Below are positions 1 to 64,000 of a stretch of DNA of 64,000 nucleotides, piece by piece (the stretch's first letter is position 1; the number at the start of each line of letters is the position of its first letter). Source of the stretch: Betaproteobacteria bacterium Ga0077527 (GTDB lineage Bacteria; Pseudomonadota; Gammaproteobacteria; Burkholderiales; SG8-41). Below the pieces are notes generated by a model. That model did no database searches. It was not told where the DNA came from and worked only from the letters and a program-made list of their open reading frames with translations. The stretch lies in NCBI GenBank assembly GCA_001464815.1, contig LNDW01000023.1, positions 15,529 through 79,528 on the forward strand, written 5' to 3'. The position numbers were made by a program, and so were the translations under genes.

Positions 1-121
1 TGTGTGAATCTGATTTTGCTTGCGCTATATAGATGAGGTAAGCGCGGTTTAACCCCTGCCTCATATGTCACTAACAGTGTCGCTTTTTTCAGAAAAGTGC
101 TTCGCATAAAATGTTGGACTA

Positions 122-937
122 ATGGACCCCGTACTGGCCTTCAAGGCCTTCATCCTCGGCCTGGTCGAGGGCCTCACCGAATTTCTGCCGATCTCGAGTA
201 CCGGCCATCTGATCATCGCCGGCAGCCTGCTCGGTTTCAACGACGCCAGGGGCAAGGTTTTTGAACTGGTGATCCAGACCGGCGCGATGCTGGCCGTGTG
301 CTGGGAATACCGCGCCCGTTTTTACAGCGTGATCCGCGGCATGGCGACGGAATTGCCGGCGCAACGTTTTGTGCTCAACCTGATTGCCGCCTTCGTGCCT
401 GCCGCGGTGCTCGGGCTCGCCTTCGGCGGCCTCATCAAGGGGTATCTGTTTCACGCCGTACCGGTGGCGATCGCGCTGATCGTCGGCGGTTTTGTCATCC
501 TCTGGGCCGAAGGCCGCAGCCACAAGCCGCGCATCGACTCTGTGGACGAGATGACCTGGCGTGATGCGCTGAAAGTCGGATTCGCGCAGGCGGTGGCGCT
601 GGTGCCCGGTGTGTCGCGTTCGGGCGCGACCATCATCGGCGGCATGCTGTTCGGCTTGTCGCGGCGCACCGCCACCGAGTTTTCATTTTTTCTCGCGGTG
701 CCGACGCTGGTGGCGGCCGGCGCCTACGATTTTTACAGGAACCGCACCCTGTTCACCGCCGATGACCTCGGCATGTTCGGCATCGGCATTGCCACCGCCT
801 TTGTTTCCGCCTATCTGTGCATCCGCTGGCTGGTGCGTTATGTCGCCAGCCACGATTTCCGGCCCTTCGCCTGGTACCGTATCGGCTTCGGCCTGTTCAT
901 CCTGATCAGTGCTTACGGCGGATTTATAGACTGGTGA
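122..937 (+). CDS. uppP: Undecaprenyl-diphosphate phosphatase (BacA/UppP)
   Basis: 271-aa multi-TM ORF with UppP signature stretches [15 protein letters not shown] and [10 protein letters not shown]. Confidence 0.93.
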
Positions 938-956
938 TGCGCAGCTGGTAATAAAT

Positions 957-1409
957 CTAGCCCTGCACCCAGGGCAGGCCCGCGGCGCGCCAGCCGCCGA
1001 CGCTGCTGCGGTGGCCCTGACCGTCGCGATCGCCCTCGAAACCCTCCAGCACGTTGTAACAATCGCTGAAGCCGGACTGCATTGCGATCATCGCCGCGTT
1101 GTGTGAACGGCCGCCGCTGCGGCAGATGAAAAACACCGGGGCATCGGCCGGTACCTGCGCTGCGAGCTGTTCGGCGAAGGCCGGATTGGGCCGGCTGCCG
1201 GGGTAGGTCAACAGTTCGATCTCGATCGCGCCAGGGATGCGGCCGACCCAGTCCCATTCAGCGCGGGTCCGTACATCAACCAGCTTTGCACCAGGCAGGG
1301 TTTTCAGCAGGGCGTGGGCTTCGTTGGGGAGCACGGCGCCGCTGTAGGGCAGACCCATGTCGCCGGCACGGGCGGTGGCGGTATCAAGCAGGGCTTGGGT
1401 GTCACTCAT
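957..1409 (-). CDS. Rhodanese-domain sulfurtransferase
   Basis: 150-aa ORF with rhodanese-like layout and catalytic loop CRSGGRS. Confidence 0.8.
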   Translation of the reverse strand: MSDTQALLDTATARAGDMGLPYSGAVLPNEAHALLKTLPGAKLVDVRTRAEWDWVGRIPGAIEIELLTYPGSRPNPAFAEQLAAQVPADAPVFFICRSGGRSHNAAMIAMQSGFSDCYNVLEGFEGDRDGQGHRSSVGGWRAAGLPWVQG

Positions 1410-1507
1410 GTCTTGGCTTGGCTATCAGATGGTGAGGGAAAGACGTAGATTCTAACGGACGCTCCCGATGGACAGACCGCACAAAAACTGTGCGCGAACA
1501 TTCTTGA

Positions 1508-1524
1508 CGCACTATAATGGTGCA
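1508..1524. promoter_or_regulatory. Putative NtrC enhancer site upstream of glnA
   Basis: CGCACT-ATAAT-GGTGCA resembles TGCACC-N5-GGTGCA. It lies about 100 nt upstream of the predicted sigma-54 start, and a further TGCACC half-site sits at 1537-1542. Confidence 0.5.
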
Positions 1525-1585
1525 ATTATTCGCGGATGCACCACATTTAATCCATTCCGGTCAATCACTTAGCCATGCACCGCCT

Positions 1586-1601
1586 TGGTACATATCCTGC
1601 T
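1586..1601 (+). promoter_or_regulatory. Sigma-54 (-24/-12) promoter of glnA
   Basis: TGGTACATATCCTGCT has GG and GC at the canonical TGGCAC-N5-TTGC spacing and resembles E. coli glnAp2 (TTGGCACAGATTTCGCT, recalled from memory). It lies about 70 nt upstream of the glnA ATG. Confidence 0.65.
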
Positions 1602-1669
1602 CATACCGGCCGCGGAGCCAATTTATCTTCTTTTCCTCTTCAATCGTTCGCAATCGTTAGGAGATTCAG

Positions 1670-3082
1670 ATGGGAAGCACTGCCGATGTCATGAAGTCGC
1701 TGAAGGACAACGAAGTCAAGTTCGTTGACCTGCGTTTCACCGATACCCGGGGCAAGGAACAGCATGTGTCCGTGCCGACCAAGATGTTCGGAGAGGACAA
1801 GTTCACCGATGGCCATGCCTTTGACGGCTCGTCGATTGCCGGCTGGAAGGGCATTCAGGCTTCGGACATGCTGCTGATGCCGGATCCGGACAGCGCGCGC
1901 ATGGATCCCTTCACCGACGAAGCGACCCTGATCCTGACCTGCGATGTGATCGAGCCTGCCGACGGCAAAGGCTACGACCGCGATCCGCGTTCGATCGCCA
2001 AGCGCGGAGAGGCCTATCTCAAGTCCACCGGCATCGGTGACACCGCTTATTTCGGCCCGGAACCCGAATTTTTCATTTTTGATTCGGTGGCCTGGAGCGT
2101 CGACATGTCGGGCTCGATGGTCAAGATCAAAAGCACGGAAGCACCGTGGTCTTCCGGTGAAGACATGGAAGGCGGCAACATGGGCCACCGTCCTGCGGTC
2201 AAGGGTGGCTATTTCCCCGTTCCGCCGGTGGATTCGCTGCAGGACATTCGTTCGGCGATGTGCCTGGCGCTCGAAGAGCAGGGCGTGCCGGTCGAAGTGC
2301 ATCACCACGAAGTCGCAACCGCCGGCCAATGCGAAATCGGCACCCTGTTCTCCAGCCTGGTGAAACGCGCCGACTGGAACCAGATCCTGAAATACACCGT
2401 GCACAACGTCGCGCATTCCTATGGCAAGACCGCGACCTTCATGCCGAAACCGATTGTCGGTGACAACGGTTCGGGCATGCACGTGCACCAGTCGCTGTGG
2501 AAGGGCGGCCAGAACCTGTTCAGCGGCAACGGCTACGCCGGCCTGTCCGAACTCGCGCTGTTTTACATCGGCGGCATCATCAAACATGCCAAGGCCCTGA
2601 ACGCGATCACCAATCCCGGAACCAACTCGTACAAGCGCCTGGTGCCCGGTTTCGAGGCCCCGATCAACCTCGCCTACTCCGCGAAAAACCGCTCGGCCTC
2701 GATTCGTATCCCGCATGTGGCCAATCCGAAGGCGCGCCGCATCGAAGTGCGCTTCCCGGATCCGACAGCGAACCCGTACCTGGCATTCACCGCGATGATG
2801 ATGGCCGGGCTCGACGGCATCCAGAACAAGATTCACCCCGGCGACGCCGTGGACAAGAATCTCTATGACTTGCCGCCGGAAGAAGCGAAAAAAGTGCCGA
2901 ATGTTTGCTCGTCGCTGGATCAGGCGCTGGAACACCTCGACAAGGATCGCGAGTTCCTGACCCGCGGTGGTGTCTTCTCCAACGACATGATTGATGCCTA
3001 CATCGACCTGAAGATGGAGGAAGTCACCGCCTTCCGCATGACCACGCACCCGCTGGAGTTCCAGCTCTACTACAGCCTTTGA
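1670..3082 (+). CDS. glnA: Glutamine synthetase type I
   Basis: 470-aa ORF, full-length GS-I similarity ([32 protein letters not shown], adenylylation-region NLYDLPPEE); good SD AGGAGA. Confidence 0.97.
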
Positions 3083-3102
3083 TCATCGAGGTTGCGACAA
3101 AA

Positions 3103-3131
3103 GGGCGGGCCCTTGCCCGCCCTTTTGTTTT
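3103..3131 (+). terminator. Rho-independent terminator after glnA
   Basis: GGGCGGGC-CCTT-GCCCGCCC stem-loop followed by TTTTGTTTT. Confidence 0.85.
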
Positions 3132-3264
3132 CCGCAGGCTGTGACGTTTGCAATTGCTACTTTTCCTTTGCTGACATAGACTTAGCGAGCCATTCCGATG
3201 TTGCCAGCGGCGAAGTTGAAATTACTGTTCGCGCGCGCCGCGCCCCTAAAAGCAACCGGGCCGC

Positions 3265-3789
3265 ATGCGGGTTTATCCGAGGCCGAAGATGCACTTGCCC
3301 CTGCCTTCCCAGTCCCAGTCTTGTTCAATGCTGCTGTTGTGCGCCCTGGCGCTGCCTGTCCACGCCGAAATCTGGGAATGCATCGACCGCGACGGCAACA
3401 AGCGGTTCACCAACGTCAAATCCGAGGCGGCGGGCTGCAAGCCGATGAATCTGCCGCCGGTGAGCACCGTGCCTGCGCCAAAGCCGGGTGCGGGCAAACC
3501 CGCGGCACCGGCGTCTGCCGCGAGCGGCGGCGATTTTCCCAAGGTCGACCCCTCGACCCAGCAGCAGCGCGACAGTGGCCGGCGCAAGATTCTCGAGCAG
3601 GAACTTTCCAACGAGGAACGGCTGCTCGAGCAGGCGCGTCGCGATCTGGCCGAACAGGAAGCCACCCGGCTGGGCAACGAGCGCAACTACCAGCGCGTGC
3701 TGGAGCGCCTCGAGCCGTTCAAGAAAAAAGTGGCCTTGCACGAGAACAACATCGCCAACCTGCGCAAGGAAATCGGCGCCCTGCGCTGA
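3265..3789 (+). CDS. DUF4124-domain secreted protein
   Basis: Signal peptide (MLLLCALALPVHA) followed by the IWECIDRDGNKRFTN motif typical of DUF4124, then a coiled-coil C-terminus. Start uncertain (ATGs at 3265, 3289, 3328). Confidence 0.7.
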   Translation: MRVYPRPKMHLPLPSQSQSCSMLLLCALALPVHAEIWECIDRDGNKRFTNVKSEAAGCKPMNLPPVSTVPAPKPGAGKPAAPASAASGGDFPKVDPSTQQQRDSGRRKILEQELSNEERLLEQARRDLAEQEATRLGNERNYQRVLERLEPFKKKVALHENNIANLRKEIGALR

Positions 3790-3859
3790 GTCTGCGTGCC
3801 GCGTCCCGCGGCACGCTTGGTGCTGGCCTGCATCTTGCTCATGGATGCGGAGTGCGTTG

Positions 3860-4954
3860 ATGAACGCCACCGCGACAGCAGGCCCGCTCGCCGGACTGGA
3901 TCAGTTGGCCACCGCGGTGGTTGTAATCGACGACGGGCAATCCGTCCTCTACATGAATCCTTCCGCCGAAAATCTGTTCGAGCTGTCGCAGTCCAGCGTG
4001 GCCGGCCTGACGCTGGAGCGTCTGCTCGGCGAGAACGCCGTGCTCGGCGCCGCGATCAACCAGTCGCGGGTCAATCATGCGGCCTACACTGAACATGAGC
4101 TGGAGATCACCGCCAACGGCCGCCAGCGGCTGAATCTGGCCTGCACGGTGTGCCCCGCCGAATTTCCCGGTCAGGGGCCGTCGATGCTGCTCGAATTCCG
4201 CCAGATCGACCGCCAATTGCGTGTCGAGCGTGAAGCGCGGCTGCTCGAGCAAAGCCAGGCCCACCGCGACCTGATCCGCAACCTCGCCCACGAAATCAAG
4301 AATCCGCTGGGCGGCATCCGCGGCGCGGCCCAACTGCTCGACCGCGAGCTGGAGCGTCCGGGGTTGCACGAATACACACAGGTCATCATCAAGGAGTCCG
4401 ACCGTCTGCAATCGCTGATGGACCGTCTGTTGACGCCGCACCGCCTGCCGCTGCCCGGGCCGGTGAACATCCACGAAGTACTGGAGCGCGTGCGCAGCGT
4501 GATGGTGGCCGAGTTCTCCGGCATCACGGTGCGCCGTGACTATGACACCAGCCTGCCGCTGCTCACCGGCGACCGCGAGCAGCTGATCCAGGTGGTGCTC
4601 AACATCGTACGCAACGCCGCGCAGGCAATCAAGGGTGCGGGGACGGCCCATGGCGAAATCCGGCTGCGCACACGGGTTGCGCGCCAGGTCACGCTGTCCC
4701 GCCGCCGCTACCGCCATGCCGTGCAGATCGACATCTGCGACAACGGCCCCGGTATCCCCGAAAACATGAAGGAGCGTGTGTTTCAGCCGCTGATTTCCGG
4801 CCGTGAAGGCGGCAGCGGCCTCGGCCTTACCATTGCGCATAACTTCATCACCCAGCACCGCGGCACGATCACCTTTGACAGCGCGCCCGGTAAAACCTGC
4901 TTTACGCTGCTGCTGCCGGTGCAGGACGACGCCCGGCCCGCCGCGCAGCATTGA
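3860..4954 (+). CDS. ntrB: Nitrogen regulation sensor histidine kinase NtrB
   Basis: PAS region, H-box NLAHEIKNPLGGIRGAAQLL and the HATPase N/G boxes. The start is trimmed to the ATG at 3860 (MNATATAGP) because the longer ORF from 3488 overlaps the previous gene. Confidence 0.9.
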   Translation: MNATATAGPLAGLDQLATAVVVIDDGQSVLYMNPSAENLFELSQSSVAGLTLERLLGENAVLGAAINQSRVNHAAYTEHELEITANGRQRLNLACTVCPAEFPGQGPSMLLEFRQIDRQLRVEREARLLEQSQAHRDLIRNLAHEIKNPLGGIRGAAQLLDRELERPGLHEYTQVIIKESDRLQSLMDRLLTPHRLPLPGPVNIHEVLERVRSVMVAEFSGITVRRDYDTSLPLLTGDREQLIQVVLNIVRNAAQAIKGAGTAHGEIRLRTRVARQVTLSRRRYRHAVQIDICDNGPGIPENMKERVFQPLISGREGGSGLGLTIAHNFITQHRGTITFDSAPGKTCFTLLLPVQDDARPAAQH

Positions 4955-4982
4955 CTGAAAAAACAATGAAAGAAACAAGATC

Positions 4983-6386
4983 ATGAAACCTGTCTGGATC
5001 ATCGACGATGATCGTTCCATCCGCTGGGTGTTCGAAAAGGCGCTGACGCGCGAGAACATCGCCTTCAAGGCATTTTCCTCGGCGCGCGAGGCGCTGACCG
5101 CACTCGACGACGAAGTGCCGCAGGTGGTGGTCAGCGACATTCGCATGCCCGGAGAGTCCGGGCTCGAGCTGCTGCAGCAGGCCAAGGCCAAACACCCTGC
5201 GCTGCCGGTGATCATCATGACCGCGTACTCCGACCTGGAAAGCGCGGTCACCGCATTCCAGGGCGGCGCCTATGAATATCTGCCCAAACCTTTTGATGTC
5301 GATCACGCGGTGGAGTTGATTCGCCGAGCGATGGATGAAAGCGTACGCCAGGATTCGACCGGTGAAGTGGTCGAATCGATGCCGGAAATGCTCGGCCAGG
5401 CGCCTGCGATGCAGGAGGTTTTTCGTGCCATCGGCCGCCTGTCACAGTCCCATGCCACGGTGATGATCACCGGTGAGTCGGGCAGCGGCAAGGAGTTGGT
5501 GGCGAGTGCGCTGCACCGCCACAGTCCGCGTGCCGGTCGTCCGTTCATTGCCATCAATACCGCGGCGATCCCGAAGGAATTGCTGGAATCCGAACTGTTC
5601 GGCCATGAGCGTGGTGCCTTCACCGGCGCGCAGAACATGCGCCGCGGCCGTTTCGAGCAGGCCGAGGGCGGCACGCTGTTCCTCGACGAGATCGGTGACA
5701 TGCCGCAGGAGCTGCAGACGCGGCTGTTGCGCGTGTTGTCCGACGGCCATTTCTACCGCGTCGGCGGCCACCAGCCGATCAAGGCCAATGTGCGCGTGAT
5801 TGCGGCCACCCACCAGGACCTTGAGGCAAGGGTCAAGCAGGGCCTGTTCCGTGAAGACCTGTTCCACCGCCTCAACGTGATCCGTCTGCGCCTGCCGCCC
5901 CTGCGAGAGCGGCGCGAGGACATTCCGCTGCTGGCGCGGCATTTCCTGCAGAAAAGCGCGCGTGACCTCGGCGTCGAGCCGAAGCGACTGTCGGAGGCGA
6001 CGCTGAATTACGTCGCGATGCAGGATCTGCCGGGCAACGTGCGCCAGCTCGAAAATCTCTGCCACTGGCTGACCGTGATGGCGCCGGCGGCGATGATCGA
6101 GGTCAAGGATCTGCCGCCGGAAATGCGCAGCGAAGCAGTGGTTGCCGGCACCGAAGACTGGGCTGCCGCGCTGGGCCGCGAAGCCGAGCTGCGCCTGCAT
6201 CGTGGCCAAACCGCGATCATGGACGAGTTGACCCAGCAGTTTGAACGTACGCTGATCCTGAAGGCGCTGGCGCAGACCGGAGGCCGGCGCATCGAGGCCG
6301 CGCAACTGCTGGGCCTGGGCCGCAATACGCTGACTCGAAAAATCCAGGAACTGAAACTCGAGCCGGGCCGCGGCGAGGAAGCGTGA
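4983..6386 (+). CDS. ntrC: Nitrogen regulation response regulator NtrC (sigma-54 activator)
   Basis: 467 aa: receiver domain, AAA+ domain with GESGSGKE and GAFTGA, and a C-terminal Fis-type HTH. Confidence 0.95.
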   Translation: MKPVWIIDDDRSIRWVFEKALTRENIAFKAFSSAREALTALDDEVPQVVVSDIRMPGESGLELLQQAKAKHPALPVIIMTAYSDLESAVTAFQGGAYEYLPKPFDVDHAVELIRRAMDESVRQDSTGEVVESMPEMLGQAPAMQEVFRAIGRLSQSHATVMITGESGSGKELVASALHRHSPRAGRPFIAINTAAIPKELLESELFGHERGAFTGAQNMRRGRFEQAEGGTLFLDEIGDMPQELQTRLLRVLSDGHFYRVGGHQPIKANVRVIAATHQDLEARVKQGLFREDLFHRLNVIRLRLPPLRERREDIPLLARHFLQKSARDLGVEPKRLSEATLNYVAMQDLPGNVRQLENLCHWLTVMAPAAMIEVKDLPPEMRSEAVVAGTEDWAAALGREAELRLHRGQTAIMDELTQQFERTLILKALAQTGGRRIEAAQLLGLGRNTLTRKIQELKLEPGRGEEA

Positions 6387-6393
6387 AGCTGGC

Positions 6394-7161
6394 CTAGACC
6401 GTGAATTCAGCGACCACGGGTGCGTGGTCCGAAGGTCGTTCATTACCGCGCGGCACAGTGTCGATGGTGGATGCCGTGCAGCCTGCCGCCAGCGGCTTTG
6501 AAGCGAGGATGTGGTCGATGCGCAGCCCCATCTTGCGGCGAAAGGCGTTCATCCGGTAATCCCACCAGGAGTACGAGCGTTCCGGCTGTTCGAAATGGCG
6601 GAAGGTGTCGCTCAAACCCAAAGCCAGCAGCGCCTGAAAGGCCGCACGTTCGGCGTCGCTGCACAGCACCTTGCCGGCCCAGGCCTGCGGGTCGTGGACA
6701 TCGGCATCGGCCGGCGCGATGTTGAAGTCGCCGAGCAGCGCAAGTTTCGGGTAACGCTGCAGTTCATCGCGCAGCCATGTGGTCAGTGCCGCATACCACT
6801 CGAGCTTGTAGCGGTACTTGTCGGATTCCACCGACTCGCCGTTGGGCATATAGCCGCAAACCACACGTACACCGTCGAGCGTGGCGGCGATCATCCGTTT
6901 CTGCGGATCGTTGTAGCCGGGAATGCCCGCGACCACATCATCCGCCGGCCTGCGGCTGAGGATGGCAACGCCGTTGTAGGTTTTCTGGCCGCTGAACACC
7001 ACGTGATAACCCGCGGCCTCGATGTCGGCGCGAGGAAAATTGTGATCTTCGAGCTTGGTTTCCTGCAGGCACAGCGCGTCTGGCTGATGTTGCTCCAGCC
7101 AGGCCAGAACCTGCGGCAGGCGTACCTTAAGCGAGTTGACGTTCCACGCTGCCAGCTTCAC
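6394..7161 (-). CDS. xthA: Exodeoxyribonuclease III
   Basis: 255 aa with ExoIII/AP-endonuclease motifs (WNVNS, LCLQETK, SDHAPV). GTG start overlapping the upstream stop (GTGA). Confidence 0.93.
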   Translation of the reverse strand: MKLAAWNVNSLKVRLPQVLAWLEQHQPDALCLQETKLEDHNFPRADIEAAGYHVVFSGQKTYNGVAILSRRPADDVVAGIPGYNDPQKRMIAATLDGVRVVCGYMPNGESVESDKYRYKLEWYAALTTWLRDELQRYPKLALLGDFNIAPADADVHDPQAWAGKVLCSDAERAAFQALLALGLSDTFRHFEQPERSYSWWDYRMNAFRRKMGLRIDHILASKPLAAGCTASTIDTVPRGNERPSDHAPVVAEFTV

Positions 7162-7751
7162 GGCGCAGGTGCCGCTGTCGGCGCTGCCGCTCCTGCTCCA
7201 GCCGGAGTGCCGGGTGCAGCTGCCGCGGGTGCTTCAGCCGGTGCCGGTTTTGCTGCGGGTGCTGCCACCGGCCTGGGCTGCGGTTTGGCGCCGATCACCA
7301 CGCGCGGATAACCTGCGGCATCCAGCGCCGAATCCCAGGCGCCCTCTTCATAACCGCGCAGCGCCTGGCGGCCGACAAACAGCAGCGGCACTTCGAGACG
7401 ACCGTCGGTGAGTTTCTTGTAGGTTTCGATGTCGTCCTGCGGATTACGTTCGCTGAACGGCAGTCCGCGGCGATTGAGGTGGGCACGTGCCTTGGTGCAG
7501 CTGTCGCCGCAGTCGGTGACGTAGAGCACCAGCGGAAAATTCTGCACCGCCTGCTGCACGCTGAACGGCAACGTCGAGGTTTCGACCACGCTGCCGCCAA
7601 CCGTGCGGCGCTCGACTTTCTTCGCGGTGGGGGGCGGCGGCGTGTCGCGCCATTCGACGCGGCCTTTTTCATCGACCCAGCGGTAAAGCTGGGCGGCCTG
7701 CGCCGCGGTGGCGACCAGCAGCAGCGTGATCACACAAGCCAGGGTTTTCAT
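7158..7751 (-). CDS. DUF4124 plus glutaredoxin-like domain protein with Ala/Pro-rich tail
   Basis: Signal peptide, LYRWVDEKGRVEW (DUF4124-like), a thioredoxin-fold segment with CGDSC, and a low-complexity A/P C-terminus. Confidence 0.7.
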   Translation of the reverse strand: MKTLACVITLLLVATAAQAAQLYRWVDEKGRVEWRDTPPPPTAKKVERRTVGGSVVETSTLPFSVQQAVQNFPLVLYVTDCGDSCTKARAHLNRRGLPFSERNPQDDIETYKKLTDGRLEVPLLFVGRQALRGYEEGAWDSALDAAGYPRVVIGAKPQPRPVAAPAAKPAPAEAPAAAAPGTPAGAGAAAPTAAPAP

Positions 7752-7803
7752 CTCGGCACCTCGGTCAGGTCATTGCGGGGCGGCATCACCGCTGATGATA
7801 ACG

Positions 7804-9843
7804 TCACGCGGCCTGCAGCGTCATGCCATTGTGTCGCAACAGCGCATCGATCTTCGGTTCGCGGCCGCGGAAGGCAACAAAGGATTCCAGCGCGGGCCGG
7901 CTGCCGCCGACACCCAGCACCTCGTCCCAGAAGCGCAGGCCGGTCTTCGCATCAAGCACACCGTTTTCCTCGAACAGGCTGTAGGCGTCGGCCGACAGCA
8001 CCTCCGCCCATTTGTAGCTGTAGTAACCCGCGGCATAACCGCCGGCAAAAATATGCGAGAAATTGTTCGGGAAGCGGTTGTAGGCGGGCGGGAACAGCAC
8101 CGCCACTTCCTGGCGCACTTCACTCAGCAATTGCAGCGCGGTCCTGCCGCCGGCCGGATCGAAATCATGGTGCAGCAGCAGGTCGAACAGCGCGAACTCG
8201 ATCTGGCGCATGGTCTGCAGCCCGCTCTGGAAGTTCTTGGCCGCGATCATCTTGTCGAACAGTGCTTTGGGCAGTGTTTTGCCGCTGTCGGCGTGGCGGG
8301 TCATCGGCTGCACCACGCTCCATTCCCAGCAGAAGTTTTCCATGAACTGGCTGGGCAGCTCGACGGCATCCCATTCGACGCCGTTGATGCCGGAGACGCC
8401 GAGGTAATCAACGCGGGTCAGCAGGTGATGCAGGCCGTGGCCGAACTCGTGGAACAGCGTGATCACCTCGTCGTGGGTGAACAGCGCGGGTTTTCCGCCA
8501 ACCGGAGCCGAAAAATTGCAGTTCAGATAGGCCGCCGGGGTCTGCGTGCCGGCCGCAGTGGCGCGGCGGGTGATCGCGTCGTCCATCCATGCGCCGCCGC
8601 GTTTGGTCGGACGCGCATAGAGGTCGAGGTAGAACTGGCCGACCAGCGCGCCGGCCTTGTCGCGGATCGAAAAAAAGCGCACGTCGGGGCTCCAGACCGG
8701 CGCCTCGGCCGGACTGATGTTCAGACCGAACAGGGTTTCGACGACCTTGAACATGCCGGGGAGCACCGTGGTTTCCGGGAAGTACTGCTTGACCTCGTTT
8801 TCGGAGAAGGCGTAACGCGCGCCGCGCAGCTTCTCCGAGACATAGGCAATGTCCCAGGCTTCGAGTGCGGCCATGCCGAGTTCCTTGTCGGCAAATTCGC
8901 GCAACTCGGCCAGATCGCGTTGGGCATGAGGCTTGGCGCGTACGGCGAGATCGCGCAGGAACTGCATCACCTGCTGCGGTGTGTCGGCCATCTTCGCTTC
9001 CAGCGAATATTCGGCGTAGCTGCCGAAACCAAGCAGCTGCGCCATTTCGCGGCGCAGCGCGACGATTTCGGCGATCAGCGGCGTGTTGTCGAGTTTGGCA
9101 TCGCCGAATTCGGCGGCACGGGTGACGTAGGCGTGGTACATGCGTTCGCGCAGGGCGCGGTCGTCGGCATACTGAAGCACCGGCAGGTATGAGGGTGCAT
9201 GCAGTGTGAATTTCCAGCCGTCCCTGCCGTCGGCCTGCGCGGCTTCACGCGCCGCTTCGCGGGCGTCGTCCGGCAGTCCGGCGAGGCCGGTTTCGTCAGT
9301 GATGAAATGCGACCAGGCATTGGTCGCGTCGAGCAGGTTGTCGCTGAAGCGCGAGCCGAGCATTGACAGCCGGTCGCGGATTTCGGTGTAGCGCGGCCGC
9401 TTGTCCGCAGCCAGCTCGGCACCGCCGAGGCGGAAGTCGCGCACCTCGTTGTCGACGATTTTTTTCTGTGCTGTGGACAGCGTGGTGAAAGTGGCGGACG
9501 AGCGCAGTGCCTTGAATTTTTTGTACAGCCCTTCATGCTGGCCGAGCTCGGTGTAGTACTGCGAGATCTTCGGCAGGTTGCCGTTGTAGGCCTCGCGCAG
9601 CTCCGGGCTGTTCACCACCGCATTGAGATGGCCGACCTGGCCCCAGGCGCGGTGCAGGTGTTCATTGGCATCTTCCAGGGGGCCGGCGAAATTTTCCCAG
9701 GTCGGTGCCGCGCTGTCGGCGGCAAGCCGCGCGATCAACGCGCGGTTCTCCGCCAGCAGCTGGTCCACCGCCGGCGCAACCAGCTCCGGTTTGAAATCGG
9801 CAAAGCGGGGCAGGCCCGAAACATCGAGTAGGGGATTCATCAT
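7804..9843 (-). CDS. prlC: Oligopeptidase A (M3 metallopeptidase)
   Basis: 679 aa with the HEFGH zinc motif (LFHEFGHGLHH) and M3-family similarity along its length. Confidence 0.93.
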   Translation of the reverse strand: MMNPLLDVSGLPRFADFKPELVAPAVDQLLAENRALIARLAADSAAPTWENFAGPLEDANEHLHRAWGQVGHLNAVVNSPELREAYNGNLPKISQYYTELGQHEGLYKKFKALRSSATFTTLSTAQKKIVDNEVRDFRLGGAELAADKRPRYTEIRDRLSMLGSRFSDNLLDATNAWSHFITDETGLAGLPDDAREAAREAAQADGRDGWKFTLHAPSYLPVLQYADDRALRERMYHAYVTRAAEFGDAKLDNTPLIAEIVALRREMAQLLGFGSYAEYSLEAKMADTPQQVMQFLRDLAVRAKPHAQRDLAELREFADKELGMAALEAWDIAYVSEKLRGARYAFSENEVKQYFPETTVLPGMFKVVETLFGLNISPAEAPVWSPDVRFFSIRDKAGALVGQFYLDLYARPTKRGGAWMDDAITRRATAAGTQTPAAYLNCNFSAPVGGKPALFTHDEVITLFHEFGHGLHHLLTRVDYLGVSGINGVEWDAVELPSQFMENFCWEWSVVQPMTRHADSGKTLPKALFDKMIAAKNFQSGLQTMRQIEFALFDLLLHHDFDPAGGRTALQLLSEVRQEVAVLFPPAYNRFPNNFSHIFAGGYAAGYYSYKWAEVLSADAYSLFEENGVLDAKTGLRFWDEVLGVGGSRPALESFVAFRGREPKIDALLRHNGMTLQAA

Positions 9844-9968
9844 CGGATTTAATCAGGAAGACAGAAAAAGGAACAACGAACAGCATGGACAGCAGCAGAC
9901 ACGGGGTCAGACCACAACTCGGGCCGCGAGTTTAGCAGCCTCCGCCCATTGTGGCGCCCGGAAGATTC

Positions 9969-10004
9969 TATAAATTATTGATTTTATTGACTATTTTCTT
10001 TCGA
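9969..10004 (+). repeat. AT-rich element, family member A
   Basis: TATAAATTATTGATTTTATTGACTATTTTCTTTCGA shares the YATAA-N3-ATTGwTTT core. The opposite strand carries AATCAATAATTTA (9971-9983), matching the IHF consensus WATCAANNNNTTR. It spans the pyrC' stop codon. Confidence 0.5.
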
Positions 10005-11268
10005 ATACGAGATTGCCGCTGACCAGTGTGTGGGACACACGGCCGCGCAGCTCGTAGCCGGAGAAGGGCGTGTTCTTGCCCAGGCTGTGTAATGCCGACG
10101 GTTCGACGCGCCAGTCGGCTGCGGGATCGAAGATGCAGGCGTCGGCGGTGGCGCCAACACCAAGGTGTCCGGCGTCGATGCCGAGGATCGCCGCCGGTTT
10201 TGCCGTGATGTGGGCGATGGCGGCGGCGAGCGGCAGTTTTGATTCGGTGGCCCACTTCAGTGCCAGCGGCAGCAGCAGTTCAACGCCGGTGGCGCCGGAT
10301 TCGGCTTCCGAAAAAGGCAGTTGTTTGGCGTCTTCATCCACCGGCGTGTGGTCGGAGCACAACGCATCGATGGTGCCGTCGGAGAGGCCGGCGCGCAGTG
10401 CATCGCGGTCCCGCTGGCTGCGCAGCGGCGGCGTCAGGTTGCAGTTCGGATCGAAGTAGCCGATGTCCATCTCCGAGAGATGGGCGTGATGGATGCCGAT
10501 GTCGCAGGTCACCGCGATGCCGCGTGATTTTGCCTCGCGCACCATCGCCACGCCCTCCGCGGAGGACAGCCTTGCGATATGGATGCGCGCGCCGGTCTGG
10601 CGCGCCACCAGCAGGATCGTTGAAAGTGCCACGGTTTCGGCGATCACCGGAATCGCCGGCAGGCCGAGGCGGGTGGCGACCTCGCCTTCGTGGGCCACAC
10701 CGTGACGCGACAGCGCCGGGTCCTGTGCGCGCAGCCATACCGGAAAACCGAAGGTCGCCGCGTACTGCAGCGCATGCAGCAGCACCTGGCTGTCGGCAAA
10801 CGGCGCGTCGGCCTGCGAGAAGGCCACGCAGCCGGCATCACGCAACTCGGCCATCTCGGTCAGGTTCTTGCCCTTGAGGCCTGTGGTCAGCGCACCCACC
10901 GGATAGAGGTGCGCCTGGTTCAGGTTTTTCGCGCTGAACTTGAGCATTTCCACCAGTCCCGGCTCGTCGAGCGGCGGATCGGTGTCGGGCGGGCAGGCGA
11001 GGCTGGTCACTCCGCCGGCAATAGCGGCCTTCATTTCGGTTTCCAGCGTCGCCAGATATTCGAAGCCCGGCTCGCGCAGCCGCACTGCGAGGTCGACCAG
11101 GCCCGGGCACACCACCTTGCCGGTGGCATCGATTACCCGGTTCGCGCTGAAGCCCGCCGGCGCGTCGCCGATGGCAACGACCTTGCCTGCGGCAATGAAC
11201 ACATCGCGCTGGGTGTCGACGCCGTGTTTGGGGTCGATCAGGCGGCCGGATTTGATATGAATCTTCAT
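9991..11268 (-). CDS. pyrC': Dihydroorotase-like protein, probably non-catalytic PyrC' subunit of ATCase
   Basis: 425-aa amidohydrolase-fold ORF directly downstream of pyrB. The expected zinc-binding HxH motif reads GLVDLAVRLREPG (His residues absent), as in Pseudomonas-type inactive PyrC'. Confidence 0.85.
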   Translation of the reverse strand: MKIHIKSGRLIDPKHGVDTQRDVFIAAGKVVAIGDAPAGFSANRVIDATGKVVCPGLVDLAVRLREPGFEYLATLETEMKAAIAGGVTSLACPPDTDPPLDEPGLVEMLKFSAKNLNQAHLYPVGALTTGLKGKNLTEMAELRDAGCVAFSQADAPFADSQVLLHALQYAATFGFPVWLRAQDPALSRHGVAHEGEVATRLGLPAIPVIAETVALSTILLVARQTGARIHIARLSSAEGVAMVREAKSRGIAVTCDIGIHHAHLSEMDIGYFDPNCNLTPPLRSQRDRDALRAGLSDGTIDALCSDHTPVDEDAKQLPFSEAESGATGVELLLPLALKWATESKLPLAAAIAHITAKPAAILGIDAGHLGVGATADACIFDPAADWRVEPSALHSLGKNTPFSGYELRGRVSHTLVSGNLVFERK

Positions 11269-11272
11269 CGGC

Positions 11273-12232
11273 TCAGTTCCCCGCCAGTATGCTCATCACG
11301 GCCATGCGGACCGCGATGCCGAAGGTGACCTGGGGCAGAATCACCGACTGCTTGCCGTCGGCGACACTGGAGTCGATCTCGACGCCGCGGTTCATCGGGC
11401 CGGGGTGGAGCACGATGGCATCGGCTTTGGCGAGCGCCAGCTTGTCTTCGGTGAGGCCGTAGTATTTGTAGAACTCCTGCGCCGAGGGCAGCAGGGCGCC
11501 GTTCATGCGTTCGTTCTGCAGGCGAAGCATCATCACCACGTCGACATCCTTGAGCCCCTCGCGCATGTCGCCGTAGACCTGCACGCCGAGGCGGCCGACA
11601 TCCGCCGGCAGCAGCGTCTTCGGGCCGATGACGCGGATTTCAGGGCAACCGAGTGTGGTCAGCGCATGGATCTGCGAGCGTGCCACCCGCGAGTGCAGGA
11701 TGTCGCCGACGATCGCCACGCGCAGTTTGGTGAAGTCGCCCTTGTAGTGGCGGATGGTGTACATGTCGAGCAGGCCCTGCGTCGGGTGCGAGTGCCGCCC
11801 GTCGCCGGCGTTGATGACATGGATGTCGGGCGCGACGTGTTTGGCGATCAGGTACGGCGCGCCGCTGGCGGCGTGGCGCACGATGAACATGTCGGCCTGC
11901 ATTGCCGCCAGGTTGGCCACGGTATCGAGCACGGTCTCGCCCTTGCTCTGCGAGGACACATTGATCGCGAGATTGATGACGTCGGCGGAGAGCCGCTTGG
12001 CGGCGATCTCGAAGGTGGTGCGGGTGCGCGTCGAAGCTTCGAAAAACAGGTTGAACACCGCCTTGCCGCGCAGCAGCGGCACCTTCTTCACCTCACGCTG
12101 GGTGACACCGACGAAAGACTCCGCGGTATCGAGGATCTGGCGCAACACCCCGGCCGGCAGGCCTTCCAGAGAAAGCAGGTGGTGCAGCTCGCCGTTTTTG
12201 TTGAGCTGCGGGTTGGCAGGATCAAGCCACAT
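11273..12232 (-). CDS. pyrB: Aspartate carbamoyltransferase catalytic subunit
   Basis: STRTR and HPTQ motifs. The start is trimmed to the Met at 12232 ([11 protein letters not shown]); the longer ORF to 12331 would run deep into pyrR. Confidence 0.9.
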
Positions 12233-12740
12233 GCGCGTTTCCGTGTGTAAGTTCGAGCCCCAGCCTTCCCGCGGCATCACGATGCAGCTCGATGCTGCCG
12301 CCTTCAGCGATGACCACTTCGGCGCCGACAAAATCGGCGGCGATCGGCAGCTCGCGGCCGCCGCGGTCGACCAGCGCCGCCAGCCGGATGCGCTCCGGGC
12401 GGCCGTAATCGAACAGTTCGTTCATCGCGGCGCGGATGGTGCGTCCGGTGTAGAGCACGTCATCGACGATGATCACGTCGCAACCGTCGATGTCGAAGGG
12501 AATGTCGGAACTCTTGACGTTGCGGCGCAGGCCCTTGCGGCTGAAGTCGTCGCGGTAAAAGGAAACGTCGAGGGTGCCGAGCGGCAGTTTCAGGCCCAGC
12601 GCGGCATGCAGGCGCTCGGCGAGCCATACGCCGCCGGTATAAATGCCAACCAGCCCGGTGGCGGGCCCGACTGCGGGCCGCATCCGGTCGGTCAGTGACG
12701 CGAGCAGGGACTCGGCGTCGGGGAGCGGGTTAACCGGCAT
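12222..12740 (-). CDS. pyrR: PyrR bifunctional regulator / uracil phosphoribosyltransferase
   Basis: 172 aa with the PRTase motif [13 protein letters not shown], in pyrR-pyrB-pyrC' order. Confidence 0.9.
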
Positions 12741-12834
12741 GACAGTGGCTCATGTGCGGGCCGAAGCCTAACACAATCACCCCGCGGATTCATCACGTAA
12801 TAAGCAGCGCGCAATCAGTGTCGCGGCGGGGGTT

Positions 12835-13269
12835 TCAGGGCGCTGGGGTGGTGAACCAGGTGCGCAGGATTTCGGTGGCGGCGGCCGAGTCGAGCCGGCT
12901 GTCGCGCTGGCCGCCGCTGAGTCCGGCCTCGCGCAGCGCCGACTCGGCGGCTTGCGAGGTCAGCCGTTCGTCGACATAGGCCACCGGCAGGTTGAAACGT
13001 CCGTGCAGGCGCTGGCCGAAACGGCGTGCAAGCCGCCCGGTCTCGTGCGGCGCGCCATCGGCATGGCTGGCCACACCGACCAACAGCAGCACCGGTTTCC
13101 ACTCGGAGATCAGGGCGGAAATCGCGGCAAAACGGCGGTCATTGTCCTCGGCGGCGATCACGGCCAGGGCGTGCGGGATGCCGAGTTCGATTTCGCCGAC
13201 CGCGACCCCGACACGTTTTTCGCCGAAATCGAAGGCCAGCACCGCGCCTTTTGCTGCTTGCGCGTTCAC
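12835..13269 (-). CDS. ruvX: Holliday-junction resolvase-like protein RuvX (YqgF)
   Basis: 144 aa with the [16 protein letters not shown]-terminal motif. Confidence 0.9.
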
Positions 13270-13823
13270 GCGTGGCCGGCGACGTCCGACAGGTTGGCGT
13301 AGTCGATGCCGAGCAGTTGCATCGCCGCCGGCAGGCGTTCTTCGGCCGGCATGTCGAAGAGGATGCCTGGCTGCGCCGGCACTGTGAGCCAGGCATTTTG
13401 CGCCAGTTCGTGCTCAAGCTGGCCCGGAGCCCAGCCGGCGTAGCCGAGCGTGACCAGGATATGTTCGGGGCCGGAGCCGCGGGCCACCGCTTCCAGAATA
13501 TCCTTGGAGGTGGTGAGGCCCATGTCACCGCTGACTCCCAGTGTCGACTGCCACTGGCCCACCGGCCGGTGCAGCACGAAGCCGCGGTCAACCTGCACCG
13601 GTCCGCCGAAATGCACCGGCACCGACCTGAAATTGCCGTCGGCGCTGATTTTCACCTGCTCAAGCAGGCTGTGCAGATTGAGGTCGATCGGGCGGTTGAC
13701 CACGATGCCGAGCGCACCGTTTTCGTTGTGTTCGCAGACCAGCGTCAGTGTGCGTGAAAAATGCGGATCAACCATGGCCGGCATGGCGATCAGGAAGTGC
13801 TGGGTCAGGTCAACGCTGGTCAT
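13266..13823 (-). CDS. YqgE/AlgH family protein (UPF0301)
   Basis: 185 aa with [17 protein letters not shown] and GIVVNRP motifs; 4-nt overlap with ruvX. Confidence 0.88.
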
Positions 13824-13975
13824 GGTTGGTCATTGAAAATGTGGTGATCATTGTAAGGCCGGGTGACAGGCGCCACAATTGATGCAGCCTGTTAATGTGA
13901 TCCGCGCTGATTTCCCTTGATGTCTTTTGCCGCTTTTACTTCAGACCCGCGAAACCGCGCCGGGTTCAGGACGAT

Positions 13976-15418
13976 GTGATGAGCCGTTTTGATGCCGCGC
14001 TGATGTGGTTCCGCCGCGACCTGCGCCGTGATGACAATGCCGCCCTGTATGCCGCGCTGAAGGCGTCGCGCCGCGTCTTCTGCGTGTTTGTCTATGATCG
14101 CGAAATCCTCGACGCGCTGCCCTCGCGCAGCGACCGCCGGGTCGAGTTCATCGAGCAGTCGGTCACCGAACTGGCCGGCTTGCTTGAAGCCGATGGCGGG
14201 CGGCTGGTCACGCTGCACGGTGTTGCGAAAGAAGAGATTCCGCGCCTTGCGCAACAACTCGGTGTTCAGGCCGTGTTCGCCAACCGTGATTATGAGCCGC
14301 AGGCCGTCGCGCGTGATGCCGCGGTTGCCGCCGCGCTGAAAGCGGCGGGCATCGAGTTCATCACCCGCAAGGACCAGGTGATTTTCGAGCAGGACGAGGT
14401 GATGACACTGGGCGGCACGCCGTTTTCGGTGTTCACGCCATACAAGAATGCCTGGCTGAAAAAACTTGAACTGTTTTACGTCAAGGCTTATCCGGTCGCG
14501 GATTACATCAAGGGCCTCGCGCCGGCGCCGGGCAAAGATCGGCACCTGAAGCTTGCCGATATCGGCTTTGAAAAAACCAACATCGGCTCGCTGGGTATCG
14601 CCGGCGGTGTTGCCGCCGCACAAAAACTGTTGACCGAATTTTCATCACGCATGGCGCGTTACCGCGACGCCCGCGACTTTCCGGCGAAAAAAGGCCCGTC
14701 CTACCTGTCGGTGCATCTGCGTTTCGGCACAATCTCTGTGCGCGAACTCGCCCGTGCGGCCTGGCCGGGCAGCGGCGGGCAGCGCAGCGAAGGTGCCGCG
14801 ACCTGGCTGTCGGAGCTGGTGTGGCGCGATTTCTATTTCATGATCCTGCACCACCATCCGCGGGTGGTGACGAAAGCCTTCAAGCCGGCTTACGACGCGA
14901 TTCGCTGGCCCAACGACAAAAAACTGTTCAGGGCATGGTGCGAGGCACGCACCGGTTATCCGATCGTCGATGCCGCGATGCGCCAGATCAACCAGACCGG
15001 CTACATGCACAACCGCCTGCGCATGATCGTCGCCTCTTTTCTGGTCAAGGATCTGCTGGTCGACTGGCGCTGGGGTGAACGTTATTTTGCCGAACACCTC
15101 AACGATTTTGATCTGGCTGCCAACAACGGGGGCTGGCAATGGGCGGCCTCCACCGGCTGCGATGCGCAGCCGTATTTCCGCATTTTCAACCCGGTGTCGC
15201 AGTCGCAGCGCTTCGATGCCGATGGCGCGTTCATCCGCCGTTACCTGCCGGAACTCAAGGATTGCGACAACAAGGCGATACACGCGCCGTGGCTGATGAC
15301 GCCGCTGGAGCAGCAGGCCGCCGGTGTCGTGATCGGCCGCGACTATCCTGCGCCGGTGGTCGAACACGCCACGGCGCGGCTGCAGGCGCTGGAGCTGTTC
15401 AAGGCGGTCAAGGGCTGA
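13976..15418 (+). CDS. phrB: Deoxyribodipyrimidine photolyase
   Basis: 480 aa with a photolyase N-terminal domain and FAD-binding domain (WRDFY, NNGGWQW, PYFRIFNP). Confidence 0.93.
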   Translation: MMSRFDAALMWFRRDLRRDDNAALYAALKASRRVFCVFVYDREILDALPSRSDRRVEFIEQSVTELAGLLEADGGRLVTLHGVAKEEIPRLAQQLGVQAVFANRDYEPQAVARDAAVAAALKAAGIEFITRKDQVIFEQDEVMTLGGTPFSVFTPYKNAWLKKLELFYVKAYPVADYIKGLAPAPGKDRHLKLADIGFEKTNIGSLGIAGGVAAAQKLLTEFSSRMARYRDARDFPAKKGPSYLSVHLRFGTISVRELARAAWPGSGGQRSEGAATWLSELVWRDFYFMILHHHPRVVTKAFKPAYDAIRWPNDKKLFRAWCEARTGYPIVDAAMRQINQTGYMHNRLRMIVASFLVKDLLVDWRWGERYFAEHLNDFDLAANNGGWQWAASTGCDAQPYFRIFNPVSQSQRFDADGAFIRRYLPELKDCDNKAIHAPWLMTPLEQQAAGVVIGRDYPAPVVEHATARLQALELFKAVKG

Positions 15419-15448
15419 GCAGGGTGCGCCTGCCGGTCCCCGTTTGGC

Positions 15449-16906
15449 TTACTTGCGCCAGAACACCGGCGTGAACACCACCAGCACGGTGAAAAGTTCG
15501 AGGCGACCGAGCAGCATGGCGAAGGTGCAGACCCAGGTCTGGAAGTCATCAAGCACCGCATAGGTGGTCGCCGGACCGACTTCGTTCAGTCCCGGCCCCA
15601 TGTTGTTGAGGCTTGCCACCACGGCACTGAAAGCGGTCAGCACGTCGAGTCCCGAAGCCGTCATCACCAGTGTCAGCACCACGATGCTGGCGATGTAGAT
15701 GAACAGGAAGGCGAGCACCGCAAAAATCACCTTGTTGTCGATGACGTGGCCGGAAAGCTTGGCTGGCATCACTGCTGTGGGGTGCAGCAATTTGACGAAT
15801 TCCCGGTAGACCTGGACGTAGAGCAAACGCGCGCGGATCATCTTTATGCCGCCGCCAGTGGAGCCGGAGCAGGAGGCGAAGCTGCACAGGAACAACATCC
15901 ACAGCGGCGCGAAGATCGGCCATTCGTTGAAGTCGGTGCTGGCGTAGCCGGTGGTGGTGGCAATCGAAATCACGTTGAAGCTGGCGTAGCGCAAGGCGGT
16001 CAGGAAATCCGAATAAGTATCCTTGAATACCAGAAAGGCGGCGATCAGCAGGCAGCTGGCCAGCATCACACCAAGACACCAGATGATTTCCGGATCGCCG
16101 CGGTAGGGCTGCAGGCTGCGGTTGCGCAATGCGAGAAAGTGGGTGCCGAAGTTGATGCTGGCGATCAGCATGAACAGGATCGCCACGGATTCGATCAGCG
16201 GTGAGTTCCAGTGCGCGAAGCTGGCGTCGTGGCTGGAAAAGCCGCCCAGGCCCATGGTCGAGAACATGTGCACGACCGCATCGAACCAGCTCATGCCGGC
16301 GCCGCGGTAGGCGAGTACACAAGCCAGCGAAATCAGCGCGTAGACCACCCACAGGCCCTTTGCCGTTTCGGTGATGCGTGGTGTCAGTTTCTCGTCCTTC
16401 ATCGGCCCCGGGGTTTCGGCCTTGAAAATCTGCCGGCCCCCGACGCCGAGTAACGGCAGAATTGCCACTGCAAGCACGATCAGGCCCATGCCGCCGAGCC
16501 ATACCAGCAGGCAGCGCCAGAAGTTGATCGATGGTTCCAGTGTGTCGAGCCCGGAGAGCACCGTGGCGCCGGTGGTGGTAAGCCCCGACATGGTTTCGAA
16601 ATAGGCGTCGGTGAAACTCAGCCCCGGTATCACCATCAGCAGCGGCAGCGTGGCGAAGGCGGCGCCGCCGCACCAGGCGAGCACGACAAGCAGGATGCCG
16701 TCGCGCGAGGTCAGCTCGTCCTTGCGCTTGCGGGTGGAAATCCACATTGCGAAGCCGGCGGCAAAATTCACCGCCATCGAGATTGCGAAGGCCTGGATTG
16801 CCCCGTCGTTGTAATAGAACGACACAGCAATCGGCAGCAGATGCGACAGGCTCATCACCATCGCGATCAGCCCGAGCAGGGGCGCGACGGTCAGCAGCGC
16901 GCTCAC
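15449..16906 (-). CDS. trkH: Trk potassium uptake protein TrkH
   Basis: 485-aa polytopic membrane protein with the TrkH family repeat pattern (TTTG, GLGGFS, STGGG). Confidence 0.93.
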   Translation of the reverse strand: MSALLTVAPLLGLIAMVMSLSHLLPIAVSFYYNDGAIQAFAISMAVNFAAGFAMWISTRKRKDELTSRDGILLVVLAWCGGAAFATLPLLMVIPGLSFTDAYFETMSGLTTTGATVLSGLDTLEPSINFWRCLLVWLGGMGLIVLAVAILPLLGVGGRQIFKAETPGPMKDEKLTPRITETAKGLWVVYALISLACVLAYRGAGMSWFDAVVHMFSTMGLGGFSSHDASFAHWNSPLIESVAILFMLIASINFGTHFLALRNRSLQPYRGDPEIIWCLGVMLASCLLIAAFLVFKDTYSDFLTALRYASFNVISIATTTGYASTDFNEWPIFAPLWMLFLCSFASCSGSTGGGIKMIRARLLYVQVYREFVKLLHPTAVMPAKLSGHVIDNKVIFAVLAFLFIYIASIVVLTLVMTASGLDVLTAFSAVVASLNNMGPGLNEVGPATTYAVLDDFQTWVCTFAMLLGRLELFTVLVVFTPVFWRK

Positions 16907-18312
16907 AGGAAGCCGACGCCCACCTGGAACAGCTTCTCGACCTTGGGCATCATCTTCTTGTTGATCACGAACACGATGACATGGTCGTCAGGCTCGATCA
17001 CGAGGTCGTGGTGGGCGATAAGCACTTCGTGCTCGTTGCGCTTTTTGTCGGCCTCCCCGCGTTCCCGGGTACGCACGACCGCGCCGATGGTTGCACCCTT
17101 GGGCAGATCGATTTCCTCGATGCGCCGGCCCACCACCTTCGACGATTTCGGGTCGCCATGGGCGACCAGTTCCAGCGCCTCGGCGGCGCCTCGGCGCAGG
17201 CTGTGCACCGCGACGCAGTCGCCCTGTCGCACGTGGGCGAGCAGGGTGCCGATGGTGGTCTGCGCCGGAGAGATCGCGATGTCGATCTGGCCGGCCTGCA
17301 CCAGGTTGACGTAGGAGCTGCGGTTGATCAGGGCCACCACGCGGCGCGCGCCCATGCGCTTGGCGAGCAGCGAGGACATGATGTTGTTCTCGTCATCGTT
17401 GGTCAGCGCGCAATAGATGTCCATGTCACCGATGTTCTCGGTCTGCAGCAGTTCCTCGTCGGTGACGTCACCGACCAGCACCAGTGTCCTGCCGAGGTCG
17501 GCGGCGAGTGCTTCGGCGCTTTTGCGGTTGTACTCGATCAGCTTGACTTCGTATTTTTCCTCGAGGGCCGCAGCCAGGCGTCGGCCGATGTTGCCGCCGC
17601 CGCCGATCATCACCCGCTTCACCGGCTTGTCCATGCGCCGCAGCTCGCGCATCACGCCGCGTATGTGTTCCGTGGCTGCGACGAAGAACACTTCATCACC
17701 CGCTTCGATCACGGTCGTGGCGTCGGGAATGATCGGGCTGTCCTGGCGGAAGATCGCCGCGACCCGAGTGTCGAGATTTGGTAGATGCTTGCGAATGGTC
17801 TGCAGTTCCTGTCCGACCAGCGGTCCGCCGTGGAAGGCGCGTACACCGACGAGGCTGACACGGCCGTCCGCAAATTCCAGCACCTGCAGTGATTCCGGAA
17901 ATTCGATCAGCTTGGCGATGTAGTCGGTAAGAATCTGCTCGGGGCAGATCACCGTGTCCACGGCGAAGTTTTCCGCGGTGAACATTTCCGGGTGCGACAG
18001 GTAATCAGCGGCACGGATGCGCGCGATTTTGGTCGGCACATTGAACATCGTCGCCGCCAGCTTGCAGGCGACGAGGTTGGTTTCGTCGCTCTGGGTCACC
18101 GCGAGGATCAGGTCGGCGTCGCGCGCGCCGGCGCGGGCGAGGATTTCTGGATGTCCGGCGTTGCCGACCACGGTGCGCAGGTCGAGACGGTCCTGCAGTT
18201 TGCGCAGCCGTGCAGGGTCGGTATCGACGACGGTGATGTCGTTGGCTTCAGAGACCAGATTTTCGGCGACCGAGCTGCCGACGCGGCCGGCGCCGAGTAT
18301 GACGATGCGCAA
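16903..18312 (-). CDS. trkA: Trk system NAD-binding protein TrkA
   Basis: Two Rossmann/RCK repeats (ILGAGRVGSS, MIGGGGNIGRR). The start is set at the TTG at 18312, preceded by GGGAGA; the 44-codon upstream extension looks non-coding. Confidence 0.88.
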   Translation of the reverse strand: MRIVILGAGRVGSSVAENLVSEANDITVVDTDPARLRKLQDRLDLRTVVGNAGHPEILARAGARDADLILAVTQSDETNLVACKLAATMFNVPTKIARIRAADYLSHPEMFTAENFAVDTVICPEQILTDYIAKLIEFPESLQVLEFADGRVSLVGVRAFHGGPLVGQELQTIRKHLPNLDTRVAAIFRQDSPIIPDATTVIEAGDEVFFVAATEHIRGVMRELRRMDKPVKRVMIGGGGNIGRRLAAALEEKYEVKLIEYNRKSAEALAADLGRTLVLVGDVTDEELLQTENIGDMDIYCALTNDDENNIMSSLLAKRMGARRVVALINRSSYVNLVQAGQIDIAISPAQTTIGTLLAHVRQGDCVAVHSLRRGAAEALELVAHGDPKSSKVVGRRIEEIDLPKGATIGAVVRTRERGEADKKRNEHEVLIAHHDLVIEPDDHVIVFVINKKMMPKVEKLFQVGVGFL

Positions 18313-18491
18313 AACAGTTTCTCCCTGGGGGTTGCGCGGCGGTTGCGGCCCTGTCTTGTCCTTGTTGCGTGCCGATAGTGTTCCGAAGCCGGCGCGGGCA
18401 CAGCGCCGGGCGGCGGCATTGTAACCCGCAAGCTGCGTCTGCAAGGGGGTGCTGTGGCATAATCACCACTCTGCCGGATGATGCTAAGCCT

Positions 18492-19217
18492 TTGAACAGA
18501 ATATACTTTTCGGACCAGATCCCGGCGCATGGCCGGTGCCGGCTACCGGCGGCGAAAGCCCACCACATTGCCCATGTGCTGCGCCTCGCGGCAGGTGACG
18601 CAGTGGTGCTGTTTGATGGCCGCGGCGCGGCCTGGGACGCGGTGATCACGACCATGACCCGCGGCGAAGTCGAGGTGCAGATCGGCGCGGCGCGCGACGA
18701 GAATCGCGAATCACCGTTGCCGGTGACGCTGGCCCAGGCGGTGTCCAGCGGCGAGCGCATGGACTACACCATCCAGAAAGCGGTCGAGTTGGGTGTCAGT
18801 GCCATTCAACCGCTGATGGCGGAGCGCTGCGTGGTGCGGCTGTCGGGTGAACGCGCGGCGAAGCGCGTCGCGCACTGGCAGGCGGTGGTAAACAGCGCCT
18901 GTGAGCAATGCGGTCGCAACACCGTGCCCGAAGTGCGCCCCCTGCTCGGATTGCGCGAATGGCTGGATGCCGCGGCGGCTCAGCCGGGCCTGCGCCTGCT
19001 GCTGGCGCCGCAGGCGACACTGCGCCTGCTTGAACTGGAGCGCCCGGCGGTAGTGACCATGCTTGCCGGTCCTGAAGGCGGTTTTGCCGAAGGTGAAATC
19101 GCTGACGTACTGCGCGCCGGTTTTCAGGCGTTGCGCCTCGGGCCACGCGTGCTGCGCACCGAAACCGCGGCGGTTGCGCTGCTGGCGGCAATGCAGGCGC
19201 AGTGGGGCGATTTCTGA
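18492..19217 (+). CDS. rsmE: 16S rRNA (uracil1498-N3)-methyltransferase RsmE
   Basis: RsmE-family similarity (PUA-like N-terminus, GPEGGF motif). The start is set at the TTG at 18492 (LNRIYF...) to give about 241 aa; the ATG at 18369 would add an Arg-rich extension. Confidence 0.8.
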   Translation: MNRIYFSDQIPAHGRCRLPAAKAHHIAHVLRLAAGDAVVLFDGRGAAWDAVITTMTRGEVEVQIGAARDENRESPLPVTLAQAVSSGERMDYTIQKAVELGVSAIQPLMAERCVVRLSGERAAKRVAHWQAVVNSACEQCGRNTVPEVRPLLGLREWLDAAAAQPGLRLLLAPQATLRLLELERPAVVTMLAGPEGGFAEGEIADVLRAGFQALRLGPRVLRTETAAVALLAAMQAQWGDF

Positions 19218-19292
19218 AGCGTCGGCTTTCCCCCGACCGGGAAAGCGCATATCATTGATTTGATGATGTAATTTTCCTGCCTCCCGATACCG

Positions 19293-20681
19293 ATGACCAG
19301 CGAAGCCCGCGGCGACACGCCGCCAGAAATTGACAGAGAAAAACGCCGCGGCAGCCGTCCGCGGCTGTCGGCGCAGGATCGTTTCATCGACTGGTTCCAG
19401 TCAGTGGCGCCGTATATCCATGCCTTTCGCGGCAAGGTCTTTGTCATCGGCTTCGGTGGCGAGGTGGTCGATGACGGCCGTTTTTTTCACCTGACCCACG
19501 ATCTGAACCTGCTCGCCGCGCTGGGCGTGAAGCTGGTGCTGGTGCACGGCTCAAGGCCGCAGATCGAGGCCAAACTGAAGGCGCAGAAAATCCGCAGCCG
19601 CTTTTGCGGCAAGCTGCGCATCACCGACGGTCCGGCACTGGAAGCGGCGATGGAAGTTACCGGCAAGCTGCGCGTGCAGATCGAGGCGCTGCTGTCGATG
19701 GGCCTGCCCAATTCGCCGATGGCCGGGGCGCACATCCGTGTGGCCGGCGGCAACTTTGTCACCGCCAAGCCGATCGGCGTGGTCGATGGCATCGACCTGA
19801 TGCACACCGGTGAAGTGCGCAAGATCGACGCGGTGGCAATCGAGCGGCGGCTGAAGGACGACGAGCTGGTGGTGCTGCCCTCGCTCGGCTATTCGCCGAC
19901 CGGCGAAGTGTTCAACCTGGCGATGCCCGACGTTGCTGCGGCAACCGCGGTGGCGCTGAAGGCGGACAAGCTGATTTTCATGATGGATGCGGTGGGTGTG
20001 CAGGGCCGCCGCGGCGAGCTGTTGCGCGAACTGACGGTGCGCGAGGCGGGCAATCTGCTGGCGCGCGGCCGGGTGCCGCAATCGGATGAGGTTGCCAGCT
20101 ACCTGCCGGCGGCGGTGCGCGCCTGCGAGCAGGGTGTCGGCCGCACCCACCTGATTTCCGGTCATCTCGATGACAGCCTGCTGCTTGAGCTGTTCACCCA
20201 CAAAGGGGTGGGCACGCTGGTCACGCCGGATCCGCTGGAGACCCTGCGCCATGCGCGCATCGAGGACATCGGCGGCATTCTCGGCCTGCTCGAACCGCTG
20301 GAAAACGAGGGCATCCTGGTCAAGCGCAACCGCGACCTTCTGGAAATGGAGATTGACCGCTTCTGGGTGCTCGAACACGACCGGGTGATCACCGGTTGCG
20401 CGGCGCTGTATCCCTTTGCCGACGAGCGCTCGGGCGAACTGGCCGCGCTGGCGGTGCATCCGGATTTCCGCGGCCGCGGCGCCGGCGAGCGTCTGGTCGA
20501 GGCAATCGAAAAACGTGCACGGGGCCTGCGCCTGCGCCATCTGTTCGTGCTGACCACCCGCGCCGAGCACTGGTTTGTCGAACGCGGCTTCACCGAAACC
20601 GGGGTCGCCGCGCTGCCGCAAAAGAAAAAAGCCCTTTACAACTTCCAGCGCCGTTCGGTGGTGCTCACCAAGCGCTTGTGA
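19293..20681 (+). CDS. argA: Amino-acid N-acetyltransferase (N-acetylglutamate synthase)
   Basis: 462 aa: amino-acid-kinase fold followed by a C-terminal GNAT domain (RGRGAGERL). Confidence 0.9.
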   Translation: MTSEARGDTPPEIDREKRRGSRPRLSAQDRFIDWFQSVAPYIHAFRGKVFVIGFGGEVVDDGRFFHLTHDLNLLAALGVKLVLVHGSRPQIEAKLKAQKIRSRFCGKLRITDGPALEAAMEVTGKLRVQIEALLSMGLPNSPMAGAHIRVAGGNFVTAKPIGVVDGIDLMHTGEVRKIDAVAIERRLKDDELVVLPSLGYSPTGEVFNLAMPDVAAATAVALKADKLIFMMDAVGVQGRRGELLRELTVREAGNLLARGRVPQSDEVASYLPAAVRACEQGVGRTHLISGHLDDSLLLELFTHKGVGTLVTPDPLETLRHARIEDIGGILGLLEPLENEGILVKRNRDLLEMEIDRFWVLEHDRVITGCAALYPFADERSGELAALAVHPDFRGRGAGERLVEAIEKRARGLRLRHLFVLTTRAEHWFVERGFTETGVAALPQKKKALYNFQRRSVVLTKRL

Positions 20682-20741
20682 CGCGTCGCAGCGCCGCTGC
20701 AACAATTCCGCAACAATCAAGGTTTATCTTGGAGGACTGAA

Positions 20742-21014
20742 ATGGCACGCCAAGTCGTGTGTGTGAAGCTCAAACGCGAGGCCGAAGGCCTCGATTTTCC
20801 GCCCTACCCGGGCCCGCTCGGCAAACGTGTGTTTGACAGCGTTTCCAAGGAAGCGTGGAAGCAATGGCTCGAGCAGCAAAAAATGCTGGTCAACGAGAAC
20901 CGGCTGAACCTCGCCGACAAAAAAGCCCGTGATTACCTCGCTCAGCAGATGGAAAAGCATTTTTTCGGCGACGGTGCCGACCAGGCCAGCGGCTACGTGC
21001 CGCCGCAGTCCTGA
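20742..21014 (+). CDS. yggX: Fe(2+)-trafficking / oxidative damage protection protein YggX
   Basis: 90 aa, collinear with E. coli YggX ([21 protein letters not shown]). Confidence 0.9.
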
Positions 21015-21038
21015 GCACAGCCGCGGGCGATATGCGTC

Positions 21039-23150
21039 ATGAACGCTGCCACCCGCCGCACCCGGCGCACGCCGGGCAAGACCGGATTCCCCGCCGAGCA
21101 CTACCTTAACCGCGAACTCGGTCTGCTTTCGTTCAACCGCCGCGTGCTCGCGCAGGCGGAGAACCCGGAACACCCGCTGCTCGAACGCCTGCGTTTCCTG
21201 TGCATCGTCAGCAGCAATCTCGACGAATTCTTCGAAGTTCGGGTTGCCGGCCTGCAGGCCGAGATCGAGGCCGGCAGCGCGCCGGTCAATCCCGACCAGA
21301 TGCGCGCCGAGCAGGTCTACCGGCTGGTAGCGCTGGAAGCGCATCAGATGGTGGCCCGTCAATACGAGCTGCTCAACAGCGAAATACTGCCCAGCCTTGA
21401 ACGCGAAGGCATCCGCTTCCTGCGCCGGAGCCAGTTCACGCCGCAGCAGGCGGAGTGGATACGCGGCCATTTCATGCGCGAAGTGATGCCCCTGCTGACG
21501 CCGATCGGACTTGATCCGGCGCATCCCTTTCCGCGTGTGCTCAACAAGAGCCTGAACTTCGCAGTCGAACTCGAGGGCAAGGATGCTTTCGGCCGCAATT
21601 CCGGCATCGCCATTGTCCAGGCGCCGCGGGTGCTGCCGCGGGTGATCCGCCTGCCGCAGTCCGTGGCCGGCGCCGAATACGACTTTGTGTTCCTGTCCTC
21701 GGTGCTGCATGGCCATGTTGGCGAGCTGTTCAACGGCATGAAGGTGCTCGGCTGTTACCAGTTCCGCCTCACCCGCAACAGCGATCTCTTTGTCGATGAG
21801 GAAGAGGTCAAGGATCTGCGCGCCGCGTTGCGCGGCGAATTGCCGCAGCGCCATTTCGGCGACGAGGTGCGGCTCGAGGTTGCCGACAGCTGCTCGCCGC
21901 AGATCACCGCGTTCCTGCTCAAGCAGTTCATGCTCGACGAGGAGGATCTCTACCGCGTCGATGGTCCGGTGAACCTGGCGCGGGTGATCAGCGTCCCCGA
22001 CTGGGTGGACCGGCCAGACCTCAAGTTTGCGCAGTTCCGGCCGGGGTTGCCGCAGCGGCTGATCGATGGTCGCGACCTGTTCCAGACCCTCCGCGAGGGC
22101 GACCTGCTGCTGCACCATCCGTACCAGTCCTTCCAGCCGGTGATCGGATTCCTGCAGCAGGCTGCGCGCGACCCGGCGGTGGCCGCGATCAAGATGACGG
22201 TGTACCGCACCGGTTCGGAATCGGCGCTGATGGAGGAGTTGATCGGCGCGGCGCGCAGCGGCAAGGAAGTGACCGTGGTGCTCGAGCTGATGGCGCGCTT
22301 CGACGAAGAGGCCAACATCAACTGGGCGCAGCGCCTCGAGGATGTCGGTGCGCATGTGGTCTACGGCGTAGTCGGCCACAAGACCCACGCCAAGATGATG
22401 ATGGTGGTGCGCCGCGAGGGTGACGGCCTGCGCCGCTATGTGCACCTGTCCACCGGCAACTACCATCCGCGCACCGCGCGCATCTACACCGATTTCGGCC
22501 TGTTCACCGCGCATGAGGAAATCTGCGGCGATGTGGCCCAGGTATTCATGCAACTGACCGGGCTCGGCCGCGCGACGAAGCTGACCCACCTGCTGCAGTC
22601 ACCGTTCACGCTGCACAAGGAAATGCTGCGCTCGATTGATGCCGAGACCGCCGCGGCCTCCGCGGGGCGTGAAGCACGGATCATCGCCAAGATGAACGCA
22701 TTGCTCGAGCCCGAAGTGATCGGCGCCCTGTACCGCGCTTCGCAGGCCGGTGTGCAGATCGACCTCATCGTGCGCGGCGTCTGCGCGCTGCGCCCCGGCG
22801 TGCCCGGGCTGTCGGACAACATCCGCGTGCGTTCGGTGATCGGCCGCTTCCTCGAGCACACACGCATTTTCTTTTTTCATAACGACGGCGATCCGCGCGT
22901 CTACCTGTCAAGCGCCGACTGGATGGGACGAAATTTCTTCGGCCGTGTCGAGGTCTGTTTCCCGGTGCTGGATCCGCTGCTGCGCCAGCGCGTGATCGAC
23001 GAGGGCCTGCTGCCCTACCTTGAGGACAACAGCCGCGCCTGGATCATGGATGGTGATGGCGCCTACGCCTTGCAGCAGCCGGGGCGCGCCGCTGTTGCGA
23101 GCGCGCAGGACCGGCTGCTTGAAAGCCTCTCCCATAAACCCGGTGTCTGA
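21039..23150 (+). CDS. ppk1: Polyphosphate kinase 1
   Basis: 703 aa with PPK1 domains and the conserved YLNRELGLLSFNRRV N-terminus. Confidence 0.95.
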   Translation: MNAATRRTRRTPGKTGFPAEHYLNRELGLLSFNRRVLAQAENPEHPLLERLRFLCIVSSNLDEFFEVRVAGLQAEIEAGSAPVNPDQMRAEQVYRLVALEAHQMVARQYELLNSEILPSLEREGIRFLRRSQFTPQQAEWIRGHFMREVMPLLTPIGLDPAHPFPRVLNKSLNFAVELEGKDAFGRNSGIAIVQAPRVLPRVIRLPQSVAGAEYDFVFLSSVLHGHVGELFNGMKVLGCYQFRLTRNSDLFVDEEEVKDLRAALRGELPQRHFGDEVRLEVADSCSPQITAFLLKQFMLDEEDLYRVDGPVNLARVISVPDWVDRPDLKFAQFRPGLPQRLIDGRDLFQTLREGDLLLHHPYQSFQPVIGFLQQAARDPAVAAIKMTVYRTGSESALMEELIGAARSGKEVTVVLELMARFDEEANINWAQRLEDVGAHVVYGVVGHKTHAKMMMVVRREGDGLRRYVHLSTGNYHPRTARIYTDFGLFTAHEEICGDVAQVFMQLTGLGRATKLTHLLQSPFTLHKEMLRSIDAETAAASAGREARIIAKMNALLEPEVIGALYRASQAGVQIDLIVRGVCALRPGVPGLSDNIRVRSVIGRFLEHTRIFFFHNDGDPRVYLSSADWMGRNFFGRVEVCFPVLDPLLRQRVIDEGLLPYLEDNSRAWIMDGDGAYALQQPGRAAVASAQDRLLESLSHKPGV

Positions 23151-24720
23151 GGCCGTCCGCCGCCCGGGCCGTCGAGTGCCCGCCGGCACCGAAACCGAAC
23201 TCAAGCTGCGCGTGCCGCCCGCGCAATGGAAGCGGCTGCTGGCTTCCCCTCTGCTGCATGCTGAGCGGGTCGGGCGCGAAATCGAGCTCGAAGCCATCTA
23301 TTTCGACACGCCGTCACGCGCCTTGTCGCATAACCGCATCGCCTACCGCGTACGCCGCGAAGGCCGGCGCTGGGTGCAGACGCTGAAAGGCGGTGGAGCC
23401 GAACAGTCCGGCCTGCATACCCGCATCGAAGTCGAAGCGCCGCTGGCCGATGCAGTACCGCAGCCGCAACAACTGCCGACTAATGCCCAAACCGGGGCCT
23501 TGACGGCATTGCTGCGGACCGCACTCGCCAGCGAGACCCTGCAACCGGTGCTGCAGACGCGCATCCGGCGCCACCAGCGAGTGATCACGCCGGGCCGCGG
23601 CATCCGCATCGAACTCGCCTTTGACCGCGGTACGATCAGCAGCGGCGGCAAACGCGAGGCCGTCAGCGAACTCGAACTGGAGCTGAAGGCCGGCCCGGTG
23701 GAGGCGCTGTTCGATCTCGCCTCAAGGCTGGTTGCAGCGCATGGCCTGACGCTGGAACACCGTTCGAAGGCGGAGCGGGGTTACGTACTGCGCGATGCCG
23801 TGCCGCCGCTGCCGGTGAAGGCTCAGGCAGCGTTGATCGACAAGACAATGGATGCCGGCGCCCTGAGCCGCGCGGTGATTGGGGGCGCACTGGCCCAGGT
23901 GCAGGCCAACAGCCACGGCGTGCTGTGTCATGACGATCCCGAGTTTCTGCACCAGATGCGTGTCGGACTGCGTCGCCTGCGCTGCGCGATCGACTTGTTT
24001 GCACCGCAGCTCGGCGGCGCGCTGGAGACCGAAGCCGCGGCATTGCGTGAGATTGGCCGCGGTCTGTCTGCTGCGCGCGACTGGGATGTGCTGATTGGTG
24101 AAATCCTGCCCCAGGTGTTTGTGCAGCCTGCGCCAGGCAGCGCTGCACTGCGTTTGCAGAAGGCCTGCGAAGCAGCCCGGGGCAGTGCCAAGAGAAAAAC
24201 AGATTTGTTAATAAAATCAATTAGTTATAATCAAACAATGCTGGCACTGGGGCGTCATCTGGCGACGACCCCGGCGGCTGCGGCGAAGGTGCGCAGCGCA
24301 CAGCAGGTGGCAGCGAAGATCCTCGAGGCGCGCCATGCCCGTGTACTCAAGCGCGGCAAACACCTGCGTCGCCAGGATGACGAGGCGCTGCATCGCCTGC
24401 GTATCGCGGTGAAAAAGCTGCGTTATGCGGTGGAGTTTTTCGGCGGTTTGTTCGCCGCGTCGGCAATACAGGCGCAGCGCGCGGCGTTGACGCGGCTGCA
24501 GGATATACTGGGCCACATCAACGATGCGGCGGTGACTGCGCCGCGGCTCGATGAAGCACGGCGGCAGGTTTTGCGCGGTGCCCAGAAGAACAGCCGGCGC
24601 TGGCCCAAATCCGCAGCACGGGCCGTGATCGAATGGCAGCAGACACTCGCCGCAGCCCAGCGCAAAAAACTGCCGGCCGCGTGGCGTCTTTTCGGGAAGG
24701 CGCCGCAGCCCTGGCGCTGA
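23143..24720 (+). CDS. CYTH-CHAD domain protein (polyphosphate-granule associated family)
   Basis: N-terminal CYTH tunnel motif ETELKL and two CHAD helical repeats (HQMRVGLRRLR, HRLRIAVKKLRY). GTG start at 23143 overlaps the ppk1 stop; alternative GTG at 23176. Confidence 0.8.
   Translation: MSEAVRRPGRRVPAGTETELKLRVPPAQWKRLLASPLLHAERVGREIELEAIYFDTPSRALSHNRIAYRVRREGRRWVQTLKGGGAEQSGLHTRIEVEAPLADAVPQPQQLPTNAQTGALTALLRTALASETLQPVLQTRIRRHQRVITPGRGIRIELAFDRGTISSGGKREAVSELELELKAGPVEALFDLASRLVAAHGLTLEHRSKAERGYVLRDAVPPLPVKAQAALIDKTMDAGALSRAVIGGALAQVQANSHGVLCHDDPEFLHQMRVGLRRLRCAIDLFAPQLGGALETEAAALREIGRGLSAARDWDVLIGEILPQVFVQPAPGSAALRLQKACEAARGSAKRKTDLLIKSISYNQTMLALGRHLATTPAAAAKVRSAQQVAAKILEARHARVLKRGKHLRRQDDEALHRLRIAVKKLRYAVEFFGGLFAASAIQAQRAALTRLQDILGHINDAAVTAPRLDEARRQVLRGAQKNSRRWPKSAARAVIEWQQTLAAAQRKKLPAAWRLFGKAPQPWR
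24191..24240 (-). repeat. AT-rich element, family member B (inside the CHAD gene)
   Basis: A 50-nt AT-rich patch in an otherwise GC-rich gene. The minus strand reads CATTGTTTGATTATAACTAATTGATTTTATTAAC; the plus strand carries AATCAATTAGTTA (24215-24227), matching the IHF consensus. Confidence 0.5.
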
Positions 24721-24768
24721 CGCTGCGCGGTTTCATCAGTAAAGGCAACCGTGGTGGAGAGGGAAACC

Positions 24769-25212
24769 ATGAACCTGGTGTTGTGGCGGCATGCCGAAGC
24801 CGAAGACGGCGTTCCTGACGAAGCACGAAAACTCACCGCCCGGGGGCGCCGCCAGGCGGTGGCGATGGCGGCCTGGCTGGACGCGCAATTGCCGGCGCCG
24901 CGCCGCGTACTGGTGAGCCCCGCCCGGCGTACCCGCGAGACTGCCGCCGCTTTTGCGGAAGATGTGATCATTGAGCCCGCGGTATCCACCGCGGCCACGC
25001 CCCAAGGTCTCCTGCGCGCGGCCGGCTGGCCGGATGACAAAGGCACGGTGCTGGTGATTGGTCATCAGCCGACGCTGGGTGAGGCGGCGGCACTGGCGCT
25101 GACCGGACATGTTGCGCCGTGGCGGGTGAAAAAAGGCGCGATCTGGTGGATCAGTCTCGATGGCGGCGATCCGCTGCTGCGCGCGGTGCTGCCGCCCTCG
25201 GCGCTCGACTGA
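24769..25212 (+). CDS. sixA: Phosphohistidine phosphatase SixA family
   Basis: Histidine-phosphatase RHAE motif (LVLWRHAEA) and GHQP. Start taken at MNLVLW; the ORF begins at 24751. Confidence 0.8.
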   Translation: MNLVLWRHAEAEDGVPDEARKLTARGRRQAVAMAAWLDAQLPAPRRVLVSPARRTRETAAAFAEDVIIEPAVSTAATPQGLLRAAGWPDDKGTVLVIGHQPTLGEAAALALTGHVAPWRVKKGAIWWISLDGGDPLLRAVLPPSALD

Positions 25213-25218
25213 GCAGGC

Positions 25219-26730
25219 TTATTCGACCAGCGCAGGCTCCTGGGCAGTGACGATTTCGTCAAGACCCGGTATCCGGATGTCGTGGCCGAGCCTTGCCCAT
25301 TCGGCGAGTTCCTCGCGCAGGGCGCCTGCAGACAGCGGATTGGCCTCGAGCCAGGTGTTATCGAAGGCGAGGCGCAGCCGCTCCTGCTGCACCTTGACCT
25401 CCAGTGCCGGCATCCGGCTGTCACGCCGCGCGCGGTTGAGCAGCACGGCGAGGCGCAGCGCCAGCACCAGGGCGCGGTCGGTTTCGAGCAGTTCACCCCA
25501 GGATTTTTTCAGTGAGCGGCGGTGGCTGCGCACCAGCGCCGAGAGGCGCTCCTGCTCCTCGCGCGAGAAGCCGGGCATGTCGGCATTGCTGATGATGTAG
25601 GCCGAGTGCTTGTGGTAGCCGCTGTAGGCGACCGGAATGCCGATTTCATGCAGCTTCGCCGCCCAGCCGAGCAGTTGCGGCGCGGTTTCGTCGGGTTCAA
25701 CGGCCAGTTTTTCGTGGAGCGAAAGCGCGCAGGCGCCGACGCGGCGCGCCTGCCGCGCATCGACGTGATAACGCTGCATGAACTGCGCCACCGTGACGTC
25801 GCGCATGTCCTGATGATGGAAGCGGCCGAGCATGTCCCACAGGATGCCCTGGCGCATCGCGCCGGTGGCCGGGGTCATGGTTTCAATGCCAAGTTCGTCG
25901 AGCACGGCGTGCAGGATGGCGAGTCCGCCGGCGAGTACCGGCTTGCGGTCGGGGCGCAGGCCGGGCAGTTCGATCTGGCTGAGGTCACCGGCACGGATCA
26001 GCTGGCTGCGCAGTCTGTCGAGTGCTTCAGGAGTGATCGGGCCGTCGGAATAACCGGCGAGCTGCAGGATCTCCGAGATCGAGCGCACCGTGCCGGAGGA
26101 ACCTACCGCATGCTGCCAGTGGCCGCGGTTGTAATGGCCGACGATGGGTTCGAGTTCGGCGCGTGCCGCGAGTTCGGCCTCTTTCATGGCGCCCTTGCTG
26201 ATGCGGCCGTCCCGGAAATAACGCATCGAATAAGACACGCAGCCCATGAACAGGCTTTCCAGTTGCAGCGGCTTGTAGCCGCTGCCGATGATGCATTCGG
26301 TGGAGCCGCCGCCGATGTCGACGACCAGGCGTTTTTCGCGCGATGCGGGCAGGCTGTGCGCGACGCCGAGGTAGATCAGCCGCGCCTCCTCGCGCCCGGC
26401 GACCACTTCGATCGGAAACCCGAGCGCGGTGCGAGCGCGGCGCAGGAACTGGCCGGCATTTTTGGCGACACGCAGGGTGTTGGTGCCCACCGCGCGCACC
26501 GCGCGGCGGTCGAGCCCGCGCAGGCGTTCACCGAAGCGGGCCAGGCAGGCCAGTGCGCGATCCTGGGATTCGTCATCGAGGCGCTTGTCCTTGCCGAGGC
26601 CGGCGCCGAAGCGCACCGGCTCGCGCAGCGAATCAAGCGGGAAAAACTGTACGCCATCGACACGGGCGAGCTGGCAGTGGAAGGAATTCGAGCCGAGGTC
26701 TATCGCGGCGATGGTGGACTGTTCAGCCAC
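25219..26730 (-). CDS. ppx: Exopolyphosphatase Ppx/GppA
   Basis: 503 aa with the ASKHA-fold motif AAIDLGSNSFH and a C-terminal HD-like domain; GTG start. Confidence 0.92.
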   Translation of the reverse strand: MAEQSTIAAIDLGSNSFHCQLARVDGVQFFPLDSLREPVRFGAGLGKDKRLDDESQDRALACLARFGERLRGLDRRAVRAVGTNTLRVAKNAGQFLRRARTALGFPIEVVAGREEARLIYLGVAHSLPASREKRLVVDIGGGSTECIIGSGYKPLQLESLFMGCVSYSMRYFRDGRISKGAMKEAELAARAELEPIVGHYNRGHWQHAVGSSGTVRSISEILQLAGYSDGPITPEALDRLRSQLIRAGDLSQIELPGLRPDRKPVLAGGLAILHAVLDELGIETMTPATGAMRQGILWDMLGRFHHQDMRDVTVAQFMQRYHVDARQARRVGACALSLHEKLAVEPDETAPQLLGWAAKLHEIGIPVAYSGYHKHSAYIISNADMPGFSREEQERLSALVRSHRRSLKKSWGELLETDRALVLALRLAVLLNRARRDSRMPALEVKVQQERLRLAFDNTWLEANPLSAGALREELAEWARLGHDIRIPGLDEIVTAQEPALVE

Positions 26731-26849
26731 CCCGGATTACTCCGAAGTCACTGAACCCGGATATCGACCGCGTGCCGCGTATGGTGTACACCGGTGACCC
26801 CGCTGGTGTTGATGAATGCGGTCAGTGTACCACGGCGCTTTTGCCGCAC

Positions 26850-27551
26850 TCAGCCCAGCGCTTCGCGCTCCAGCGCCTCGACGCCGGTGTGGCGCACGTC
26901 CTTGCCCTTGACCAGGTAGACCACGTATTCGGACATGTTCTTCGAGTGGTCGCCGATGCGTTCGATCGACTTGGCTATGAACAGTACGTCGATCGCGTGG
27001 GAGATGGTTCGCGGATCTTCCATCATGAAGGTGATCAGCTGGCGCAGGATCGCCTTGAACTCGCTGTCGACCTGCTGGTCCTGGCGCACGACCTTGGCGG
27101 CCACGGTCAGGTCGAGGCGGGCAAAGGCGTCAAGCGCGTTGCGCAGCATGCCGATTGCGATGTCGCCGACGTGCTGGACCTCGGTGGTGCGTGGCACGCT
27201 CGGGCGGTCGGTGCTGTACAGCGACAGCGTCATGCGCGCGATCTTCGCCGCCTCGTCACCGATGCGCTCGAGATCGGTGATGGTCTTGACCACGGTGAGG
27301 ATCATCCGCAGGTCCTTCGCCGCGGGCTGGCGCTTGGCGATGACCGTGCTGCATTCCTCGTCGATGGTGACTTCAAGGGCGTTGACGCGGTGGTCGTCCT
27401 CCATCACCTGGCGGGCCAGCGTCACGTTGCCGCTGGTCAGCGCTTCGATGGCGCGGCTGATCTGCTGCTCGACCAGGCCCCCCATCTGCAGTACGCGCGC
27501 GCGGATGTCCTCGAGTTCGGTGTCGAACTGCTTCAGGGTGTGTTCGGTCAT
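26850..27551 (-). CDS. phoU: Phosphate signalling regulator PhoU
   Basis: 233 aa with two PhoU repeats (ERIGDEA, ERIGDHS). Confidence 0.92.
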   Translation of the reverse strand: MTEHTLKQFDTELEDIRARVLQMGGLVEQQISRAIEALTSGNVTLARQVMEDDHRVNALEVTIDEECSTVIAKRQPAAKDLRMILTVVKTITDLERIGDEAAKIARMTLSLYSTDRPSVPRTTEVQHVGDIAIGMLRNALDAFARLDLTVAAKVVRQDQQVDSEFKAILRQLITFMMEDPRTISHAIDVLFIAKSIERIGDHSKNMSEYVVYLVKGKDVRHTGVEALEREALG

Positions 27552-27594
27552 GGTCGGTGCTCCGCGACGTAAAAAGGCAATTTATAGCCGCAAA

Positions 27595-28302
27595 TTATGA
27601 CAGTTTGATGGCCGGGCCCGGCCCTTTCAGGGTCTCGGTGCCTCCGGGGCCGGCGAGCAGCAGCACATCGGCCGGCCGCCGCGCGAACAGGCCGTTGGTG
27701 ACGACACCGGTGATCTGGTTGATAAGTGTTTCCAGTGCCGGCGGGTCGGTGATGGTCAGGTTGCGCACATCAAGGATGATGTTGCCGTTGTCGGTGACCA
27801 TATTGGCGCGCCATTCCGGCTGGCCACCGAGCCGGGCCAGCTCGCGGGCGACATAAGAGCGCGCCATCGGGATCACTTCCACCGGCAGCGGGAATTTACC
27901 GAGCACATCGACCAGTTTCGAGCCATCTGCGATACAGACAAACTGCTTCGCCACCGCGGCGACGATTTTCTCGCGGGTCAGTGCGCCGCCGCCGCCCTTG
28001 ACCATCATCAGGTGACGGGTGACTTCGTCGGCGCCGTCGACGTAAACGGGGATGTCACGCACCGCATTGAGGTCAAATACCGGGATGCCGGCGGCTTTCA
28101 GGCGTTTTGCGCTGGCTTCGGAGCTCGACACCGCGCCCTCGATGCGGCCCTTGATTTTCGCCAGCTCGTCGATGAAAAAATTCACCGTCGAACCGGTACC
28201 GACACCGATCACGGCGCCTTGCTCCGTATCTTTCCCGATTCTTTCCAGCACCCAGGCAATGGCGGCCTTCGCGGCGGCTTGTTTTTGCGCGTCCTGATTC
28301 AC
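27595..28302 (-). CDS. rpiA: Ribose-5-phosphate isomerase A
   Basis: GVGTGST and [11 protein letters not shown] motifs. GTG start at 28302 gives an N-terminus ([14 protein letters not shown]) collinear with E. coli RpiA. Confidence 0.88.
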
Positions 28303-28454
28303 CTTGGATTCCCCATGCTTTTGGTCTGAATAAATGATCATCCGACTATACCGCATCCGCCCGCGGTCTTCGTCGCGGCAGGGCGGCATTCCTGATAACC
28401 TTAAAGGCCCGAAAAAGTCTTTCTTATCAAACCGTTTTCACCAGACACATCACC

Positions 28455-29978
28455 ATGGCCAAATCCGCTGCCGGCGACTACCTCGAGCGCATCCTCAACG
28501 CCCGCGTCTACGATGTCGCCATCGAAACCCCGCTGGAGCGCGCACCTGCACTGTCGCGGCGCACCGGCAACAATATCCTGTTGAAGCGCGAGGACATGCA
28601 GCCGGTGTTCTCGTTCAAGCTGCGCGGTGCCTACAACAAGATGGCGCAGTTGAAACCCGGGGCATTGAAGCGCGGTGTGATCGCGGCTTCCGCCGGCAAC
28701 CACGCCCAGGGCGTGGCGCTGGCCGCGCAGCGCCTGGGCTGCGCCGCGACCATCGTGATGCCGGTGACCACGCCCGAGATCAAGGTCAACGCGGTGAAGG
28801 GCCGCGGCGCGAAGGTGGTGCTGCATGGTGATTCCTATTCCGATGCAGCGGCGCATGCCCGGCGGCTGGAAAAGCGCCACCGGCTGACCTATGTTCATCC
28901 CTACGACGATCCCGATGTGATCGCCGGGCAGGGCACCATCGCCATGGAAATCCTGCGCCAGCATCCGCAGCCCATCGACGCGATTTTTGTCGCCGTCGGC
29001 GGTGGCGGGCTGATCTCGGGGATCGCCGCCTATGTCAAACGCCTGCGCCCTGAAATCAAGATCATCGGCGTCGAGCCGGTGGATTCGGACGCGATGTACC
29101 GGTCGCTTAAGGCGGGGCGTCGTGTCACCCTCGATCATGTCGGGCTGTTCGCGGACGGTGTCGCGGTCAAGCAGGTGGGTGTGGAAACCTTCAGGCTGTG
29201 CCGCGAGCTGGTTGACGAGGTGATCCGCGTCGACACCGATGCGATGTGCGCGGCGATCAAGGATGTATTCGAGGATACCCGCGCCATCCTCGAGCCCGCC
29301 GGCGCGCTCGCGATTGCCGGTGCCAAGGTATGGGCTGCGCGGCGCAAAACCCGCGGCTCAACGCTGGTGGCGATTGCCTGCGGCGCGAACATGAATTTCG
29401 ACCGCCTGCGTTTTGTCGCCGAACAGGCCGAGTTGGGCGAGAATCGCGAGGCCATTCTCGCGGTGACCATTCCCGAGAAGCCGGGCAGCTTCAAGGCCTT
29501 CTGCGAGCTGCTGGGCCCGCGCAACGTCACCGAGTTCAACTACCGCTTTGATGATCCGCGCCAGGCGCGGGTGTTTGTCGGCGTGCAGGTGCGCGACCGC
29601 AGGGAGACCGCGCAACTGGTGCGTTCACTGCGCCGGCGCGGGCTGCAGACACTCGACCTCTCCGACAACGAACTTGCCAAGCTGCATGTGCGGCACATGG
29701 TGGGTGGTCATGCGCCGCGTGCGAAGAATGAAATTCTTTACCGCTTCGAGTTTCCGGAGCGTCCCGGCGCGCTGACCCGTTTTCTCAACAGCATGAGCCG
29801 CGGCTGGAACATCAGCCTGTTCCATTACCGCAACCACGGTGCCGACTACGGTCGCGTGCTGGTCGGCATGGAAGTGCCGCCGGCCGAGCAGGGGCGCTTC
29901 CGCGCCTTCCTCGCCGAGGTCGGTTATCCTTGGGTCGATGAAACGCGGAACCCGGCTTACCGCCTCTTTTTGTCATGA
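28455..29978 (+). CDS. ilvA: Biosynthetic threonine ammonia-lyase
   Basis: 507 aa with the PLP motif FSFKLRGAYN and two C-terminal ACT-like regulatory repeats. Confidence 0.94.
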   Translation: MAKSAAGDYLERILNARVYDVAIETPLERAPALSRRTGNNILLKREDMQPVFSFKLRGAYNKMAQLKPGALKRGVIAASAGNHAQGVALAAQRLGCAATIVMPVTTPEIKVNAVKGRGAKVVLHGDSYSDAAAHARRLEKRHRLTYVHPYDDPDVIAGQGTIAMEILRQHPQPIDAIFVAVGGGGLISGIAAYVKRLRPEIKIIGVEPVDSDAMYRSLKAGRRVTLDHVGLFADGVAVKQVGVETFRLCRELVDEVIRVDTDAMCAAIKDVFEDTRAILEPAGALAIAGAKVWAARRKTRGSTLVAIACGANMNFDRLRFVAEQAELGENREAILAVTIPEKPGSFKAFCELLGPRNVTEFNYRFDDPRQARVFVGVQVRDRRETAQLVRSLRRRGLQTLDLSDNELAKLHVRHMVGGHAPRAKNEILYRFEFPERPGALTRFLNSMSRGWNISLFHYRNHGADYGRVLVGMEVPPAEQGRFRAFLAEVGYPWVDETRNPAYRLFLS

Positions 29979-30008
29979 TTTATTGTTTATAATCAATTTC
30001 TTATGATT
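29974..30008 (+). repeat. AT-rich element, family member C
   Basis: CATGATTTATTGTTTATAATCAATTTCTTATGATT fills the 24-nt ilvA-slt gap and overlaps both the ilvA stop and the slt start. 18 of its first 20 nt are identical to member E. AATCAATTTCTTA (29991-30003) matches the IHF consensus. Confidence 0.55.
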
Positions 30009-31943
30009 AAAGTCCGAGGGCTGATGGCGGTCCTGCTTTGCACACTGGCCAACACCGCATTGGCTCAGTCGAACCCGGCCGCGCTCGACGAAGCTTTCGT
30101 CTCGGCACGTGAGGCGGCGCGGGTTGGTGACTCGAAGCGGCTTGAGCAACTCGCGCCACGCTTCCAGGGTCATGTGTTTGAGCCCTACATCCAGTACTGG
30201 CGCCTGCGCCAGCGTTTTGAGGCGCGTGACGCCGAAGAGATCCGCCGCTACATCAGCGCCAATGCCGATACGCCGCTGTCCGACCAGGTGCGCCGCGACT
30301 GGCTGAAACTGCTCGGCAGGAACGCGCAATGGGAAACCTTCAACACCGAGCTGCCCGCGGTGGTCGGCGAGGATGTCGAGCTCACCTGCTATGCGCTGCA
30401 GGCGCGCGCCCGCGTCGACAGCCTTGCGCTGCGCGAGGCGCGGCCGCTGTGGTTTGTCGCCCGTGACCTGCCGGCAAGCTGCGATCCGCTGTTCGACCGG
30501 CTGATTGAAACCAAGCAGCTTTCCGAGGAGGACATCTGGGCCCGCGTGCGGCTTGCGCTCGAGGCGGGACAGGCAGGCCTGGCCGGCCGGGTAGCCGCCG
30601 ATCTGCCCAAGGGCACGGCGCCGGATGTACGTGTGCTGGCTTCGATTTCCGGCAACCCCTCGGCCTACCTCAACGAGCCGCGCGGCGAATTGCGCACCCG
30701 GGCCGCGCGCGAGACCGTGATGTTCGCGGTGCACCGCCTGGCGCGCAGCTCGCCGCAGCAGGCGGCCGCGCACTGGGTCAAGCTCGCGCCGCGTTTTTCC
30801 GAGGAGGAGCGCGCCTATGTCTGGGGCATGATCGCCTACCTTGGCGCGATGCGCCATGACGCGCAGGCGCTGGAATGGTTTTCGCGCGCCGCCGACATGA
30901 GTGACCTGCAGAATGCCTGGCGCGTGCGCGCCGCGTTGCGCGCCAAGCGCTGGCCCGAAGTGCTGGCGGCGATCAACGCGATGACGCCGAAGGAGGCGGA
31001 AGACCCGGCGTGGCGGTACTGGAAGGCGCGCGCGCTGAAGGCCACCGGCCGCGACGCCGAGGCGCTGGCGCTGTTGAAGCCGCTCTCGGCGGATTTTAAT
31101 TTCTACGGCCAGCTCGCGCTGGAGGAGCTGGGTGGCTCGGTACAGTCGCCGCCGCTGGCTTACAGGGTTTCGGACGCCGACATCGCGGCGATTGCCGCGC
31201 GCCCGGGTATCCAGCGTTCACTGGCGCTGTTCCGCGTCGATGCGCGGCTCGAGGGCGTGCGTGAATGGCTGTGGGCGATCCGCGGCCTGAGCGACCGGCA
31301 GTTGCTCGCCGCCGCCGAGCTCGCCCGCCGCCACTCGATCTGGGACCGTGCAATCAACACCGCCGACCGCACCGTGTTCGAGCATGACTTCGGCCTGCGC
31401 TACCTCGCACCGTATCGCGAACAGTTGCGCGTTGCGGCGAAGCAGGTCGATCTCGACGAAGCCTGGGTCTACGGTTTGATCCGCCAGGAAAGCCGGTTTC
31501 TCGCGCAGGCGAAGTCGCGCGTTGGCGCCAGTGGCCTGATGCAGCTGATGCCGGCCACCGCCAAATGGGTCGCCGGCAAGATCGGCCTCAAGGACTGGCA
31601 CTGGGGCCAGGTCACCGATGTCGAGACCAATCTTAGTCTCGGCACCTATTACCTGCGCCATGTGCTCGATACTCTCGACGGCAGTCCGGTGATGGCCTCG
31701 GCGGCGTACAACGCCGGGCCCGGCCGCGCCCGCGCCTGGCGTGCCGACCAGTCGATGGAGGCGGCGATTTATGCCGAGTCGATTCCGTTCAACGAAACCC
31801 GGGACTACGTGAAGCGGGTGATGTCGAATTCCAGTTACTACGCCCACAACTTCAGCCAGCAACTGCAGTCGCTGCGCGCGCGCATCGGCACCATCGAGCC
31901 GCGTGCCCGCGACCGCGAAAAGCCGCTGGGTGATACCCCCTGA
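30003..31943 (+). CDS. slt: Soluble lytic murein transglycosylase
   Basis: 646 aa: signal peptide, superhelical U-domain, C-terminal SLT domain (IRQESRF, SGLMQLMP, AYNAGPG). Confidence 0.9.
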   Translation: MIKVRGLMAVLLCTLANTALAQSNPAALDEAFVSAREAARVGDSKRLEQLAPRFQGHVFEPYIQYWRLRQRFEARDAEEIRRYISANADTPLSDQVRRDWLKLLGRNAQWETFNTELPAVVGEDVELTCYALQARARVDSLALREARPLWFVARDLPASCDPLFDRLIETKQLSEEDIWARVRLALEAGQAGLAGRVAADLPKGTAPDVRVLASISGNPSAYLNEPRGELRTRAARETVMFAVHRLARSSPQQAAAHWVKLAPRFSEEERAYVWGMIAYLGAMRHDAQALEWFSRAADMSDLQNAWRVRAALRAKRWPEVLAAINAMTPKEAEDPAWRYWKARALKATGRDAEALALLKPLSADFNFYGQLALEELGGSVQSPPLAYRVSDADIAAIAARPGIQRSLALFRVDARLEGVREWLWAIRGLSDRQLLAAAELARRHSIWDRAINTADRTVFEHDFGLRYLAPYREQLRVAAKQVDLDEAWVYGLIRQESRFLAQAKSRVGASGLMQLMPATAKWVAGKIGLKDWHWGQVTDVETNLSLGTYYLRHVLDTLDGSPVMASAAYNAGPGRARAWRADQSMEAAIYAESIPFNETRDYVKRVMSNSSYYAHNFSQQLQSLRARIGTIEPRARDREKPLGDTP

Positions 31944-31961
31944 TTTTCCGAGCCAGGCCTC

Positions 31962-32900
31962 ATGTCCATCGAAAGCATCTGTGTCATCGGCGGTTCCGGT
32001 TTTGTCGGCCGCCAGATCTGCGAACGCCTCACCACCGCCGGCTACCGGGTGCGCGTGCCCACCCGCAACCGCGAACGTGCCAAGGCGCTGTTCCTGCTGC
32101 CGACGGTGGATGTGATCGAAGCCGATGTGCATGACGCGCAGGCACTGACCGCTGCGATCCGCGGCTGCGATGCGGTGATCAATCTGGTGGGTGTGCTGCA
32201 CGACGGCCGTGGCCGCGGCAGTTTTGCCACTGCCCATGTTGAACTCGCGCGCACCGTGGTTGCGGCCTGCCGCGCCGCCGGCGTGCGCCGCCTGCTGCAG
32301 ATGAGCGCGCTGGCCGCGGCGCCGGATGCCCCCAGTGCCTATCTGCGCAGCAAGGGCGAGGCCGAGCGCATCGTGCGCGACAGCGGACTCGACTGGACGA
32401 TCTTCCGGCCGTCGGTGGTCTTCGGGCCCGGCGACAGCTTCCTCAACCTGTTCGCGCTGCTGTCGCGGCTGATGCCGGTGCTCGCGCTGGCCGCACCGGA
32501 TGCAAAATTCCAGCCGGTGTATGCCGGCGATGTCGCCGAAGCTTTTGCCCGGGCATTGACGGAGCGCGGCAGCTATGGCGGCAGCTACGACCTCTGTGGG
32601 CCGAAGCGCTACACCCTGCGTGAACTGGTGGCCTGGGTGGGCCGCATCACCGGCCGGCCTCGGCCGATCATCGGCCTCGGTGCGACGCTGTCATACTGCC
32701 AGGCACTGGCGATGGAACTGCTGCCGGTGAAACTGATGACCCGCGACAACCTGCGCTCGATGGCGGTGGACAACGTCAGCGACCAGGCCTTTCCTTTCGG
32801 CATCCGCGCCCGCGCGCTGGAAGCGCTGGCGCCGGACTGGTTGTGCGAGGACAACCCGCGCGCGGCCTACGACCGGATGCGCAGCCGCGCCGGCCGCTAG
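31962..32900 (+). CDS. NAD(P)H-binding SDR, complex I NDUFA9-like family
   Basis: 312 aa with the GGSGFVG Rossmann motif and atypical-SDR layout. Confidence 0.75.
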   Translation: MSIESICVIGGSGFVGRQICERLTTAGYRVRVPTRNRERAKALFLLPTVDVIEADVHDAQALTAAIRGCDAVINLVGVLHDGRGRGSFATAHVELARTVVAACRAAGVRRLLQMSALAAAPDAPSAYLRSKGEAERIVRDSGLDWTIFRPSVVFGPGDSFLNLFALLSRLMPVLALAAPDAKFQPVYAGDVAEAFARALTERGSYGGSYDLCGPKRYTLRELVAWVGRITGRPRPIIGLGATLSYCQALAMELLPVKLMTRDNLRSMAVDNVSDQAFPFGIRARALEALAPDWLCEDNPRAAYDRMRSRAGR

Positions 32901-32918
32901 CCGCGGAAAGGGCGGCAC

Positions 32919-34019
32919 ATGAAAATCTATGTGGTCGGCGGCGCGGTGCGCGACGAGCTGCTTGGACTGCCGGTGCAGGATCGCGACTATGTGGTGGTTG
33001 GTGCCACGCCCGAGGAGATGATCAGTCAGGGCTTCAAGCCGGTGGGCCGCGATTTTCCGGTGTTCCTGCACCCGGAGACCCATGAGGAGTACGCACTGGC
33101 GCGCACCGAACGCAAGACCGCGCCGGGTTACCACGGCTTCACCTTCCATGCCGCACCGGATGTCACGCTGGAGCAGGACCTTCAGCGCCGCGATCTCACC
33201 ATCAATGCGATGGCAAGGGATGACGATGGCCGGCTGATCGATCCCTACCATGGCGCCGAAGACCTCGGCGAGGGCCTGCTGCGCCATGTCAGCGACGCCT
33301 TTGCCGAAGACCCGGTGCGTATCCTGCGTGTGGCGCGTTTTGCCGCGCGCTTCGGTTTCAGCGTGGCGCCGGAAACCGAAACGCTGATGCAGCAGATGGT
33401 CGGGGCCGGTGAAGCGGATGCGCTGGTCGCGGAACGGGTGTGGCAGGAACTGGCGAAGGGGCTGATGGAGCGCGCACCTTCGACACTGTTCGCAGTGCTG
33501 CGCGACTGCGGCGCGCTGTCTCGGGTGCTGCCGCAGCTCGATGCCTTGTATGAAGAGGCGGCGATACAGGATGCGTTGGCTGCGCTGGATGCCGCTGCCG
33601 CGGCGAAGACCGGGCTCGAGGTGCGAGTCGCCGCGCTGCTGCGCGTGCTGCAGCCGGACGCGATCGAGGCGCTCTCGGCGCGGCTGCGCCTGCCGGCAAA
33701 CTGCCGCGACCTCGCGCTGCTCGCATCGCGCCACGGCAATACGCTGGCCGATGCCGCCGCGCTGGATGGGCAGGAACTGTTCGAAGTCATGGACGCAGCT
33801 GATGCCTGGCGGCGCCCGGAGCGTTTTTGCGAACTGGTCGAGGCTGCGCTCGCCGGCGAAGCCGAAGCTGCGCCGGCGCGTGCCCGCCTGCTGCGTGCAC
33901 ATCGGGCTGCGCTGGCGGTGGATGCCGGCGCGGTGGCGCGGACACAGTCCGGGGCCGATGCGATCAAGGCGGCGGTGGCTGCGGCGCGCCTGGACGCCAT
34001 TCGCAACTCAATAAAATAA
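32919..34019 (+). CDS. cca: CCA-adding tRNA nucleotidyltransferase, short form lacking HD motifs
   Basis: N-terminal VGGAVRD...RDLTINA polymerase-beta motifs. It is 366 aa rather than about 410, and the region where E. coli Cca has its HD/HHGH residues is Ala-rich with no HD motif. Confidence 0.85.
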
Positions 34020-34040
34020 TAAATAAAACAATGACTTATG
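34007..34040 (-). repeat. AT-rich element, family member D
   Basis: The minus strand reads CATAAGTCATTGTTTTATTTATTATTTTATTGAG. It is collinear with member E, including the terminal TTGAG, and covers the last codons of cca. Confidence 0.5.
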
Positions 34041-34077
34041 TAACATCATCAAGTATCACTGCGAAAGGAACAACGTA

Positions 34078-34701
34078 ATGATCGACTTCTACACCTGGAC
34101 CACACCCAACGGCCGCAAGGTCTCGATCATGCTCGAGGAATGCGGTCTGCCGTACCGCACCCATGCGGTGAACATCGGCAAGAACGAACAGTTCACGCCG
34201 GAATTCATCGCGATCAATCCCAACAGCAAGATCCCGGCGATTGTTGATCCCGACGGTCCCGATGGAAAACCGATGTCGCTGATGGAGTCCGGCGCGATCC
34301 TGGTCTACCTCGCCGGCAAGACCGGCAAGTTTCTGCCGCAGGCGGTGCGCGGGCGTTATGAAGCGCTGCAGTGGCTGATGTTCCAGATGGGGGGTGTCGG
34401 CCCGATGTTCGGCCAGGTGCACCATTTCCTGCGCGCGGCAAAAGAGCCGGTGCCGTACGCGATCGAGCGTTACACCACGGAAACGCGCCGCCTCTACGGT
34501 GTACTCGACGCCCATCTCGCGAAAAACGAATGGCTGGGTGGCGGCGAATACACCATCGCCGAAATGGCGACCTATCCCTGGGTCGCGCGCCACGAATGGC
34601 ACAAGACCGACCTCAATGATTTCCGCAACGTGAAGCGCTGGTACGACGTGATCTCGGCGCGGCCCGCGGTGCAGCGCGGGATGGCAGTGCCGCAGGTCTG
34701 A
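34078..34701 (+). CDS. yfcG: Nu-class glutathione S-transferase (YfcG-like)
   Basis: 207 aa, near-collinear with E. coli YfcG (MID.Y...TPNG.K, NKIPAIVD, ESGAIL.YLA). Confidence 0.85.
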   Translation: MIDFYTWTTPNGRKVSIMLEECGLPYRTHAVNIGKNEQFTPEFIAINPNSKIPAIVDPDGPDGKPMSLMESGAILVYLAGKTGKFLPQAVRGRYEALQWLMFQMGGVGPMFGQVHHFLRAAKEPVPYAIERYTTETRRLYGVLDAHLAKNEWLGGGEYTIAEMATYPWVARHEWHKTDLNDFRNVKRWYDVISARPAVQRGMAVPQV

Positions 34702-34716
34702 ACGCCAGGGTGCAGC

Positions 34717-35400
34717 TCAGCGCCGTGCGTATTGCTGCAGCAGGCGCAGGATTTCCGCGGTGTCGAGCTCGGGGTTGGTGCGCAGCGCGGCAACACCGGT
34801 GACGGTGTTGGCCCAGGCCATGTGACCCTGCATGCGTTTCACCACCGCCGGCCATTCGCGCGCGCTGTGGCGCTGCGGGTCGGGCAGGGCGTGGCACTGT
34901 GAGCAGGCGATGCTGAACATCTGGCCGCTTCGGCTGCGCAGCGCGGGATGCCGCGGGTCGATTTCACGCTGGCCGTGTTTGCGCAGGTAGGCGGTCAACG
35001 CCGCCAGCTCGGCATCGGTCGGCGCCTGCACCTGCGCCATCATGTCTTTCATCAGCGCGCCCATGTTGCCGCGGCCCTGCATCCGCCACACCATGCGCTC
35101 GACCAGCGGCTGCCAGCGTTCCGGCGCATGCATCTGCGGATTGGGCAGGTGGTGGCATTGCACGCAGTAGCGCGCAGTGAGCCGCGCACCTTCGGAGGCA
35201 GGCTCCGGCAACTGCTGTGGCGTGACAGAGGGCGGCAGGATGCGTTCGAGCATGCGGCCGTGCGGGCTTTGCGCCCACAGTGTCTGCGCACGTTCAATTT
35301 CACCGGCGGCGTGACCGCTCAGCGGCAGCAGTGCTGCAATGAGGCAGGTATAAAACTTGATCACGGCATCCGGCTCCACAGATCGGCCAGTCGGTATCAT
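34717..35400 (-). CDS. Dihaem c-type cytochrome
   Basis: Two CxxCH motifs (CVQCH, CSQCH). A GTG at 35364 preceded by GGAG would give the signal peptide MIKFYTCLIAALLPLSGHA and may be the real start. Confidence 0.75.
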   Translation of the reverse strand: MIPTGRSVEPDAVIKFYTCLIAALLPLSGHAAGEIERAQTLWAQSPHGRMLERILPPSVTPQQLPEPASEGARLTARYCVQCHHLPNPQMHAPERWQPLVERMVWRMQGRGNMGALMKDMMAQVQAPTDAELAALTAYLRKHGQREIDPRHPALRSRSGQMFSIACSQCHALPDPQRHSAREWPAVVKRMQGHMAWANTVTGVAALRTNPELDTAEILRLLQQYARR

Positions 35401-35401
35401 C

Positions 35402-36184
35402 TTAGCGCAGGAACCAACCCCACAGACTCTGCCCGATCAGCAGCAGGGCAATCAGCAGCAGCACCCGGCGCAGGATGCGGGTATAGGTCTGCGCGCTGAT
35501 CCGTTTCTGCAGCAGCAAGCCCAGCCCCATGCCGCCCAGCGCAACCAGCGTCAGCGGGATGTTGGCCAGGGCGGCAGCGACCTGAATCTCGCCGGCGGCA
35601 CCGAGCGTCGCCGCCTGCACCACCTTGCCGCCGATGAAGCAGAGATTGAGGATCTGCGTCATCACCGTGGCTTCGACACCGAGCAGCATGAAGTAGATCA
35701 GCAGCGGCGGCAGCGAGTTGTTGACGCTGCCCGAAAAAAATCCGCCGGTGAGTCCGAACACGCCGGCCGCGCTGCGCGGATAACGGATCAGCCAGGACCA
35801 GTCGAGTTTCGCCAGCTGTTGCTGGTAGAGATAGGCGAAGATCATCAACGCCAGCAGCAGGCGTACCGGTTCCTGTGGCGCGAGGATCAGGAATGCCGCG
35901 CCAATGAAGGCGCCGATCAGCGTGTACACCGCCACCGGCCAGTAGGTGCCGAGGCTGTCTTTCCAGTTGCCGCCGCGCAGGATGCTGATCAGGTTGACGG
36001 TGAAGTTGGGCAGCAGGTTGAGGATGATCGCGGTCTTGACATCGAACATCAACACCAGCAACGGTGTCGAGATTGCAGGGAAGCCGAAGCCCAGTGCGCC
36101 TTGCGTCACACCTGCGAGCAGCAGCACCGCAGCGACTGCCAGCCACAGCTCGACGGTCAGCGCAGTTTCGAATCCGGAGATCAC
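35402..36184 (-). CDS. TauE/SafE (TSUP) family anion exporter
   Basis: 260-aa polytopic membrane protein with the duplicated TSUP pattern; 4-nt overlap with the upstream midA-like gene. Confidence 0.8.
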   Translation of the reverse strand: MISGFETALTVELWLAVAAVLLLAGVTQGALGFGFPAISTPLLVLMFDVKTAIILNLLPNFTVNLISILRGGNWKDSLGTYWPVAVYTLIGAFIGAAFLILAPQEPVRLLLALMIFAYLYQQQLAKLDWSWLIRYPRSAAGVFGLTGGFFSGSVNNSLPPLLIYFMLLGVEATVMTQILNLCFIGGKVVQAATLGAAGEIQVAAALANIPLTLVALGGMGLGLLLQKRISAQTYTRILRRVLLLIALLLIGQSLWGWFLR

Positions 36185-37365
36185 AGGCTGTGCGACTTGT
36201 CGCCGCGGATGAATCCGCGCAGCGGCGAGGCGATGCCGCGGCCGAAGGCGATGACCTTGAACAGCTCGCCCATTTCCGCCGGAGACAGCAGTTTCTGCAC
36301 GGCAGAGGCCAACGGCGCGTAACGTGCGGCATCGGCGGCTGGCACTTCAGAGAGTAAATCGGTGATGCCGCAGTTGATCAGGAATTGCGCCTGGTTGGCG
36401 TAGCCGAGCAGATCAAGACCATGGCTGGTTGCTGCGAGTGCGCTGAAATCCACATGCGCGGTGATGTCCTGCAGTCCCGGCCACAGGAAGGGATCGCCAT
36501 GCGCGGTGTGGCGGTAGTGGCACATCAGCGTGCCGCGGTCGCGCTGCGGGTGGAAATATTCGTGTGCCGGGAATCCGTAGTCGAAAAAAAGGGCTGCACC
36601 GCGGATGAGGCGCCGGCCCAGCTCGCCCAGCAGGGCGGGGGCCGCGAGGTTGAGTTCGGTTTCGTAATCGTCGGGCAGGTCAGCGGGCATGGCGGCCGTG
36701 AGTGCGGCGGTGGCGGGGCGTGTTGCCCAGGCAAGCTGGCCATCTGACAGCGTCACGCCGAGTTCCAGCCAGCGCCCATCTGCGCGGCGCAGCCGGTGCA
36801 CCGGCATCGCATCAAGCACTTCGTTGCCGATCACCACAGCCGAAAAGGATGCGGGCAGTTCATCCAGCCATTCGACGCGGGCAGCGAGTTGTGGTGCGCG
36901 CTCAAGGATCAGTTGTTGCTGGCGCTGGCGCAGGTCGGCGCTGACCTCGAGGATGCGGTAGCGCACCGGCAGCCGTCCCAGGGTTTCCAGGTCGGTGAGC
37001 AGTGTTGCGGCCAGCGTGCCGCGGCCGGCGCCGAGTTCGACGATGTCGGTCACGTCTTCACGGATCAGGTCGGCGACCTGGCGTGCCAGCGTGCGGCCGA
37101 ACAGCGGTGAGAGCTCAGGCGCGGTGACAAAGTCGCCGCCACCGCCAATCTTGCGGCTGCCGGCGCTGTAATAACCGAGCCCCGGCTCGTACAGCGCGAG
37201 GTGCATATAGCGGTCAAAGCCGATCCAGCCGCCGGCGGTGGTGATTTCGGCATCGATCAGCGCGCGCAACTGTGCGCTGACGGCAAGGGTTTCGGGGTCG
37301 GGCCGCGGCGGTGCGGCAGGCGTGGGCAGAACAGGCACCGCGGGATAATACGCTAAACTAAACAA
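36181..37365 (-). CDS. MidA/NDUFAF7-family SAM-dependent methyltransferase (DUF185)
   Basis: 394 aa with the GDFVTAPELSPLFG and ELGAGRGTL motifs; TTG start within an AT-rich patch. Confidence 0.8.
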   Translation of the reverse strand: MFSLAYYPAVPVLPTPAAPPRPDPETLAVSAQLRALIDAEITTAGGWIGFDRYMHLALYEPGLGYYSAGSRKIGGGGDFVTAPELSPLFGRTLARQVADLIREDVTDIVELGAGRGTLAATLLTDLETLGRLPVRYRILEVSADLRQRQQQLILERAPQLAARVEWLDELPASFSAVVIGNEVLDAMPVHRLRRADGRWLELGVTLSDGQLAWATRPATAALTAAMPADLPDDYETELNLAAPALLGELGRRLIRGAALFFDYGFPAHEYFHPQRDRGTLMCHYRHTAHGDPFLWPGLQDITAHVDFSALAATSHGLDLLGYANQAQFLINCGITDLLSEVPAADAARYAPLASAVQKLLSPAEMGELFKVIAFGRGIASPLRGFIRGDKSHSL

Positions 37366-37374
37366 TCATTTACG
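37345..37374 (-). repeat. AT-rich element, weaker family member G
   Basis: The minus strand reads CGTAAATGATTGTTTAGTTTAGCGTATTAT and contains the ATTGTTT core. It covers the start codon and first 6 codons of the midA-like gene. Confidence 0.35.
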
Positions 37375-37396
37375 AAGGGTTCAGGGTGGACAAAAC

Positions 37397-38146
37397 ATGA
37401 GCGATGCACTGCATGGCCAATGCGCACTGGTGACCGGTGCCGCGCGCCGCGTCGGTGCCGCGATCGTACGCCGGCTGCATGCCGCGGGCGCCAACGTCGT
37501 GGTGCATTGCCATCGTTCGCGCTCCGAGGCCGGAGCGCTGGCCTCGGAGCTGAATGCGATACGCGCGGCTTCGGCGGCGGTCGTGGTGGCCGACCTGCTC
37601 GATACTGCGGCGCTGCCGGATCTGGTGCGGCAGTCCCTTGCCGCCTTTGGACGTCTCGATCTGCTGGTCAACAATGCTTCCAGCTTTTACGCCACGCCAC
37701 TGGCCGATGTGGACGAAACGCAGTGGCAGGACCTGATCGGCAGCAATCTCAAGGCGCCGCTGTTTCTTGTGCGCGCCGCGGCACCGTCGCTGCGCGAGCA
37801 GGGCGGCGCGATTGTCAACATCATCGATATCCATTCCGAGCGGCCGATGCGTGATCACGTGATCTACAACGCCGCCAAGGGCGGGCTCGCCGCGCTGACT
37901 AGGGCGCTGGCGCTGGATCTGGGGCCGCGGGTGCGGGTCAACGGGGTTTCCCCCGGAGCCATCGTCTGGCCCGAGGCCGGGGCATGGGAAAATACCGTCG
38001 AGCGCGAGGCAATCATCCGTCGCACCATCCTTGGCCGCACCGGCGAACCGGAGGACATTGCCGGTGCGGTGCTGTATCTCGCCGGCGCGCCCTATGTCAC
38101 CGGACAGATCCTCGCCGTCGACGGCGGCCGCAGCATCGTGCTCTAG
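37397..38146 (+). CDS. Short-chain dehydrogenase, pteridine-reductase-like
   Basis: 249 aa with TGAARRVG and YxxxK motifs; layout resembles FolM/PTR1-type SDRs. Confidence 0.75.
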
Positions 38147-38165
38147 CCCAACACGGAAGCCATCC

Positions 38166-39035
38166 ATGGAAACCCAGGTCATCACCATCACCCCGCGCAG
38201 CAATCGCGAGCGCCGGGATCAGTATGAATCGCACAAGCTGGAGAAGCGGCTGCGCCGCCTCGCCGGCCAGGCCATCGCCGATTTCGACATGATCGGCGAT
38301 GGCGACAAGGTGATGGCCTGCCTGTCCGGCGGCAAGGACAGCTACGCGATGCTCGATATCCTGCTCCACCTGCGCAGCCGCGCGCCGGTGAATTTCGACA
38401 TCGTCGCCGTCAACCTCGACCAGAAGCAGCCGGGTTTCCCCGAGCATGTGCTGCCCGAATACCTGACGCAACTGGGTGTGCCGTTCCACATCGAAAATCA
38501 GGACACCTACAGCATCGTCAAGCGGGTGATTCCCGAGGGCAAGACCATGTGCTCGCTGTGTTCACGGCTGCGCCGCGGTGTGTTGTACCGCGTGGCGCAG
38601 GAACTCGGTGCGACACGGATCGCGCTGGGCCACCACCGCGACGACATCCTGCAGACTTTTTTTCTCAACCTGTTTTTCGGCGGCAAGCTGAAGACCATGC
38701 CGCCGAAGCTGGTTTCCGATGATGGCCGCAACGTGGTGATCCGCCCGCTCGCCTATTGCGAGGAGCGCGACCTTGAGGCCTATGCCGGACTGCGGCAGTT
38801 CCCGATCATTCCCTGCACGCTGTGCGGCTCTCAGGAAAACCTCAAGCGCAAGGAAGTAAAGGCCATGTTGAATGAATGGGAAAGACGTTTTCCGGGCCGC
38901 GTCGAATCCATGTTCACCAGCCTGCAGAATGTAATTCCATCGCATTTGCTGGACCGCCAGCTGGTCGACTTTGCGTCAATCCGCGCCACCGGCACACCCG
39001 TTCCCGATGGTGATACGGCGTTTGATGGTGATTGA
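38166..39035 (+). CDS. ttcA: tRNA 2-thiocytidine(32) synthetase TtcA
   Basis: PP-loop SGGKDS and CxxC pairs ([17 protein letters not shown]). Start trimmed to METQV at 38166. Confidence 0.92.
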
Positions 39036-39206
39036 CGTTTCAAGCTGAGACAAGTTCAGCACAGGCTTAGAAAAAACTGAGCTGGTTACCGGGAACCAAA
39101 TTCGCCGGCCTGCACTCTCAGTCCCGTTCTGCAGCGGGGGATGATCACCACGGTGATGATCTTTCCGCGGCAATCATCAATTCAATTCCTATGTCAGGGG
39201 CGGGCC

Positions 39207-40493
39207 GTGCGCAGCATGTTGTGGGCGACGTTGATCGTGTTGTGTCTGGCGGGACCGGCATTTGCCGCAGAAGCGCCGGCGAAACCGTCCGCCGTGCCGG
39301 TGCCTGTTGCGGCACCGGTGACGCGGGTGACACTGCCCCAGGCACTGGCCGCGGTGCAGACCCACAATCCCGAGCTTGCAGCTGCGGTCCAGCAGCGCGC
39401 CGTTGCCGCCGCCGAAACCCGCATCGCCGCGGCTTATCCGAATCCTGAGCTCAGTGTGTCCACCGGGCGCTGGCAACCGCGGGCGAACACGCCTCCGGCC
39501 GGCAGCACGCAGCAATTGACGGTGGCACAACCCGTCGAACTGCCGGCGGTACGCGAAGCGCGTGCCCGTGCCGCCGGTTTTGGTGTCAGCGCAGCCGACG
39601 CCAATGTCGAGTTGGTGCGCATCGATATCGGTTTTGATGCCCGCGCCGCTTTTTTCCAGTTGCTGCGCCGTCAGGAGGAGGCCCGGCTGGCGGCCGAGAA
39701 TCTGACGCTGCTCAATGACATCCTCGGGCGTGTGCGCAGCCGGGTTGATGCCGGCGAGGCGCCGCGCTTCGAACTGGTGCGCGCGGAGGCCGAGGTGCTG
39801 TCCGCACGTACTGCCGCCGATGCCGCGCGGCTGATGGTCGAAGAAGCACGCGGACTGCTGCGCCGTCTGGCCGGCAACGCGCTGCCGATGCAGTTCGAAG
39901 CCAGCGGTGTCTTGCCGCCCGCAGCCACGCTGCCCGATCTGGCGCTGGTGCAGGGGCGCATGCTTGATGCAAGCCCCCGCCTGCGTGTGCTCGCGGCGGA
40001 ATCAGACCGGCTGCGCGCGCGCCTCGACCAGGAACGCGCCCTGCGCCTGCCCCAGCCGGTGATCAGCCTGTCGCAGGCGCAGGACCCGGAGAATCGCCAA
40101 AGAATGCTCGGCATCAGCCTGCCCCTGCCGATGTGGAATCGCCGCGAGGGCCAGATTGCACAGGCCCAGGCCAGCATCGATCTCGCGCTGACGCAGATCG
40201 AGGCGCAGCGTGCGCAATTGCTGCGTGAACTGGATGCCGCCTATTCGCGGGCGAGCATCGTGCAGCGTCAGGTTGAAACTTATGAAAGCGGGCTGCTGAA
40301 AAGCGCCGAGGCCGCGCTGCGCGTGGCCGAAGCCGCATGGCGTTTCGGCGAGCGCAGTTTCCTCGAGGTGCTCGACGCCCAGCGCACGCTGCGTGGCGTG
40401 CGCCGCGACTACAACCAGGCGCGGTTTGACCGTTATGCCGCGTGGATCGACATCGAACGCCTGCAGGGCCAGGACCCGTTCAGTGAAAGGTAA
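39207..40493 (+). CDS. Outer-membrane efflux protein (CzcC/TolC family)
   Basis: Signal peptide MRSMLWATLIVLCLAGPAFA after a GTG start with AGGGG SD (alternative ATG at 39216); duplicated OEP repeat. Confidence 0.85.
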   Translation: MRSMLWATLIVLCLAGPAFAAEAPAKPSAVPVPVAAPVTRVTLPQALAAVQTHNPELAAAVQQRAVAAAETRIAAAYPNPELSVSTGRWQPRANTPPAGSTQQLTVAQPVELPAVREARARAAGFGVSAADANVELVRIDIGFDARAAFFQLLRRQEEARLAAENLTLLNDILGRVRSRVDAGEAPRFELVRAEAEVLSARTAADAARLMVEEARGLLRRLAGNALPMQFEASGVLPPAATLPDLALVQGRMLDASPRLRVLAAESDRLRARLDQERALRLPQPVISLSQAQDPENRQRMLGISLPLPMWNRREGQIAQAQASIDLALTQIEAQRAQLLRELDAAYSRASIVQRQVETYESGLLKSAEAALRVAEAAWRFGERSFLEVLDAQRTLRGVRRDYNQARFDRYAAWIDIERLQGQDPFSER

Positions 40494-40497
40494 AACG

Positions 40498-41634
40498 ATG
40501 AAGCACCTGACATTGCTGCTGGCGGCCCTGCTGTTGACCGCCTGTGGTGAAAAACCGCAACCCGCGCCGGCGAAAGCGGAACGCGATCCGCTGACAGTCA
40601 GCGCCGACGCCGAACTGGCGGGGCGCATCGAAATCGCCGCGCTCGGAGTGAGCGAGGTGCGCGAGCTGCTCCGGGTGCCGGGGCGTATCGAAGCCGACGA
40701 GAACCGCATGGCGCGTATCGGTGCCCCGGTCAACGGACGTATCACCGACCTGCAGGCCACCGTCGGCCAGGATGTGCGGCGCGGCGCCGTGCTGGCGACG
40801 ATCAACAGCACCGAGTTGTCATCCTCGCAGCTCGCCTTCCTGAAGGCGCAGTCGCAGCGTGAACTGGCGGCGCGCAGTGCGGCGCGGGCAAAGCAGTTGT
40901 TCGACGCCGATGTGATCGGCGCCGCCGAACTGCAGCGCCGGCAGAGTGAACTGGTCATGGCCGAGGCTGAACTCGGCGCCACGGCCGATCAACTGAAGGT
41001 GCTCGGCATGCCCGGTGCCGCGGTGAACCGGCTTGCCGAAACCCGCAGCATCAATTCGATCTCGCAGATCGTCGCCACCGTCAGCGGCACTGTGATCGAG
41101 CGCAAGGTCACCGAGGGCCAGGTGGTGCAGCCCGCCGATCCGGTGTTCCTGGTCGCCGACCTTGCGAATCTTTGGGTGGTGGCTGATATTCCGGAGCAGA
41201 ACGCGGGGTCGATTCGTGTTGGCGAGGAAGTGGCGGTGGAAACCGCGGCGCTGCCGGGTCGCACCGTCAACGGCCGGCTGACCTTTGTCAGCCCGGTGGT
41301 AAATCCGCAGACACGCACTGTGCAGGTCCGTCTCGACCTGCCCAACCCGAAGCGTGAATACAAACCCGACATGCTGGCGAGTGTGCTGATACAGGGTAAA
41401 CCCCAACAGCGGCAGACTGTGCCCAACGATGCGGTGGTGCGTGAGGAAAACCGTGATCATCTGTTCGTGCGCACCGGTGAAAACACCTTCCGCCTGCAGC
41501 AGGTTCAGCTCGGCATCGAGTACCAGGGCCGGCGTGTGGTCGAGAGCGGCCTGCGCGAGGGTGCGATGGTGGTGGTGAGCGGCGCCTTTCATCTCAACAA
41601 CGAACGCAAGCGCCAGGCGCTCGGAGCGCAATAA
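40498..41634 (+). CDS. RND efflux periplasmic adaptor (CzcB/CusB-like)
   Basis: Lipoprotein signal MKHLTLLLAALLLTACG; HlyD-type barrel-sandwich and beta-barrel regions. Confidence 0.88.
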   Translation: MKHLTLLLAALLLTACGEKPQPAPAKAERDPLTVSADAELAGRIEIAALGVSEVRELLRVPGRIEADENRMARIGAPVNGRITDLQATVGQDVRRGAVLATINSTELSSSQLAFLKAQSQRELAARSAARAKQLFDADVIGAAELQRRQSELVMAEAELGATADQLKVLGMPGAAVNRLAETRSINSISQIVATVSGTVIERKVTEGQVVQPADPVFLVADLANLWVVADIPEQNAGSIRVGEEVAVETAALPGRTVNGRLTFVSPVVNPQTRTVQVRLDLPNPKREYKPDMLASVLIQGKPQQRQTVPNDAVVREENRDHLFVRTGENTFRLQQVQLGIEYQGRRVVESGLREGAMVVVSGAFHLNNERKRQALGAQ

Positions 41635-41637
41635 GCC

Positions 41638-44600
41638 ATGGACGGATTGTTGCGTGCCGCCATCACCCAGCGGCTGATCGTTGTCGTGATCGCCGCGGTG
41701 CTGTTTGTGTTTGGCGTCAACGCCGCACGCAATCTTTCGGTCGACGCCTTCCCCGACGTCACCAATGTGCAGGTGCAGATCGCCTCCGAGGCGCCGGGCC
41801 GCTCGCCGGAGGAGGTTGAGCGCTTTGTCACGGTGCCGGTGGAGATCGCGATGACCGGCCTGCCGGGGCTGACCGAGATGCGCTCGCTGAACCGGCCCGG
41901 GCTGTCGCTGATCACGCTGGTGTTCACCGATGAAACCGACGTTTATTTCGCGCGCCAACTGGTGCTTGAACGGTTGATCGAAGCCGGAGGACGCCTGCCC
42001 GCCGGTGTGACGCCGGTGCTCGGCCCGGTATCGACCGCGCTGGGCGAGGTTTACCAGTACACGCTGGAGCGGCCGGATGACGGCCAGCGCGAGCTGACCA
42101 GGGAGGAGCTGATCGAGCGGCGCATCGCGCAGGACTGGGTGGTGCGCCCGCTGTTGCGTTCAATTTCCGGCGTGGCCGAGATCAATTCCACCGGCGGCTA
42201 CGTTCGTCAGTACCAGGCGCTGGTCGACCCCGACCGCCTGCGTTACTACAAGGTGACGATCCAGGACGTGTGGCAGGCTTTGGCGCGCAACAACGCCAAC
42301 GCCGGCGGCGGCATACTGCCGCAGGGACCCGAGCAGTTTCTGGTGCGTGGTGTCGGCCTGGTCAAGGACCTCGACGACATCCGCAACATCGTGTTGAAGG
42401 AAGTCGGCAACACGCCGGTGTTCATCCGCGATGTCGCCGAGGTGACTTTCGGCGAGGAGGTGCGCCACGGCGCGATGATCAAGGGCAGCCATACCGAGGC
42501 GGTCGGCGGCGTGGTGATGATGATCCGTGCCGGCAACGCCAAGGAGGTGGTGTCGCGGATCAAGACCAGGGTCGAGGAGATCAACAGCAAGGGCATGCTG
42601 CCCGGCGGGCTGCAGATCGTGCCCTACTATGACCGCTCCGAACTGGTTGATGCTGCGCTGTGGACGGTGACCAAGGTGCTGCTTGAGGGCGTGCTGTTCG
42701 TGGTCATTGTGCTGTTCCTGTTCCTGGGTGATCTGCGCTCCAGCGTGATCGTGGTGGCAACGCTGCTGATCACGCCGCTGGCCACCTTCATGGTGATGAA
42801 TCACTACGGCCTGTCGGCCAACCTGATGTCGCTTGGCGGGCTGGCCATCGCCATCGGCCTGATGGTGGACGGCTCGGTGGTTGTGGTCGAGAACACCTAC
42901 GCCCGGCTCGGTCATGCCGACCCCAGGGAGCGCCTGCGCACCGTGCTGCTGGCGGTGAAGGAAGTGGCGACCCCGGTGATTTTCGGCATCGGCGTGATCA
43001 TCCTGGTGTTCCTGCCGCTGATGACTCTGGAGGGCATGGAGGGCAAGATGTTCGCGCCGCTCGCCTATACCATCGCCATCGCGCTGTTCATCTCGCTGGT
43101 GCTGTCGCTGACGCTGACCCCTGCGCTGTGTTCGTACATGCTCAAGGGCGGCGCCGAGCATGACACCTGGTTCATAGCGAAGATCAAGGCGCCCTATGTG
43201 CGCGGCCTTCACTGGGCGCTAGGCAACGAGCGCAAGACCATACTCGGCACCCTGGCTGCCCTGGCTGGCGCATTGCTGCTGCTGCCCTTTCTCGGCACCG
43301 CCTTCATCCCGGAGATGAGGGAGGGTTCAATTTCACCGGCGATTGATCGCGTGCCGAACATTTCACTTGAAGAGTCGATCAAGATGGAACGCGAGGCGAT
43401 GCGCCGGGTGCTCGAGGTGCCGGGAGTGCAGATGGCCGTGTCACGCATCGGCCGCGGCGAGTCCGCCGCCGATCCCGCCGGCCCCAACGAAGCTGATCCC
43501 ATTGTCACGCTGAAGCCCCGCGACCAGTGGCCCGAGGGCTGGACCCAGGACAACATCGCCGCGGCGATCCGCGACAAGCTGAAGACCATACCCGGTGTGC
43601 AACTGGTGATGGCGCAGCCGATTTCAGACCGCGTCGATGAAATGGTGACCGGCGTGCGCTCCGATGTCGCGGTCAAGCTGTTCGGCGACGACCTCGACCA
43701 GCTGCGGCTGACGGCGAACGAGATCGCGGCGGTGGCCGCCACCGTACGCGGCGTGCGTGATATGCGCGTCGAGCGCACCGGTGGCCAGCAGTACTTGACC
43801 CTCACCATCGACCGCAAGGCAATAGCGCGGCAGGGGCTCAATGTCTCCGATGTACAGGATGTGATTGAAATGGCGATCGGCGGCAAGGTCGCCACCGAGA
43901 TTTACGAGGGCGAGCGCCGCTTCCAGGCGGTGGTGCGCCTGCCCCAGCAATTCCGCAACGACCTCAACGATATCCGTTCGCTGATGCTGACCGCCCCCAA
44001 CGGAGCGCAGATCGCGCTGGAAAGCCTGACGAAGATCGAGGTCACCGAAGGCCCGTCGCAGATCAGCCGCGAAATGGGAAAACGCCGCATCGTGGTCGGC
44101 ATCAACGTGCAGGACCGTGACCTTGGCGGTTTTGTCGCCGAGCTGCAGCAGGCGGTGGACGGCCGCGTCAAGCTGCCTGAGGGTTATTACCTGGAGTGGG
44201 GCGGGCAATTTCAGAATCTCGAGCGCGCGCTGGGCCATCTGCTGGTGATCATCCCGGTGACCATTGCTGCGATCTTTTTCCTGCTGTTCCTGCTCTTCAA
44301 CTCGCTCAGGTTCGCTGCGCTGATCATCACCGTGCTGCCTTTCGCCTCGATCGGCGGCATCATCGGTCTCGCGGTGTCCGGCGAGTTCCTGTCGGTTCCG
44401 GCCTCGGTTGGATTCATCGCGCTGTGGGGCATTGCGACATTGAACGGCGTGGTGCTGGTGACCTATATCCGCAAGCTGCGCGACGAGGGCATGGCTGTCG
44501 CCGATGCGGTGCGCGAGGGCGCCCTCGCCCGGTTCAGGCCGGTGATGATGACGGCGACGGTGGCGATGCTGGGTCTGATCCCCTTCCTGTTTTCCACCGG

Positions 44601-44730
44601 CCCCGGTTCCGAAGTGCAGCGGCCGCTGGCGATCGTGGTGATCGGCGGTCTGATCACCTGTACGGTGCTGACGTTGATCGTGGTGCCGGTGCTGTATCGC
44701 TTCTTCGAAGAGGAGAGGGTTGAGGCATGA
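41638..44730 (+). CDS. Heavy-metal-efflux RND permease (CusA/CzcA family)
   Basis: 1030 aa, 12-TM RND architecture. The TM4 motif AIAIGLMVDGSVVVVEN is of HME type, closer to the CusA pattern AIAVGAMVDAAIVMIEN as I recall it. Confidence 0.9.
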   Translation: MDGLLRAAITQRLIVVVIAAVLFVFGVNAARNLSVDAFPDVTNVQVQIASEAPGRSPEEVERFVTVPVEIAMTGLPGLTEMRSLNRPGLSLITLVFTDETDVYFARQLVLERLIEAGGRLPAGVTPVLGPVSTALGEVYQYTLERPDDGQRELTREELIERRIAQDWVVRPLLRSISGVAEINSTGGYVRQYQALVDPDRLRYYKVTIQDVWQALARNNANAGGGILPQGPEQFLVRGVGLVKDLDDIRNIVLKEVGNTPVFIRDVAEVTFGEEVRHGAMIKGSHTEAVGGVVMMIRAGNAKEVVSRIKTRVEEINSKGMLPGGLQIVPYYDRSELVDAALWTVTKVLLEGVLFVVIVLFLFLGDLRSSVIVVATLLITPLATFMVMNHYGLSANLMSLGGLAIAIGLMVDGSVVVVENTYARLGHADPRERLRTVLLAVKEVATPVIFGIGVIILVFLPLMTLEGMEGKMFAPLAYTIAIALFISLVLSLTLTPALCSYMLKGGAEHDTWFIAKIKAPYVRGLHWALGNERKTILGTLAALAGALLLLPFLGTAFIPEMREGSISPAIDRVPNISLEESIKMEREAMRRVLEVPGVQMAVSRIGRGESAADPAGPNEADPIVTLKPRDQWPEGWTQDNIAAAIRDKLKTIPGVQLVMAQPISDRVDEMVTGVRSDVAVKLFGDDLDQLRLTANEIAAVAATVRGVRDMRVERTGGQQYLTLTIDRKAIARQGLNVSDVQDVIEMAIGGKVATEIYEGERRFQAVVRLPQQFRNDLNDIRSLMLTAPNGAQIALESLTKIEVTEGPSQISREMGKRRIVVGINVQDRDLGGFVAELQQAVDGRVKLPEGYYLEWGGQFQNLERALGHLLVIIPVTIAAIFFLLFLLFNSLRFAALIITVLPFASIGGIIGLAVSGEFLSVPASVGFIALWGIATLNGVVLVTYIRKLRDEGMAVADAVREGALARFRPVMMTATVAMLGLIPFLFSTGPGSEVQRPLAIVVIGGLITCTVLTLIVVPVLYRFFEEERVEA

Positions 44731-45062
44731 AAGAGATCAAGGCGGTGATCCAGCCGTCACGGCTGGAGGTTCTGCGTCAGGCATTCCGCAAAATCCCCGA
44801 CTTTCCGGGCATGACCGTGTCACGCGCGCAGGGTTCGGGTTACCACCCTGACAAGCTGCAGCGGCCGGGCATCCGCGCCGAGTTGACCGATTATTCCGAA
44901 AAGGTGCGGATCGAGATCATCGCCCGCGACGAGGAGTTGTCGGGTCTGCTGGAGATCATCCACAAGGCCTGCCACACCGGCCGCCCTGGCGATGGCGTAC
45001 TGTGGGTGACTGAAGTGGCGGAGTTCAGGCGCATGCGCGTCGTCCCCGGCGAGGCCGCCTGA
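44727..45062 (+). CDS. PII-like signal protein coupled to the RND pump
   Basis: 111 aa, collinear with GlnB (MKEIKAVIQP..., B-loop TGRPGDGVLW) but with a divergent T-loop lacking the YRGAEY uridylylation context. Its ATG overlaps the czcA-like stop (ATGA). Confidence 0.8.
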   Translation: MKEIKAVIQPSRLEVLRQAFRKIPDFPGMTVSRAQGSGYHPDKLQRPGIRAELTDYSEKVRIEIIARDEELSGLLEIIHKACHTGRPGDGVLWVTEVAEFRRMRVVPGEAA

Positions 45063-45089
45063 TTTCAATCGCGCGGGGTTTGCGCCGGT

Positions 45090-46067
45090 TCAGAAATCAG
45101 GCTTGATGTTGTATTCCTTGACCGCCTTGCTCCAGCGCACGATTTCGGCGCGCATGAATTTGTCGAACTCTGCCGGCGTGGTGGGCACCGGATCGTAACC
45201 GCGTTCGCGCAGCAGCTTGCCGGTTTCGCCCTTGAGCACGGTGGTCACCGCCTTGTTCAGGGTGGCCACGGCCTCCTTCGGCATTTTCACCGGACCCATC
45301 AGGCCGTACCAGCCCGAAATCGCGAAGCCCTTGTAGCCCGATTCGGCCAGCGTCGGCACGTCGGGCAATTGCGCGGCGCGGGCATTGGTGGTCACCGCCA
45401 GCGCGCGCAGCTTGCCGGCCTTGATCTGCGGGATCGCCGCGCCTGGGCCGGAGAACAGCGTCTGCACTTCGCCGCCGACTGCTGCCGCGACCGAGGGGCC
45501 CGAGCCGCGGTAGGGGATGTGTGTCAGCTTGACCTTTGCGGTCTGGAAAAATGCCTCCTGCGCGATGTGTGCGGTGACGTTGCCGGAGCCGAAGTTCATC
45601 GAATTCGGTTTGGCCAGCGCGAGCTTGATGAAATCGGCCAGCGTCTTCACCGGTACGCTCGGGTGCACGGTCATGATGTACGGCTGTTCAATCGTCTGGC
45701 TGATCCCGGCAAAGTCCTTGGACACGTCAAAGGGCAGCTTGGGGATCAGCGCCGGCGCCACCGCGGTGGCGCCGATTTCTGCGACGACAATGGTATAGCC
45801 GTCAGGGTTGGCGTCGGCGGCGATCGCGGTGCCGAGGGTGCCTTGGGCGCCGCCGCGGTTGTCGATCAGGATTTGCTGGCCGAGTTCGGCGGACAGCGCC
45901 GGCTGCATGATGCGCGACACCAAGTCAGTGCCGCCGCCGGGCGGGAAGGGCACCACCAGGCGGATCGGTTTGTTCGGATAGCCGGCGGTCTGGGCAAATG
46001 CCGGCGCGCTCAGCGCAAGGCAGGCGGTTATGGGGAACAGTGCGGGCAACAGTGCGAGACGGCTCAT
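45090..46067 (-). CDS. Bug-family tripartite tricarboxylate transporter substrate-binding protein
   Basis: 325 aa with a signal peptide and the YPNKPIRLVVPFPPGGGTD motif. Confidence 0.9.
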   Translation of the reverse strand: MSRLALLPALFPITACLALSAPAFAQTAGYPNKPIRLVVPFPPGGGTDLVSRIMQPALSAELGQQILIDNRGGAQGTLGTAIAADANPDGYTIVVAEIGATAVAPALIPKLPFDVSKDFAGISQTIEQPYIMTVHPSVPVKTLADFIKLALAKPNSMNFGSGNVTAHIAQEAFFQTAKVKLTHIPYRGSGPSVAAAVGGEVQTLFSGPGAAIPQIKAGKLRALAVTTNARAAQLPDVPTLAESGYKGFAISGWYGLMGPVKMPKEAVATLNKAVTTVLKGETGKLLRERGYDPVPTTPAEFDKFMRAEIVRWSKAVKEYNIKPDF

Positions 46068-46192
46068 TCGGGGACTCCTCGGTCAACTGATATGGGGTGT
46101 GTTGCTGGAATCGGGGGTACTTCTGACGGGCATGAAGTTAACATGACTTGGGCCCAGGCTAAAGTCTCTTACGGTATTGCCTTGAAATTAAA

Positions 46193-46216
46193 GTGCAATA
46201 AAAACAATAGGTTATG
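46193..46216 (-). repeat. AT-rich element, family member H
   Basis: The minus strand reads CATAACCTATTGTTTTTATTGCAC, sharing CATAAC-N-TATTGTTT with members C and E. Confidence 0.45.
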
Positions 46217-46250
46217 TTTGTCGCAAGCGCTCCCGGATTCTAAAACCAGC

Positions 46251-46279
46251 TTGTCAAAATAAATTTGCCATGCTAACTT
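46251..46279 (+). promoter_or_regulatory. Candidate sigma-70 promoter
   Basis: TTGTCA, 17 nt, TAACTT, about 45 nt upstream of the ATG at 46326. Confidence 0.35.
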
Positions 46280-46325
46280 TCACGTCTTTCCATCACCAAC
46301 CGCTGCGCCCTGCGATCACCCTGAC

Positions 46326-46595
46326 ATGAACTGCGCAACACGCCTTGTGGAAATCTTCGGCAGCCAGGCCGAAGTGGCGCGCCGTTTCCGGCTAGACCGC
46401 GCGGTGGTCAACCACTGGGTGAAGTCCGGTTATGTGCCGGCACGCTGGGCGATGGAAGTCGAACAGGTCACCGGCGGAGAAGTCGCAGCCGTCGAAGTGC
46501 TTAATGAAGCCACCTCGCGCAAGCCGCTGAAGCTGAAGTCGCGGCCCGACGGGGAGAATTTTTTTGCCAATGCCCAACCCGGGAGTGAATACACC
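46326..46595 (+). other. In-frame upstream coding segment with a YdaS/Cro-like HTH
   Basis: FGSQAEVARRFRLDRAVVNHWVKSGYVPARWAMEVEQVTGGEV is collinear with E. coli YdaS (GGQSAMARLLGVSPPSVNQWIKG..PAERCPAIERATRGEV). There is no stop codon before the aminotransferase and no obvious SD at 46326. Confidence 0.5.
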
Positions 46596-47849
46596 ATGGA
46601 CAAATACGCACCGAGCAAACGCATCAGTTCCTTCCACCCGCCGCAGCGTACGCTGATGGGCCCCGGACCGACGGAAATTCATCCGCGCGTGCTGACCACA
46701 ATGAGCCAGCCGGCGATCGGCTACCTCGATCCCGTCTTCGTCGAGATGATGGAAGAGCTGAAAGCCCTGCTGCGCTACACCTACCAGACCAGGAATCCGC
46801 TGACCTTCCCGGTCTCCGGTCCCGGCTCGGTGGGCATGGAATACTGTTTCGTCAACATGGTCGCGCCTGGTGACAAGGTCATCGTCTGCCGCAACGGGGT
46901 GTTCGGCGGCCGCATGATCGAGAACGTCGAGCGTGCCGGCGGTGTGCCGGTGGTGGTCGAGCACGAGTGGGGCGAGCCTGTCGATCCGCAGAAACTCGAG
47001 GACGCGCTGAAAAAGAATCCCGATGTGCGCGTGGTCGCCTTTGTCCACGCCGAGACCTCGACTGGTGTGTTGTCGGATGCCAAGACCCTGGTCGAGATCG
47101 CGCACAAGTATGACGCGCTGACCATCGTTGATGCCGTCACCTCGCTCGGCGGCTCCCCGGTGCTGGTCGATGAATGGAAAATCGATGCCGCTTACTCGGC
47201 CAGCCAGAAATGCCTGTCGTGCACTCCGGGCCTGTCGCCGGTGACCTTCTCCGAGCGTGTGGTTGACAGAGTCGCGGCACGCAAGGACAAGATCCACTCC
47301 TGGTTCATGGACATGAACCTGTTGCGCGGCTATTGGGGCGAGACCACCCGCACCTATCACCACACCGCGCCGACCAACTCGCTGTTCGCGCTGCACGAAG
47401 CGCTGCTGCTGATCCGCGAGGAAGGCCTGGAGAACGCCTGGGCGCGCGTCACCCGCCACCACACCGCGCTGAAGGCCGGCCTCGAAGCAATGGGCCTGAA
47501 GTTCCTGGTCAAGGAACCGTACCAGATTCCGCAGATGAACGCGGTGCGCTGCCCCGAGGGTGTCAACGAAGCCGAAGTGCGCAAGACGCTGCTCAACGAA
47601 TTCGGCCTCGAGATCGGCGCCGGCCTGGGCCCCCTCGCCGGCAAGATCTGGCGCTTCGGCCTGATGGGCTACTCCTGCCGGCCCGACAACGTGATGCTCT
47701 GCCTGTCGGCGCTGGGTTCGGTGCTCGAAGACATGGGTTACCCGGTGCACGTTGGTGATGCCGAAGGTGCCGCACACGCCGCCTACGCCTCGATGCACGC
47801 CAAGGCTGCGCAGGCAAAGAAAAAAACCGCTCCCGCCAAAGCCGCATAA
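46596..47849 (+). CDS. Class-V aminotransferase (serine-glyoxylate / alanine-glyoxylate type)
   Basis: 417 aa from MDKYAPSKR (GGGAG 10 nt upstream). AGT-family similarity throughout (LMGPGPTE, SQKCL PLP-lysine region) plus a Lys/Ala-rich C-terminal tail. Confidence 0.85.
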   Translation: MDKYAPSKRISSFHPPQRTLMGPGPTEIHPRVLTTMSQPAIGYLDPVFVEMMEELKALLRYTYQTRNPLTFPVSGPGSVGMEYCFVNMVAPGDKVIVCRNGVFGGRMIENVERAGGVPVVVEHEWGEPVDPQKLEDALKKNPDVRVVAFVHAETSTGVLSDAKTLVEIAHKYDALTIVDAVTSLGGSPVLVDEWKIDAAYSASQKCLSCTPGLSPVTFSERVVDRVAARKDKIHSWFMDMNLLRGYWGETTRTYHHTAPTNSLFALHEALLLIREEGLENAWARVTRHHTALKAGLEAMGLKFLVKEPYQIPQMNAVRCPEGVNEAEVRKTLLNEFGLEIGAGLGPLAGKIWRFGLMGYSCRPDNVMLCLSALGSVLEDMGYPVHVGDAEGAAHAAYASMHAKAAQAKKKTAPAKAA

Positions 47850-47901
47850 ATAGCGGGAGTGCCGCGCCGCAGATCCGGCGCGAAGAATTCCTCGGAGGAG
47901 G

Positions 47902-48282
47902 TCAGGCCGGCCGCGGTTTGTGGCCGGCCGTTTTTTTGGGTGTGGACTTCGCGGTGCGGGCACGCAGCGCCGCATCCAGCGCCAGCCGCGCCCAGGGCCG
48001 CATCAACTGTGGCGTATCGAGCGCTTCATCGGGCGCGCGCCAAAAGCTCATCGCCATCGACTTGCCCTGTTTGACGTAGATGAAGGGTGCGCTGCCGGCG
48101 CGCTCGAAGCGGATGCGGGTTTCAGCGTCGGCTTTCAGATACAACTCATCGTCTGCGATGATCGCGATGAACAGCCCGTCGAGATAGACGCCGTGGCCGC
48201 CGAACATACGTTTCGCTTCAGCATGGCCCGGGCTGGCGAGCAGTTCCAGCACATGCTCTACGAATCCGCCGGCTGCGGCCAT
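47902..48282 (-). CDS. TfoX N-terminal-domain protein
   Basis: 126 aa from MAAAGGFVEHV with a KRMFGGHGVY motif. Its ATG overlaps the mgtE stop (ATGA). Confidence 0.75.
   Translation of the reverse strand: MAAAGGFVEHVLELLASPGHAEAKRMFGGHGVYLDGLFIAIIADDELYLKADAETRIRFERAGSAPFIYVKQGKSMAMSFWRAPDEALDTPQLMRPWARLALDAALRARTAKSTPKKTAGHKPRPA
47905..47937 (+). terminator. Rho-independent terminator after the aminotransferase
   Basis: GGCCGGCC-N9-GGCCGGCC followed by T7; embedded in the 3' end of the convergent tfoX-like gene. Confidence 0.7.
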
Positions 48283-49517
48283 CAGAGCACAAGTACCGTC
48301 GCCAGTCCCAGCAGCAGGCCCATGCTCACCACATCGGTGGCGGTGGTCAGGAATATGCTTGATGCGGTGGCGGGATCGAAACCGAAGCGCTTCAGTGTCA
48401 GTGGCACCATCGCGCCACAGATGCCGCTGGCGACACAACTGCCGACCAGGGCGATCCACACCACGATGGCCAGCATCAGCGCATCCGGATTGCTTTGGTA
48501 GCTGGCGACGATGTACATGCCGAGCGCGGCGACGATGCCGGTGAAGGCGCCGTTCAGCGCGCCCAGCGAGGCCTCCTTGACCACCAGCGCACGTTCTGCG
48601 CCGGCCTTCAGCTCGCCCAGCGTCATGCCGCGCAGCGTCACCGCCAGCGCCTGGCAGCCGGTGTTGCCGGACTGCCCGGCAAGAATCGGCAGAAACAGCG
48701 CGAGGATCACCAGCCGGTCGACGGTATCCTGGAAAATCGCCACCACCGCGCCGGCGACAAAGGCTGTGGCGAGGTTGATCTGCAGCCAGGGGTGGCGAAA
48801 CCTGAAGCTGCCCGGCAGCGGCGTGGCGAGGCGTTCCTCCTTTTCGACGCCGACCATGCTGCCGACCTGGGCGGTGATCTCGAAGGCCTGTTCCTCGAAC
48901 AGTGTCTGGCCGCGTATCAGGCCGAGCAGGCGGCCTTCGTCGTCACAAACCGGATATACGGGGTAATGACGGTCGAGCACCAGCTTCATCGCATCGGCCA
49001 GTCCCAGCTCCGGCTGCAGCGTGAATACATCGCGGTGCATCACCGCGTCGAGCGTGACATCATCATCGGCGAACAGCAGGTCGCGCATGGTGATGATGCC
49101 GAGCAGGCGGCCGGAGTCGTCGGTGACATAACCGTAGGTGATGAAGGCGCTGCGCACCATCGGACGTAGTTGTTCGATAGTGTCGCGCACGCGGGTGCCG
49201 GGGCGGAACACCGCCAGCGGCGGCACCATCATGCGGCCGATGCTGCCCTGCGCGCAGCTCTGGTTCAGCCGCCACTGGGCGGCCACTTCCGCCGGAGCCG
49301 CGTGCATCACCGCATCGACCAGTCCGCCGGGCAGCTCGATCAGGATGTCCTGGGTCAGCGCCGGGGCCAGGTCCTGCAGCACCGCGGCGATGATCGCCGC
49401 CGGATGCCCGGCGAGCAGTGCGGCGGCCTCGCCGGGTGAACGCGCCTTGGCCGCGGCGACGATGTCGTGATGCGATTCCGGGCCCGGGCCGGCCGCGGGT
49501 TGTTGTGCTGGTGGCAT
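48282..49517 (-). CDS. mgtE: Magnesium transporter MgtE
   Basis: 411 aa: MgtE N-domain, tandem CBS domains, 5-TM channel domain (GNTGCQALAVTLRG). Confidence 0.9.
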   Translation of the reverse strand: MPPAQQPAAGPGPESHHDIVAAAKARSPGEAAALLAGHPAAIIAAVLQDLAPALTQDILIELPGGLVDAVMHAAPAEVAAQWRLNQSCAQGSIGRMMVPPLAVFRPGTRVRDTIEQLRPMVRSAFITYGYVTDDSGRLLGIITMRDLLFADDDVTLDAVMHRDVFTLQPELGLADAMKLVLDRHYPVYPVCDDEGRLLGLIRGQTLFEEQAFEITAQVGSMVGVEKEERLATPLPGSFRFRHPWLQINLATAFVAGAVVAIFQDTVDRLVILALFLPILAGQSGNTGCQALAVTLRGMTLGELKAGAERALVVKEASLGALNGAFTGIVAALGMYIVASYQSNPDALMLAIVVWIALVGSCVASGICGAMVPLTLKRFGFDPATASSIFLTTATDVVSMGLLLGLATVLVL

Positions 49518-49605
49518 GAAAACTCCCCTGAACGCTGTTGTTGCAGCGTGCGAAATTCAGCGGAGTATATCGAGCCGGGACTGGCGCCGCGCGGGCGCCG
49601 TCCGC

Positions 49606-50451
49606 TCAGAGGCCGAGGCGCTGCCAGATCGCTCGGGTAAGTTCGGCCTGGTTCATGGTGTAGAAGTGCAGGCCCGGTGCGCCGGCGGCGAGCAGGTTGT
49701 CGCAAAGCCGGGTGACGACATCAAGGCCGAAAGCGCGGATCGAATCACTGTCGTCGCCGTAGCCCTCGAGCTTCCTGCGCATCCAGCGCGGGATTTCCGC
49801 GCCGCAGGCGTCGGAAAAACGCGCGAGCTGCGAGAACTTGCCGATCGGCATGATGCCGGGGACGATCGGGATGTTGATGCCCATCGCCTCGCACTCACCG
49901 ACGAAGTGGAAATAACAGTCGGCGTTGTAGAAATACTGGGTGATCGCCGAGTCGGCACCGGCCTCGACCTTGCGCTTGAAATTGAGCAGGTCATCGCGGG
50001 CGTTTTTCGCCTGCGGGTGGTATTCGGGATAGGCCGCCACTTCAATCTGGAACTGGCCAGCAAATTCGCCGCGGATGAAGGCCACCAGCTCGTTGGCGTA
50101 ATGGAACTCGCCCGAAGTCGCGGTGCCCGAGGGCAGATCGCCGCGCAGTGCCACCAGGTGGCGGATGCCCTGCGCGCGGTAGCCCTGCAGAATCTCGCGG
50201 ATCTCATCGCGCGAGGAGCCGATGCAGGAGATATGCGGTGCGGCGGCATGGCCCGCTGCGCGCAGGTCGAGCACCGCGCGCAGGGTGCGCTCGCGCGTGG
50301 AGCCGCCGGCGCCGTAGGTCACCGAAAAGAATTTCGGCTTGAGTTCGGCAAGCTGCTGCGCCGTGGTGGCGAGCTTGGCCAGGCCCTCCGGCGTGTTCGG
50401 CGGGAAGAACTCGAAACTGAAGGTGCGGGGGTGTTTTTTCTGGGATTCCAT
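49606..50451 (-). CDS. metF: Methylenetetrahydrofolate reductase
   Basis: FSFEFFPP N-terminal motif. Start trimmed to MESQKK at 50451 to avoid overlap with ahcY. Confidence 0.92.
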   Translation of the reverse strand: MESQKKHPRTFSFEFFPPNTPEGLAKLATTAQQLAELKPKFFSVTYGAGGSTRERTLRAVLDLRAAGHAAAPHISCIGSSRDEIREILQGYRAQGIRHLVALRGDLPSGTATSGEFHYANELVAFIRGEFAGQFQIEVAAYPEYHPQAKNARDDLLNFKRKVEAGADSAITQYFYNADCYFHFVGECEAMGINIPIVPGIMPIGKFSQLARFSDACGAEIPRWMRRKLEGYGDDSDSIRAFGLDVVTRLCDNLLAAGAPGLHFYTMNQAELTRAIWQRLGL

Positions 50452-50457
50452 GGCGGT

Positions 50458-50486
50458 GGATGCCCTGCAGGTCGTGCAGGGCATCC
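50458..50486. other. Perfect 12-bp inverted repeat in the ahcY-metF spacer
   Basis: GGATGCCCTGCA-GGTCG-TGCAGGGCATCC with no U-tract on either strand. Confidence 0.5.
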
Positions 50487-50494
50487 TGCTCCGG

Positions 50495-51898
50495 TCAGTA
50501 GCGGTAGTGTTCCGGCTTGAACGGGCCATCGACCGGCATGTGCAGGTACTCGGCCTGCTTTTCGCTCAGCACGGTCAGTTCGACGCCGAGTTTTTTCAGG
50601 TGCAGGCGCGCGACCTTCTCGTCGAGGTGCTTCGGCAGCACATAGACCTTGTTCTGGTACTTCGAGCCCTGGGTGTAGAGCTCAAGCTGCGCCAGCGTCT
50701 GGTTGGTGAATGAACTCGACATCACGAAGGACGGGTGTCCTGTGCCGCAGCCGAGGTTCACCAGGCGGCCTTCGGCGAGGATGATCAGCCGTTTGCCGTC
50801 CGGGAAAATCACGTGGTCAACCTGGGGCTTGATGTTCTCCCACTTGTACTGCTTGAGGTTGGCGATCTCGATCTCGGAGTCGAAGTGGCCGATGTTGCAG
50901 ACAATGGCGTTGTTCTTCATCCGCTTCATGTGGTCGTGGTTGATCACGCCGAGGTTGCCGGTGGCGGTGACAAAAATGTCGGCCTTGTCGGCGGCGTAGT
51001 CCATGGTCACCACGCGGAAGCCTTCCATTGCCGCCTGCAGCGCGCAGATCGGATCGACTTCGGTCACCCAGACCTGGGCAGACAGCGCGCGCAGCGCCTG
51101 CGCGCTGCCCTTGCCGACGTCACCGAAACCGCAGACCAGAGCGATCTTGCCGGCGACCATCACGTCGGTGGCGCGCTTGATCGCGTCAACCAGCGACTCG
51201 CGGCAGCCGTAGAGGTTGTCGAACTTGGACTTGGTCACCGAATCGTTGACGTTGATTGCCGGGAAGGGCAGGCGGCCCTCTTTTTCCATCTGGTACAGGC
51301 GATGCACGCCGGTGGTGGTCTCTTCAGTGACGCCGCGGATGTTCTTCTCGATGTTCGAGTAGTAGCCGGGCTGTTCCTTGAGGCGTTTGCGCATCGCCGC
51401 GAACAGCACGTGCTCCTCCTCGTTCGTGCCTTCAGGCGGCAGCGTCTTGTTGCGCTCGTGCTGCGCGCCCAGCGTGACCAGCAGGGTGGCATCGCCGCCA
51501 TCGTCGAGGATCATGTTCGGCGTGCCGCCGTCCGACCATTCGAGAATCCTGTGGGTATATTCCCAGTAGTCTTCCAGCGATTCGCCCTTGTAGGCGAATA
51601 CCGGGATGCCGGCCGCGGCGATCGCAGCGGCGGCGTGGTCCTGGGTCGAGAAAATATTGCACGACGCCCAGCGGATGTCGGCGCCGAGATCGGCCAGGGT
51701 CTCGATCAGCACCGCGGTCTGGATGGTCATGTGCAGAGAACCGGCGATGCGCGCGCCTTTCAGCGGCTTCTTGCCCTTGTTTTCCTCGCGGATCGCCATC
51801 AGGCCGGGCATCTCGGTTTCGGCAATGGCGATTTCCTTGCGGCCGAAATCGGCCTGTTTGATGTCGGCGACCTTGTAGTCAGCGGCTTTGGCGTTCAT
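50495..51898 (-). CDS. ahcY: Adenosylhomocysteinase
   Basis: 467 aa with the YKVADI N-terminus, NAD-binding GYGDVGKG-like motif (GFGDVGKG) and C-terminal EHYRY. Confidence 0.97.
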
Positions 51899-51920
51899 TT
51901 GTGCTGCTCCTGAAAAATAC

Positions 51921-51993
51921 GGGCGCCGTTGTCAGCGTGACCTTCCGAGCCTGGCCGGCGGCGTGGTGCCGGTCCGGTCGCAGCGCCCCTCGG
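51921..51993 (-). promoter_or_regulatory. SAH riboswitch aptamer, proximal copy
   Basis: RNA CCGAGGGGCGCUGCGACCGG..CCGGCCAGGCUCGG..ACAACGGCGCCC fits the SAH-riboswitch core as I recall it (AGGAGCGCUGCGAC / GCCAGGCUC / AACGGCGCUC). SD CAGGAG lies about 10 nt downstream. Confidence 0.75.
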
Positions 51994-52020
51994 GGGTACG
52001 CATGTTTAAAACTGAAAACG

Positions 52021-52055
52021 AAAAAAAGCGCTCGCACCGTTGCCGGTGCGAGCGC
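52021..52055 (-). terminator. Intrinsic terminator forming the expression platform of the distal SAH riboswitch
   Basis: GCGCUCGCACCG-GCAA-CGGUGCGAGCGC followed by U7. The 5' arm is the same GCGCUC that forms the aptamer pseudoknot. Confidence 0.85.
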
Positions 52056-52108
52056 CGTTGATTCTTGCTGAGCCTGGCCGGCAGTAACCGGTCGCAACGC
52101 TCCTCAGC
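52050..52108 (-). promoter_or_regulatory. SAH riboswitch aptamer, distal copy
   Basis: RNA GCUGAGGAGCGUUGCGACCGGUUACUGCCGGCCAGGCUCAGCAAGAAUCAACGGCGCUC. Confidence 0.8.
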
Positions 52109-52115
52109 GGCGCGC

Positions 52116-52121
52116 ATTATA
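52116..52121 (-). promoter_or_regulatory. Candidate -10 box for the ahcY leader
   Basis: TATAAT about 8 nt upstream of the first aptamer; no convincing -35. Confidence 0.35.
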
Positions 52122-52162
52122 GCCGATGCTCGTGTGCGCCATCTCCGGTGGGCGGTATGTCT

Positions 52163-52195
52163 CATAACTTATTGTTTATAATAATATTTTTTGAG
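52163..52195 (+). repeat. AT-rich element, family member E
   Basis: CATAACTTATTGTTTATAATAATATTTTTTGAG; contains the 14-mer TTATTGTTTATAAT also present at 29980-29993. Confidence 0.55.
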
Positions 52196-52207
52196 AACAC
52201 TCATCGC

Positions 52208-52858
52208 ATGATGGATGCCGTTTCATGGCCGCTTGCTTTCGGCGCACTCGCACTGCTGCTGCATGTGGCGGGTTACGCTTGGTATGCGCGCGAAATCTTC
52301 CGCGGCCGCACCCGGCCCAATGCCGCGAGCTGGCTGATGTGGCTGGTCGGTGCCTGGGTCGAGTATGTGACCTTTGACGCCATCGACAGCCACTGGGCGA
52401 CCTCGGCGCTGCCGCTCGCCTGTTTTCTCGGTTGTTGCGCGATCTTCGCGGTGACCGGCCTGCTGCAGTTGGCGAAATGGCGCTCAGGTTCCAGCGATAC
52501 GGTGTATCTGCCCGCGCGCTGGCCGGATTACACCGCGGTCAGTGCCGACCTCGGCGCCTATGCCGCCTACGCCCTCACCGGCGGCGCGGCCTGGGCTCAT
52601 GCCTTCGCCGTGGTGACCTCCATCGTCAGCTTCATACCGATCTGGCGCACCACCTGGCGACACGGCAATGAAATGCCGGGACCGTGGCTGGTGTGGTGTG
52701 CGGCCTATCTGGCGATGCTCGGTGCGGTGGTTGCCGGTGATGGCGGCGAGCGTCTCGCGCAGAGTGTCTATCCGGTCTATTACTTCCTGCTGTCGCTGGT
52801 GGTGGCGGGGTTGTCGTTTACAGGTTTGCGTGAGTACTTGCGCCGCCGCTGGACCTGA
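52208..52858 (+). CDS. Integral membrane protein of unknown function
   Basis: 216 aa from MMDAVSWPL with about 6-7 predicted TM helices; no family recognised. Sits between the ahcY leader and metK. Confidence 0.6.
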   Translation: MMDAVSWPLAFGALALLLHVAGYAWYAREIFRGRTRPNAASWLMWLVGAWVEYVTFDAIDSHWATSALPLACFLGCCAIFAVTGLLQLAKWRSGSSDTVYLPARWPDYTAVSADLGAYAAYALTGGAAWAHAFAVVTSIVSFIPIWRTTWRHGNEMPGPWLVWCAAYLAMLGAVVAGDGGERLAQSVYPVYYFLLSLVVAGLSFTGLREYLRRRWT

Positions 52859-52865
52859 ATCACCA

Positions 52866-52895
52866 ATAAAAACGCCGGCAAGCCGGCGTTTTTAT
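52866..52895. terminator. Bidirectional rho-independent terminator (metK / membrane protein)
   Basis: AAAAA-CGCCGG-CAAG-CCGGCG-TTTTT between convergent genes. Confidence 0.8.
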
Positions 52896-52909
52896 TGAAG
52901 CGGTGAAAC

Positions 52910-54076
52910 TTACTTGATGCCGGCGTCGGCCTTCAGTGCGGCAGCCTTGTCGGTGTGCTCCCAGCTGAATTCCGGCTCGTCGCGGCCGAAGTGGCCGTGG
53001 GCGGCCGTCTTGGTGTAGATCGGGCGCAGCAGGTCGAGCGACTGGATGATGCCTTTCGGACGCAGGTCGAAGTGTTTCTCGACCAGGGTGGCGATTTTTT
53101 CATCCGAAATCTTGCCGGTGCCGAAGGTATCGACCAGCACGCTGACCGGGCGCGCCACACCGATGGCGTAGGCGACCTGGATTTCGCACTTGCTGGCAAG
53201 GCCGGCAGCGACGATGTTCTTCGCCACATGACGCGCGGCGTAGGCGGCCGAGCGGTCAACCTTCGACGGATCCTTGCCCGAGAACGCGCCGCCACCGTGG
53301 CGCGAGTAGCCGCCGTAGGTGTCGACGATGATCTTGCGGCCGGTGAGGCCGGTGTCGCCCTGCGGGCCGCCGATGACAAAACGGCCGGTCGGGTTGATCA
53401 GGTACTTGGTGTCCTTGGTGATCATTTCCTTCGGCAGCACCGGCTTGCAAACCTGCTCGATGATCGCTTCTTCAATCTGCTTGTGCGTGACTTCCTCGCG
53501 GTGCTGGGTCGAGATCACCACGGTGTCGATGTGGTGCGGCTTGCCGTCAACGTAGCGCACGGAAACCTGCGACTTCGCGTCGGGGCGGGCCCAGGGCAGG
53601 CGGCCGTCGCGGCGCAGCTCGGCGTGGCGCTCCATCAGGCGGTGCGCGTAGTAGATCGGCATCGGCATCAGCTGCGGGGTCTCGTCGCAGGCGAAGCCGA
53701 ACATCAGGCCCTGGTCACCGGCGCCCTGGTCGAGGTCGAGGCCCTTGCCTTCGTCCACGCCCTGCGCGATGTCGGGCGACTGCTGGTCGTAGCACACCAG
53801 CACGCCGCAGCTTTTGTAGTCGAAACCGATGTCGGAATCGTCGTAGCCGATCTGCTTGATCACCTTGCGCGCAACCTGCGCGTAATCGACGCGGGCGCTG
53901 GTGGTCACCTGGCCGGCGAGCACGACGAGGCCGGTGTGGGTCAGGGTTTCAGCGGCGACGCGGCCGGTCTTGTCCTGGCTGATGATGGCGTCGAGCACCG
54001 CGTCGGAAATCGCATCGGCGATTTTGTCGGGATGGCCTTCGGAAACCGATTCGGAAGTAAACAGAAAGTTGCTCAT
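52910..54076 (-). CDS. metK: S-adenosylmethionine synthase
   Basis: 388 aa with [24 protein letters not shown] and GGGAFSGKD motifs. Confidence 0.97.
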
Positions 54077-54197
54077 GGTCAGTGTGCGTAGTCGCTGTAG
54101 GTTGATCGGAAGGTGTTCTTTGCAGCAGGGGGGGGTAGGGCAAAAAGGCGGCTAGAATAGCATATAACCCCCGATTTATTAACGGATTTTCTGGCCA

Positions 54198-55040
54198 ATG
54201 CCCGTGTCAACCACTGTGCTGCACGCAGTGCTCCTCATCACCGCGCGTATGCCCTTGGCGGCACTGCATTTTTTCGGTGCCGGGCTGGGCTGGATGATCT
54301 ATGCCGCCTCGCCGACCTATCGCCGCCGCCTGCGCGAAAACCTGCGGATCGCCGGTTATCACGATGACCCAACGCGTCTCGCGGCCATCGCCGAAGCGGG
54401 GAGGGGCTTGAGCGAACTCGCGCGCATCTGGTTCGGCCCGGACGATGAACTGGAGCGCATCGTGCGCTGTGATGACTGGGCGGTGGTCGAGGCCGCGCGT
54501 GCCGAAGGCCGCGGCCTTATTTTCCTGACGCCGCACCTCGGCTGCTTTGAAGTGTCCGCCTTGTATGGCGCGCGCCGTTTGCCGCTGACCGTGCTTTACC
54601 GGCCGCCGAAACGCGCCGGGCTCGAACCGCTGATGCTTGCCGGCCGCACGCGCACCTCGGCACGGCTGGCGCCGGCCACACTCACCGGGGTACGCCAGCT
54701 GATCAAGGCGCTCAAGCGCGGCGAGGCCATCGGCATCCTGCCCGACCAGGCACCGGGTGTCGGTGAAGGTGAATGGGCGGATTTTTTCGGCAAGCCTGCC
54801 TACACCATGACCCTCGCCGGACGCCTGCAGCAATCCACCAATGCCGCGGTGGTGATGGCTTTTGCCGAACGTCTGCCCGCAGGCGCCGGGTATCAACTGC
54901 ATCTTCGGCGCATCGCGGCGGATCCACTCGGCCCGCAACAGCTCAACCGTGCCGTCGAAGACGTGATCAGGATGCAGCCGGCGCAGTATTTCTGGGGATA
55001 TAACCGGTACAAAAAGCCTGCGGGGAGTCATCAACAATGA
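54198..55040 (+). CDS. Lipid A biosynthesis (Kdo)2-lipid IVA acyltransferase, LpxL/HtrB family
   Basis: 280 aa with the N-terminal TM anchor and LpxL/MsbB-family layout (PHLGCFE region). Confidence 0.8.
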   Translation: MPVSTTVLHAVLLITARMPLAALHFFGAGLGWMIYAASPTYRRRLRENLRIAGYHDDPTRLAAIAEAGRGLSELARIWFGPDDELERIVRCDDWAVVEAARAEGRGLIFLTPHLGCFEVSALYGARRLPLTVLYRPPKRAGLEPLMLAGRTRTSARLAPATLTGVRQLIKALKRGEAIGILPDQAPGVGEGEWADFFGKPAYTMTLAGRLQQSTNAAVVMAFAERLPAGAGYQLHLRRIAADPLGPQQLNRAVEDVIRMQPAQYFWGYNRYKKPAGSHQQ

Positions 55041-55050
55041 TGCAACCCGC

Positions 55051-55917
55051 ATGACCCGCTTCGGACTCTTCCTGATCTGGCTGCTCCACTGGCTGCCCTT
55101 GCCCATGCTCGCGGCGGTGGGGCGTTTTGCCGGTGCGCTGCTCCATGCGCTGGCCGGTGAACGGCGGCGGGTGGTGCTGACCAATCTGCGGCTGTGTTTT
55201 CCGTTTTTGAATGACACCGAACACAAGGCGATTGCCCGTGAACATTTCGCGGTGTTCGCGCGCAGCCTGCTCGAACACGGCATCCTGTGGTGGGGCAGCC
55301 GCGAGCGGGTGCTCAAGCTGGTGCGCATCGAGGGCATGGAGCACTGGCAGGCGGTGCGCGACCGGCCGGTGATCTGGCTGGCGCCGCATTTTGTCGGGCT
55401 CGACATGGGCGGCATCCGGCTCACCGCCGAATTTCCGCTGGTGTCGGTGTACAGCAAACAGAAGAACCCGGCCTTTGACCGCATCCTGCTGCACGGGCGC
55501 ACGCGGCTGGGGCCGACCGAGCTGTATTCGCGGCAGGACGGCATCCGCCCGGTGGCGAAAGCGATCAAAAACGGTCTGCCTTTCTATTACCTGCCGGACA
55601 TGGATTTCGGCGAGCGCGATTCGATCTTCGTGCCCTTTTTCGGCGTGCCCGCTGCAACCATCACCGGGCTCGCGCGTATCGCTGCGCTGACCGGCGCGGT
55701 GGTGGTGCCGGCGGTGACCACGCAGCAGCCGGGCGGACAGGGTTATGTGCTGCGTTTTCATCCGGCCTGGGAGAATTACCCCAGCGGCGACATCGCCGCC
55801 GACACCCGGCGCATGAATGCCTTCATCGAAGAGCAGGTGCGCGGCATGCCGGCGCAGTACTACTGGCTGCACAAACGCTTCAAGACGCGGCCGCCGGGCG
55901 AGGCCCGGTTCTATTGA
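55051..55917 (+). CDS. Second lipid A late acyltransferase, LpxL/LpxM family
   Basis: 288 aa paralogue of the preceding gene ([24 protein letters not shown]). Confidence 0.8.
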
Positions 55918-55918
55918 C

Positions 55919-56425
55919 ATGACGCAGATCCGCGACGGCATCACCCTGCTGCAGGACGCCGATGTCGAGGCAGTCACTGCACTCGCCGGCGAGGTCTGGC
56001 ACGCGCATTACCCGGGCATCATCAGCGATGCGCAGATAAAATACATGCTGGCGCAGCGCTACGATCCTGCGGTCATCCGCAGCGAACTGGCGCGCGACGA
56101 TGTGTGGTGGTTCGTGTTGCGCGAGGCCGGAGTGCCCGCAGCCTTCATGGCACTGCAGCCAGACGCGCCGGGCACGATGAAGATCGACAAGCTGTATGTA
56201 AAGCCGGCACGCCAGCGCGGCGGCTGTGGCGGCAGGCTGATTGCACAGGCTGCAGCAGTGGCGCGCAAGGCGGGTTGCGGTGAGCTGGTGCTGGCGGTGA
56301 ACCGCCGCAACGTCAATGCGATTGCCGCTTACCGCAAGCACGGTTTCACGGTGCGCGAGTCAGTGGTCAAGGACATCGGCGGCGGATTCGTGATGGATGA
56401 TTTCGTGATGGTGAAGGCCATTTGA
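55919..56425 (+). CDS. GNAT family N-acetyltransferase
   Basis: 168 aa from MTQIRDG with the acetyl-CoA motif [12 protein letters not shown]. Confidence 0.8.
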
Positions 56426-56427
56426 AC

Positions 56428-56841
56428 ATGTTCCACAACCCCGATGCCGAAGCGCGCTGCGCGCTGCTCAAATCCGTGAAGACCATCGCCGTGGTCGGCC
56501 TGTCGCCGAATGCCGCGCGGCCCAGCTACGGCGTGTCGAAGGCGATGCAGGATTTCGGTTTCCGTGTGATTCCGGTGCATCCGGCCGCCACTGAAATCCT
56601 CGGCGAGAAGGTGTATCCCTCGCTGAAGGACATCCCGGAAAAAATCGATCTCGTTGATGTGTTCCGCAGCGCCGAGTTCATCGATGGGGTGGTCGATGAA
56701 TGCCTGGCGCTGAATCTCAAGGCGATCTGGATCCAGGAAGGCATCGTCAACGAACCCGCGGCGTTGCGCGCGCAGGCCGGAGGCATGACGGTGATCATGG
56801 ACCGCTGCATTTATCGCGACTACCGCGATCAGTGCCGATAA
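56428..56841 (+). CDS. CoA-binding domain protein (YccU/YneT family)
   Basis: About 137 aa with [18 protein letters not shown] and DVFR motifs. Start at ATG 56428 (the ORF also allows TTG 56422). Confidence 0.8.
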
Positions 56842-56854
56842 GGCGCCGCCAGCG

Positions 56855-57691
56855 ATGCGCCTGAAATTCACCAAGATGCATGGCCTCGGCAACGACTTTG
56901 TTGTCATCGATGCCACACAGGCGCCGGTTGCGCTGACACCGGCGCAGTTGCGCTTTGTTGCCGACCGTCATTTCGGCATCGGCTGTGACCAGCTGCTGAT
57001 GGTCGAACCTGCGCGCAGCGCGGACACCGATTTTTATTACCGCATCTTCAACGCCGATGGCGGCGAGGTCGAGCAGTGCGGCAACGGTGCGCGCTGCTTT
57101 GTGCGTTATGTGCACCAGCGCGGGCTGACCGCCAAATCCGTGATCCGTGTCGGCACCCTCGGCGGCGTGATCGAGCCGCGGCTCGAAGCCGACGGCCAGG
57201 TCACCGTGAACATGGGCGCGCCGGTGTTCGAGCCTGCGCGTATTCCCTTCACGGCCGCGGCCGAGGCCCCGCTGTACGATCTGGAAGTAAACAAAAAAAT
57301 CATTAAAATCAATGTCTTATCGATGGGCAATCCACACGCCGTGCAACTCGTCGACAACGTCGACACCGCGCCGGTGGCCGAAGACGGCCCGCTGATCGAG
57401 GCGCATGCGCGGTTTCCGCAGCGGGTGAACGCGGGCTTCATGCAGGTCATCGACCGCAGCCACATCCGCTTGCGCGTGTTTGAGCGTGGTTCCGGTGAAA
57501 CACTGGCCTGCGGTACGGGCGCCTGCGCCGCGGTGGTGTCCGGCATCCGCCGCGGCCTGCTCGATGCGCGCGTGCATGTCGCGACGCGCGGCGGCGACCT
57601 CGTTATAGTATGGGCCGGTGCCGGTGCACCGGTACTGATGACCGGCCCTGCCGTCAGCGTGTTCGACGGTACGGTCGAAATACCGGATTGA
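56855..57691 (+). CDS. dapF: Diaminopimelate epimerase
   Basis: 278 aa with [30 protein letters not shown] and ACGTGACA motifs. Confidence 0.95.
57287..57322 (-). repeat. AT-rich element, family member F (inside dapF)
   Basis: The minus strand reads CGATAAGACATTGATTTTAATGATTTTTTTGTTTAC. The plus strand carries AATCAATGTCTTA (57307-57319), matching the IHF consensus. It encodes [12 protein letters not shown] just before SMGNPH. Confidence 0.5.
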
Positions 57692-57767
57692 AGCTACCGG
57701 GTTGAAGCCGAAGCAGCCGCCGCACTGAATCCGAAACAAAGCAAACCACAGCAAGGACTGAGCACTG

Positions 57768-58406
57768 ATGAATCCCAACGACGTCGCGGCCTACCTGAAG
57801 GAACATCCGGACTTTTTCGAGAACCATGCCGACGTCGTCGCCGACGTGATGATTCCGCATCCGCACGGCGGCCGCACCATTTCCATCGGCGAGCGCCAGA
57901 TCCTCACCCTGCGCGAGCGCGCCAGGCAGCTCGAAGCCAAACTCGGCGAGCTGATCCAGTTCGGTGAAGAAAACGATGCCATCGGCGAGAAGGTGCACCG
58001 GCTTGCGCTGGCCTTGCTCGGCGCGCGCGGCGAACAGGCGGTGCGTGAGGCCGCCGCTTTCAACCTGCGCGAGGATTTCACGGTGCCGCATGTCGCGCTG
58101 GCGCTGTGGCATCCGGCCACGGCCGCCGCTGACGCCAGCGAAGCCACACGCGCTTTCACCGCCGGCCTGCTGCACCCGCATTGCGGCCCGCAGGCGATGG
58201 CCGATACCGCCGCGCTGTTCGGTGAAGCCGCACCGCTGCTGAAGTCCTTCGCCTATGTCGCGTTGCGCGGCAAGGAAACCTTCGGCCTGCTCGCGCTGGC
58301 GAGTGAAGATGCGCAGCGCTTCTATCCCGAGATGGGCACGCTGTACCTGACCCGCATCGGCGAACTGGTCGCGGCAGGCCTGCTGCGGCATCTGGAAACG
58401 GCGTGA
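57768..58406 (+). CDS. DUF484 (YigA) family protein
   Basis: 212 aa with the YLKEHPDFF N-terminus, in the conserved position between dapF and xerC. Confidence 0.85.
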   Translation: MNPNDVAAYLKEHPDFFENHADVVADVMIPHPHGGRTISIGERQILTLRERARQLEAKLGELIQFGEENDAIGEKVHRLALALLGARGEQAVREAAAFNLREDFTVPHVALALWHPATAAADASEATRAFTAGLLHPHCGPQAMADTAALFGEAAPLLKSFAYVALRGKETFGLLALASEDAQRFYPEMGTLYLTRIGELVAAGLLRHLETA

Positions 58407-59341
58407 GCGGACGGACAAACCCGAAAACCCCGGCCGCGCCGGCCGCCATCCCCGAAGCCGCGCAACAACTGCTGCAGTCCTACCTCGGGCACCTTGCCCA
58501 CGAACGCCGGCTGTCGCCGCACACCACCAAAAACTACAGCCGCGATATTGAAACGTTGCTGCGCCAGTCCGGCAGCACACCGCCGGCGGCGCTGCGCAAC
58601 CACGACATCCGCCGCGCCATCGCGCAATTACACAGCCGCGGTCTCGATGGCCGCAGCCTCGCGCGCATGCTTTCCGCCTGGCGCGGGTTTTTCAATTACC
58701 TCGCGCGCGACCACGGTGTTGCGCAGAATCCCTGCATCGGCATCCGCGCACCAAAAAGCGCCAAGCGCCTGCCCAAGGCACTGTCGCCGGATGAAGCGCG
58801 GCAACTGGTCGAAATCAAAGGTGATGACATTGATGCCGTGCGCGACCGCGCGATGCTCGAGCTGTTTTATTCCTCGGGCCTGCGCCTGGCCGAGCTGACC
58901 GGGCTCGCGCCCGGTGACATCCACTTCAGCGATGCCACGGTGCGGGTCACCGGCAAGGGCAACAAGACCCGCATCGTGCCGGTGGGCAGCCACGCAAGGC
59001 GCGCATTGCAGGCCTGGCTTGATGCACGCGGCGCGCTGCCCGGCGCCGATGCCGAAGCGCTGTTCGTCAACAACAAGGGCAAACGCGTCTCGCCACGCTT
59101 CATCCAGGCGCGGGTGCAGGCGCGCGGCCTCGAACAGGGCATCGCCGCGCGGGTGCATCCACACATGCTGCGTCACTCCTTCGCCTCGCATGTGCTGCAA
59201 TCCAGCAGCGACCTGCGCGCGGTGCAGGAAATGCTCGGCCACGCCAGTATCTCGACCACGCAGGTGTATACCCAGCTCGACTTCCAGCATCTCGCCAAGA
59301 TCTACGACGCCGCGCATCCGCGCGCCAAACGCAAAACCTGA
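58403..59341 (+). CDS. xerC: Tyrosine recombinase XerC
   Basis: 312 aa with the R..HxxR..Y catalytic set (HMLRHSFASH, TQVYTQ) in dapF-DUF484-xerC context. Confidence 0.9.
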   Translation: MSGRTNPKTPAAPAAIPEAAQQLLQSYLGHLAHERRLSPHTTKNYSRDIETLLRQSGSTPPAALRNHDIRRAIAQLHSRGLDGRSLARMLSAWRGFFNYLARDHGVAQNPCIGIRAPKSAKRLPKALSPDEARQLVEIKGDDIDAVRDRAMLELFYSSGLRLAELTGLAPGDIHFSDATVRVTGKGNKTRIVPVGSHARRALQAWLDARGALPGADAEALFVNNKGKRVSPRFIQARVQARGLEQGIAARVHPHMLRHSFASHVLQSSSDLRAVQEMLGHASISTTQVYTQLDFQHLAKIYDAAHPRAKRKT

Positions 59342-59355
59342 CACGCTCTACCTCT

Positions 59356-59385
59356 CCCTATCCCCACGGAATCGTGGGGATAGGG
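59356..59385. repeat. 13-bp perfect inverted repeat in the xerC-rlmI spacer
   Basis: CCCTATCCCCACG-GAAT-CGTGGGGATAGGG with no U-tract; possible REP-like or mRNA-stabilising hairpin. Confidence 0.5.
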
Positions 59386-59409
59386 TTGGGGTGAGGGGAA
59401 AGAAACACC

Positions 59410-60591
59410 TTGAACCAGATCACACTCAAACCCGGCCGCGAAAAATCACTGAAGCGCCGCCACCCCTGGGTATTTTCCGGGGCTATCGCCAAAGTTGAAG
59501 GCCAGCCGAAGCTTGGCGACACCGTCAAGGTGCATTCCGCCGACGGTGTATTTCTCGCGGTGGCGGCCTGGAGCCCCGACTCGCAGATCCGCGCCCGCGT
59601 CTGGGACTGGACCCTGCGCGAAATCGACGCCGCGTTTTTCGCTGAAAGCATCCAGCGCGCCGCCGCGCTGCGTCATGCCGCGGCGGATGAAGGCGTGCGC
59701 CTGATCCACGGCGAATCCGACGGCCTGCCCGGCGTGGTCGCCGACCGCTACGCCGACACCGTGGTGCTCCAGTTGCTGAGCGCCGGCGCCGAACGCTGGC
59801 GCGGCGCAATTGCCGATGCACTGGCCGCACTGCCCGGCATTGCGCGCGTACTCGAACGCTCCGATGCCGACGTGCGCGAACTCGAAGGCCTGCCGTCGCA
59901 ATCCGGCCTGCTGCGCGGCGAAGCTGCGGCCGGGCCATTGACGGTGCGTGAACACGGCCTCGAATTCGCGGTCGATGCCGAGCACGGCCACAAGACCGGC
60001 TTCTACCTCGACCAGCGCGACAACCGGCGGCTGCTGCGTGGCCTGAGCAAGGACAAGAACGTGCTCGACTGCTTCTGCTACAGCGGCGGCTTTGCGCTGA
60101 ATGCGCTGGCCGGCGGCGCGAAATCAGTGACCGCCATCGACAGCTCGGGACCCGCACTGGCCGCGGCGCAGGCCAATGCCGCGCGCAACAAGCTGTTGAA
60201 TGACGGCAATAAGGCCGAGTGGCTCGAAGCCGACGTATTCCAGACCCTGCGCAAATTCCGCGATGGCGGCCGCAAGTTTGATCTGATCGTGCTCGACCCG
60301 CCGAAATTCGCGCCGACCGCCGCCCATGCCGAGAAAGCGTCACGCGCCTACAAGGACATCAACCTGCTCGGTCTCAAGCTGCTCAATCCCGGCGGCCGGC
60401 TGATGACCTACTCCTGCTCCGGTGGTGTGAATCCAGACCTGTTCCAGAAAATCGTCGCCGGTGCCGCGCTCGATGCCGGTGTCGATGCGCGCATCGAGCA
60501 CTGGCTGCACGCCTCAGCGGATCATCCGGTGGTGATGAATTTTCCGGAGGGGGAGTATTTGAAGGGGTTGGTGTTGCGGGTCGGGGTTTAA
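59410..60591 (+). CDS. rlmI: 23S rRNA m5C1962 methyltransferase RlmI family
   Basis: 393 aa with the LKPGREKSLKRRHPWVFSGAI N-terminus (PUA) and a class I SAM MTase domain; TTG start after GAGGGGAA. Confidence 0.88.
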   Translation: MNQITLKPGREKSLKRRHPWVFSGAIAKVEGQPKLGDTVKVHSADGVFLAVAAWSPDSQIRARVWDWTLREIDAAFFAESIQRAAALRHAAADEGVRLIHGESDGLPGVVADRYADTVVLQLLSAGAERWRGAIADALAALPGIARVLERSDADVRELEGLPSQSGLLRGEAAAGPLTVREHGLEFAVDAEHGHKTGFYLDQRDNRRLLRGLSKDKNVLDCFCYSGGFALNALAGGAKSVTAIDSSGPALAAAQANAARNKLLNDGNKAEWLEADVFQTLRKFRDGGRKFDLIVLDPPKFAPTAAHAEKASRAYKDINLLGLKLLNPGGRLMTYSCSGGVNPDLFQKIVAGAALDAGVDARIEHWLHASADHPVVMNFPEGEYLKGLVLRVGV

Positions 60592-60615
60592 TGCCGGAGT
60601 TGGACGATCACTTTA

Positions 60616-60783
60616 TTAAATGGGAAGCTGACCGGGATCTTCATCTATATGGCCGCAAAAAAGACAGCGATTGAAGTCACGCGCAATCTTTGCATCACAT
60701 TTCGGACAATCCTTCGCGAAAGCAATGTACTTTTCATCCCGGGTTCCATCACGAATATCAATCTCGAGGACCTTATCAACCAT
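60616..60783 (-). CDS. Small zinc-ribbon protein (55 aa)
   Basis: Translated by hand because it is below the track cutoff: MVDKVLEIDIRDGTRDEKYIAFAKDCPKCDAKIARDFNRCLFCGHIDEDPGQLPI, with CPKC-N10-CLFC. AAGGA SD; its ATG overlaps the upstream ORF stop (ATGGTTGA). Low-GC DNA. Confidence 0.5.
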   Translation of the reverse strand: MVDKVLEIDIRDGTRDEKYIAFAKDCPKCDAKIARDFNRCLFCGHIDEDPGQLPI

Positions 60784-61060
60784 TTCCTTGTTGGAAAATA
60801 CCGAGTCTCTGACAAATGATCTCGGCTATCGAGTGGTTCACAAGCACTAATTGGTCAATACGCCTGGACAGACTGAGATAGTCATTTTGCTGATTCCCCT
60901 GGGATCGGTGGCTTTGCGAAGCAAGCTCGCCCTGAATCTCGTTAATTTTATGGTTTAGCAGATAGTCAAATAATTTCGTATACACCACGTCTTTGTTTAG
61001 CCTAACGGTGGGCGTCACCGTCGGGCTACGCTGGGTACCGCTCGAATTCAGGAAGTTCAT
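60776..61060 (-). CDS. Hypothetical protein (94 aa, predicted helical)
   Basis: ORF in low-GC DNA with no recognisable family. The ATG at 61060 overlaps the GFA gene by 35 nt; an alternative GTG at 61018 gives 80 aa. Confidence 0.4.
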   Translation of the reverse strand: MNFLNSSGTQRSPTVTPTVRLNKDVVYTKLFDYLLNHKINEIQGELASQSHRSQGNQQNDYLSLSRRIDQLVLVNHSIAEIICQRLGIFQQGNG

Positions 61061-61424
61061 GAATATGCTTCATCCAGCCGAGCCGTTCAGCCGTCTGTAT
61101 TTGCACTGTCGGCGGAAGCGCCTCAGGATCGTCAAGTGTTGAGGACTGTACGTCGACAATTCCAGGGAGCACTGCTGCATTCCGGTAGAACAACCCGCTT
61201 CCACAGTCTGCGCAGAAACTGCGCATAGCGGTCCCTGACGAGTTAATCGTCTTTGGTTCCCCTTTCGTTAAGCTCAAGGCAGCTTCGGGAAACATCGCCC
61301 AAGCCACCATCGGCGCACCTGCACTTCGACGACAGTCGCTGCAATGGCACAAGGCAACGACCTTTGGATCCCCCGAAAGTTGATAGCGAATCGCGCCACA
61401 TCTGCACTGCCCAGAGTAAGTCAT
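61026..61424 (-). CDS. GFA/CENP-V family Cys-rich zinc protein
   Basis: 132 aa with the GFA cysteine pattern CRCGAIRY, CHCSDCRR, CADCGSGLF. Confidence 0.85.
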   Translation of the reverse strand: MTYSGQCRCGAIRYQLSGDPKVVALCHCSDCRRSAGAPMVAWAMFPEAALSLTKGEPKTINSSGTAMRSFCADCGSGLFYRNAAVLPGIVDVQSSTLDDPEALPPTVQIQTAERLGWMKHIHELPEFERYPA

Positions 61425-61678
61425 AACAGAACCCCCTTAATGCTAGGACCCAAACATCGATGAACTCACTGCAGTCTCAAATGGTGAGGATCTCTTGTGA
61501 CGTCCAACTTTAGTTGGGGTCGACAGTTTTGCCGGATAACCCGCCGACCTGTCTCCCTGACTTCCCGCCAGATTCGCAGAGAAAATAATTTATTATCAGA
61601 TACTTGTAATTCATCCGTCAGTCTGCATAACGTATTAAATCCGCAGCAAAACCGGCACGGATCAGTCTACATGCAGAG

Positions 61679-61909
61679 TCAATGTTTTTCAGGACGCCCC
61701 GGCGGCACATTATCAATCCCGCCCTCATGCCAGGGATGACACTTCCCCAGCCGCCTCACCGTCAGCCAGCTCCCCTTGATCGCCCCATGCGTGTCAATCG
61801 CCTCGCGCGCATAGGCTGAGCAGGTCGGATAAAAGCGGCACTGCGTGCCGAAAAAAGGCGACAGCAGCAGGCGGTAGGCGTCGATCAAAAAAATCAGCAG
61901 TCGTTTCAT
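61679..61909 (-). CDS. yidD: Membrane protein insertion efficiency factor YidD
   Basis: 76 aa from MKRLLIF with the [18 protein letters not shown] and CHPWHEGG motifs. Not next to rnpA/yidC in this window. Confidence 0.85.
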
Positions 61910-61945
61910 CCCCTCAGTATAAGCGTCACCCGCCTCCCTCTTTTT

Positions 61946-61958
61946 GCAACTGGGTTGC
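61946..61958. promoter_or_regulatory. Palindromic operator candidate 1
   Basis: GCAAC-TGG-GTTGC in the yidD / DUF4198 divergent spacer. Confidence 0.4.
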
Positions 61959-61984
61959 GCCAAAGCGCGGACCGCACTATCATC

Positions 61985-61997
61985 GCAACCCTGTTGC
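61985..61997. promoter_or_regulatory. Palindromic operator candidate 2
   Basis: GCAAC-CCT-GTTGC, 39 nt from the first copy and 17 nt upstream of the DUF4198 start. Confidence 0.4.
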
Positions 61998-62013
61998 AAT
62001 AAAGGAGGGTGCT

Positions 62014-62745
62014 TTGAACTACGCGATGGTGTGGGCAGGTGTGCTGCTGGGTGCGCTGAGCCTGAATGTGCAGGCGCATGGTGTCTGGTTTGCCGAGCGT
62101 TCCGGCCAACTGGCGATGATCTATGGCCACGGCGCAGAGGATCTCGACATGATCCGCCGCCATGACAAGGTGAAGGAAGTCGCGGGTTATGACGCAGCGG
62201 GGGCGCCGGTCCCGGTGACGCTGCGCAAGACAGACCATCTGCTGCTGATCGATGCCAAGCCGATGCCGGCGGTGATCACCGGCGTGCTCGACAACGGTTA
62301 CTGGAGCAAGGGGCCGGACGGCAAGTGGGTGAACAAGGGCCGTGATGAGGTGCCCGGCGCCGGGGAGAGCGGCCGCTACGTCAAGTACGCCGTCTATCTG
62401 CGCGAATCCACCAGGGCGCCGCTGCAACCGCTGGCGGGGCAGGTGCTGCAGATACTGCCGCTGAAGGCGGCATTGCCCCACCACAAGGACGAGTCGATGA
62501 CGGTGCGGGTGCTGTTCAACGGCAAGCCGGTGGCCGGCGCCAAGGTCACCCGCGACTATGTCGGCGATCCCGAGGCCAAGCCGCTGGTCACCGGCCGCGA
62601 CGGCACGGTCACGCTGCGGGTGCGCAATGACGGTCTCAATGTGATCAGCGCCGCCTACGACGCTCCCCCTGACGATCCGGCCAAGGCCACCAAGACCGGC
62701 CTGTTCGCGACGCTGGCTTTCGCGATCAAGCACAAGGCGCACTGA
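62014..62745 (+). CDS. DUF4198 periplasmic protein (TonB-receptor associated)
   Basis: 243 aa with a signal peptide ending AHGVWF; TTG start 5 nt after AGGAGG. Confidence 0.8.
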
Positions 62746-62790
62746 GCACCCGCCGGTGCCGACCCGGTAACGGCTCTTTCAGGGAAGACC

Positions 62791-64000
62791 ATGAAAAAAA
62801 CACACAAAAAATCGTCTGCCGCGCTGGCCGCACTCGCCGTGCTGGCGTCGGCGCCGGCCCTGGCGCAAAACCCGCCGCCAAGGGATGCCGGTATCACCAC
62901 GCTTCCGGCGGTGGAAGTGGTCGGCCGCCAGCAGGGCGGCGCCTATCACGCGGATGAGGCCAGCGGCACCAAGTCGGATTTGCCGCTGCGCGAACTGCCG
63001 CAGGCGGTGAGGGTGATGTCGCGGCAGACCCTGGACGATCTGGGTGCGGTGCGCCTCGATGACGCACTGGATTATGTCGGCGGGGTGTCGCGGCAGAACA
63101 GTTTCGGCGGACTGTGGGACAACATTGCGATCCGCGGCCTCGCCGGCGACATCAACAACGTCATGTCGCTGCTGCGCAACGGCTTCTCCGCCAACCGCGG
63201 TTTCATGGCGCAGCGCGATATGGCCAATGTCGAGCGCATCGAGTTCCTGAAAGGCCCGGCGTCCTCGCTGTATGGCAGCAGCGAGCCGGGAGGCACGCTG
63301 AACATCGTCACCAAGCGTCCGCTGTGGCAGTCGGCGCACGCGCTGGAGGCCTATGTCGGCAGTTTTGGTTTCCGTCGCGGCACCGTCGATTCGACCGGGC
63401 CGCTGACCGAAAATTTTGCCTACCGCCTGAACATCGCGATCGAGGATCGCGCCGGGTTCCGCGACTTTGTCGATACCGAGCGCTCGCTGTTCGCGCCGGC
63501 CTTCACCTGGAAAATCAACCGCGACACGCGCCTCGATTACAGCGGCGAATGGCTGAGCCACAAAACCCCGCTCGATCGTGGCGTGGTCGCGGTGAACAAC
63601 CAGCTCGGCGCCATCCCGCGCGAGCGCTTCCTCGGTGAGCCGGCGGACGGCAAGGTCACGCTGGAGAACCAGTCGCACCAGTTCGTGCTCGAACATGACC
63701 TCAATGCGCAATGGACCGGCCGTCTTGCGCTGTCCTACCAGAGCGGCATGCTGCGGGGATTTTCGACCGAGGCGCAGCCGACACTGGAGGCGGATCAGCG
63801 GACCCTGCGCCGGCAGCGGCGCTACCGTGACTACGCATCCGAGGACCTCGCCCTGCAGGGCGAGGTGGTGGGCCGGCTGAAGGCCGGCGGCATCGAGCAC
63901 GAACTCACGCTGGGCGCGGAAACCTACCGCTTCCAGCTCGACCAGCTGATGCTGCGCGTGAACCCGACCGCGGGTGCGCCCTATGCGGTCAATGTCTTCA
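62791..64000 (+). CDS. TonB-dependent siderophore-type receptor (partial, runs off the window)
   Basis: Translated by hand (no stop in the window): MKKTHKKSSAALAALAVLASAPALA signal, TonB-box-like TLPAVEVVG, and plug motifs IEFLKGPASSLYG and GGTLNIVTKRP. Confidence 0.88.
   Translation, partial: MKKTHKKSSAALAALAVLASAPALAQNPPPRDAGITTLPAVEVVGRQQGGAYHADEASGTKSDLPLRELPQAVRVMSRQTLDDLGAVRLDDALDYVGGVSRQNSFGGLWDNIAIRGLAGDINNVMSLLRNGFSANRGFMAQRDMANVERIEFLKGPASSLYGSSEPGGTLNIVTKRPLWQSAHALEAYVGSFGFRRGTVDSTGPLTENFAYRLNIAIEDRAGFRDFVDTERSLFAPAFTWKINRDTRLDYSGEWLSHKTPLDRGVVAVNNQLGAIPRERFLGEPADGKVTLENQSHQFVLEHDLNAQWTGRLALSYQSGMLRGFSTEAQPTLEADQRTLRRQRRYRDYASEDLALQGEVVGRLKAGGIEHELTLGAETYRFQLDQLMLRVNPTAGAPYAVNVF

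Follow-up and report, generated by a model that had tools for sequence, protein, structure and literature searches.

A dispersed family of putative IHF-type sites, with a possible role in chromosome architecture, in Burkholderiales lacking HU and H-NS

Introduction

What are the short AT-rich patches that interrupt an otherwise GC-rich bacterial chromosome, and which protein might read them? The question is raised by a stretch of 64,000 nucleotides (C23:15529-79528, analysed as a whole and called the window here) from a Burkholderiales assembly of 3.42 Mb in 26 contigs with 63% GC. The source organism is uncultured. A sequence-only reading of the window had described a recurrent AT-rich element with the core YATAA-N3-ATTG(T/A)TTT, together with matches to the consensus of the integration host factor (IHF). 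As explanations it had offered binding or bending sites for nucleoid proteins (IHF, H-NS or Fis-like), a chromosome-organisation signal, or a miniature mobile repeat.

In most work IHF has been examined one locus at a time, and whether it shapes whole chromosomes is under debate, since few natural sites exist and these are degenerate. A full high-affinity IHF site reportedly has the layout seen in lambda H' and in the IHF-DNA co-crystal. The IHF consensus WATCAANNNNTTR is printed in PMC6907758, in a table that, as extracted, places it on the H-NS row.

Results

The element has the layout of a full-length IHF site

Read on the opposite strand, the core YATAA-N3-ATTG(T/A)TTT becomes AAA(A/T)CAAT-N3-TTATR, which is the IHF consensus WATCAANNNNTTR except that the third position may be T or A. 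AAA(A/T)CAAT-N3-TTAT has 146-158 matches in the genome (158 for AAWCAATNNNTTAT). When the genome matches were aligned, the core was found to be embedded in an AT-rich block of about 37 bp with sharp edges, which reads A-W-AAA-WWWW-T-C-AAT-AAAA-(A/T)-CAA-t-n-r-c-TT-R-WWWWWW. The AT edges lie at about positions 1 and 37, and GC-rich composition resumes immediately outside, at positions 0 and ~38. The unit is this bounded block and not a stretch of about 20 nt. The element was modelled by an iterated position weight matrix (PWM) of 39 columns, and non-overlapping matches with a score of at least 25 were counted as copies.

The 451 copies found in this way carry the core WATCAA/R with A17 in 98%, A18 in 98%, C20 in 99%, A21 in 100% and A22 in 97% of cases. 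The sole deviation from the canonical core is the third consensus position, W19, which is A in 64% and T in 36% of the copies. TTR follows exactly 4 bp past the core, with T27 in 95% and T28 in 100% of the copies and only A (87%) or G (13%) at position 29, while the N4 spacer between them (positions 23-26) holds little information (0.3-0.8 bits). The columns of highest information are therefore A17 A18 W19 C20 A21 A22, then, after four weak ones, T27, T28 and the A/G-only column 29. An A-tract precedes the core C by 15-17 nt, with AAA at positions 3-5 (78-82% A) followed by W-rich columns. The upstream dA/dT tract and the extent of about 34-37 bp that characterise canonical IHF sites are thus both present. 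Outside the textbook IHF consensus, TCAAT (positions 10-14, above all T10 and A12-T14) and A15-A18 are strongly conserved as well. In its core, in the position of its A-tract and in its footprint-like length of about 37 bp, the element would correspond to a full high-affinity IHF site. Some copies, such as copy C below, also hold TATAAT-like hexamers.

Seven strong copies and one weak copy lie in the window

All six copies that the sequence-only reading had quoted in letters were found where it had placed them. The copies and their settings, with positions counted in the window, are as follows.

Copy A, 9962..10000, minus strand: PWM score 50.5, AAGAAAATAGTCAATAAAATCAATAATTTATAGAATCTT, exact IHF core AATCAATAATTTA; just past the stop of an amidohydrolase gene (9991-11268, minus) and 119 nt upstream of prlC (7804-9843, minus).
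Copy B, 24198..24236, plus strand: PWM score 45.5, exact consensus AATCAATTAGTTA; within the CHAD domain of a CYTH-CHAD gene (23176-24720, plus; Pfam CYTH and CHAD), on the same strand.
Copy C, 29974..30012, plus strand: PWM score 40.1, core AATCAATTTCTTA; fills the gap from the ilvA stop (29976-29978) to the slt start, whose ATG (30003) directly follows the TT(A) of the element.
Copy D, 34009..34047, plus strand: PWM score 44.3, core AAAACAATGACTTA; overlaps the stop of a PolyA_pol-family gene (CCA-adding type, 32919-34019), upstream of a GST gene (34078).
Variant G, 37360..37372, plus strand: weak, core AAACAATCATTTA (CAA-N4-TTA) only, without the upstream A-tract and TCAAT block, PWM score in the window below 20; within a separately conserved GGATAATACGCTAAA(C/A)TAAACAATCATTTACG, upstream of gene 37430.
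Copy H, 46185..46223, plus strand: PWM score 34.9, core AAAACAATAGGTTA; in the divergent gap between a tctC-like gene (45090-46067, minus) and an aminotransferase-family gene (46347, plus).
Copy E, 52156..52194, minus strand: PWM score 45.3; between the divergently oriented ahcY leader and gene 52208 (plus), upstream of both.
ahcY leader, 51914-52111, minus strand: two SAH riboswitches (Rfam matches).
Copy F, 57290..57328, plus strand: PWM score 40.3, exact consensus AATCAATGTCTTA; inside dapF (56855-57691, plus), where it encodes the 11 residues just before the catalytic SMGNPH motif.
Possible weak member, 61577..61615, plus strand: PWM score 20.7, core TATCAGATACTTG (WATCAR-N4-TTR), in a low-GC stretch; absent from the earlier list.

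Exact matches to WATCAANNNNTTR number four in the window, against 0.5 expected from dinucleotide shuffles, and none of 100 shuffles reached four; the excess of IHF consensus matches that had been noted is real. The same holds for the 14-mer TTATTGTTTATAAT shared by C and E, which occurs twice against an expectation of zero. The position given for copy C was correct; its best score is on the plus strand (29974-30012), and the half described earlier is the overlapping one on the opposite strand. B and G had both been called weak, which is true of G (core only) and not of B, a strong copy. The earlier statement that nearly every AT-rich patch belongs to the family went too far, as copies overlap 8 of the 14 patches in the window. 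RNA sequencing runs share at most 8% of the window's words, which correspond to conserved ahcY pieces of other organisms; all data sets that contain the window are DNA metagenomes, and the organism occurs in drinking-water or activated-carbon biofilters.

Copies are numerous, mainly intergenic and without polarity

In the whole genome, the 451 copies compare with about nine in sequences shuffled within blocks of 40 nt, a procedure that preserves the AT-rich patches. The family, whose frequency against shuffles had been proposed as a check, is therefore real and larger than first described. It accounts for most of the long AT-rich patches of the genome, 478 of 895 of which overlap a copy.

Genes (3144) were called with a simple codon-bias gene finder, and 446 copies could be classified by their flanking genes. 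Some 80% of these (358) are intergenic, although intergenic DNA makes up 12% of the genome. The other 88 (~20%) are found within coding sequence, and 49 of these are deep inside a gene. Per kb of gap, copies are most frequent between convergent genes (1.39), followed by tandem (0.97) and divergent gaps (0.53). A stop codon is overlapped by 146 copies and a start codon by 56; in 19 copies the invariant TTA doubles as a TAA stop read on the opposite strand. The median distance from the centre of a copy to the upstream stop is 26-28 nt.

Orientation follows neither transcription nor replication. In tandem gaps 123 copies point with the genes and 125 against them, which bears out the earlier remark that orientation is unrelated to neighbouring genes; adjacent copies agree with each other in 212 of 427 cases. 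A strand bias along the replicon had been suggested as a further check, and no link between copy orientation and local GC skew was found genome-wide. Terminal inverted repeats, target-site duplications and direct repeats in the flanks of the copies did not exceed controls. Flanking inverted repeats were at control level (mean 4.25 vs 4.30 nt), and stable flank hairpins accompany 7% of the copies and 12% of the controls. In an Rfam scan of the window no family matched at the element, and the two SAH riboswitches were the only hits.

Taken together, these results exclude several kinds of signal. A promoter is incompatible with random orientation and with a density that peaks in convergent gaps, as had been argued before for simple promoters. 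A terminator or another RNA-level signal is contradicted by the orientation data, the lack of flank hairpins and the lack of an Rfam match, and a replication-polar signal of the KOPS or Chi kind by the lack of a link to GC skew. A mobile element of the MITE kind would be expected to show terminal repeats or target duplications; moreover, the dapF copy arose in place and positions are conserved (see below). The motif is also not Fis-like.

Copies keep their distance from one another

Copies follow one another at a mean distance of 7.5 kb (median 6.5 kb). The coefficient of variation of the spacing is 0.60, compared with 0.93±0.04 when copies are placed at random in intergenic regions. Gaps shorter than 2 kb are rare (23 vs 83 expected), and so are gaps longer than 20 kb (9 vs 24 expected). 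This over-dispersion was stable over PWM thresholds from 20 to 35, and a 343-kb contig of the congener G011 gave a similar picture (48 copies, median spacing 7.2 kb, coefficient of variation 0.46). When new sites were modelled as barred from the 3 kb around an existing one, the coefficient of variation (0.57) and the counts of long gaps were both reproduced. Since such simple exclusion at about 3 kb suffices, the data demonstrate over-dispersion, and the stronger claim that even spacing proves selection for coverage was not upheld. Copies thus avoid each other within about 3 kb, which results in about one site per 6-7 kb.

Positions persist across species and differ between genera

Conservation of the positions was examined in related genomes, which are uncultured Burkholderiales MAGs, mainly from lakes and drinking water. 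Positions proved to persist across species. Every one of the 26 species whose Slt is at least 72% identical carries copy C at the ilvA/slt junction, always in the same orientation; five more distant loci (58-64% Slt identity) lack it. Among the 26 orthologues, T19 C20 A21 and T27 T28 A29 are conserved to 100%, compared with 42-62% in the N4 columns.

The copy inside dapF (F) is retained in 22 of 22 congeners with no change of length relative to outgroups. Its codons follow the pattern AAA ATC AAT GNN TTA TC, with AAA in 21, ATC in 22, AAT in 20 and TTA in 22 of the 22 congeners, whereas the corresponding columns of outgroups are filled with GC-rich codons (DGRSVEIGAVS). TTA is a rare leucine codon here, and GC3 is 0.33 within the element compared with 0.75 in the rest of the gene. 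The absence of an insertion or deletion, together with the AT-rich rare codons, indicates that copy F originated through substitutions and that selection on the DNA sequence maintains it.

Other copies of the window vary in their persistence. Copy A is found at the same place in G011 and is absent there in genus g19 of the same family; B has seemingly orthologous copies in many relatives, and variant G is kept in place in relatives with PWM scores of 20-26. By our reading, the position orthologous to D is filled in about 8 of 19 covering loci, so that this position turns over.

On a broader scale, the genome of the window (G000) was compared with G011 over 264 orthologues (79% mean protein identity) and 215 syntenic intervals between adjacent genes. 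A copy is present in both genomes in 21 intervals, in G011 only in 8, in G000 only in 4 and in neither in 182 (odds ratio 119, p=7e-19). Hence, 72-84% of the positions are conserved between the two. Around species-specific sites, the other genome is free of copies to a distance of about 3.5 kb. Other genera use other positions: in g19, copies are found within prlC and behind it, and a conserved copy peculiar to family f8 also lies in that gene. In the prlC region, positions therefore shift between genera and density is retained.

The element occurs in lineages with a reduced set of nucleoid proteins

The 14-mer AAAWCAANNNNTTR occurs 140-450 times per genome in 25 genomes of the genus (g1, in family f1), compared with 2-20 times for a reversed-pattern control. 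In an order-wide survey of 301 genomes (at least 90% complete, 60 families), strong enrichment was confined to this genus, to g19 (1105 matches vs 40 for the control) and to family f8 (183-271 vs 24-38). In the sequences of G240 and G031 we found the same extended AT block, and family f8 carries the full element. At 14-mer matches in HU-containing relatives no such block was found, and the flanks are GC-rich; the block is therefore not a general property of 14-mer matches.

The genome of the window encodes two proteins of the HU/IHF family (PF00216), IHFα (ihfA, after pheT) and IHFβ (ihfB, after rpsA), which fall into the α and β clades of the PF00216 tree and are thus cognate IHF subunits. 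The motifs RDKPQRPGRNP (α) and GQRIEIRGFGSF (β) are present, and, by reading of the translations, the residues that contact DNA in E. coli IHF (αR60/R63/P65 and βR42/E44/R46) are conserved. Near-complete congeners have exactly two PF00216 genes, compared with 3-9 in nearly all other families. In the protein tree, g1, G240, G078, G031 and G137 are represented by IHFα and IHFβ only, with no HU. G307, G035 and G041 have a normal HU, and G091, a member of f8, combines the element with a divergent HU on a long branch. A search for H-NS (PF00816) found no gene in any member of the genus, which disposes of H-NS as the reader.

In a PrlC tree, f8 groups with a family that contains HU (support 99/96) rather than with f1; inside f1 the order is G307 (HU present), then G078 (neither HU nor element), then G240 with g1. 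Both trees, PF00216 and PrlC, rest on single proteins. As f8 stands apart from f1 and HU is lost or decayed in both, loss or decay of HU accompanies the element in two separate lineages. The association is imperfect, and a strict rule that HU loss always goes with the element was not upheld, since G078 lacks both and G091 has both.

Discussion

The question posed at the outset can now be answered in part. The AT-rich patches include a genuine family of elements that occupies mostly non-coding gaps of every type, and codons when needed, shows no gene or replication polarity and persists in its positions. From the sequence comparisons, we lean towards the explanation that the ~450 copies are full-length, high-affinity IHF-type sites which were written by point mutation, are under selection and serve chromosome architecture. 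That IHF reads the element appears likely: the information profile, the position of the A-tract and the length all match, IHFαβ is the sole DNABII protein, and the same layout is found in two lineages. A role at the level of the chromosome is favoured over local control by the lack of polarity, the use of all gap types and of codons, the over-dispersion, and the turnover of positions while density is kept. Among the explanations offered earlier, IHF-type bending and chromosome organisation fit all the sequence evidence; a miniature mobile repeat, H-NS and a Fis-like protein do not.

According to this explanation, sites would arise in place by point mutation and then be retained by selection. 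The IHFαβ heterodimer, as the only HU/IHF-family protein of the genus, would bind each of them and bend the DNA sharply, and the resulting array of fixed bends would act through compaction or through the organisation of loops or supercoil domains, rather than through local gene control. In a lineage without HU and H-NS, the sites would probably help to fold the chromosome and not to switch genes. A more far-reaching version, which we put forward as speculation, is that hundreds of evenly spaced IHF sites (one per ~4-12 kb, depending on the lineage) form a scaffold written in the DNA that organises a nucleoid devoid of HU and H-NS, and that such scaffolds originated two or more times within Burkholderiales, in f1 (g1 and g19) and in f8.

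Some features point in other directions. The third core position is A in most copies and T in classic sites, and the conservation of T10, A12-T14 and A15-A18 outside the textbook consensus makes another reader protein conceivable. This could be a lineage-specific, so far unrecognised nucleoid protein that replaces HU and H-NS, both of which the lineage lacks, so that the likeness to an IHF site would be partial or coincidental. We consider this rather unlikely, as the columns of highest information agree with CAA-N4-TTR one for one, down to the position that accepts only A or G, A-tract and length are those of a complete IHF site, the genome encodes a conserved IHFαβ, and no candidate for the other protein was identified. 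Equally, the sites, whether bound by IHF or not, could act locally on neighbouring genes, as architectural parts of promoters or, at operon ends, as insulators or roadblocks, with no scaffold involved. Copies do lie close to gene ends and often overlap stop or start codons, some precede a regulated leader (E and the SAH-riboswitch leader of ahcY), and in E. coli the IHF sites RIB and RIP are reportedly found at the 3' ends of transcription units. It is nevertheless unlikely that local action explains the family: density is highest in convergent gaps, which have no promoters, orientation is random, copies deep within genes (dapF, CHAD) are conserved, copies are over-dispersed along the chromosome, and around prlC the positions change between genera while the density is kept.

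Two further explanations would account for the dispersal itself. An over-represented, evenly spread and clade-restricted motif in both orientations is reminiscent of a self-recognition sequence for DNA uptake in natural transformation, like USS or DUS, and ComEC is encoded in 24 of 24 congeners. ComEC is, however, near-universal in the order, which makes its presence uninformative. The density of USS and DUS is about 1 per kb, compared with one copy per ~7.5 kb here, and 80% of our copies are intergenic. The same 37-bp layout in two separate lineages, equal to the consensus of a conserved cellular protein and with no receptor known, makes an uptake sequence highly improbable. The least credible explanation, with very little left to speak for it, is a miniature mobile element of the MITE or REP type, or a promoter, terminator or RNA-level signal. 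The family does consist of short repeats dispersed at gene boundaries, and the TATAAT-like hexamers of copies such as C would suit a promoter. Against this stand the flanks, with neither terminal repeats, target duplications, palindromes nor hairpin enrichment, the lack of an Rfam match, the origin of the dapF copy with no change of length, the conservation of 72-84% of positions at 79% protein identity, the 50:50 orientation relative to transcription and the richness of convergent gaps. IHF-type sites of architectural function thus remain our preferred reading.

If this reading is right, each genome of the clade provides about 450 near-optimal sites, long kept even in the codons of enzymes and evenly spread, in a background without HU and H-NS. 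It would thereby become testable whether sequence-specific bends are enough by themselves to order the chromosome of a bacterium, and which factors determine domain size. The motif is also a practical marker: as most of the long AT-rich patches in these genomes can be ascribed to it, there is no need to annotate these as promoters or foreign DNA.

In the literature searched, neither a stand-alone, evenly spaced family of IHF sites nor an HU-less Burkholderiales clade was found, and reiterated IHF sites appear only within BIME-1 (RIB/RIP) or MITEs. With the canonical sites, lambda attP H' and cosB I1, the element shares the core, the spacing, the final R, an A-tract about 1.5 turns upstream, a total length of ~35 bp and the location of the consensus in the 3' half. 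In contrast to those single, locus-specific and degenerate sites, here ~450 near-identical copies are evenly spread, with A predominating at the third core position and an additional conserved TCAAT block. Like USS of Pasteurellaceae and DUS of Neisseriaceae, the copies number in the hundreds, occur in both orientations with super-even spacing, are shared by a clade and are tolerated in codons; they differ in being about sevenfold sparser and mainly intergenic, in carrying the motif of a cellular DNA-bending protein and in occurring in two separate lineages. Correia- and ERIC-type MITEs are likewise dispersed repeats that contain an IHF consensus, as covered by two reviews (PMC2229807, PMC3184786). 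Those, however, are mobile units of 100-150 bp with terminal inverted repeats and target duplications, whereas here the site stands alone and was made in place. RIB/RIP, the linker of BIME-1 in E. coli and Salmonella, resembles the element as a reiterated extragenic IHF site, located mostly just past genes, with a proposed role in the nucleoid. It comprises ~100 sites flanked by inverted REP palindromes; the element has no flanking palindromes or hairpins, numbers ~450 copies, some of them intragenic, is evenly spaced and belongs to an HU-less host. BIMEs are discussed as barriers of supercoil domains in PMC6907758, and IHF is put forward as a 'domainin' in 10.1101/2020.08.24.264499. The architectural role suggested here is comparable to both proposals.

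Element copies at gene starts and leaders

The leader of ahcY carries both of the aptamers listed below, and copy E of the putative IHF element lies approximately 45 nt upstream of them. Copy C is situated at the start of slt.

51914-52111, (-): two tandem SAH riboswitch aptamers, both complete (Rfam, 59 and 54 bits)
30003 / 30024: start of slt
37343-37376, (+): conserved sequence GGATAATACGCTAAACTAAACAATCATTTACG, upstream of the gene at 37430

The slt frame most likely begins at the ATG at 30003, immediately 3' of the TT(A) of the element, so that the start codon would be embedded in the element itself. Residue 1 of this frame is also where the alignment starts for several relatives. Upstream of the gene at 37430, GGATAATACGCTAAACTAAACAATCATTTACG is preserved almost letter for letter across many congeners; it has the bare CAA-N4-TTA core, without the full element block, and may represent a promoter or leader with one putative IHF site.

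Low-GC stretch and ComEC

GC content falls to 54-55% at 60600-62000, where only small ORFs are found, two of which were recognized by eye from the sequence.

61026-61424, (-): GFA-like Cys-rich ORF
61679-61999, (-): YidD-like ORF

Since the gene caller returned no confident gene at 60600-62000, the stretch may be acquired DNA. ComEC (PF03772) had no match in the source assembly and is present in 24/24 congeners; its absence is probably a gap in this 91%-complete MAG.

HU, IHF and H-NS genes

Neither an HU nor an H-NS gene was found in the genus, as judged from the whole source genome and 24 congeners. In these genomes, the PF00216 (HU/IHF family) proteins are IHFα and IHFβ only.

C3:84255-84563, (-): ihfA, source genome
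C8:21073-21357, (+): ihfB, source genome
C61:8345-8614: HU of G091, a genome of family f8

Family f8 is a separate lineage that also carries the element. The HU of G091 is the sole one found there, being absent from the other two f8 genomes. It forms a long branch, its conserved arm is altered (GHNPRTHMPI vs GRNPRTG..I in relatives), and the gene may be in decay. G078, from the same family as the source genome (genus g18), has no HU, no element (0 PWM hits in 119 kb) and only 4 AT-rich patches in the same 119 kb, making it a natural contrast genome for the question of HU replacement. In nearly every family of the order other than that of the source genome, the PF00216 count is 3-9 genes. HU is usually viewed as near-universal in bacteria.

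Follow-up and report, generated by a model that had tools for sequence, protein, structure and literature searches.

Few signal integrators are as widespread in prokaryotes as the PII proteins, and RND pumps have a central part in the tolerance of metals and drugs. A locus in Betaproteobacteria bacterium Ga0077527 raises the question of what a member of the former family is doing as the last gene of an operon for the latter. The locus lies in a 64,000-nucleotide stretch of DNA, here called the window, whose numbering is used throughout; the read sets listed for it come from metagenomic DNA of drinking water and activated carbon, and none is an RNA set that could bear on co-transcription. An open reading frame on the forward strand (44727-45062) encodes 111 amino acids followed by a TGA stop, as the first-pass annotation had read it, and the T-loop and B-loop strings quoted there fall at residues 36-59 and 84-93 of the translation. 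This is a true gene and no chance reading frame, since the product matches the Pfam P-II profile (PF00543), its third-position GC content of 0.81 is like that of the adjoining genes, its homologues are numerous (430 at E <= 1e-3 in a word-indexed search and 1487 in an exhaustive one) and its AF2 model adopts the PII fold. The profile comparison, which the annotation had called for, gives 55.6 bits (cut-off 25; E = 7e-15), with residues 1-104 aligned to positions 1-99 of the 102 in the profile, and 40 PII sequences of the PDB match the protein at E <= 0.01, headed by GlnK1 at 1.5e-15. AF2 run on the single sequence gave a model of low confidence (pLDDT 61.6), and the one used here was built on a 121-row alignment (pLDDT 89.9). 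It contains the beta-alpha-beta unit twice; its strands span residues 2-8, 30-36, 57-66 and 90-96, its helices residues 10-21 and 68-82. Foldseek places this model among PII and GlnK structures only in its top matches (GlnZ, PII and GlnK; TM 0.75-0.79). Profile, model and structural matches thus bear out the proposed fold and, by analogy with its family, the protein would be a homotrimer.

The genes upstream make up a three-part efflux system. A czcC-like outer-membrane factor of 450 residues (39141-40493; PF02321 OEP, 142.8 bits) is followed by a czcB-like periplasmic adaptor of 378 residues with a lipoprotein-type start (40498-41634; PF16576 HlyD_D23, 208.7 bits; TIGR01730, 161.5 bits, cut-off 94.9) and by the cognate partner, a heavy-metal RND permease of the CusA/CzcA family with 1030 residues (41638-44730; TIGR00914, 1119.5 bits, cut-off 701.45; PF00873, 954.7 bits), all on the forward strand. 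The start of czcB was set at the ATG at 40498, 4 nt past the czcC stop, where the longest reading frame would begin at 40393; from 40498 the product opens with the lipoprotein signal MKHLTLLLAALLLTAC, and the signal peptide ends in the lipobox LLTAC. Spacings through the four genes are 4, 3 and -4 nt, the last because the TGA of the permease gene and the PII ATG at 44727 share the tetranucleotide ATGA. On this evidence the suggestion that the PII gene comes fourth in a czcCBA-type operon, with translational coupling, holds. Upstream of czcC, a gap of 105 nt (39036-39140, forward strand) after a PP-loop gene (38031-39035) presumably contains the promoter region and leader; consensus scans of 38.0-46.3 kb for sigma-70-like promoters and terminators returned nothing above shuffled expectation, and no Fur or Zur box was recognised by eye in the leader. 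Downstream, the PII gene and tctC converge, and a hairpin across the 27-nt spacer between their stops (45057-45102) folds at -27.3 kcal/mol (z = -2.0 against shuffles). Having no U-tract and drawing no call from the consensus terminator scan, it might at most be a possible bidirectional terminator. The annotation had also seen no metal-sensing regulator nearby, and indeed no two-component or MerR-type regulator occurs among the genes scanned at ~28.4-50.5 kb.

One conceivable answer is that this is an ordinary GlnB/GlnK paralogue of nitrogen regulation that happens to lie beside a pump. It shares the Pfam family and fold of those proteins and 30-37% of their residues, but it scores only 46.1 and 46.2 bits against the NCBIfam equivalog models, whose cut-offs are 202 and 181. 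The canonical PROSITE signatures, Y-[KR]-G-[AS]-[AE]-Y for uridylylation and [ST]-x3-G-[DY]-G-[KR]-[IV]-[FW]-[LIVM] for the C-terminal/B-loop region, occur in both canonical copies of this genome and in 0 of 226 rows of the clade around the window protein; in the second signature the Lys/Arg position is Val91 here. The missing YRGAEY context reported in the annotation is therefore real: the pattern is absent and the position of the uridylylated Tyr51 holds Glu52, 96% conserved in the clade. In a tree of 113 columns, with SbtB-like copies as outgroup, neither NifI nor a named PII-NG reference included and the deep branches unresolved, the protein falls into a starred clade of 14 rows (SH-aLRT 97) nested in one of 43 rows (89), apart from the GlnB/K clade (98) that holds both canonical copies. 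Support for the wider clade around it over the same 113 columns is moderate (SH-aLRT 85-89), and the clustering inside GlnB/GlnK that would have spoken against a separate system is not what the tree displays. The genome, moreover, already has nadE-glnB (contig C16) and glnK-amtB (contig C22), and the linkage to a pump, described below, is kept in 80 of 80 related loci. The nitrogen genes noticed in the same window, glnA (1670-3082), ntrB (3488-4954) and ntrC (4983-6386), lie ~38 kb away and are unlinked, in keeping with the annotation's view of a separate copy; the immediate neighbours are czcA and tctC, not glnA, nadE or amtB. Missing signatures, low equivalog scores, tree placement and neighbours together speak strongly against the GlnB/GlnK assignment, to which we leave only a very small residual probability.

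The divergent, metal-pump-linked PII group to which the annotation pointed does exist. It is the PII-NG or PII-New group of Sant'Anna et al. 2009 (J Mol Evol 68:322), presented in the passages of PMC7726332, PMC11617674 and PMC4316997 that cite it as a divergent PII clade, mostly of Proteobacteria, whose gene is linked to czcABC-type heavy-metal efflux genes; where papers of 2014 and 2024 cite the group, those passages name no ligand or target. Both group traits, divergence and metal-efflux linkage, are seen in the window protein, and it is by these, not by alignment to a named member, that its sequence is assigned to PII-NG. The gene is accordingly of a known kind, its group having been linked to metal pumps since 2009. 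We put at about 95% the probability that it encodes a genuine cytoplasmic protein of the PII-NG lineage and is the final, co-translated cistron of an RND efflux operon for divalent metals of the czcC-czcB-czcA type. Gene order within the group varies: GSU2134 of Geobacter sulfurreducens opens its operon, as PMC7726332 describes it, whereas the window gene comes last and overlaps czcA.

What the protein might sense can be approached through its residues. Canonical Arg38, Gln39 and Lys90 hold the gamma-phosphate of Mg-ATP and 2-oxoglutarate; in the window protein the two at the T-loop base are replaced and Lys90 has become Val91 (Ile, Val or Leu across the clade), a pattern that points to a signal other than nitrogen. 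The reported retention of the B-loop is accordingly only partial: its G-D-G backbone is there and its lysine is not. The second C-terminal arginine, Arg103, is lost in most clade members and kept as R104 in the window protein. The adenine pocket and Lys58 remain, and since the other sites are replaced the ligand is probably an adenine nucleotide without 2-oxoglutarate, although the loss of most phosphate-binding residues makes even nucleotide binding uncertain. In place of the nitrogen-sensing residues the group keeps a distinct, conserved end of the T-loop: the motif E52-L-T-D-Y-S-x-K59 there and the motif G-D-G-x-x-W93, which form a clade-specific conserved surface, are present in ~200 of the 226 sequences of the clade and in 1-2 of the 73 PII sequences outside it. 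His40 (81%), at the base of the T-loop, and His83 (85%), directly ahead of the B-loop, stand for canonical Gln39 and Gln82, position 83 being Gln in more distant clade members of the Azonexus and Dechloromonas types. Exactly one cysteine is found at position 37 or 82 in 196 of 213 clade members, most of which combine Cys37 with a Gly or Ala at position 82, while the window protein has Ser37 with Cys82. A tree-aware independent-pairs test of this alternation found one supported pair and has no statistical power, so the covariation is kept as a lead for a possible metal site.

The association with the pump is observed directly. In 80 of 80 related loci (PII identity 44-87%) the PII gene directly follows a czcA orthologue of the same strand, with a gap of -4 to 112 nt where both reading frames can be delimited, the exception being one locus with a broken czcA. 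The czcC homologues hold the same place wherever the contig extends that far, and Ralstonia megaplasmids have the order TolC-adaptor-RND-PII with the same 4-nt overlap. In one sample of 300 genomes of the class, PII orthologues above 80 bits occur in G031, G178, G243 and G247 only, and RND orthologues (65-70% identity) in exactly these four, each having a copy that adjoins the PII gene. The linkage, whose loss would have undermined the proposal of a pump-associated system, is therefore conserved, and the PII gene is the obligate companion of one highly conserved pump subfamily. Beyond it, flanking genes are conserved within sub-lineages only, and the flanks of the 80 loci share no regulator across lineages.

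The partner pump has its own character. Its closest solved structure is ZneA (718 bits), then CusA (632 bits); the positions of CusA Met573 and Met623 are Ala and Glu, and the ZneA-type acidic residues E137, D612, D664 and E668 are present. It thereby resembles ZneCAB and CzcCBA of Cupriavidus metallidurans, likewise assemblies of outer-membrane factor, adaptor and RND permease, but differs from them in its conserved acidic C-terminal tail and obligatory PII gene. The fourth transmembrane segment reads SLGG-AIAIG-x3-DGS-x3-VEN, with AIG-x3-DGS-x3-VEN and a two-residue insertion as in CusA, unlike the DFG-x3-DGA-x3-VEN of the other HME pumps of the genome. Orthologues across the 80 loci are 65-95% identical, with a mean column identity of 80% against 58% for the PII protein. 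At its cytoplasmic C-terminus the pump closes with an invariant Glu-Ala, also in loci where the czcA and PII genes do not overlap; the tail differs in the one orphan copy, which lacks genes for adaptor, channel and PII (G178, locus L119). As support for a contact with PII this amounts to a single correlation with one contrasting case. Its TM4 motif and C-terminal tail set the partner pump apart as a distinct and highly conserved subfamily.

The genome holds six PII-superfamily genes, among them a second RND-linked one that sits between czcB and czcA on contig C5. Used as a query against the 300 genomes, this paralogue retrieves mostly canonical GlnB/K and one close relative, in G015, which also precedes a czcA; G296 turned up solely among the canonical GlnB/K matches of that search. 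Two SbtB-like/Sbt_1 pairs (contigs C21 and C20) and the glnK-amtB pair make a PII gene beside a transporter gene a recurrent pattern in this genome. Near the window PII gene there is no Sbt_1 (PF05982) gene.

PII-type control of a trimeric transporter is established for GlnK, which regulates AmtB. As at the window locus, the GlnK gene adjoins and is co-transcribed with that of its trimeric transporter, and the two PII proteins share their fold, a similar T-loop length, Lys58 and the G-D-G B-loop; they differ in the Glu that replaces Tyr51, in the missing Arg38, Gln39 and Lys90, and in the loss of Arg103 from most of the clade. The partner of GlnK is an ammonium channel and that of the window protein an RND antiporter, whose binding is proposed by analogy. 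SbtB acting on SbtA is another such case (in the account of PMC10710835), closer in that SbtB is a non-nitrogen PII-type protein for one neighbouring transporter and reads adenine nucleotides without 2-oxoglutarate, yet it belongs to a separate PII branch, the outgroup of the tree, and has another partner, and the window protein shows no sign of cAMP or AMP binding. On the pattern of these two pairs, the reading we favour, somewhat short of even odds, is that the PII protein would bind its cognate pump directly and control it in response to a ligand. The trimer would bind a small ligand in its inter-subunit clefts like other PII proteins, probably an adenine nucleotide without 2-oxoglutarate and possibly also a metal on the clade-specific cysteine and histidines; the T-loop face would then dock, depending on the ligand, on the cytoplasmic side of the trimeric permease and tune its activity after translation, as GlnK does on AmtB and SbtB on SbtA. 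The trimer, the ligand and the physical contact are what we infer. In a narrower form of the proposal, which we hold to be somewhat less probable, the trimer would sit at the cytoplasmic face of the CzcA trimer, on its three-fold axis, and act there as a plug or allosteric brake, perhaps gripping the acidic tail, with proton-driven metal export switched on and off by energy charge, cytoplasmic metal or both. Next to AmtB or SbtA, an RND permease offers little surface to the cytoplasm, which argues against docking. A complex prediction for CzcA residues 330-1030 with a PII monomer, from paired 34-row alignments, scored 0.02 against a mark of 0.32 and is neutral either way. The varied position of PII-NG genes, first in Geobacter (as PMC7726332 describes it) and between czcB and czcA in the second copy here, fits any operon-associated role and not docking specifically.

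Two rival roles are conceivable. The protein could be a cytoplasmic metal sensor or buffer like CutA, an improbable reading in which the trimer would bind the cation of the pump in the former nucleotide cleft through cysteine and histidine and then report the metal load or pass metal to the pump. The conserved His40 and His83 and the single cysteine at position 37 or 82 favour it, as does the proposal in the PMC7726332 passage that GSU2134, whose operon is induced by Co(II), senses intracellular Co(II) by analogy with CutA1; against it, the cysteine complementarity comes down to essentially one supported switch in the tree, and the histidines are not kept in distant clade members. CutA1 and DUF3240 (PF11582), of the GlnB-like clan, share with the window protein a small trimeric ferredoxin-like fold and a proposed link to metals, and 13-40% of the members of its nearest ESM Atlas clusters also match DUF3240. 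Unlike them, it is a true PF00543 member: the DUF3240 profile gives 14.5 bits, under its cut-off of 21, and Pfam reports no CutA family for it. DUF3240 had no match in its own genome, but the control genomes gave none either. Less probable again is a regulator whose target, be it a transcription factor, a kinase or a metabolic enzyme, is encoded elsewhere and which would couple metal stress to expression or metabolism. Canonical PII proteins do act on many unlinked targets (NtrB, ATase, NAGK, PipX and UmpH are named in the passage of PMC11617674), and since no regulator gene lies near the operon some trans-acting control must exist; some depositors call the Ralstonia homologue a 'transcriptional regulator', though as a label only. 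That no other gene is kept beside the PII gene across lineages, and that it co-occurs one to one with a single pump subfamily, fits a local partner more easily.

The functional link between PII-NG proteins and RND pumps has been a question since 2009, and the window sharpens it without answering it. New here are the distinct, conserved subfamily of the partner pump, the signature motifs of the PII clade and a genome with six PII-superfamily genes, the second RND-linked copy included. Because cultivable Methylophilus, Methylobacillus and Ralstonia carry the czcC-czcB-czcA-PII four-gene unit, genetics and biochemistry should be straightforward. Direct control of the pump, if true, would add a new layer to the regulation of efflux. 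Should the protein act as a plug or brake, it would be the first PII-family post-translational regulator of any RND pump, and the logic that joins a PII protein to a trimeric transporter would reach beyond nitrogen and carbon.

The open reading frame at 44727-45062 (+) comprises 111 codons followed by TGA, and its full-length match to PF00543 (P-II) in the Pfam profile search (E = 7e-15, 55.6 bits against a cut-off of 25) establishes the PII gene proposed in the first-pass annotation as real. Its ATG and the TGA of the preceding 1030-codon gene have three bases in common (ATGA). That gene is the CusA/CzcA-family RND permease czcA (41638-44730 (+); TIGR00914, 1119 bits against a cut-off of 701), preceded in turn by the periplasmic adaptor czcB (HlyD_D23; TIGR01730 over cut-off) and the outer-membrane factor czcC (PF02321). 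The most likely start of czcB is ATG 40498, which would provide a lipoprotein signal peptide and set the spacings across the four-gene operon at 4, 3 and -4 nt, in agreement with the overlap and fourth position described earlier. The tctC gene is convergent and ends 27 nt beyond the PII stop; the spacer is spanned by a predicted hairpin (-27.3 kcal/mol, z = -2.0). A PP-loop ATPase gene and an SDR gene lie 5' of the operon. In line with the first-pass annotation, which reported no metal-sensing two-component or MerR regulator nearby, a scan of genes at 28.4-50.5 kb found no two-component, MerR, ArsR or Fur-type gene. The glnA-ntrB-ntrC genes that it placed in the window are found at 1.7-6.4 kb, positionally unrelated to the pump operon. 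The sole DNA-binding-type domain close to the operon is a Cro/YdaS-type HTH fused in frame with a class-V aminotransferase (46326-47849 (+)), two genes 3' and with no evident connection.

A PII new group (PII-NG, or PII-New group) was reportedly defined by Sant'Anna et al. in 2009. Its members are PII genes of proteobacteria that are associated with heavy-metal efflux pumps (PMC11617674, 2024), and the group was described as 'uncharacterized', with 'effector binding properties ... currently not known' (PMC4316997, 2014). In Geobacter, PII-NG is the first gene of a czc operon, Co(II)-induced and Fur-regulated, and a metal-sensing role was proposed from the CutA1 analogy (PMC7726332, 2020). This is the metal-RND-linked group to which the first-pass annotation referred (PMC11617674, PMC4316997, PMC7726332). 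A full-text literature search found no newer experimental work on PII-NG, and the window gene belongs to this known, experimentally uncharacterised kind.

Linkage to the pump is conserved. A scan of one genome per species yielded 80 loci with PII proteins 44-87% identical to the query, and a czcA orthologue lies immediately 5' on the same strand in every case (80/80), and the order czcC-czcB-czcA-PII holds wherever the contig is long enough. The czcA-PII spacing ranges from -4 to 112 nt in loci with both ORFs delimited, the exception being a draft genome with an interrupted czcA. There (Methylobacillus glycogenes JCM 2850, L052:4886-8000) the czcA ORF stops after 560 codons while homology reaches the normal end, reflecting either a draft frameshift or stop or a pseudogene; the PII gene 3' of it is intact. 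Ralstonia megaplasmids carry the same type of unit with an identical 4-nt overlap, the homologues being annotated as 'P-II family nitrogen regulator' or 'transcriptional regulator'. The PII-pump association is also reciprocal. One sample of the class, drawn evenly, comprised 300 genomes, of which G031, G178, G243 and G247 alone contain PII matches scoring more than 80 bits. With the two best RND candidates scored per genome, RND matches at 65-70% identity are confined to precisely these four and adjoin PII.

Several loci have additional neighbors. In four Methylophilaceae loci (L031, L037, L040 and L048), tblastn places the beginning of a second CzcA-like gene shortly 3' of PII, which is thereby flanked by two RND permease genes. 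ORFs without a Pfam match, of 170 aa in Ralstonia (L118:1661-2173 (+)) and 119 aa in Methylophilaceae (L060:1982-2341 (+)), lie just 5' of the channel gene; the latter type is found in 18 loci, and the window has a counterpart to neither.

A word-indexed search returned 430 homologues of the window protein, and an exhaustive search of 1.84 billion representatives returned 1487 at E <= 1e-3 and only 69 at E <= 1e-10. In a quick IQ-TREE analysis (115 sequences, 113 columns) the protein falls within a supported 14-row clade nested in a 43-row clade (SH-aLRT 89), while the two canonical PII copies of the source genome fall in a separate GlnB/K clade (98). The separation from GlnB/K, in line with the first-pass view of a separate system, is thus supported and short of definitive, since the deep branches are unresolved and the tree is built without NifI and named PII-NG references. 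The clade is marked by M-K-E-I-K-A-V-I-x-P, F-P-G-M, H-T-G-x-x-G-D-G, an invariant Trp93 and, at the T-loop end, E-L-T-D-Y-S-x-K. Patterns resembling the last and G-D-G-x-x-W are present in roughly 200 of the 226 clade rows versus 1-2 of 73 other PII rows in the tree set.

The AF2 model (121-row alignment, pLDDT 89.9) has the double beta-alpha-beta fold, with lower confidence in the T-loop (residues 37-56). Its top Foldseek matches are exclusively PII, GlnK and GlnZ (TM 0.75-0.79), and its best solved relative by sequence is M. jannaschii GlnK1 (E = 1.5e-15). Against the NCBIfam GlnB/GlnK equivalogs, the protein scores 46 bits versus the 181-202 required. Two PROSITE-type patterns, which we take to be the canonical PII signatures and for which the source genome's own GlnB/GlnK were positive controls, are missing from it and from all clade sequences (0/226). 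The uridylylation site is indeed lacking from the T-loop, where canonical Tyr51 is Glu52, kept in 96% of the clade. Canonical Arg38-Gln39 is Tyr39-His40, and Arg103 corresponds to Arg104, an arginine in just 27% of relatives. The B-loop, considered retained at first pass, keeps G-D-G but has lost canonical Lys90 (Val91 here, I/V/L across the clade). Gly27-Met-Thr, Lys58 (as Lys59) and Arg101 (as Arg102) are also kept. In PII structures, the residues lost here hold the ATP gamma-phosphate, Mg2+ and 2-oxoglutarate, and those retained line the adenine/ribose pocket. For this reason 2-oxoglutarate sensing has probably been lost, and the protein may still bind adenine nucleotides, though in a modified way.

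By sequence, the cognate pump is a distinct subfamily, with a mean column identity of 80% among orthologues versus 58% for PII. Its TM4 reads SLGG-x-AIA-x-G-x2-V-D-G-x-VVVVEN (SLGG-LAIAIG-LMV-DGS-VVV-VEN at residues 398-419 of the window pump, the proton-relay region), while other HME pumps of the source genome have the usual DFG-x3-DGA-x3-VEN; it combines a CusA-like two-residue insertion with a ZneA/Czc-like D-G. Of the solved structures, ZneA is the nearest match and CusA ranks behind it. At positions that we take to be metal sites, CusA Met573 and Met623 align with Ala and Glu, whereas ZneA Glu136, Asp602, Asp654 and Asp658 align with Glu137, Asp612, Asp664 and Glu668. These replacements suggest a divalent cation as substrate, in keeping with the report that Co(II) induces the Geobacter PII-NG operon (PMC7726332). 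The cytoplasmic C-terminus of the subfamily carries an acidic stretch and then an invariant Glu-Ala, even where the genes lie 30-110 nt apart, so overlap with the PII ribosome-binding site does not explain its conservation. This tail is a candidate PII docking site, a lead and nothing more. G178 carries an orphan second copy (L119:5175-8315 (-), 68% identical) that lacks neighboring adaptor, channel and PII genes and has a tail unlike the otherwise invariant one.

Counting the window gene, the source genome has six genes of the PII superfamily: two canonical ones (nadE-linked and amtB-linked), two Sbt-linked and two RND-linked. The SbtB-like genes (L010:9752-10084 (+), contig C21; L011:10132-10656 (-), contig C20) each adjoin an Sbt_1 (PF05982) transporter gene. 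The second RND-linked PII (L009:9646-9987 (-), C5:13645-13986; 113 aa, PF00543 68.6 bits) is 37% identical to the window protein and shares H-T-G-R-P-G-D-G with it, but is GlnB-like at its C-terminus and belongs to another small group of the tree. It lies between the adaptor and permease genes of a further czc-type operon, which encodes a pump with the usual DFG-DGA-VEN motif and has a CusRS-like two-component pair about 5.5 kb away. A G015 relative, 58% identical to it, is likewise directly 5' of a czcA.

The evidence all but excludes an ordinary nitrogen PII. The leading reading, to which we assign a probability of roughly 0.4, is that the PII-NG protein would regulate its cognate pump directly and in a ligand-dependent manner. 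It is ranked first because PII and pump co-occur strictly one to one, their translational coupling favors matched synthesis, both partners presumably have three-fold symmetry, the T-loop end is conserved and clade-specific, and a PII gene beside a transporter recurs three more times in the source genome (glnK-amtB and the two SbtB-like/Sbt_1 pairs). A metal sensor or buffer, suggested by the Cys/His pattern, is a rather unlikely second. The complementarity of Cys37 and Cys82 reflects one phylogenetic event and is thus just a hint. Slightly less probable again is action on a target in trans.

The gene itself will not surprise a specialist. Nonetheless, because it is tightly paired with a pump subfamily of its own kind and cultivable hosts carry the same operon, what PII-NG proteins do can now be put to a direct test.

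Follow-up and report, generated by a model that had tools for sequence, protein, structure and literature searches.

The window, the whole 64 kb stretch of DNA that we analyzed, carries on its minus strand ahcY, encoding S-adenosylhomocysteine (SAH) hydrolase, followed by metF, an mgtE/CBS gene, and a tfoX_N gene. On the other side of the ahcY leader lies a divergent 216-aa ORF without family matches, and then metK on the same strand as the leader. The leader itself (minus strand, 52121-51896) contains, in 5' to 3' order, a TATAAT box, a distal SAH aptamer (A1), an intrinsic terminator, a proximal SAH aptamer (A2), a Shine-Dalgarno sequence (SD), and the ATG of ahcY. These features are given below, in the direction of transcription.

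52116..52121, minus strand: -10 box TATAAT, read from the sequence, ending 4 nt upstream of the Rfam match of A1.
52043..52111, minus strand: distal SAH aptamer A1, RF01057 at 59.0 bits, backed by covariation and conserved junctions over 32 species.
52021..52056, minus strand: intrinsic terminator of A1, from the terminator scan, with stem GGCGCUCGCACCG-GCAA-CGGUGCGAGCGCU followed by U7.
51998..52020, minus strand: spacer of 23 nt between terminator and A2, whose final GCGU (52001-51998) pairs with ACGC (51938-51935) and lengthens P1 of A2.
51914..51997, minus strand: proximal SAH aptamer A2, RF01057 at 54.3 bits, with compensatory changes between species.
51896..51911, minus strand: ribosome-binding region of ahcY, with SD AGGAG at 51911-51907 and ATG at 51898-51896.
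50495..51898, minus strand: ahcY, encoding an S-adenosylhomocysteine hydrolase of 467 aa with Pfam matches to AdoHcyase (E=3e-149) and AdoHcyase_NAD (E=9.5e-79).
49606..50451, minus strand: metF, methylenetetrahydrofolate reductase, 44 nt after ahcY, Pfam MTHFR (E=3.4e-88).
49517-48282, minus strand: mgtE/CBS gene, downstream of metF.
48282-47902, minus strand: tfoX_N gene, TfoX_N (E=1.3e-30).

Judged from the sequence, metF is probably co-transcribed with ahcY, the gene regulated by this leader being ahcY. It is found directly downstream in 33 of the 34 tandem leaders with sufficient downstream sequence, the exception being locus L029.

The original prediction placed two complete SAH aptamers in the ahcY leader, and the RF01057 search bears it out with two non-overlapping matches on the minus strand, at 52111-52043 (E=2.6e-8) and 51997-51914 (E=3.1e-7). 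Both cover model positions 1-78 and lie 17-22 bits over the gathering score of 37, which makes each copy a member of the family over the full length of the model; all statements of the prediction on the sequences of the distal and proximal cores also agree with the minus strand. These are the only Rfam matches across the 64 kb of the window, and a permissive Rfam scan of the leader region (51800-52300) gives, beyond A1 and A2, other families only as sub-threshold noise. The copies share the same orientation and are separated by 45 nt in the window and by 25-50 nt in its relatives, without overlap. Tandem riboswitches have been defined by the same orientation, a single 5' UTR, no intervening ORF, a gap below 300 nt, and non-overlapping coordinates (Sherlock et al. 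2022, PMC9481103). The leader of the window shows all of these features, the ORFs that overlap it being merely mechanical.

The TATAAT box ends about 7 nt upstream of the 5' strand of P1 in A1 (GCUGAG from 52108), and from its position we expect the transcript to start at about 52110-52108. An exact TATAAT occurs 12-14 nt upstream of the GGRGCG core of A1 in 34/36 tandem leaders, and it is conserved before A1 only. The promoter scan of the window gave no match to a -35 element before A1. In the spacer between the terminator and A2 it detected neither a promoter-like site nor a -10 or -35 match, and a promoter within this spacer was rejected for that reason.

The core of A1 in the window is GCUGAGGAGCGUUGCGACCGG-UUACUG-CCGGCCAGGCUCAGC-AAGAAU-CAACGGCGCUC, with helices P1 (GCUGA/UCAGC) and P2 (CCGG(U)/(G)CCGG), and with a pseudoknot helix P4 formed by GAGCGU (52102-52097) and GCGCUC (52055-52050). 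The tandem leaders share the pattern GAGGAGCG...GCGCUC, in which P1 GCUGA/UCAGC is invariant. The distal GCGCUC had been proposed to begin a 12-bp terminator stem followed by U7, and both the sequence and the terminator scan confirm it. More specifically, the stem consists of 12 bp plus one G-U pair (13 pairs), has a predicted energy of -28 to -29.5 kcal/mol, and contains the whole 3' strand of P4 in its 5' arm, at its base. In the SAH class, P4 is the helix that exchanges strands (PMC5049679). In every one of the 36 tandem leaders, we observe a hairpin of 12-14 bp that starts from GGCGCUC in the 3' strand of P4 and is followed by a U-run; the upper part of its stem shows C-G/U-A exchanges. 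An ON platform calls for competition with the 3' strand of P4, and A1 provides it, as far as the sequence goes, in 36/36 leaders. This matches the anti-termination logic proposed for the distal copy, and A1 is most likely an SAH-activated anti-terminator. When P4 of A1 is held, the residual hairpin GCACCG-GCAA-CGGUGC has 6 bp, a predicted energy of -10.3 kcal/mol, and lies 6 nt before the U-tract. The combination of A1 and its terminator also occurs as the sole module before ahcY in relatives of the window (L041, L050, L051, L056-L058, and L116).

The proximal copy has the core CCGAGGGGCGCUGCGACCGG-N15-CCGGCCAGGCUCGG-N13-CAACGGCGCCC, with P1 formed by CCGAG/CUCGG plus the extension into the spacer, P2 by CCGG.../...CCGG, and an all-G-C P4 between GGGCGC (51988-51983) and GCGCCC (51926-51921). 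The predicted energy of P4 is -8.2 kcal/mol in A1 and -11.7 kcal/mol in A2. The pattern shared by the tandem leaders is GAGGGGCG...GCGCCC, located 15-34 nt upstream of the start codon of ahcY. In the window, A2 is followed by GUAUUUUUC, then AGGAG, 8 nt, and ATG, which leaves 9 nt between P4 and the SD and 22 nt between P4 and the ATG; the corresponding distances are 7-23 nt and 15-34 nt among 35 tandem leaders. A hairpin of 5 bp, CGCUG-ACAA-CGGCG (51937-51924), overlaps J1/4 of A2 and the beginning of the 3' strand of P4.

For 16 members of the clade of the window, RNAalifold yields only P1, P2, and a small YGCYG/CGGCG hairpin, P1 being 9 bp long with compensatory changes, and it gives no conserved helix joining A2 to the SD or AUG. 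Partition function calculations predict only a small gain in the accessibility of the SD upon locking of the aptamer, from 0.59 to 0.77 in the window and from a mean of 0.43 to one of 0.52. The bases with which the SD is predicted to pair are inconsistent between species. In the other tandem lineages, and in leaders with a single G-type copy, we observe a hairpin in which the final CC of P4 pairs with GG in the SD, with compensatory changes (CCGUUC/GAACGG, CCAUUC/GAAUGG, CCUU/AAGG); in L062, L064, and L067, the AUG region takes the place of the SD. This hairpin is plausibly a translational ON design. A G-type copy adjoining the start codon is present alone in L040, L042, L053, L062-L064, L066, L067, and L069. 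By analogy with these lineages, and given the 9 nt that separate it from the SD, we expect A2 to act at or near translation initiation, and a translational role is plausible in the clade of the window as well. In one member of this clade (L041, nested within it on the AhcY tree and with the same synteny), A2 is lost and A1 is kept together with its terminator, which indicates that A2 is dispensable in at least one lineage.

We created anchored alignments with 32 copies of each aptamer, aligned on their invariant motifs, the variable loops being swapped for fixed filler. In A1, 88% of the cells are paired, compared to 30-35% for slid partners, P4 is 99% paired, and compensatory changes occur at 5 pairs, 3 of them in P2. 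In A2, 88.8% of the cells are paired, and 8 pairs show compensatory changes (4 in P1 and 4 in P2); P4 is fully paired in 30/30 distinct copies (100% of cells). P4 is nearly constant within each copy, being GAGCGU/GCGCUC in 27/28 distinct A1 copies and GGGCGC/GCGCCC in 30/30 distinct A2 copies, and its support is the A-U vs G-C difference between the copies. This difference concerns the second pair, A-U in A1 and G-C in A2, and the closing pair also differs, U-G in A1 (24/28 distinct copies) and C-G in A2 (30/30).

In the structure PDB 3NPQ, SAH is contacted by A-G-G of J2/1, by G of J4/2, and by G of J1/4 (PMC5049679). We mapped these contact bases by junction position, not by residue number, to the motifs CCAGGC, UGC, and AACGG, all of which are present in both copies of the window. 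CCAGGC and UGC are invariant in the 32 leaders, in A1 and A2 alike, and in four relatives (L012, L019, L021, and L026) the AACGG motif of A2 has another base in place of its first G. The compensatory changes and the conserved junctions point to an old duplication with both copies under selection, as do the differences between the copies, which are fixed over lineages whose AhcY proteins are 74-97% identical to that of the window. Structural selection on both copies had been argued from a comparison within a single genome; it is now upheld by covariation over 32 leaders, and the fixed differences between the copies carry more weight than that comparison. Taken together, these features support the assignment of both copies as SAH-class aptamers under structural selection, which presumably bind SAH.

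The same tandem layout was sought in relatives of the window, as the original prediction had proposed, and it was found both in 31 GTDB species genomes and in metagenomes. For the census, one genome per GTDB species (185,579 species) was searched with the pattern CAACGGCGC-N38-68-GAGGNGCGNTGC-N10-40-CCAGGCT. The pattern matched 35 loci, in 31 of which RF01057 confirms two above-threshold copies in the same orientation; L023 is an additional true tandem, interrupted by the edge of the locus. L009 and L015 were rejected, being single riboswitches with a chance upstream CAACGGCGC, and so was L034 ('Udaeobacter'), a chance match of the pattern with no Rfam match. Since the pattern demanded exact matches to the conserved motifs, spaced by 38-68 nt, the count is a lower bound. 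All tandem carriers are uncultured metagenome-assembled genomes recorded as Betaproteobacteria or Burkholderiales, none of them identical to the window, the best DNA identity being 83-88%. An exact copy of the AhcY of the window is present in an activated-carbon metagenome.

In metagenomes, we scored by Rfam scans the 80 closest AhcY loci, which have 72-97% identity and served as an unbiased sample, and found 7 tandem and 68 single riboswitches, the other 5 loci being without a match or too short. Counts from the Rfam scans are used here, motif counting missing L072 and L078, which carry CGAGGC for CCAGGC. These 7/80 loci indicate that the tandem is a minority state, but one that recurs and is no isolated case; in total, more than 35 independent assemblies show the layout. 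In an NJ tree of AhcY, the tandem carriers are interleaved with A-only and G-only single-copy lineages, which fits repeated loss from a tandem ancestor, although a tree of a single protein is also compatible with repeated gains. On a reading that we regard as unlikely, the single transcriptional and the single translational SAH riboswitches of betaproteobacteria would each descend from one half of a tandem ancestor that was split.

We favor, with moderate confidence, a leader made of two complete, independently folding SAH ON riboswitches in series on one ahcY-metF transcript, the first probably transcriptional and the second probably translational. In this scheme we infer SAH binding, the ON logic, the kinetic control of A1, and the entire coupling between A2 and expression. 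The RNA would begin at A1, where SAH would lock P4 before the 3' arm of the terminator is made, about 25 nt later. The locked A1 would leave only the 6-bp hairpin located 6 nt from the U-tract, allowing read-through, whereas without SAH the 13-bp terminator would form and an RNA of about 90 nt would be released. The terminator (-28 kcal/mol) is predicted to win over P4 (-8.2 kcal/mol) at equilibrium, and therefore SAH would have to lock P4 kinetically, a mode of control that general riboswitch knowledge suggests for A1.

Read-through transcripts would then carry A2, with its stronger, all-G-C P4 ending 9 nt upstream of the SD, and the binding of SAH to A2 would most likely govern the access of the ribosome or another post-transcriptional step. 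The output would be the product of both decisions, with less basal leak, a somewhat steeper dose response, and a re-check of finished mRNAs. A steeper, more digital response had been put forward as the advantage of two switches in series. The steepening itself is retained by our calculation, but it is modest: for two equal, independent ON switches in series, EC90/EC10 falls from 81 to 40, equivalent to an effective Hill coefficient of about 1.2. With a coefficient of only about 1.2, a 'digital' response is by itself a weak rationale, and the larger gains are probably the lower leak and the re-checking of finished mRNAs, which are also the rationales stated for bi-mechanism tandems (PMC9481103). 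A1 fits this bi-mechanism pattern by its terminator, and A2 would fit it by its proximity to the ribosome-binding site and by analogy with the SD hairpin of the other lineages.

A variant of this scheme, which we regard as unlikely, makes the two copies non-redundant, the fixed P4 differences giving them different SAH thresholds or ligand selectivity so that the pair acts as a two-threshold or two-input filter. Such a filter would place a fast kinetic gate on transcription first, and then an equilibrium gate that acts once the mRNA is complete. It is more doubtful that A2 has drifted to another ligand or to a markedly different affinity, in which case the leader would be a two-input or two-threshold device and not a homotypic pair; we consider this quite improbable. 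The second pair of P4 and its closing pair, which borders the ligand pocket, are indeed fixed differently in the two copies, and in the SAH class it is on this closing pair that the ligand stacks (PMC5049679). Against this, the Rfam consensus, with a lower-case letter at this position, accommodates both variants of P4, G-type copies alone precede ahcY in other species, and the contact bases of the junctions are retained in the copies of the window.

The role of A2 leaves room for other explanations too. With a probability that we take to be low, A2 might be a conserved SAH-binding aptamer without a switch, a 5' element serving mRNA stability, Rho access, or the way in which read-through RNAs fold, so that the response to SAH is set by A1 alone. 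The clade of the window, without a conserved switching helix at A2 and with a small thermodynamic effect on the SD, is consistent with such a role, and its member L041 manages without A2. Yet P4 and the ligand-contact junctions of A2 are kept in 30 distinct copies (apart from the J1/4 G, substituted in four) while loops and flanks diverge, a conservation that is hard to account for without a ligand-dependent function, and elsewhere the G-type aptamer is the sole riboswitch of ahcY, there with a clear hairpin sequestering the SD or AUG.

A distinctly unlikely explanation is that both switches are transcriptional and pseudo-cooperative, like tandem TPP riboswitches, the terminator of A2 being CGCUG-ACAA-CGGCG followed by CCCGUAUUUUU. 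The terminator scan reports 51937-51924 plus a T-rich tail, this 5-bp hairpin is kept across the clade and shares bases with the 3' strand of P4, so that it could alternate with P4, and U-rich tails downstream of A2 are also present in L003, L004, L014, and L025. On the other hand, this stem is just 5 bp long, with 4-5 nt between it and the U-run. No such U-run follows A2 in most members of the clade (L005, L006, L010-L013, L020, L022, L028, L033, and L043) or in any of the other tandem lineages, and the end of A2 at 9 nt from the SD is typical for translational platforms. A weak terminator as the platform of A2, one of the two options originally offered for the proximal copy, was accordingly rejected on the 5-bp stem and on a U-run found in only about 5/19 members of the clade.

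It is very unlikely, moreover, that the copies do not act in series at all, A2 being driven by a separate promoter within the spacer, and A1 with its terminator forming a separate sRNA or the end of upstream transcription. A Burkholderia sRNA family, RF02883, does span A1 and the terminator, but at 17.3 bits it is sub-threshold (gathering score 40). In several relatives, metK is directly upstream in the same direction; in the window, a divergent gene occupies the upstream side, and hence the A1 terminator has nothing there to end. The spacer is just 25-50 nt long and largely a U-tract, the promoter scan gave no -10 or -35 element in it, and the conserved TATAAT lies before A1 only. Finally, we give practically no credence to the second copy being an artefact of assembly or a duplicate in decay; in favor of this we find only a general caution on duplicated sequence in assemblies (PMC9481103). 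The differences between the copies in P1, P2, and P4, together with a layout that more than 35 assemblies share, exclude chance and assembly duplication; the scores of 17-22 bits over gathering and the compensatory changes in A2 also speak against decay or artefact. Decay and artefact are refuted by the recurrence in independent assemblies and by the covariation of A2, in line with the original view that the second copy is not a decaying duplicate.

SAH strongly inhibits the methyltransferases of which it is a product, and its riboswitch is one of few in nature that turn ON in response to a coenzyme by-product. The original paper on the SAH riboswitch is reportedly that of Wang et al. 2008. 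Single SAH riboswitches are already familiar from the leaders of ahcY, metF, and metH (Weinberg et al. 2007, PMC1950547), as the original prediction had stated for beta- and gammaproteobacteria. Tandem arrangements have been described in many riboswitch classes. In the most comprehensive survey of them, that of Sherlock et al. 2022, based on RefSeq 80 and 44,270 species, SAH is listed in Table 3 among the classes not found in tandem, and such absences were taken as informative on which metabolites need sharper control (PMC9481103). Full-text phrase searches for a tandem SAH riboswitch gave no report, and the papers containing both terms describe none. Both results agree with the original impression that the tandem is uncharacterized. 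The homotypic tandem SAH arrangement is real, conserved, and, as far as these searches go, unreported, and its logic is as expected.

The tandem SAH riboswitch fills a gap in that survey, and it has been found so far in metagenome-assembled genomes only, which may explain why it was missed by an isolate-centered survey and which shows the blind spots of isolate-based searches. The relatives that carry A1 only, a G-type copy only, or both are natural controls for what a second ON switch could add, be it less leak, more steepness, or a repeated check on mRNA already made. The orthogonal-looking pseudoknots of the two SAH aptamers are also potential parts for synthetic circuits.

Compared to known SAH riboswitches (RF01057), each copy is standard: an H-type pseudoknot with P1, P2, and P4 and conserved junctions, placed before ahcY-metF of a betaproteobacterium, and expected to turn ON with SAH through the P4 switching helix. 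Known SAH riboswitches are single, whereas here we observe two units in a fixed order and with fixed sequence differences. Like the glycine riboswitch, the leader contains two homologous aptamers; in the glycine riboswitch, however, the aptamers dock and share one platform, and the SAH pair shares none. Indeed, the full terminator with U7 between A1 and A2 indicates two riboswitches and not one sensor with two aptamers. The pair also resembles the pseudo-cooperative tandems of one class (among others TPP in Bacillus anthracis, ZTP, c-di-GMP, and glutamine; PMC9481103), which also place two full riboswitches for one ligand in series and for which, as here, a steeper response and lower leak are expected, except that those mostly have terminators in both units. 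The bi-mechanism tandems, SAM-II then SAM-V and the SAM-II doublets (PMC9481103), differ in being OFF/OFF and in having an evident translational platform in the second unit, whereas the SAH pair is expected to be ON/ON, and, unlike SAM-II with SAM-V, both of its aptamers belong to one class. The SAH tandem nevertheless shares with them a first unit linked to a terminator, a second unit by the ribosome-binding site, and one ligand of methyl-cycle metabolism common to both units.

In a close relative of the window, L041 (Ga0335396_10012398; AhcY 91% identical), the distal SAH aptamer (A1) and its terminator are present without the proximal aptamer (A2), an unrelated spacer of about 40 nt precedes the Shine-Dalgarno sequence (SD), and the upstream region is AT-rich and divergent, as in the window. 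This locus provides a naturally occurring control with one switch instead of two. Three other loci (L062, L064, and L067) carry a single SAH riboswitch of the G-type, the type to which A2 belongs. There, the 3' strand of the pseudoknot helix (P4) and the next four bases (GCGCCCAUUC) pair with the start-codon region GAAUGAGCGC, and an anti-SD/SD helix is enclosed within this pairing. Both pairings together are predicted to form a translational OFF-state hairpin of -12 to -14.5 kcal/mol.

We also observe two additional elements associated with A2 in the clade of the window, at the following positions:

52001-51998 / 51938-51935, minus strand: extension of A2 P1, in which the last bases of the spacer take part
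51937-51924, minus strand: 5-bp hairpin YGCYG-NNAA-CGGCG, conserved in A2 of this clade

The P1 extension pairs as GCGU/ACGC in the window and as AUGC/GCAU in relatives. The hairpin spans J1/4 and runs into the beginning of the A2 P4 3' strand, and may be a ligand-free alternative to this P4.

On the upstream side, metK lies immediately before A1 and in the same direction in six relatives (L012, L022, L033, L035, L038, and L043), where its stop codon adjoins the -10 box (…AAATAAGGTATAAT…). Because metK is co-directional and directly upstream, with its stop codon at the -10 box, the A1 terminator may, in these relatives, additionally control read-through from metK into ahcY. In the window, a divergent ORF intervenes between metK and the ahcY leader:

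52208-52858, plus strand: ORF of 216 aa between metK and the ahcY leader, divergent from ahcY

This ORF has no match in Pfam or NCBIfam; gene calls on two metagenome contigs, L036 and L037, place the same gene at the equivalent site.

Downstream, the string of genes ahcY-metF-mgtE/CBS has as its last member:

47902-48282, minus strand: TfoX_N domain gene (PF04993, E=1.3e-30)

Genes of PF04993 were noted, unexplained, in the Ralstonia SAH riboswitch regulon (Sun et al. 2013, PMC3766115). Separately, one MAG only (L029, JAQBFV010000286.1) has a thymidylate synthase-like ORF (MRQYLDLMKQVLEHG...) in place of ahcY, about 280 nt downstream of its A1-terminator-A2 leader; the contig may be rearranged or chimeric, or the leader may have been re-used.

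The Rfam scan gave a sub-threshold match to RF02883 (BcKCsr2, "Burkholderia sRNA 2"; 17.3 bits versus a threshold of 40) at 52021-52121 on the minus strand, the extent of which is exactly that of A1 with its terminator. The sRNA catalogued in Burkholderia as BcKCsr2 may be a terminated riboswitch transcript; the SAH riboswitch is also listed among the B. cenocepacia sRNAs having Rfam homologs (PMC6321483).
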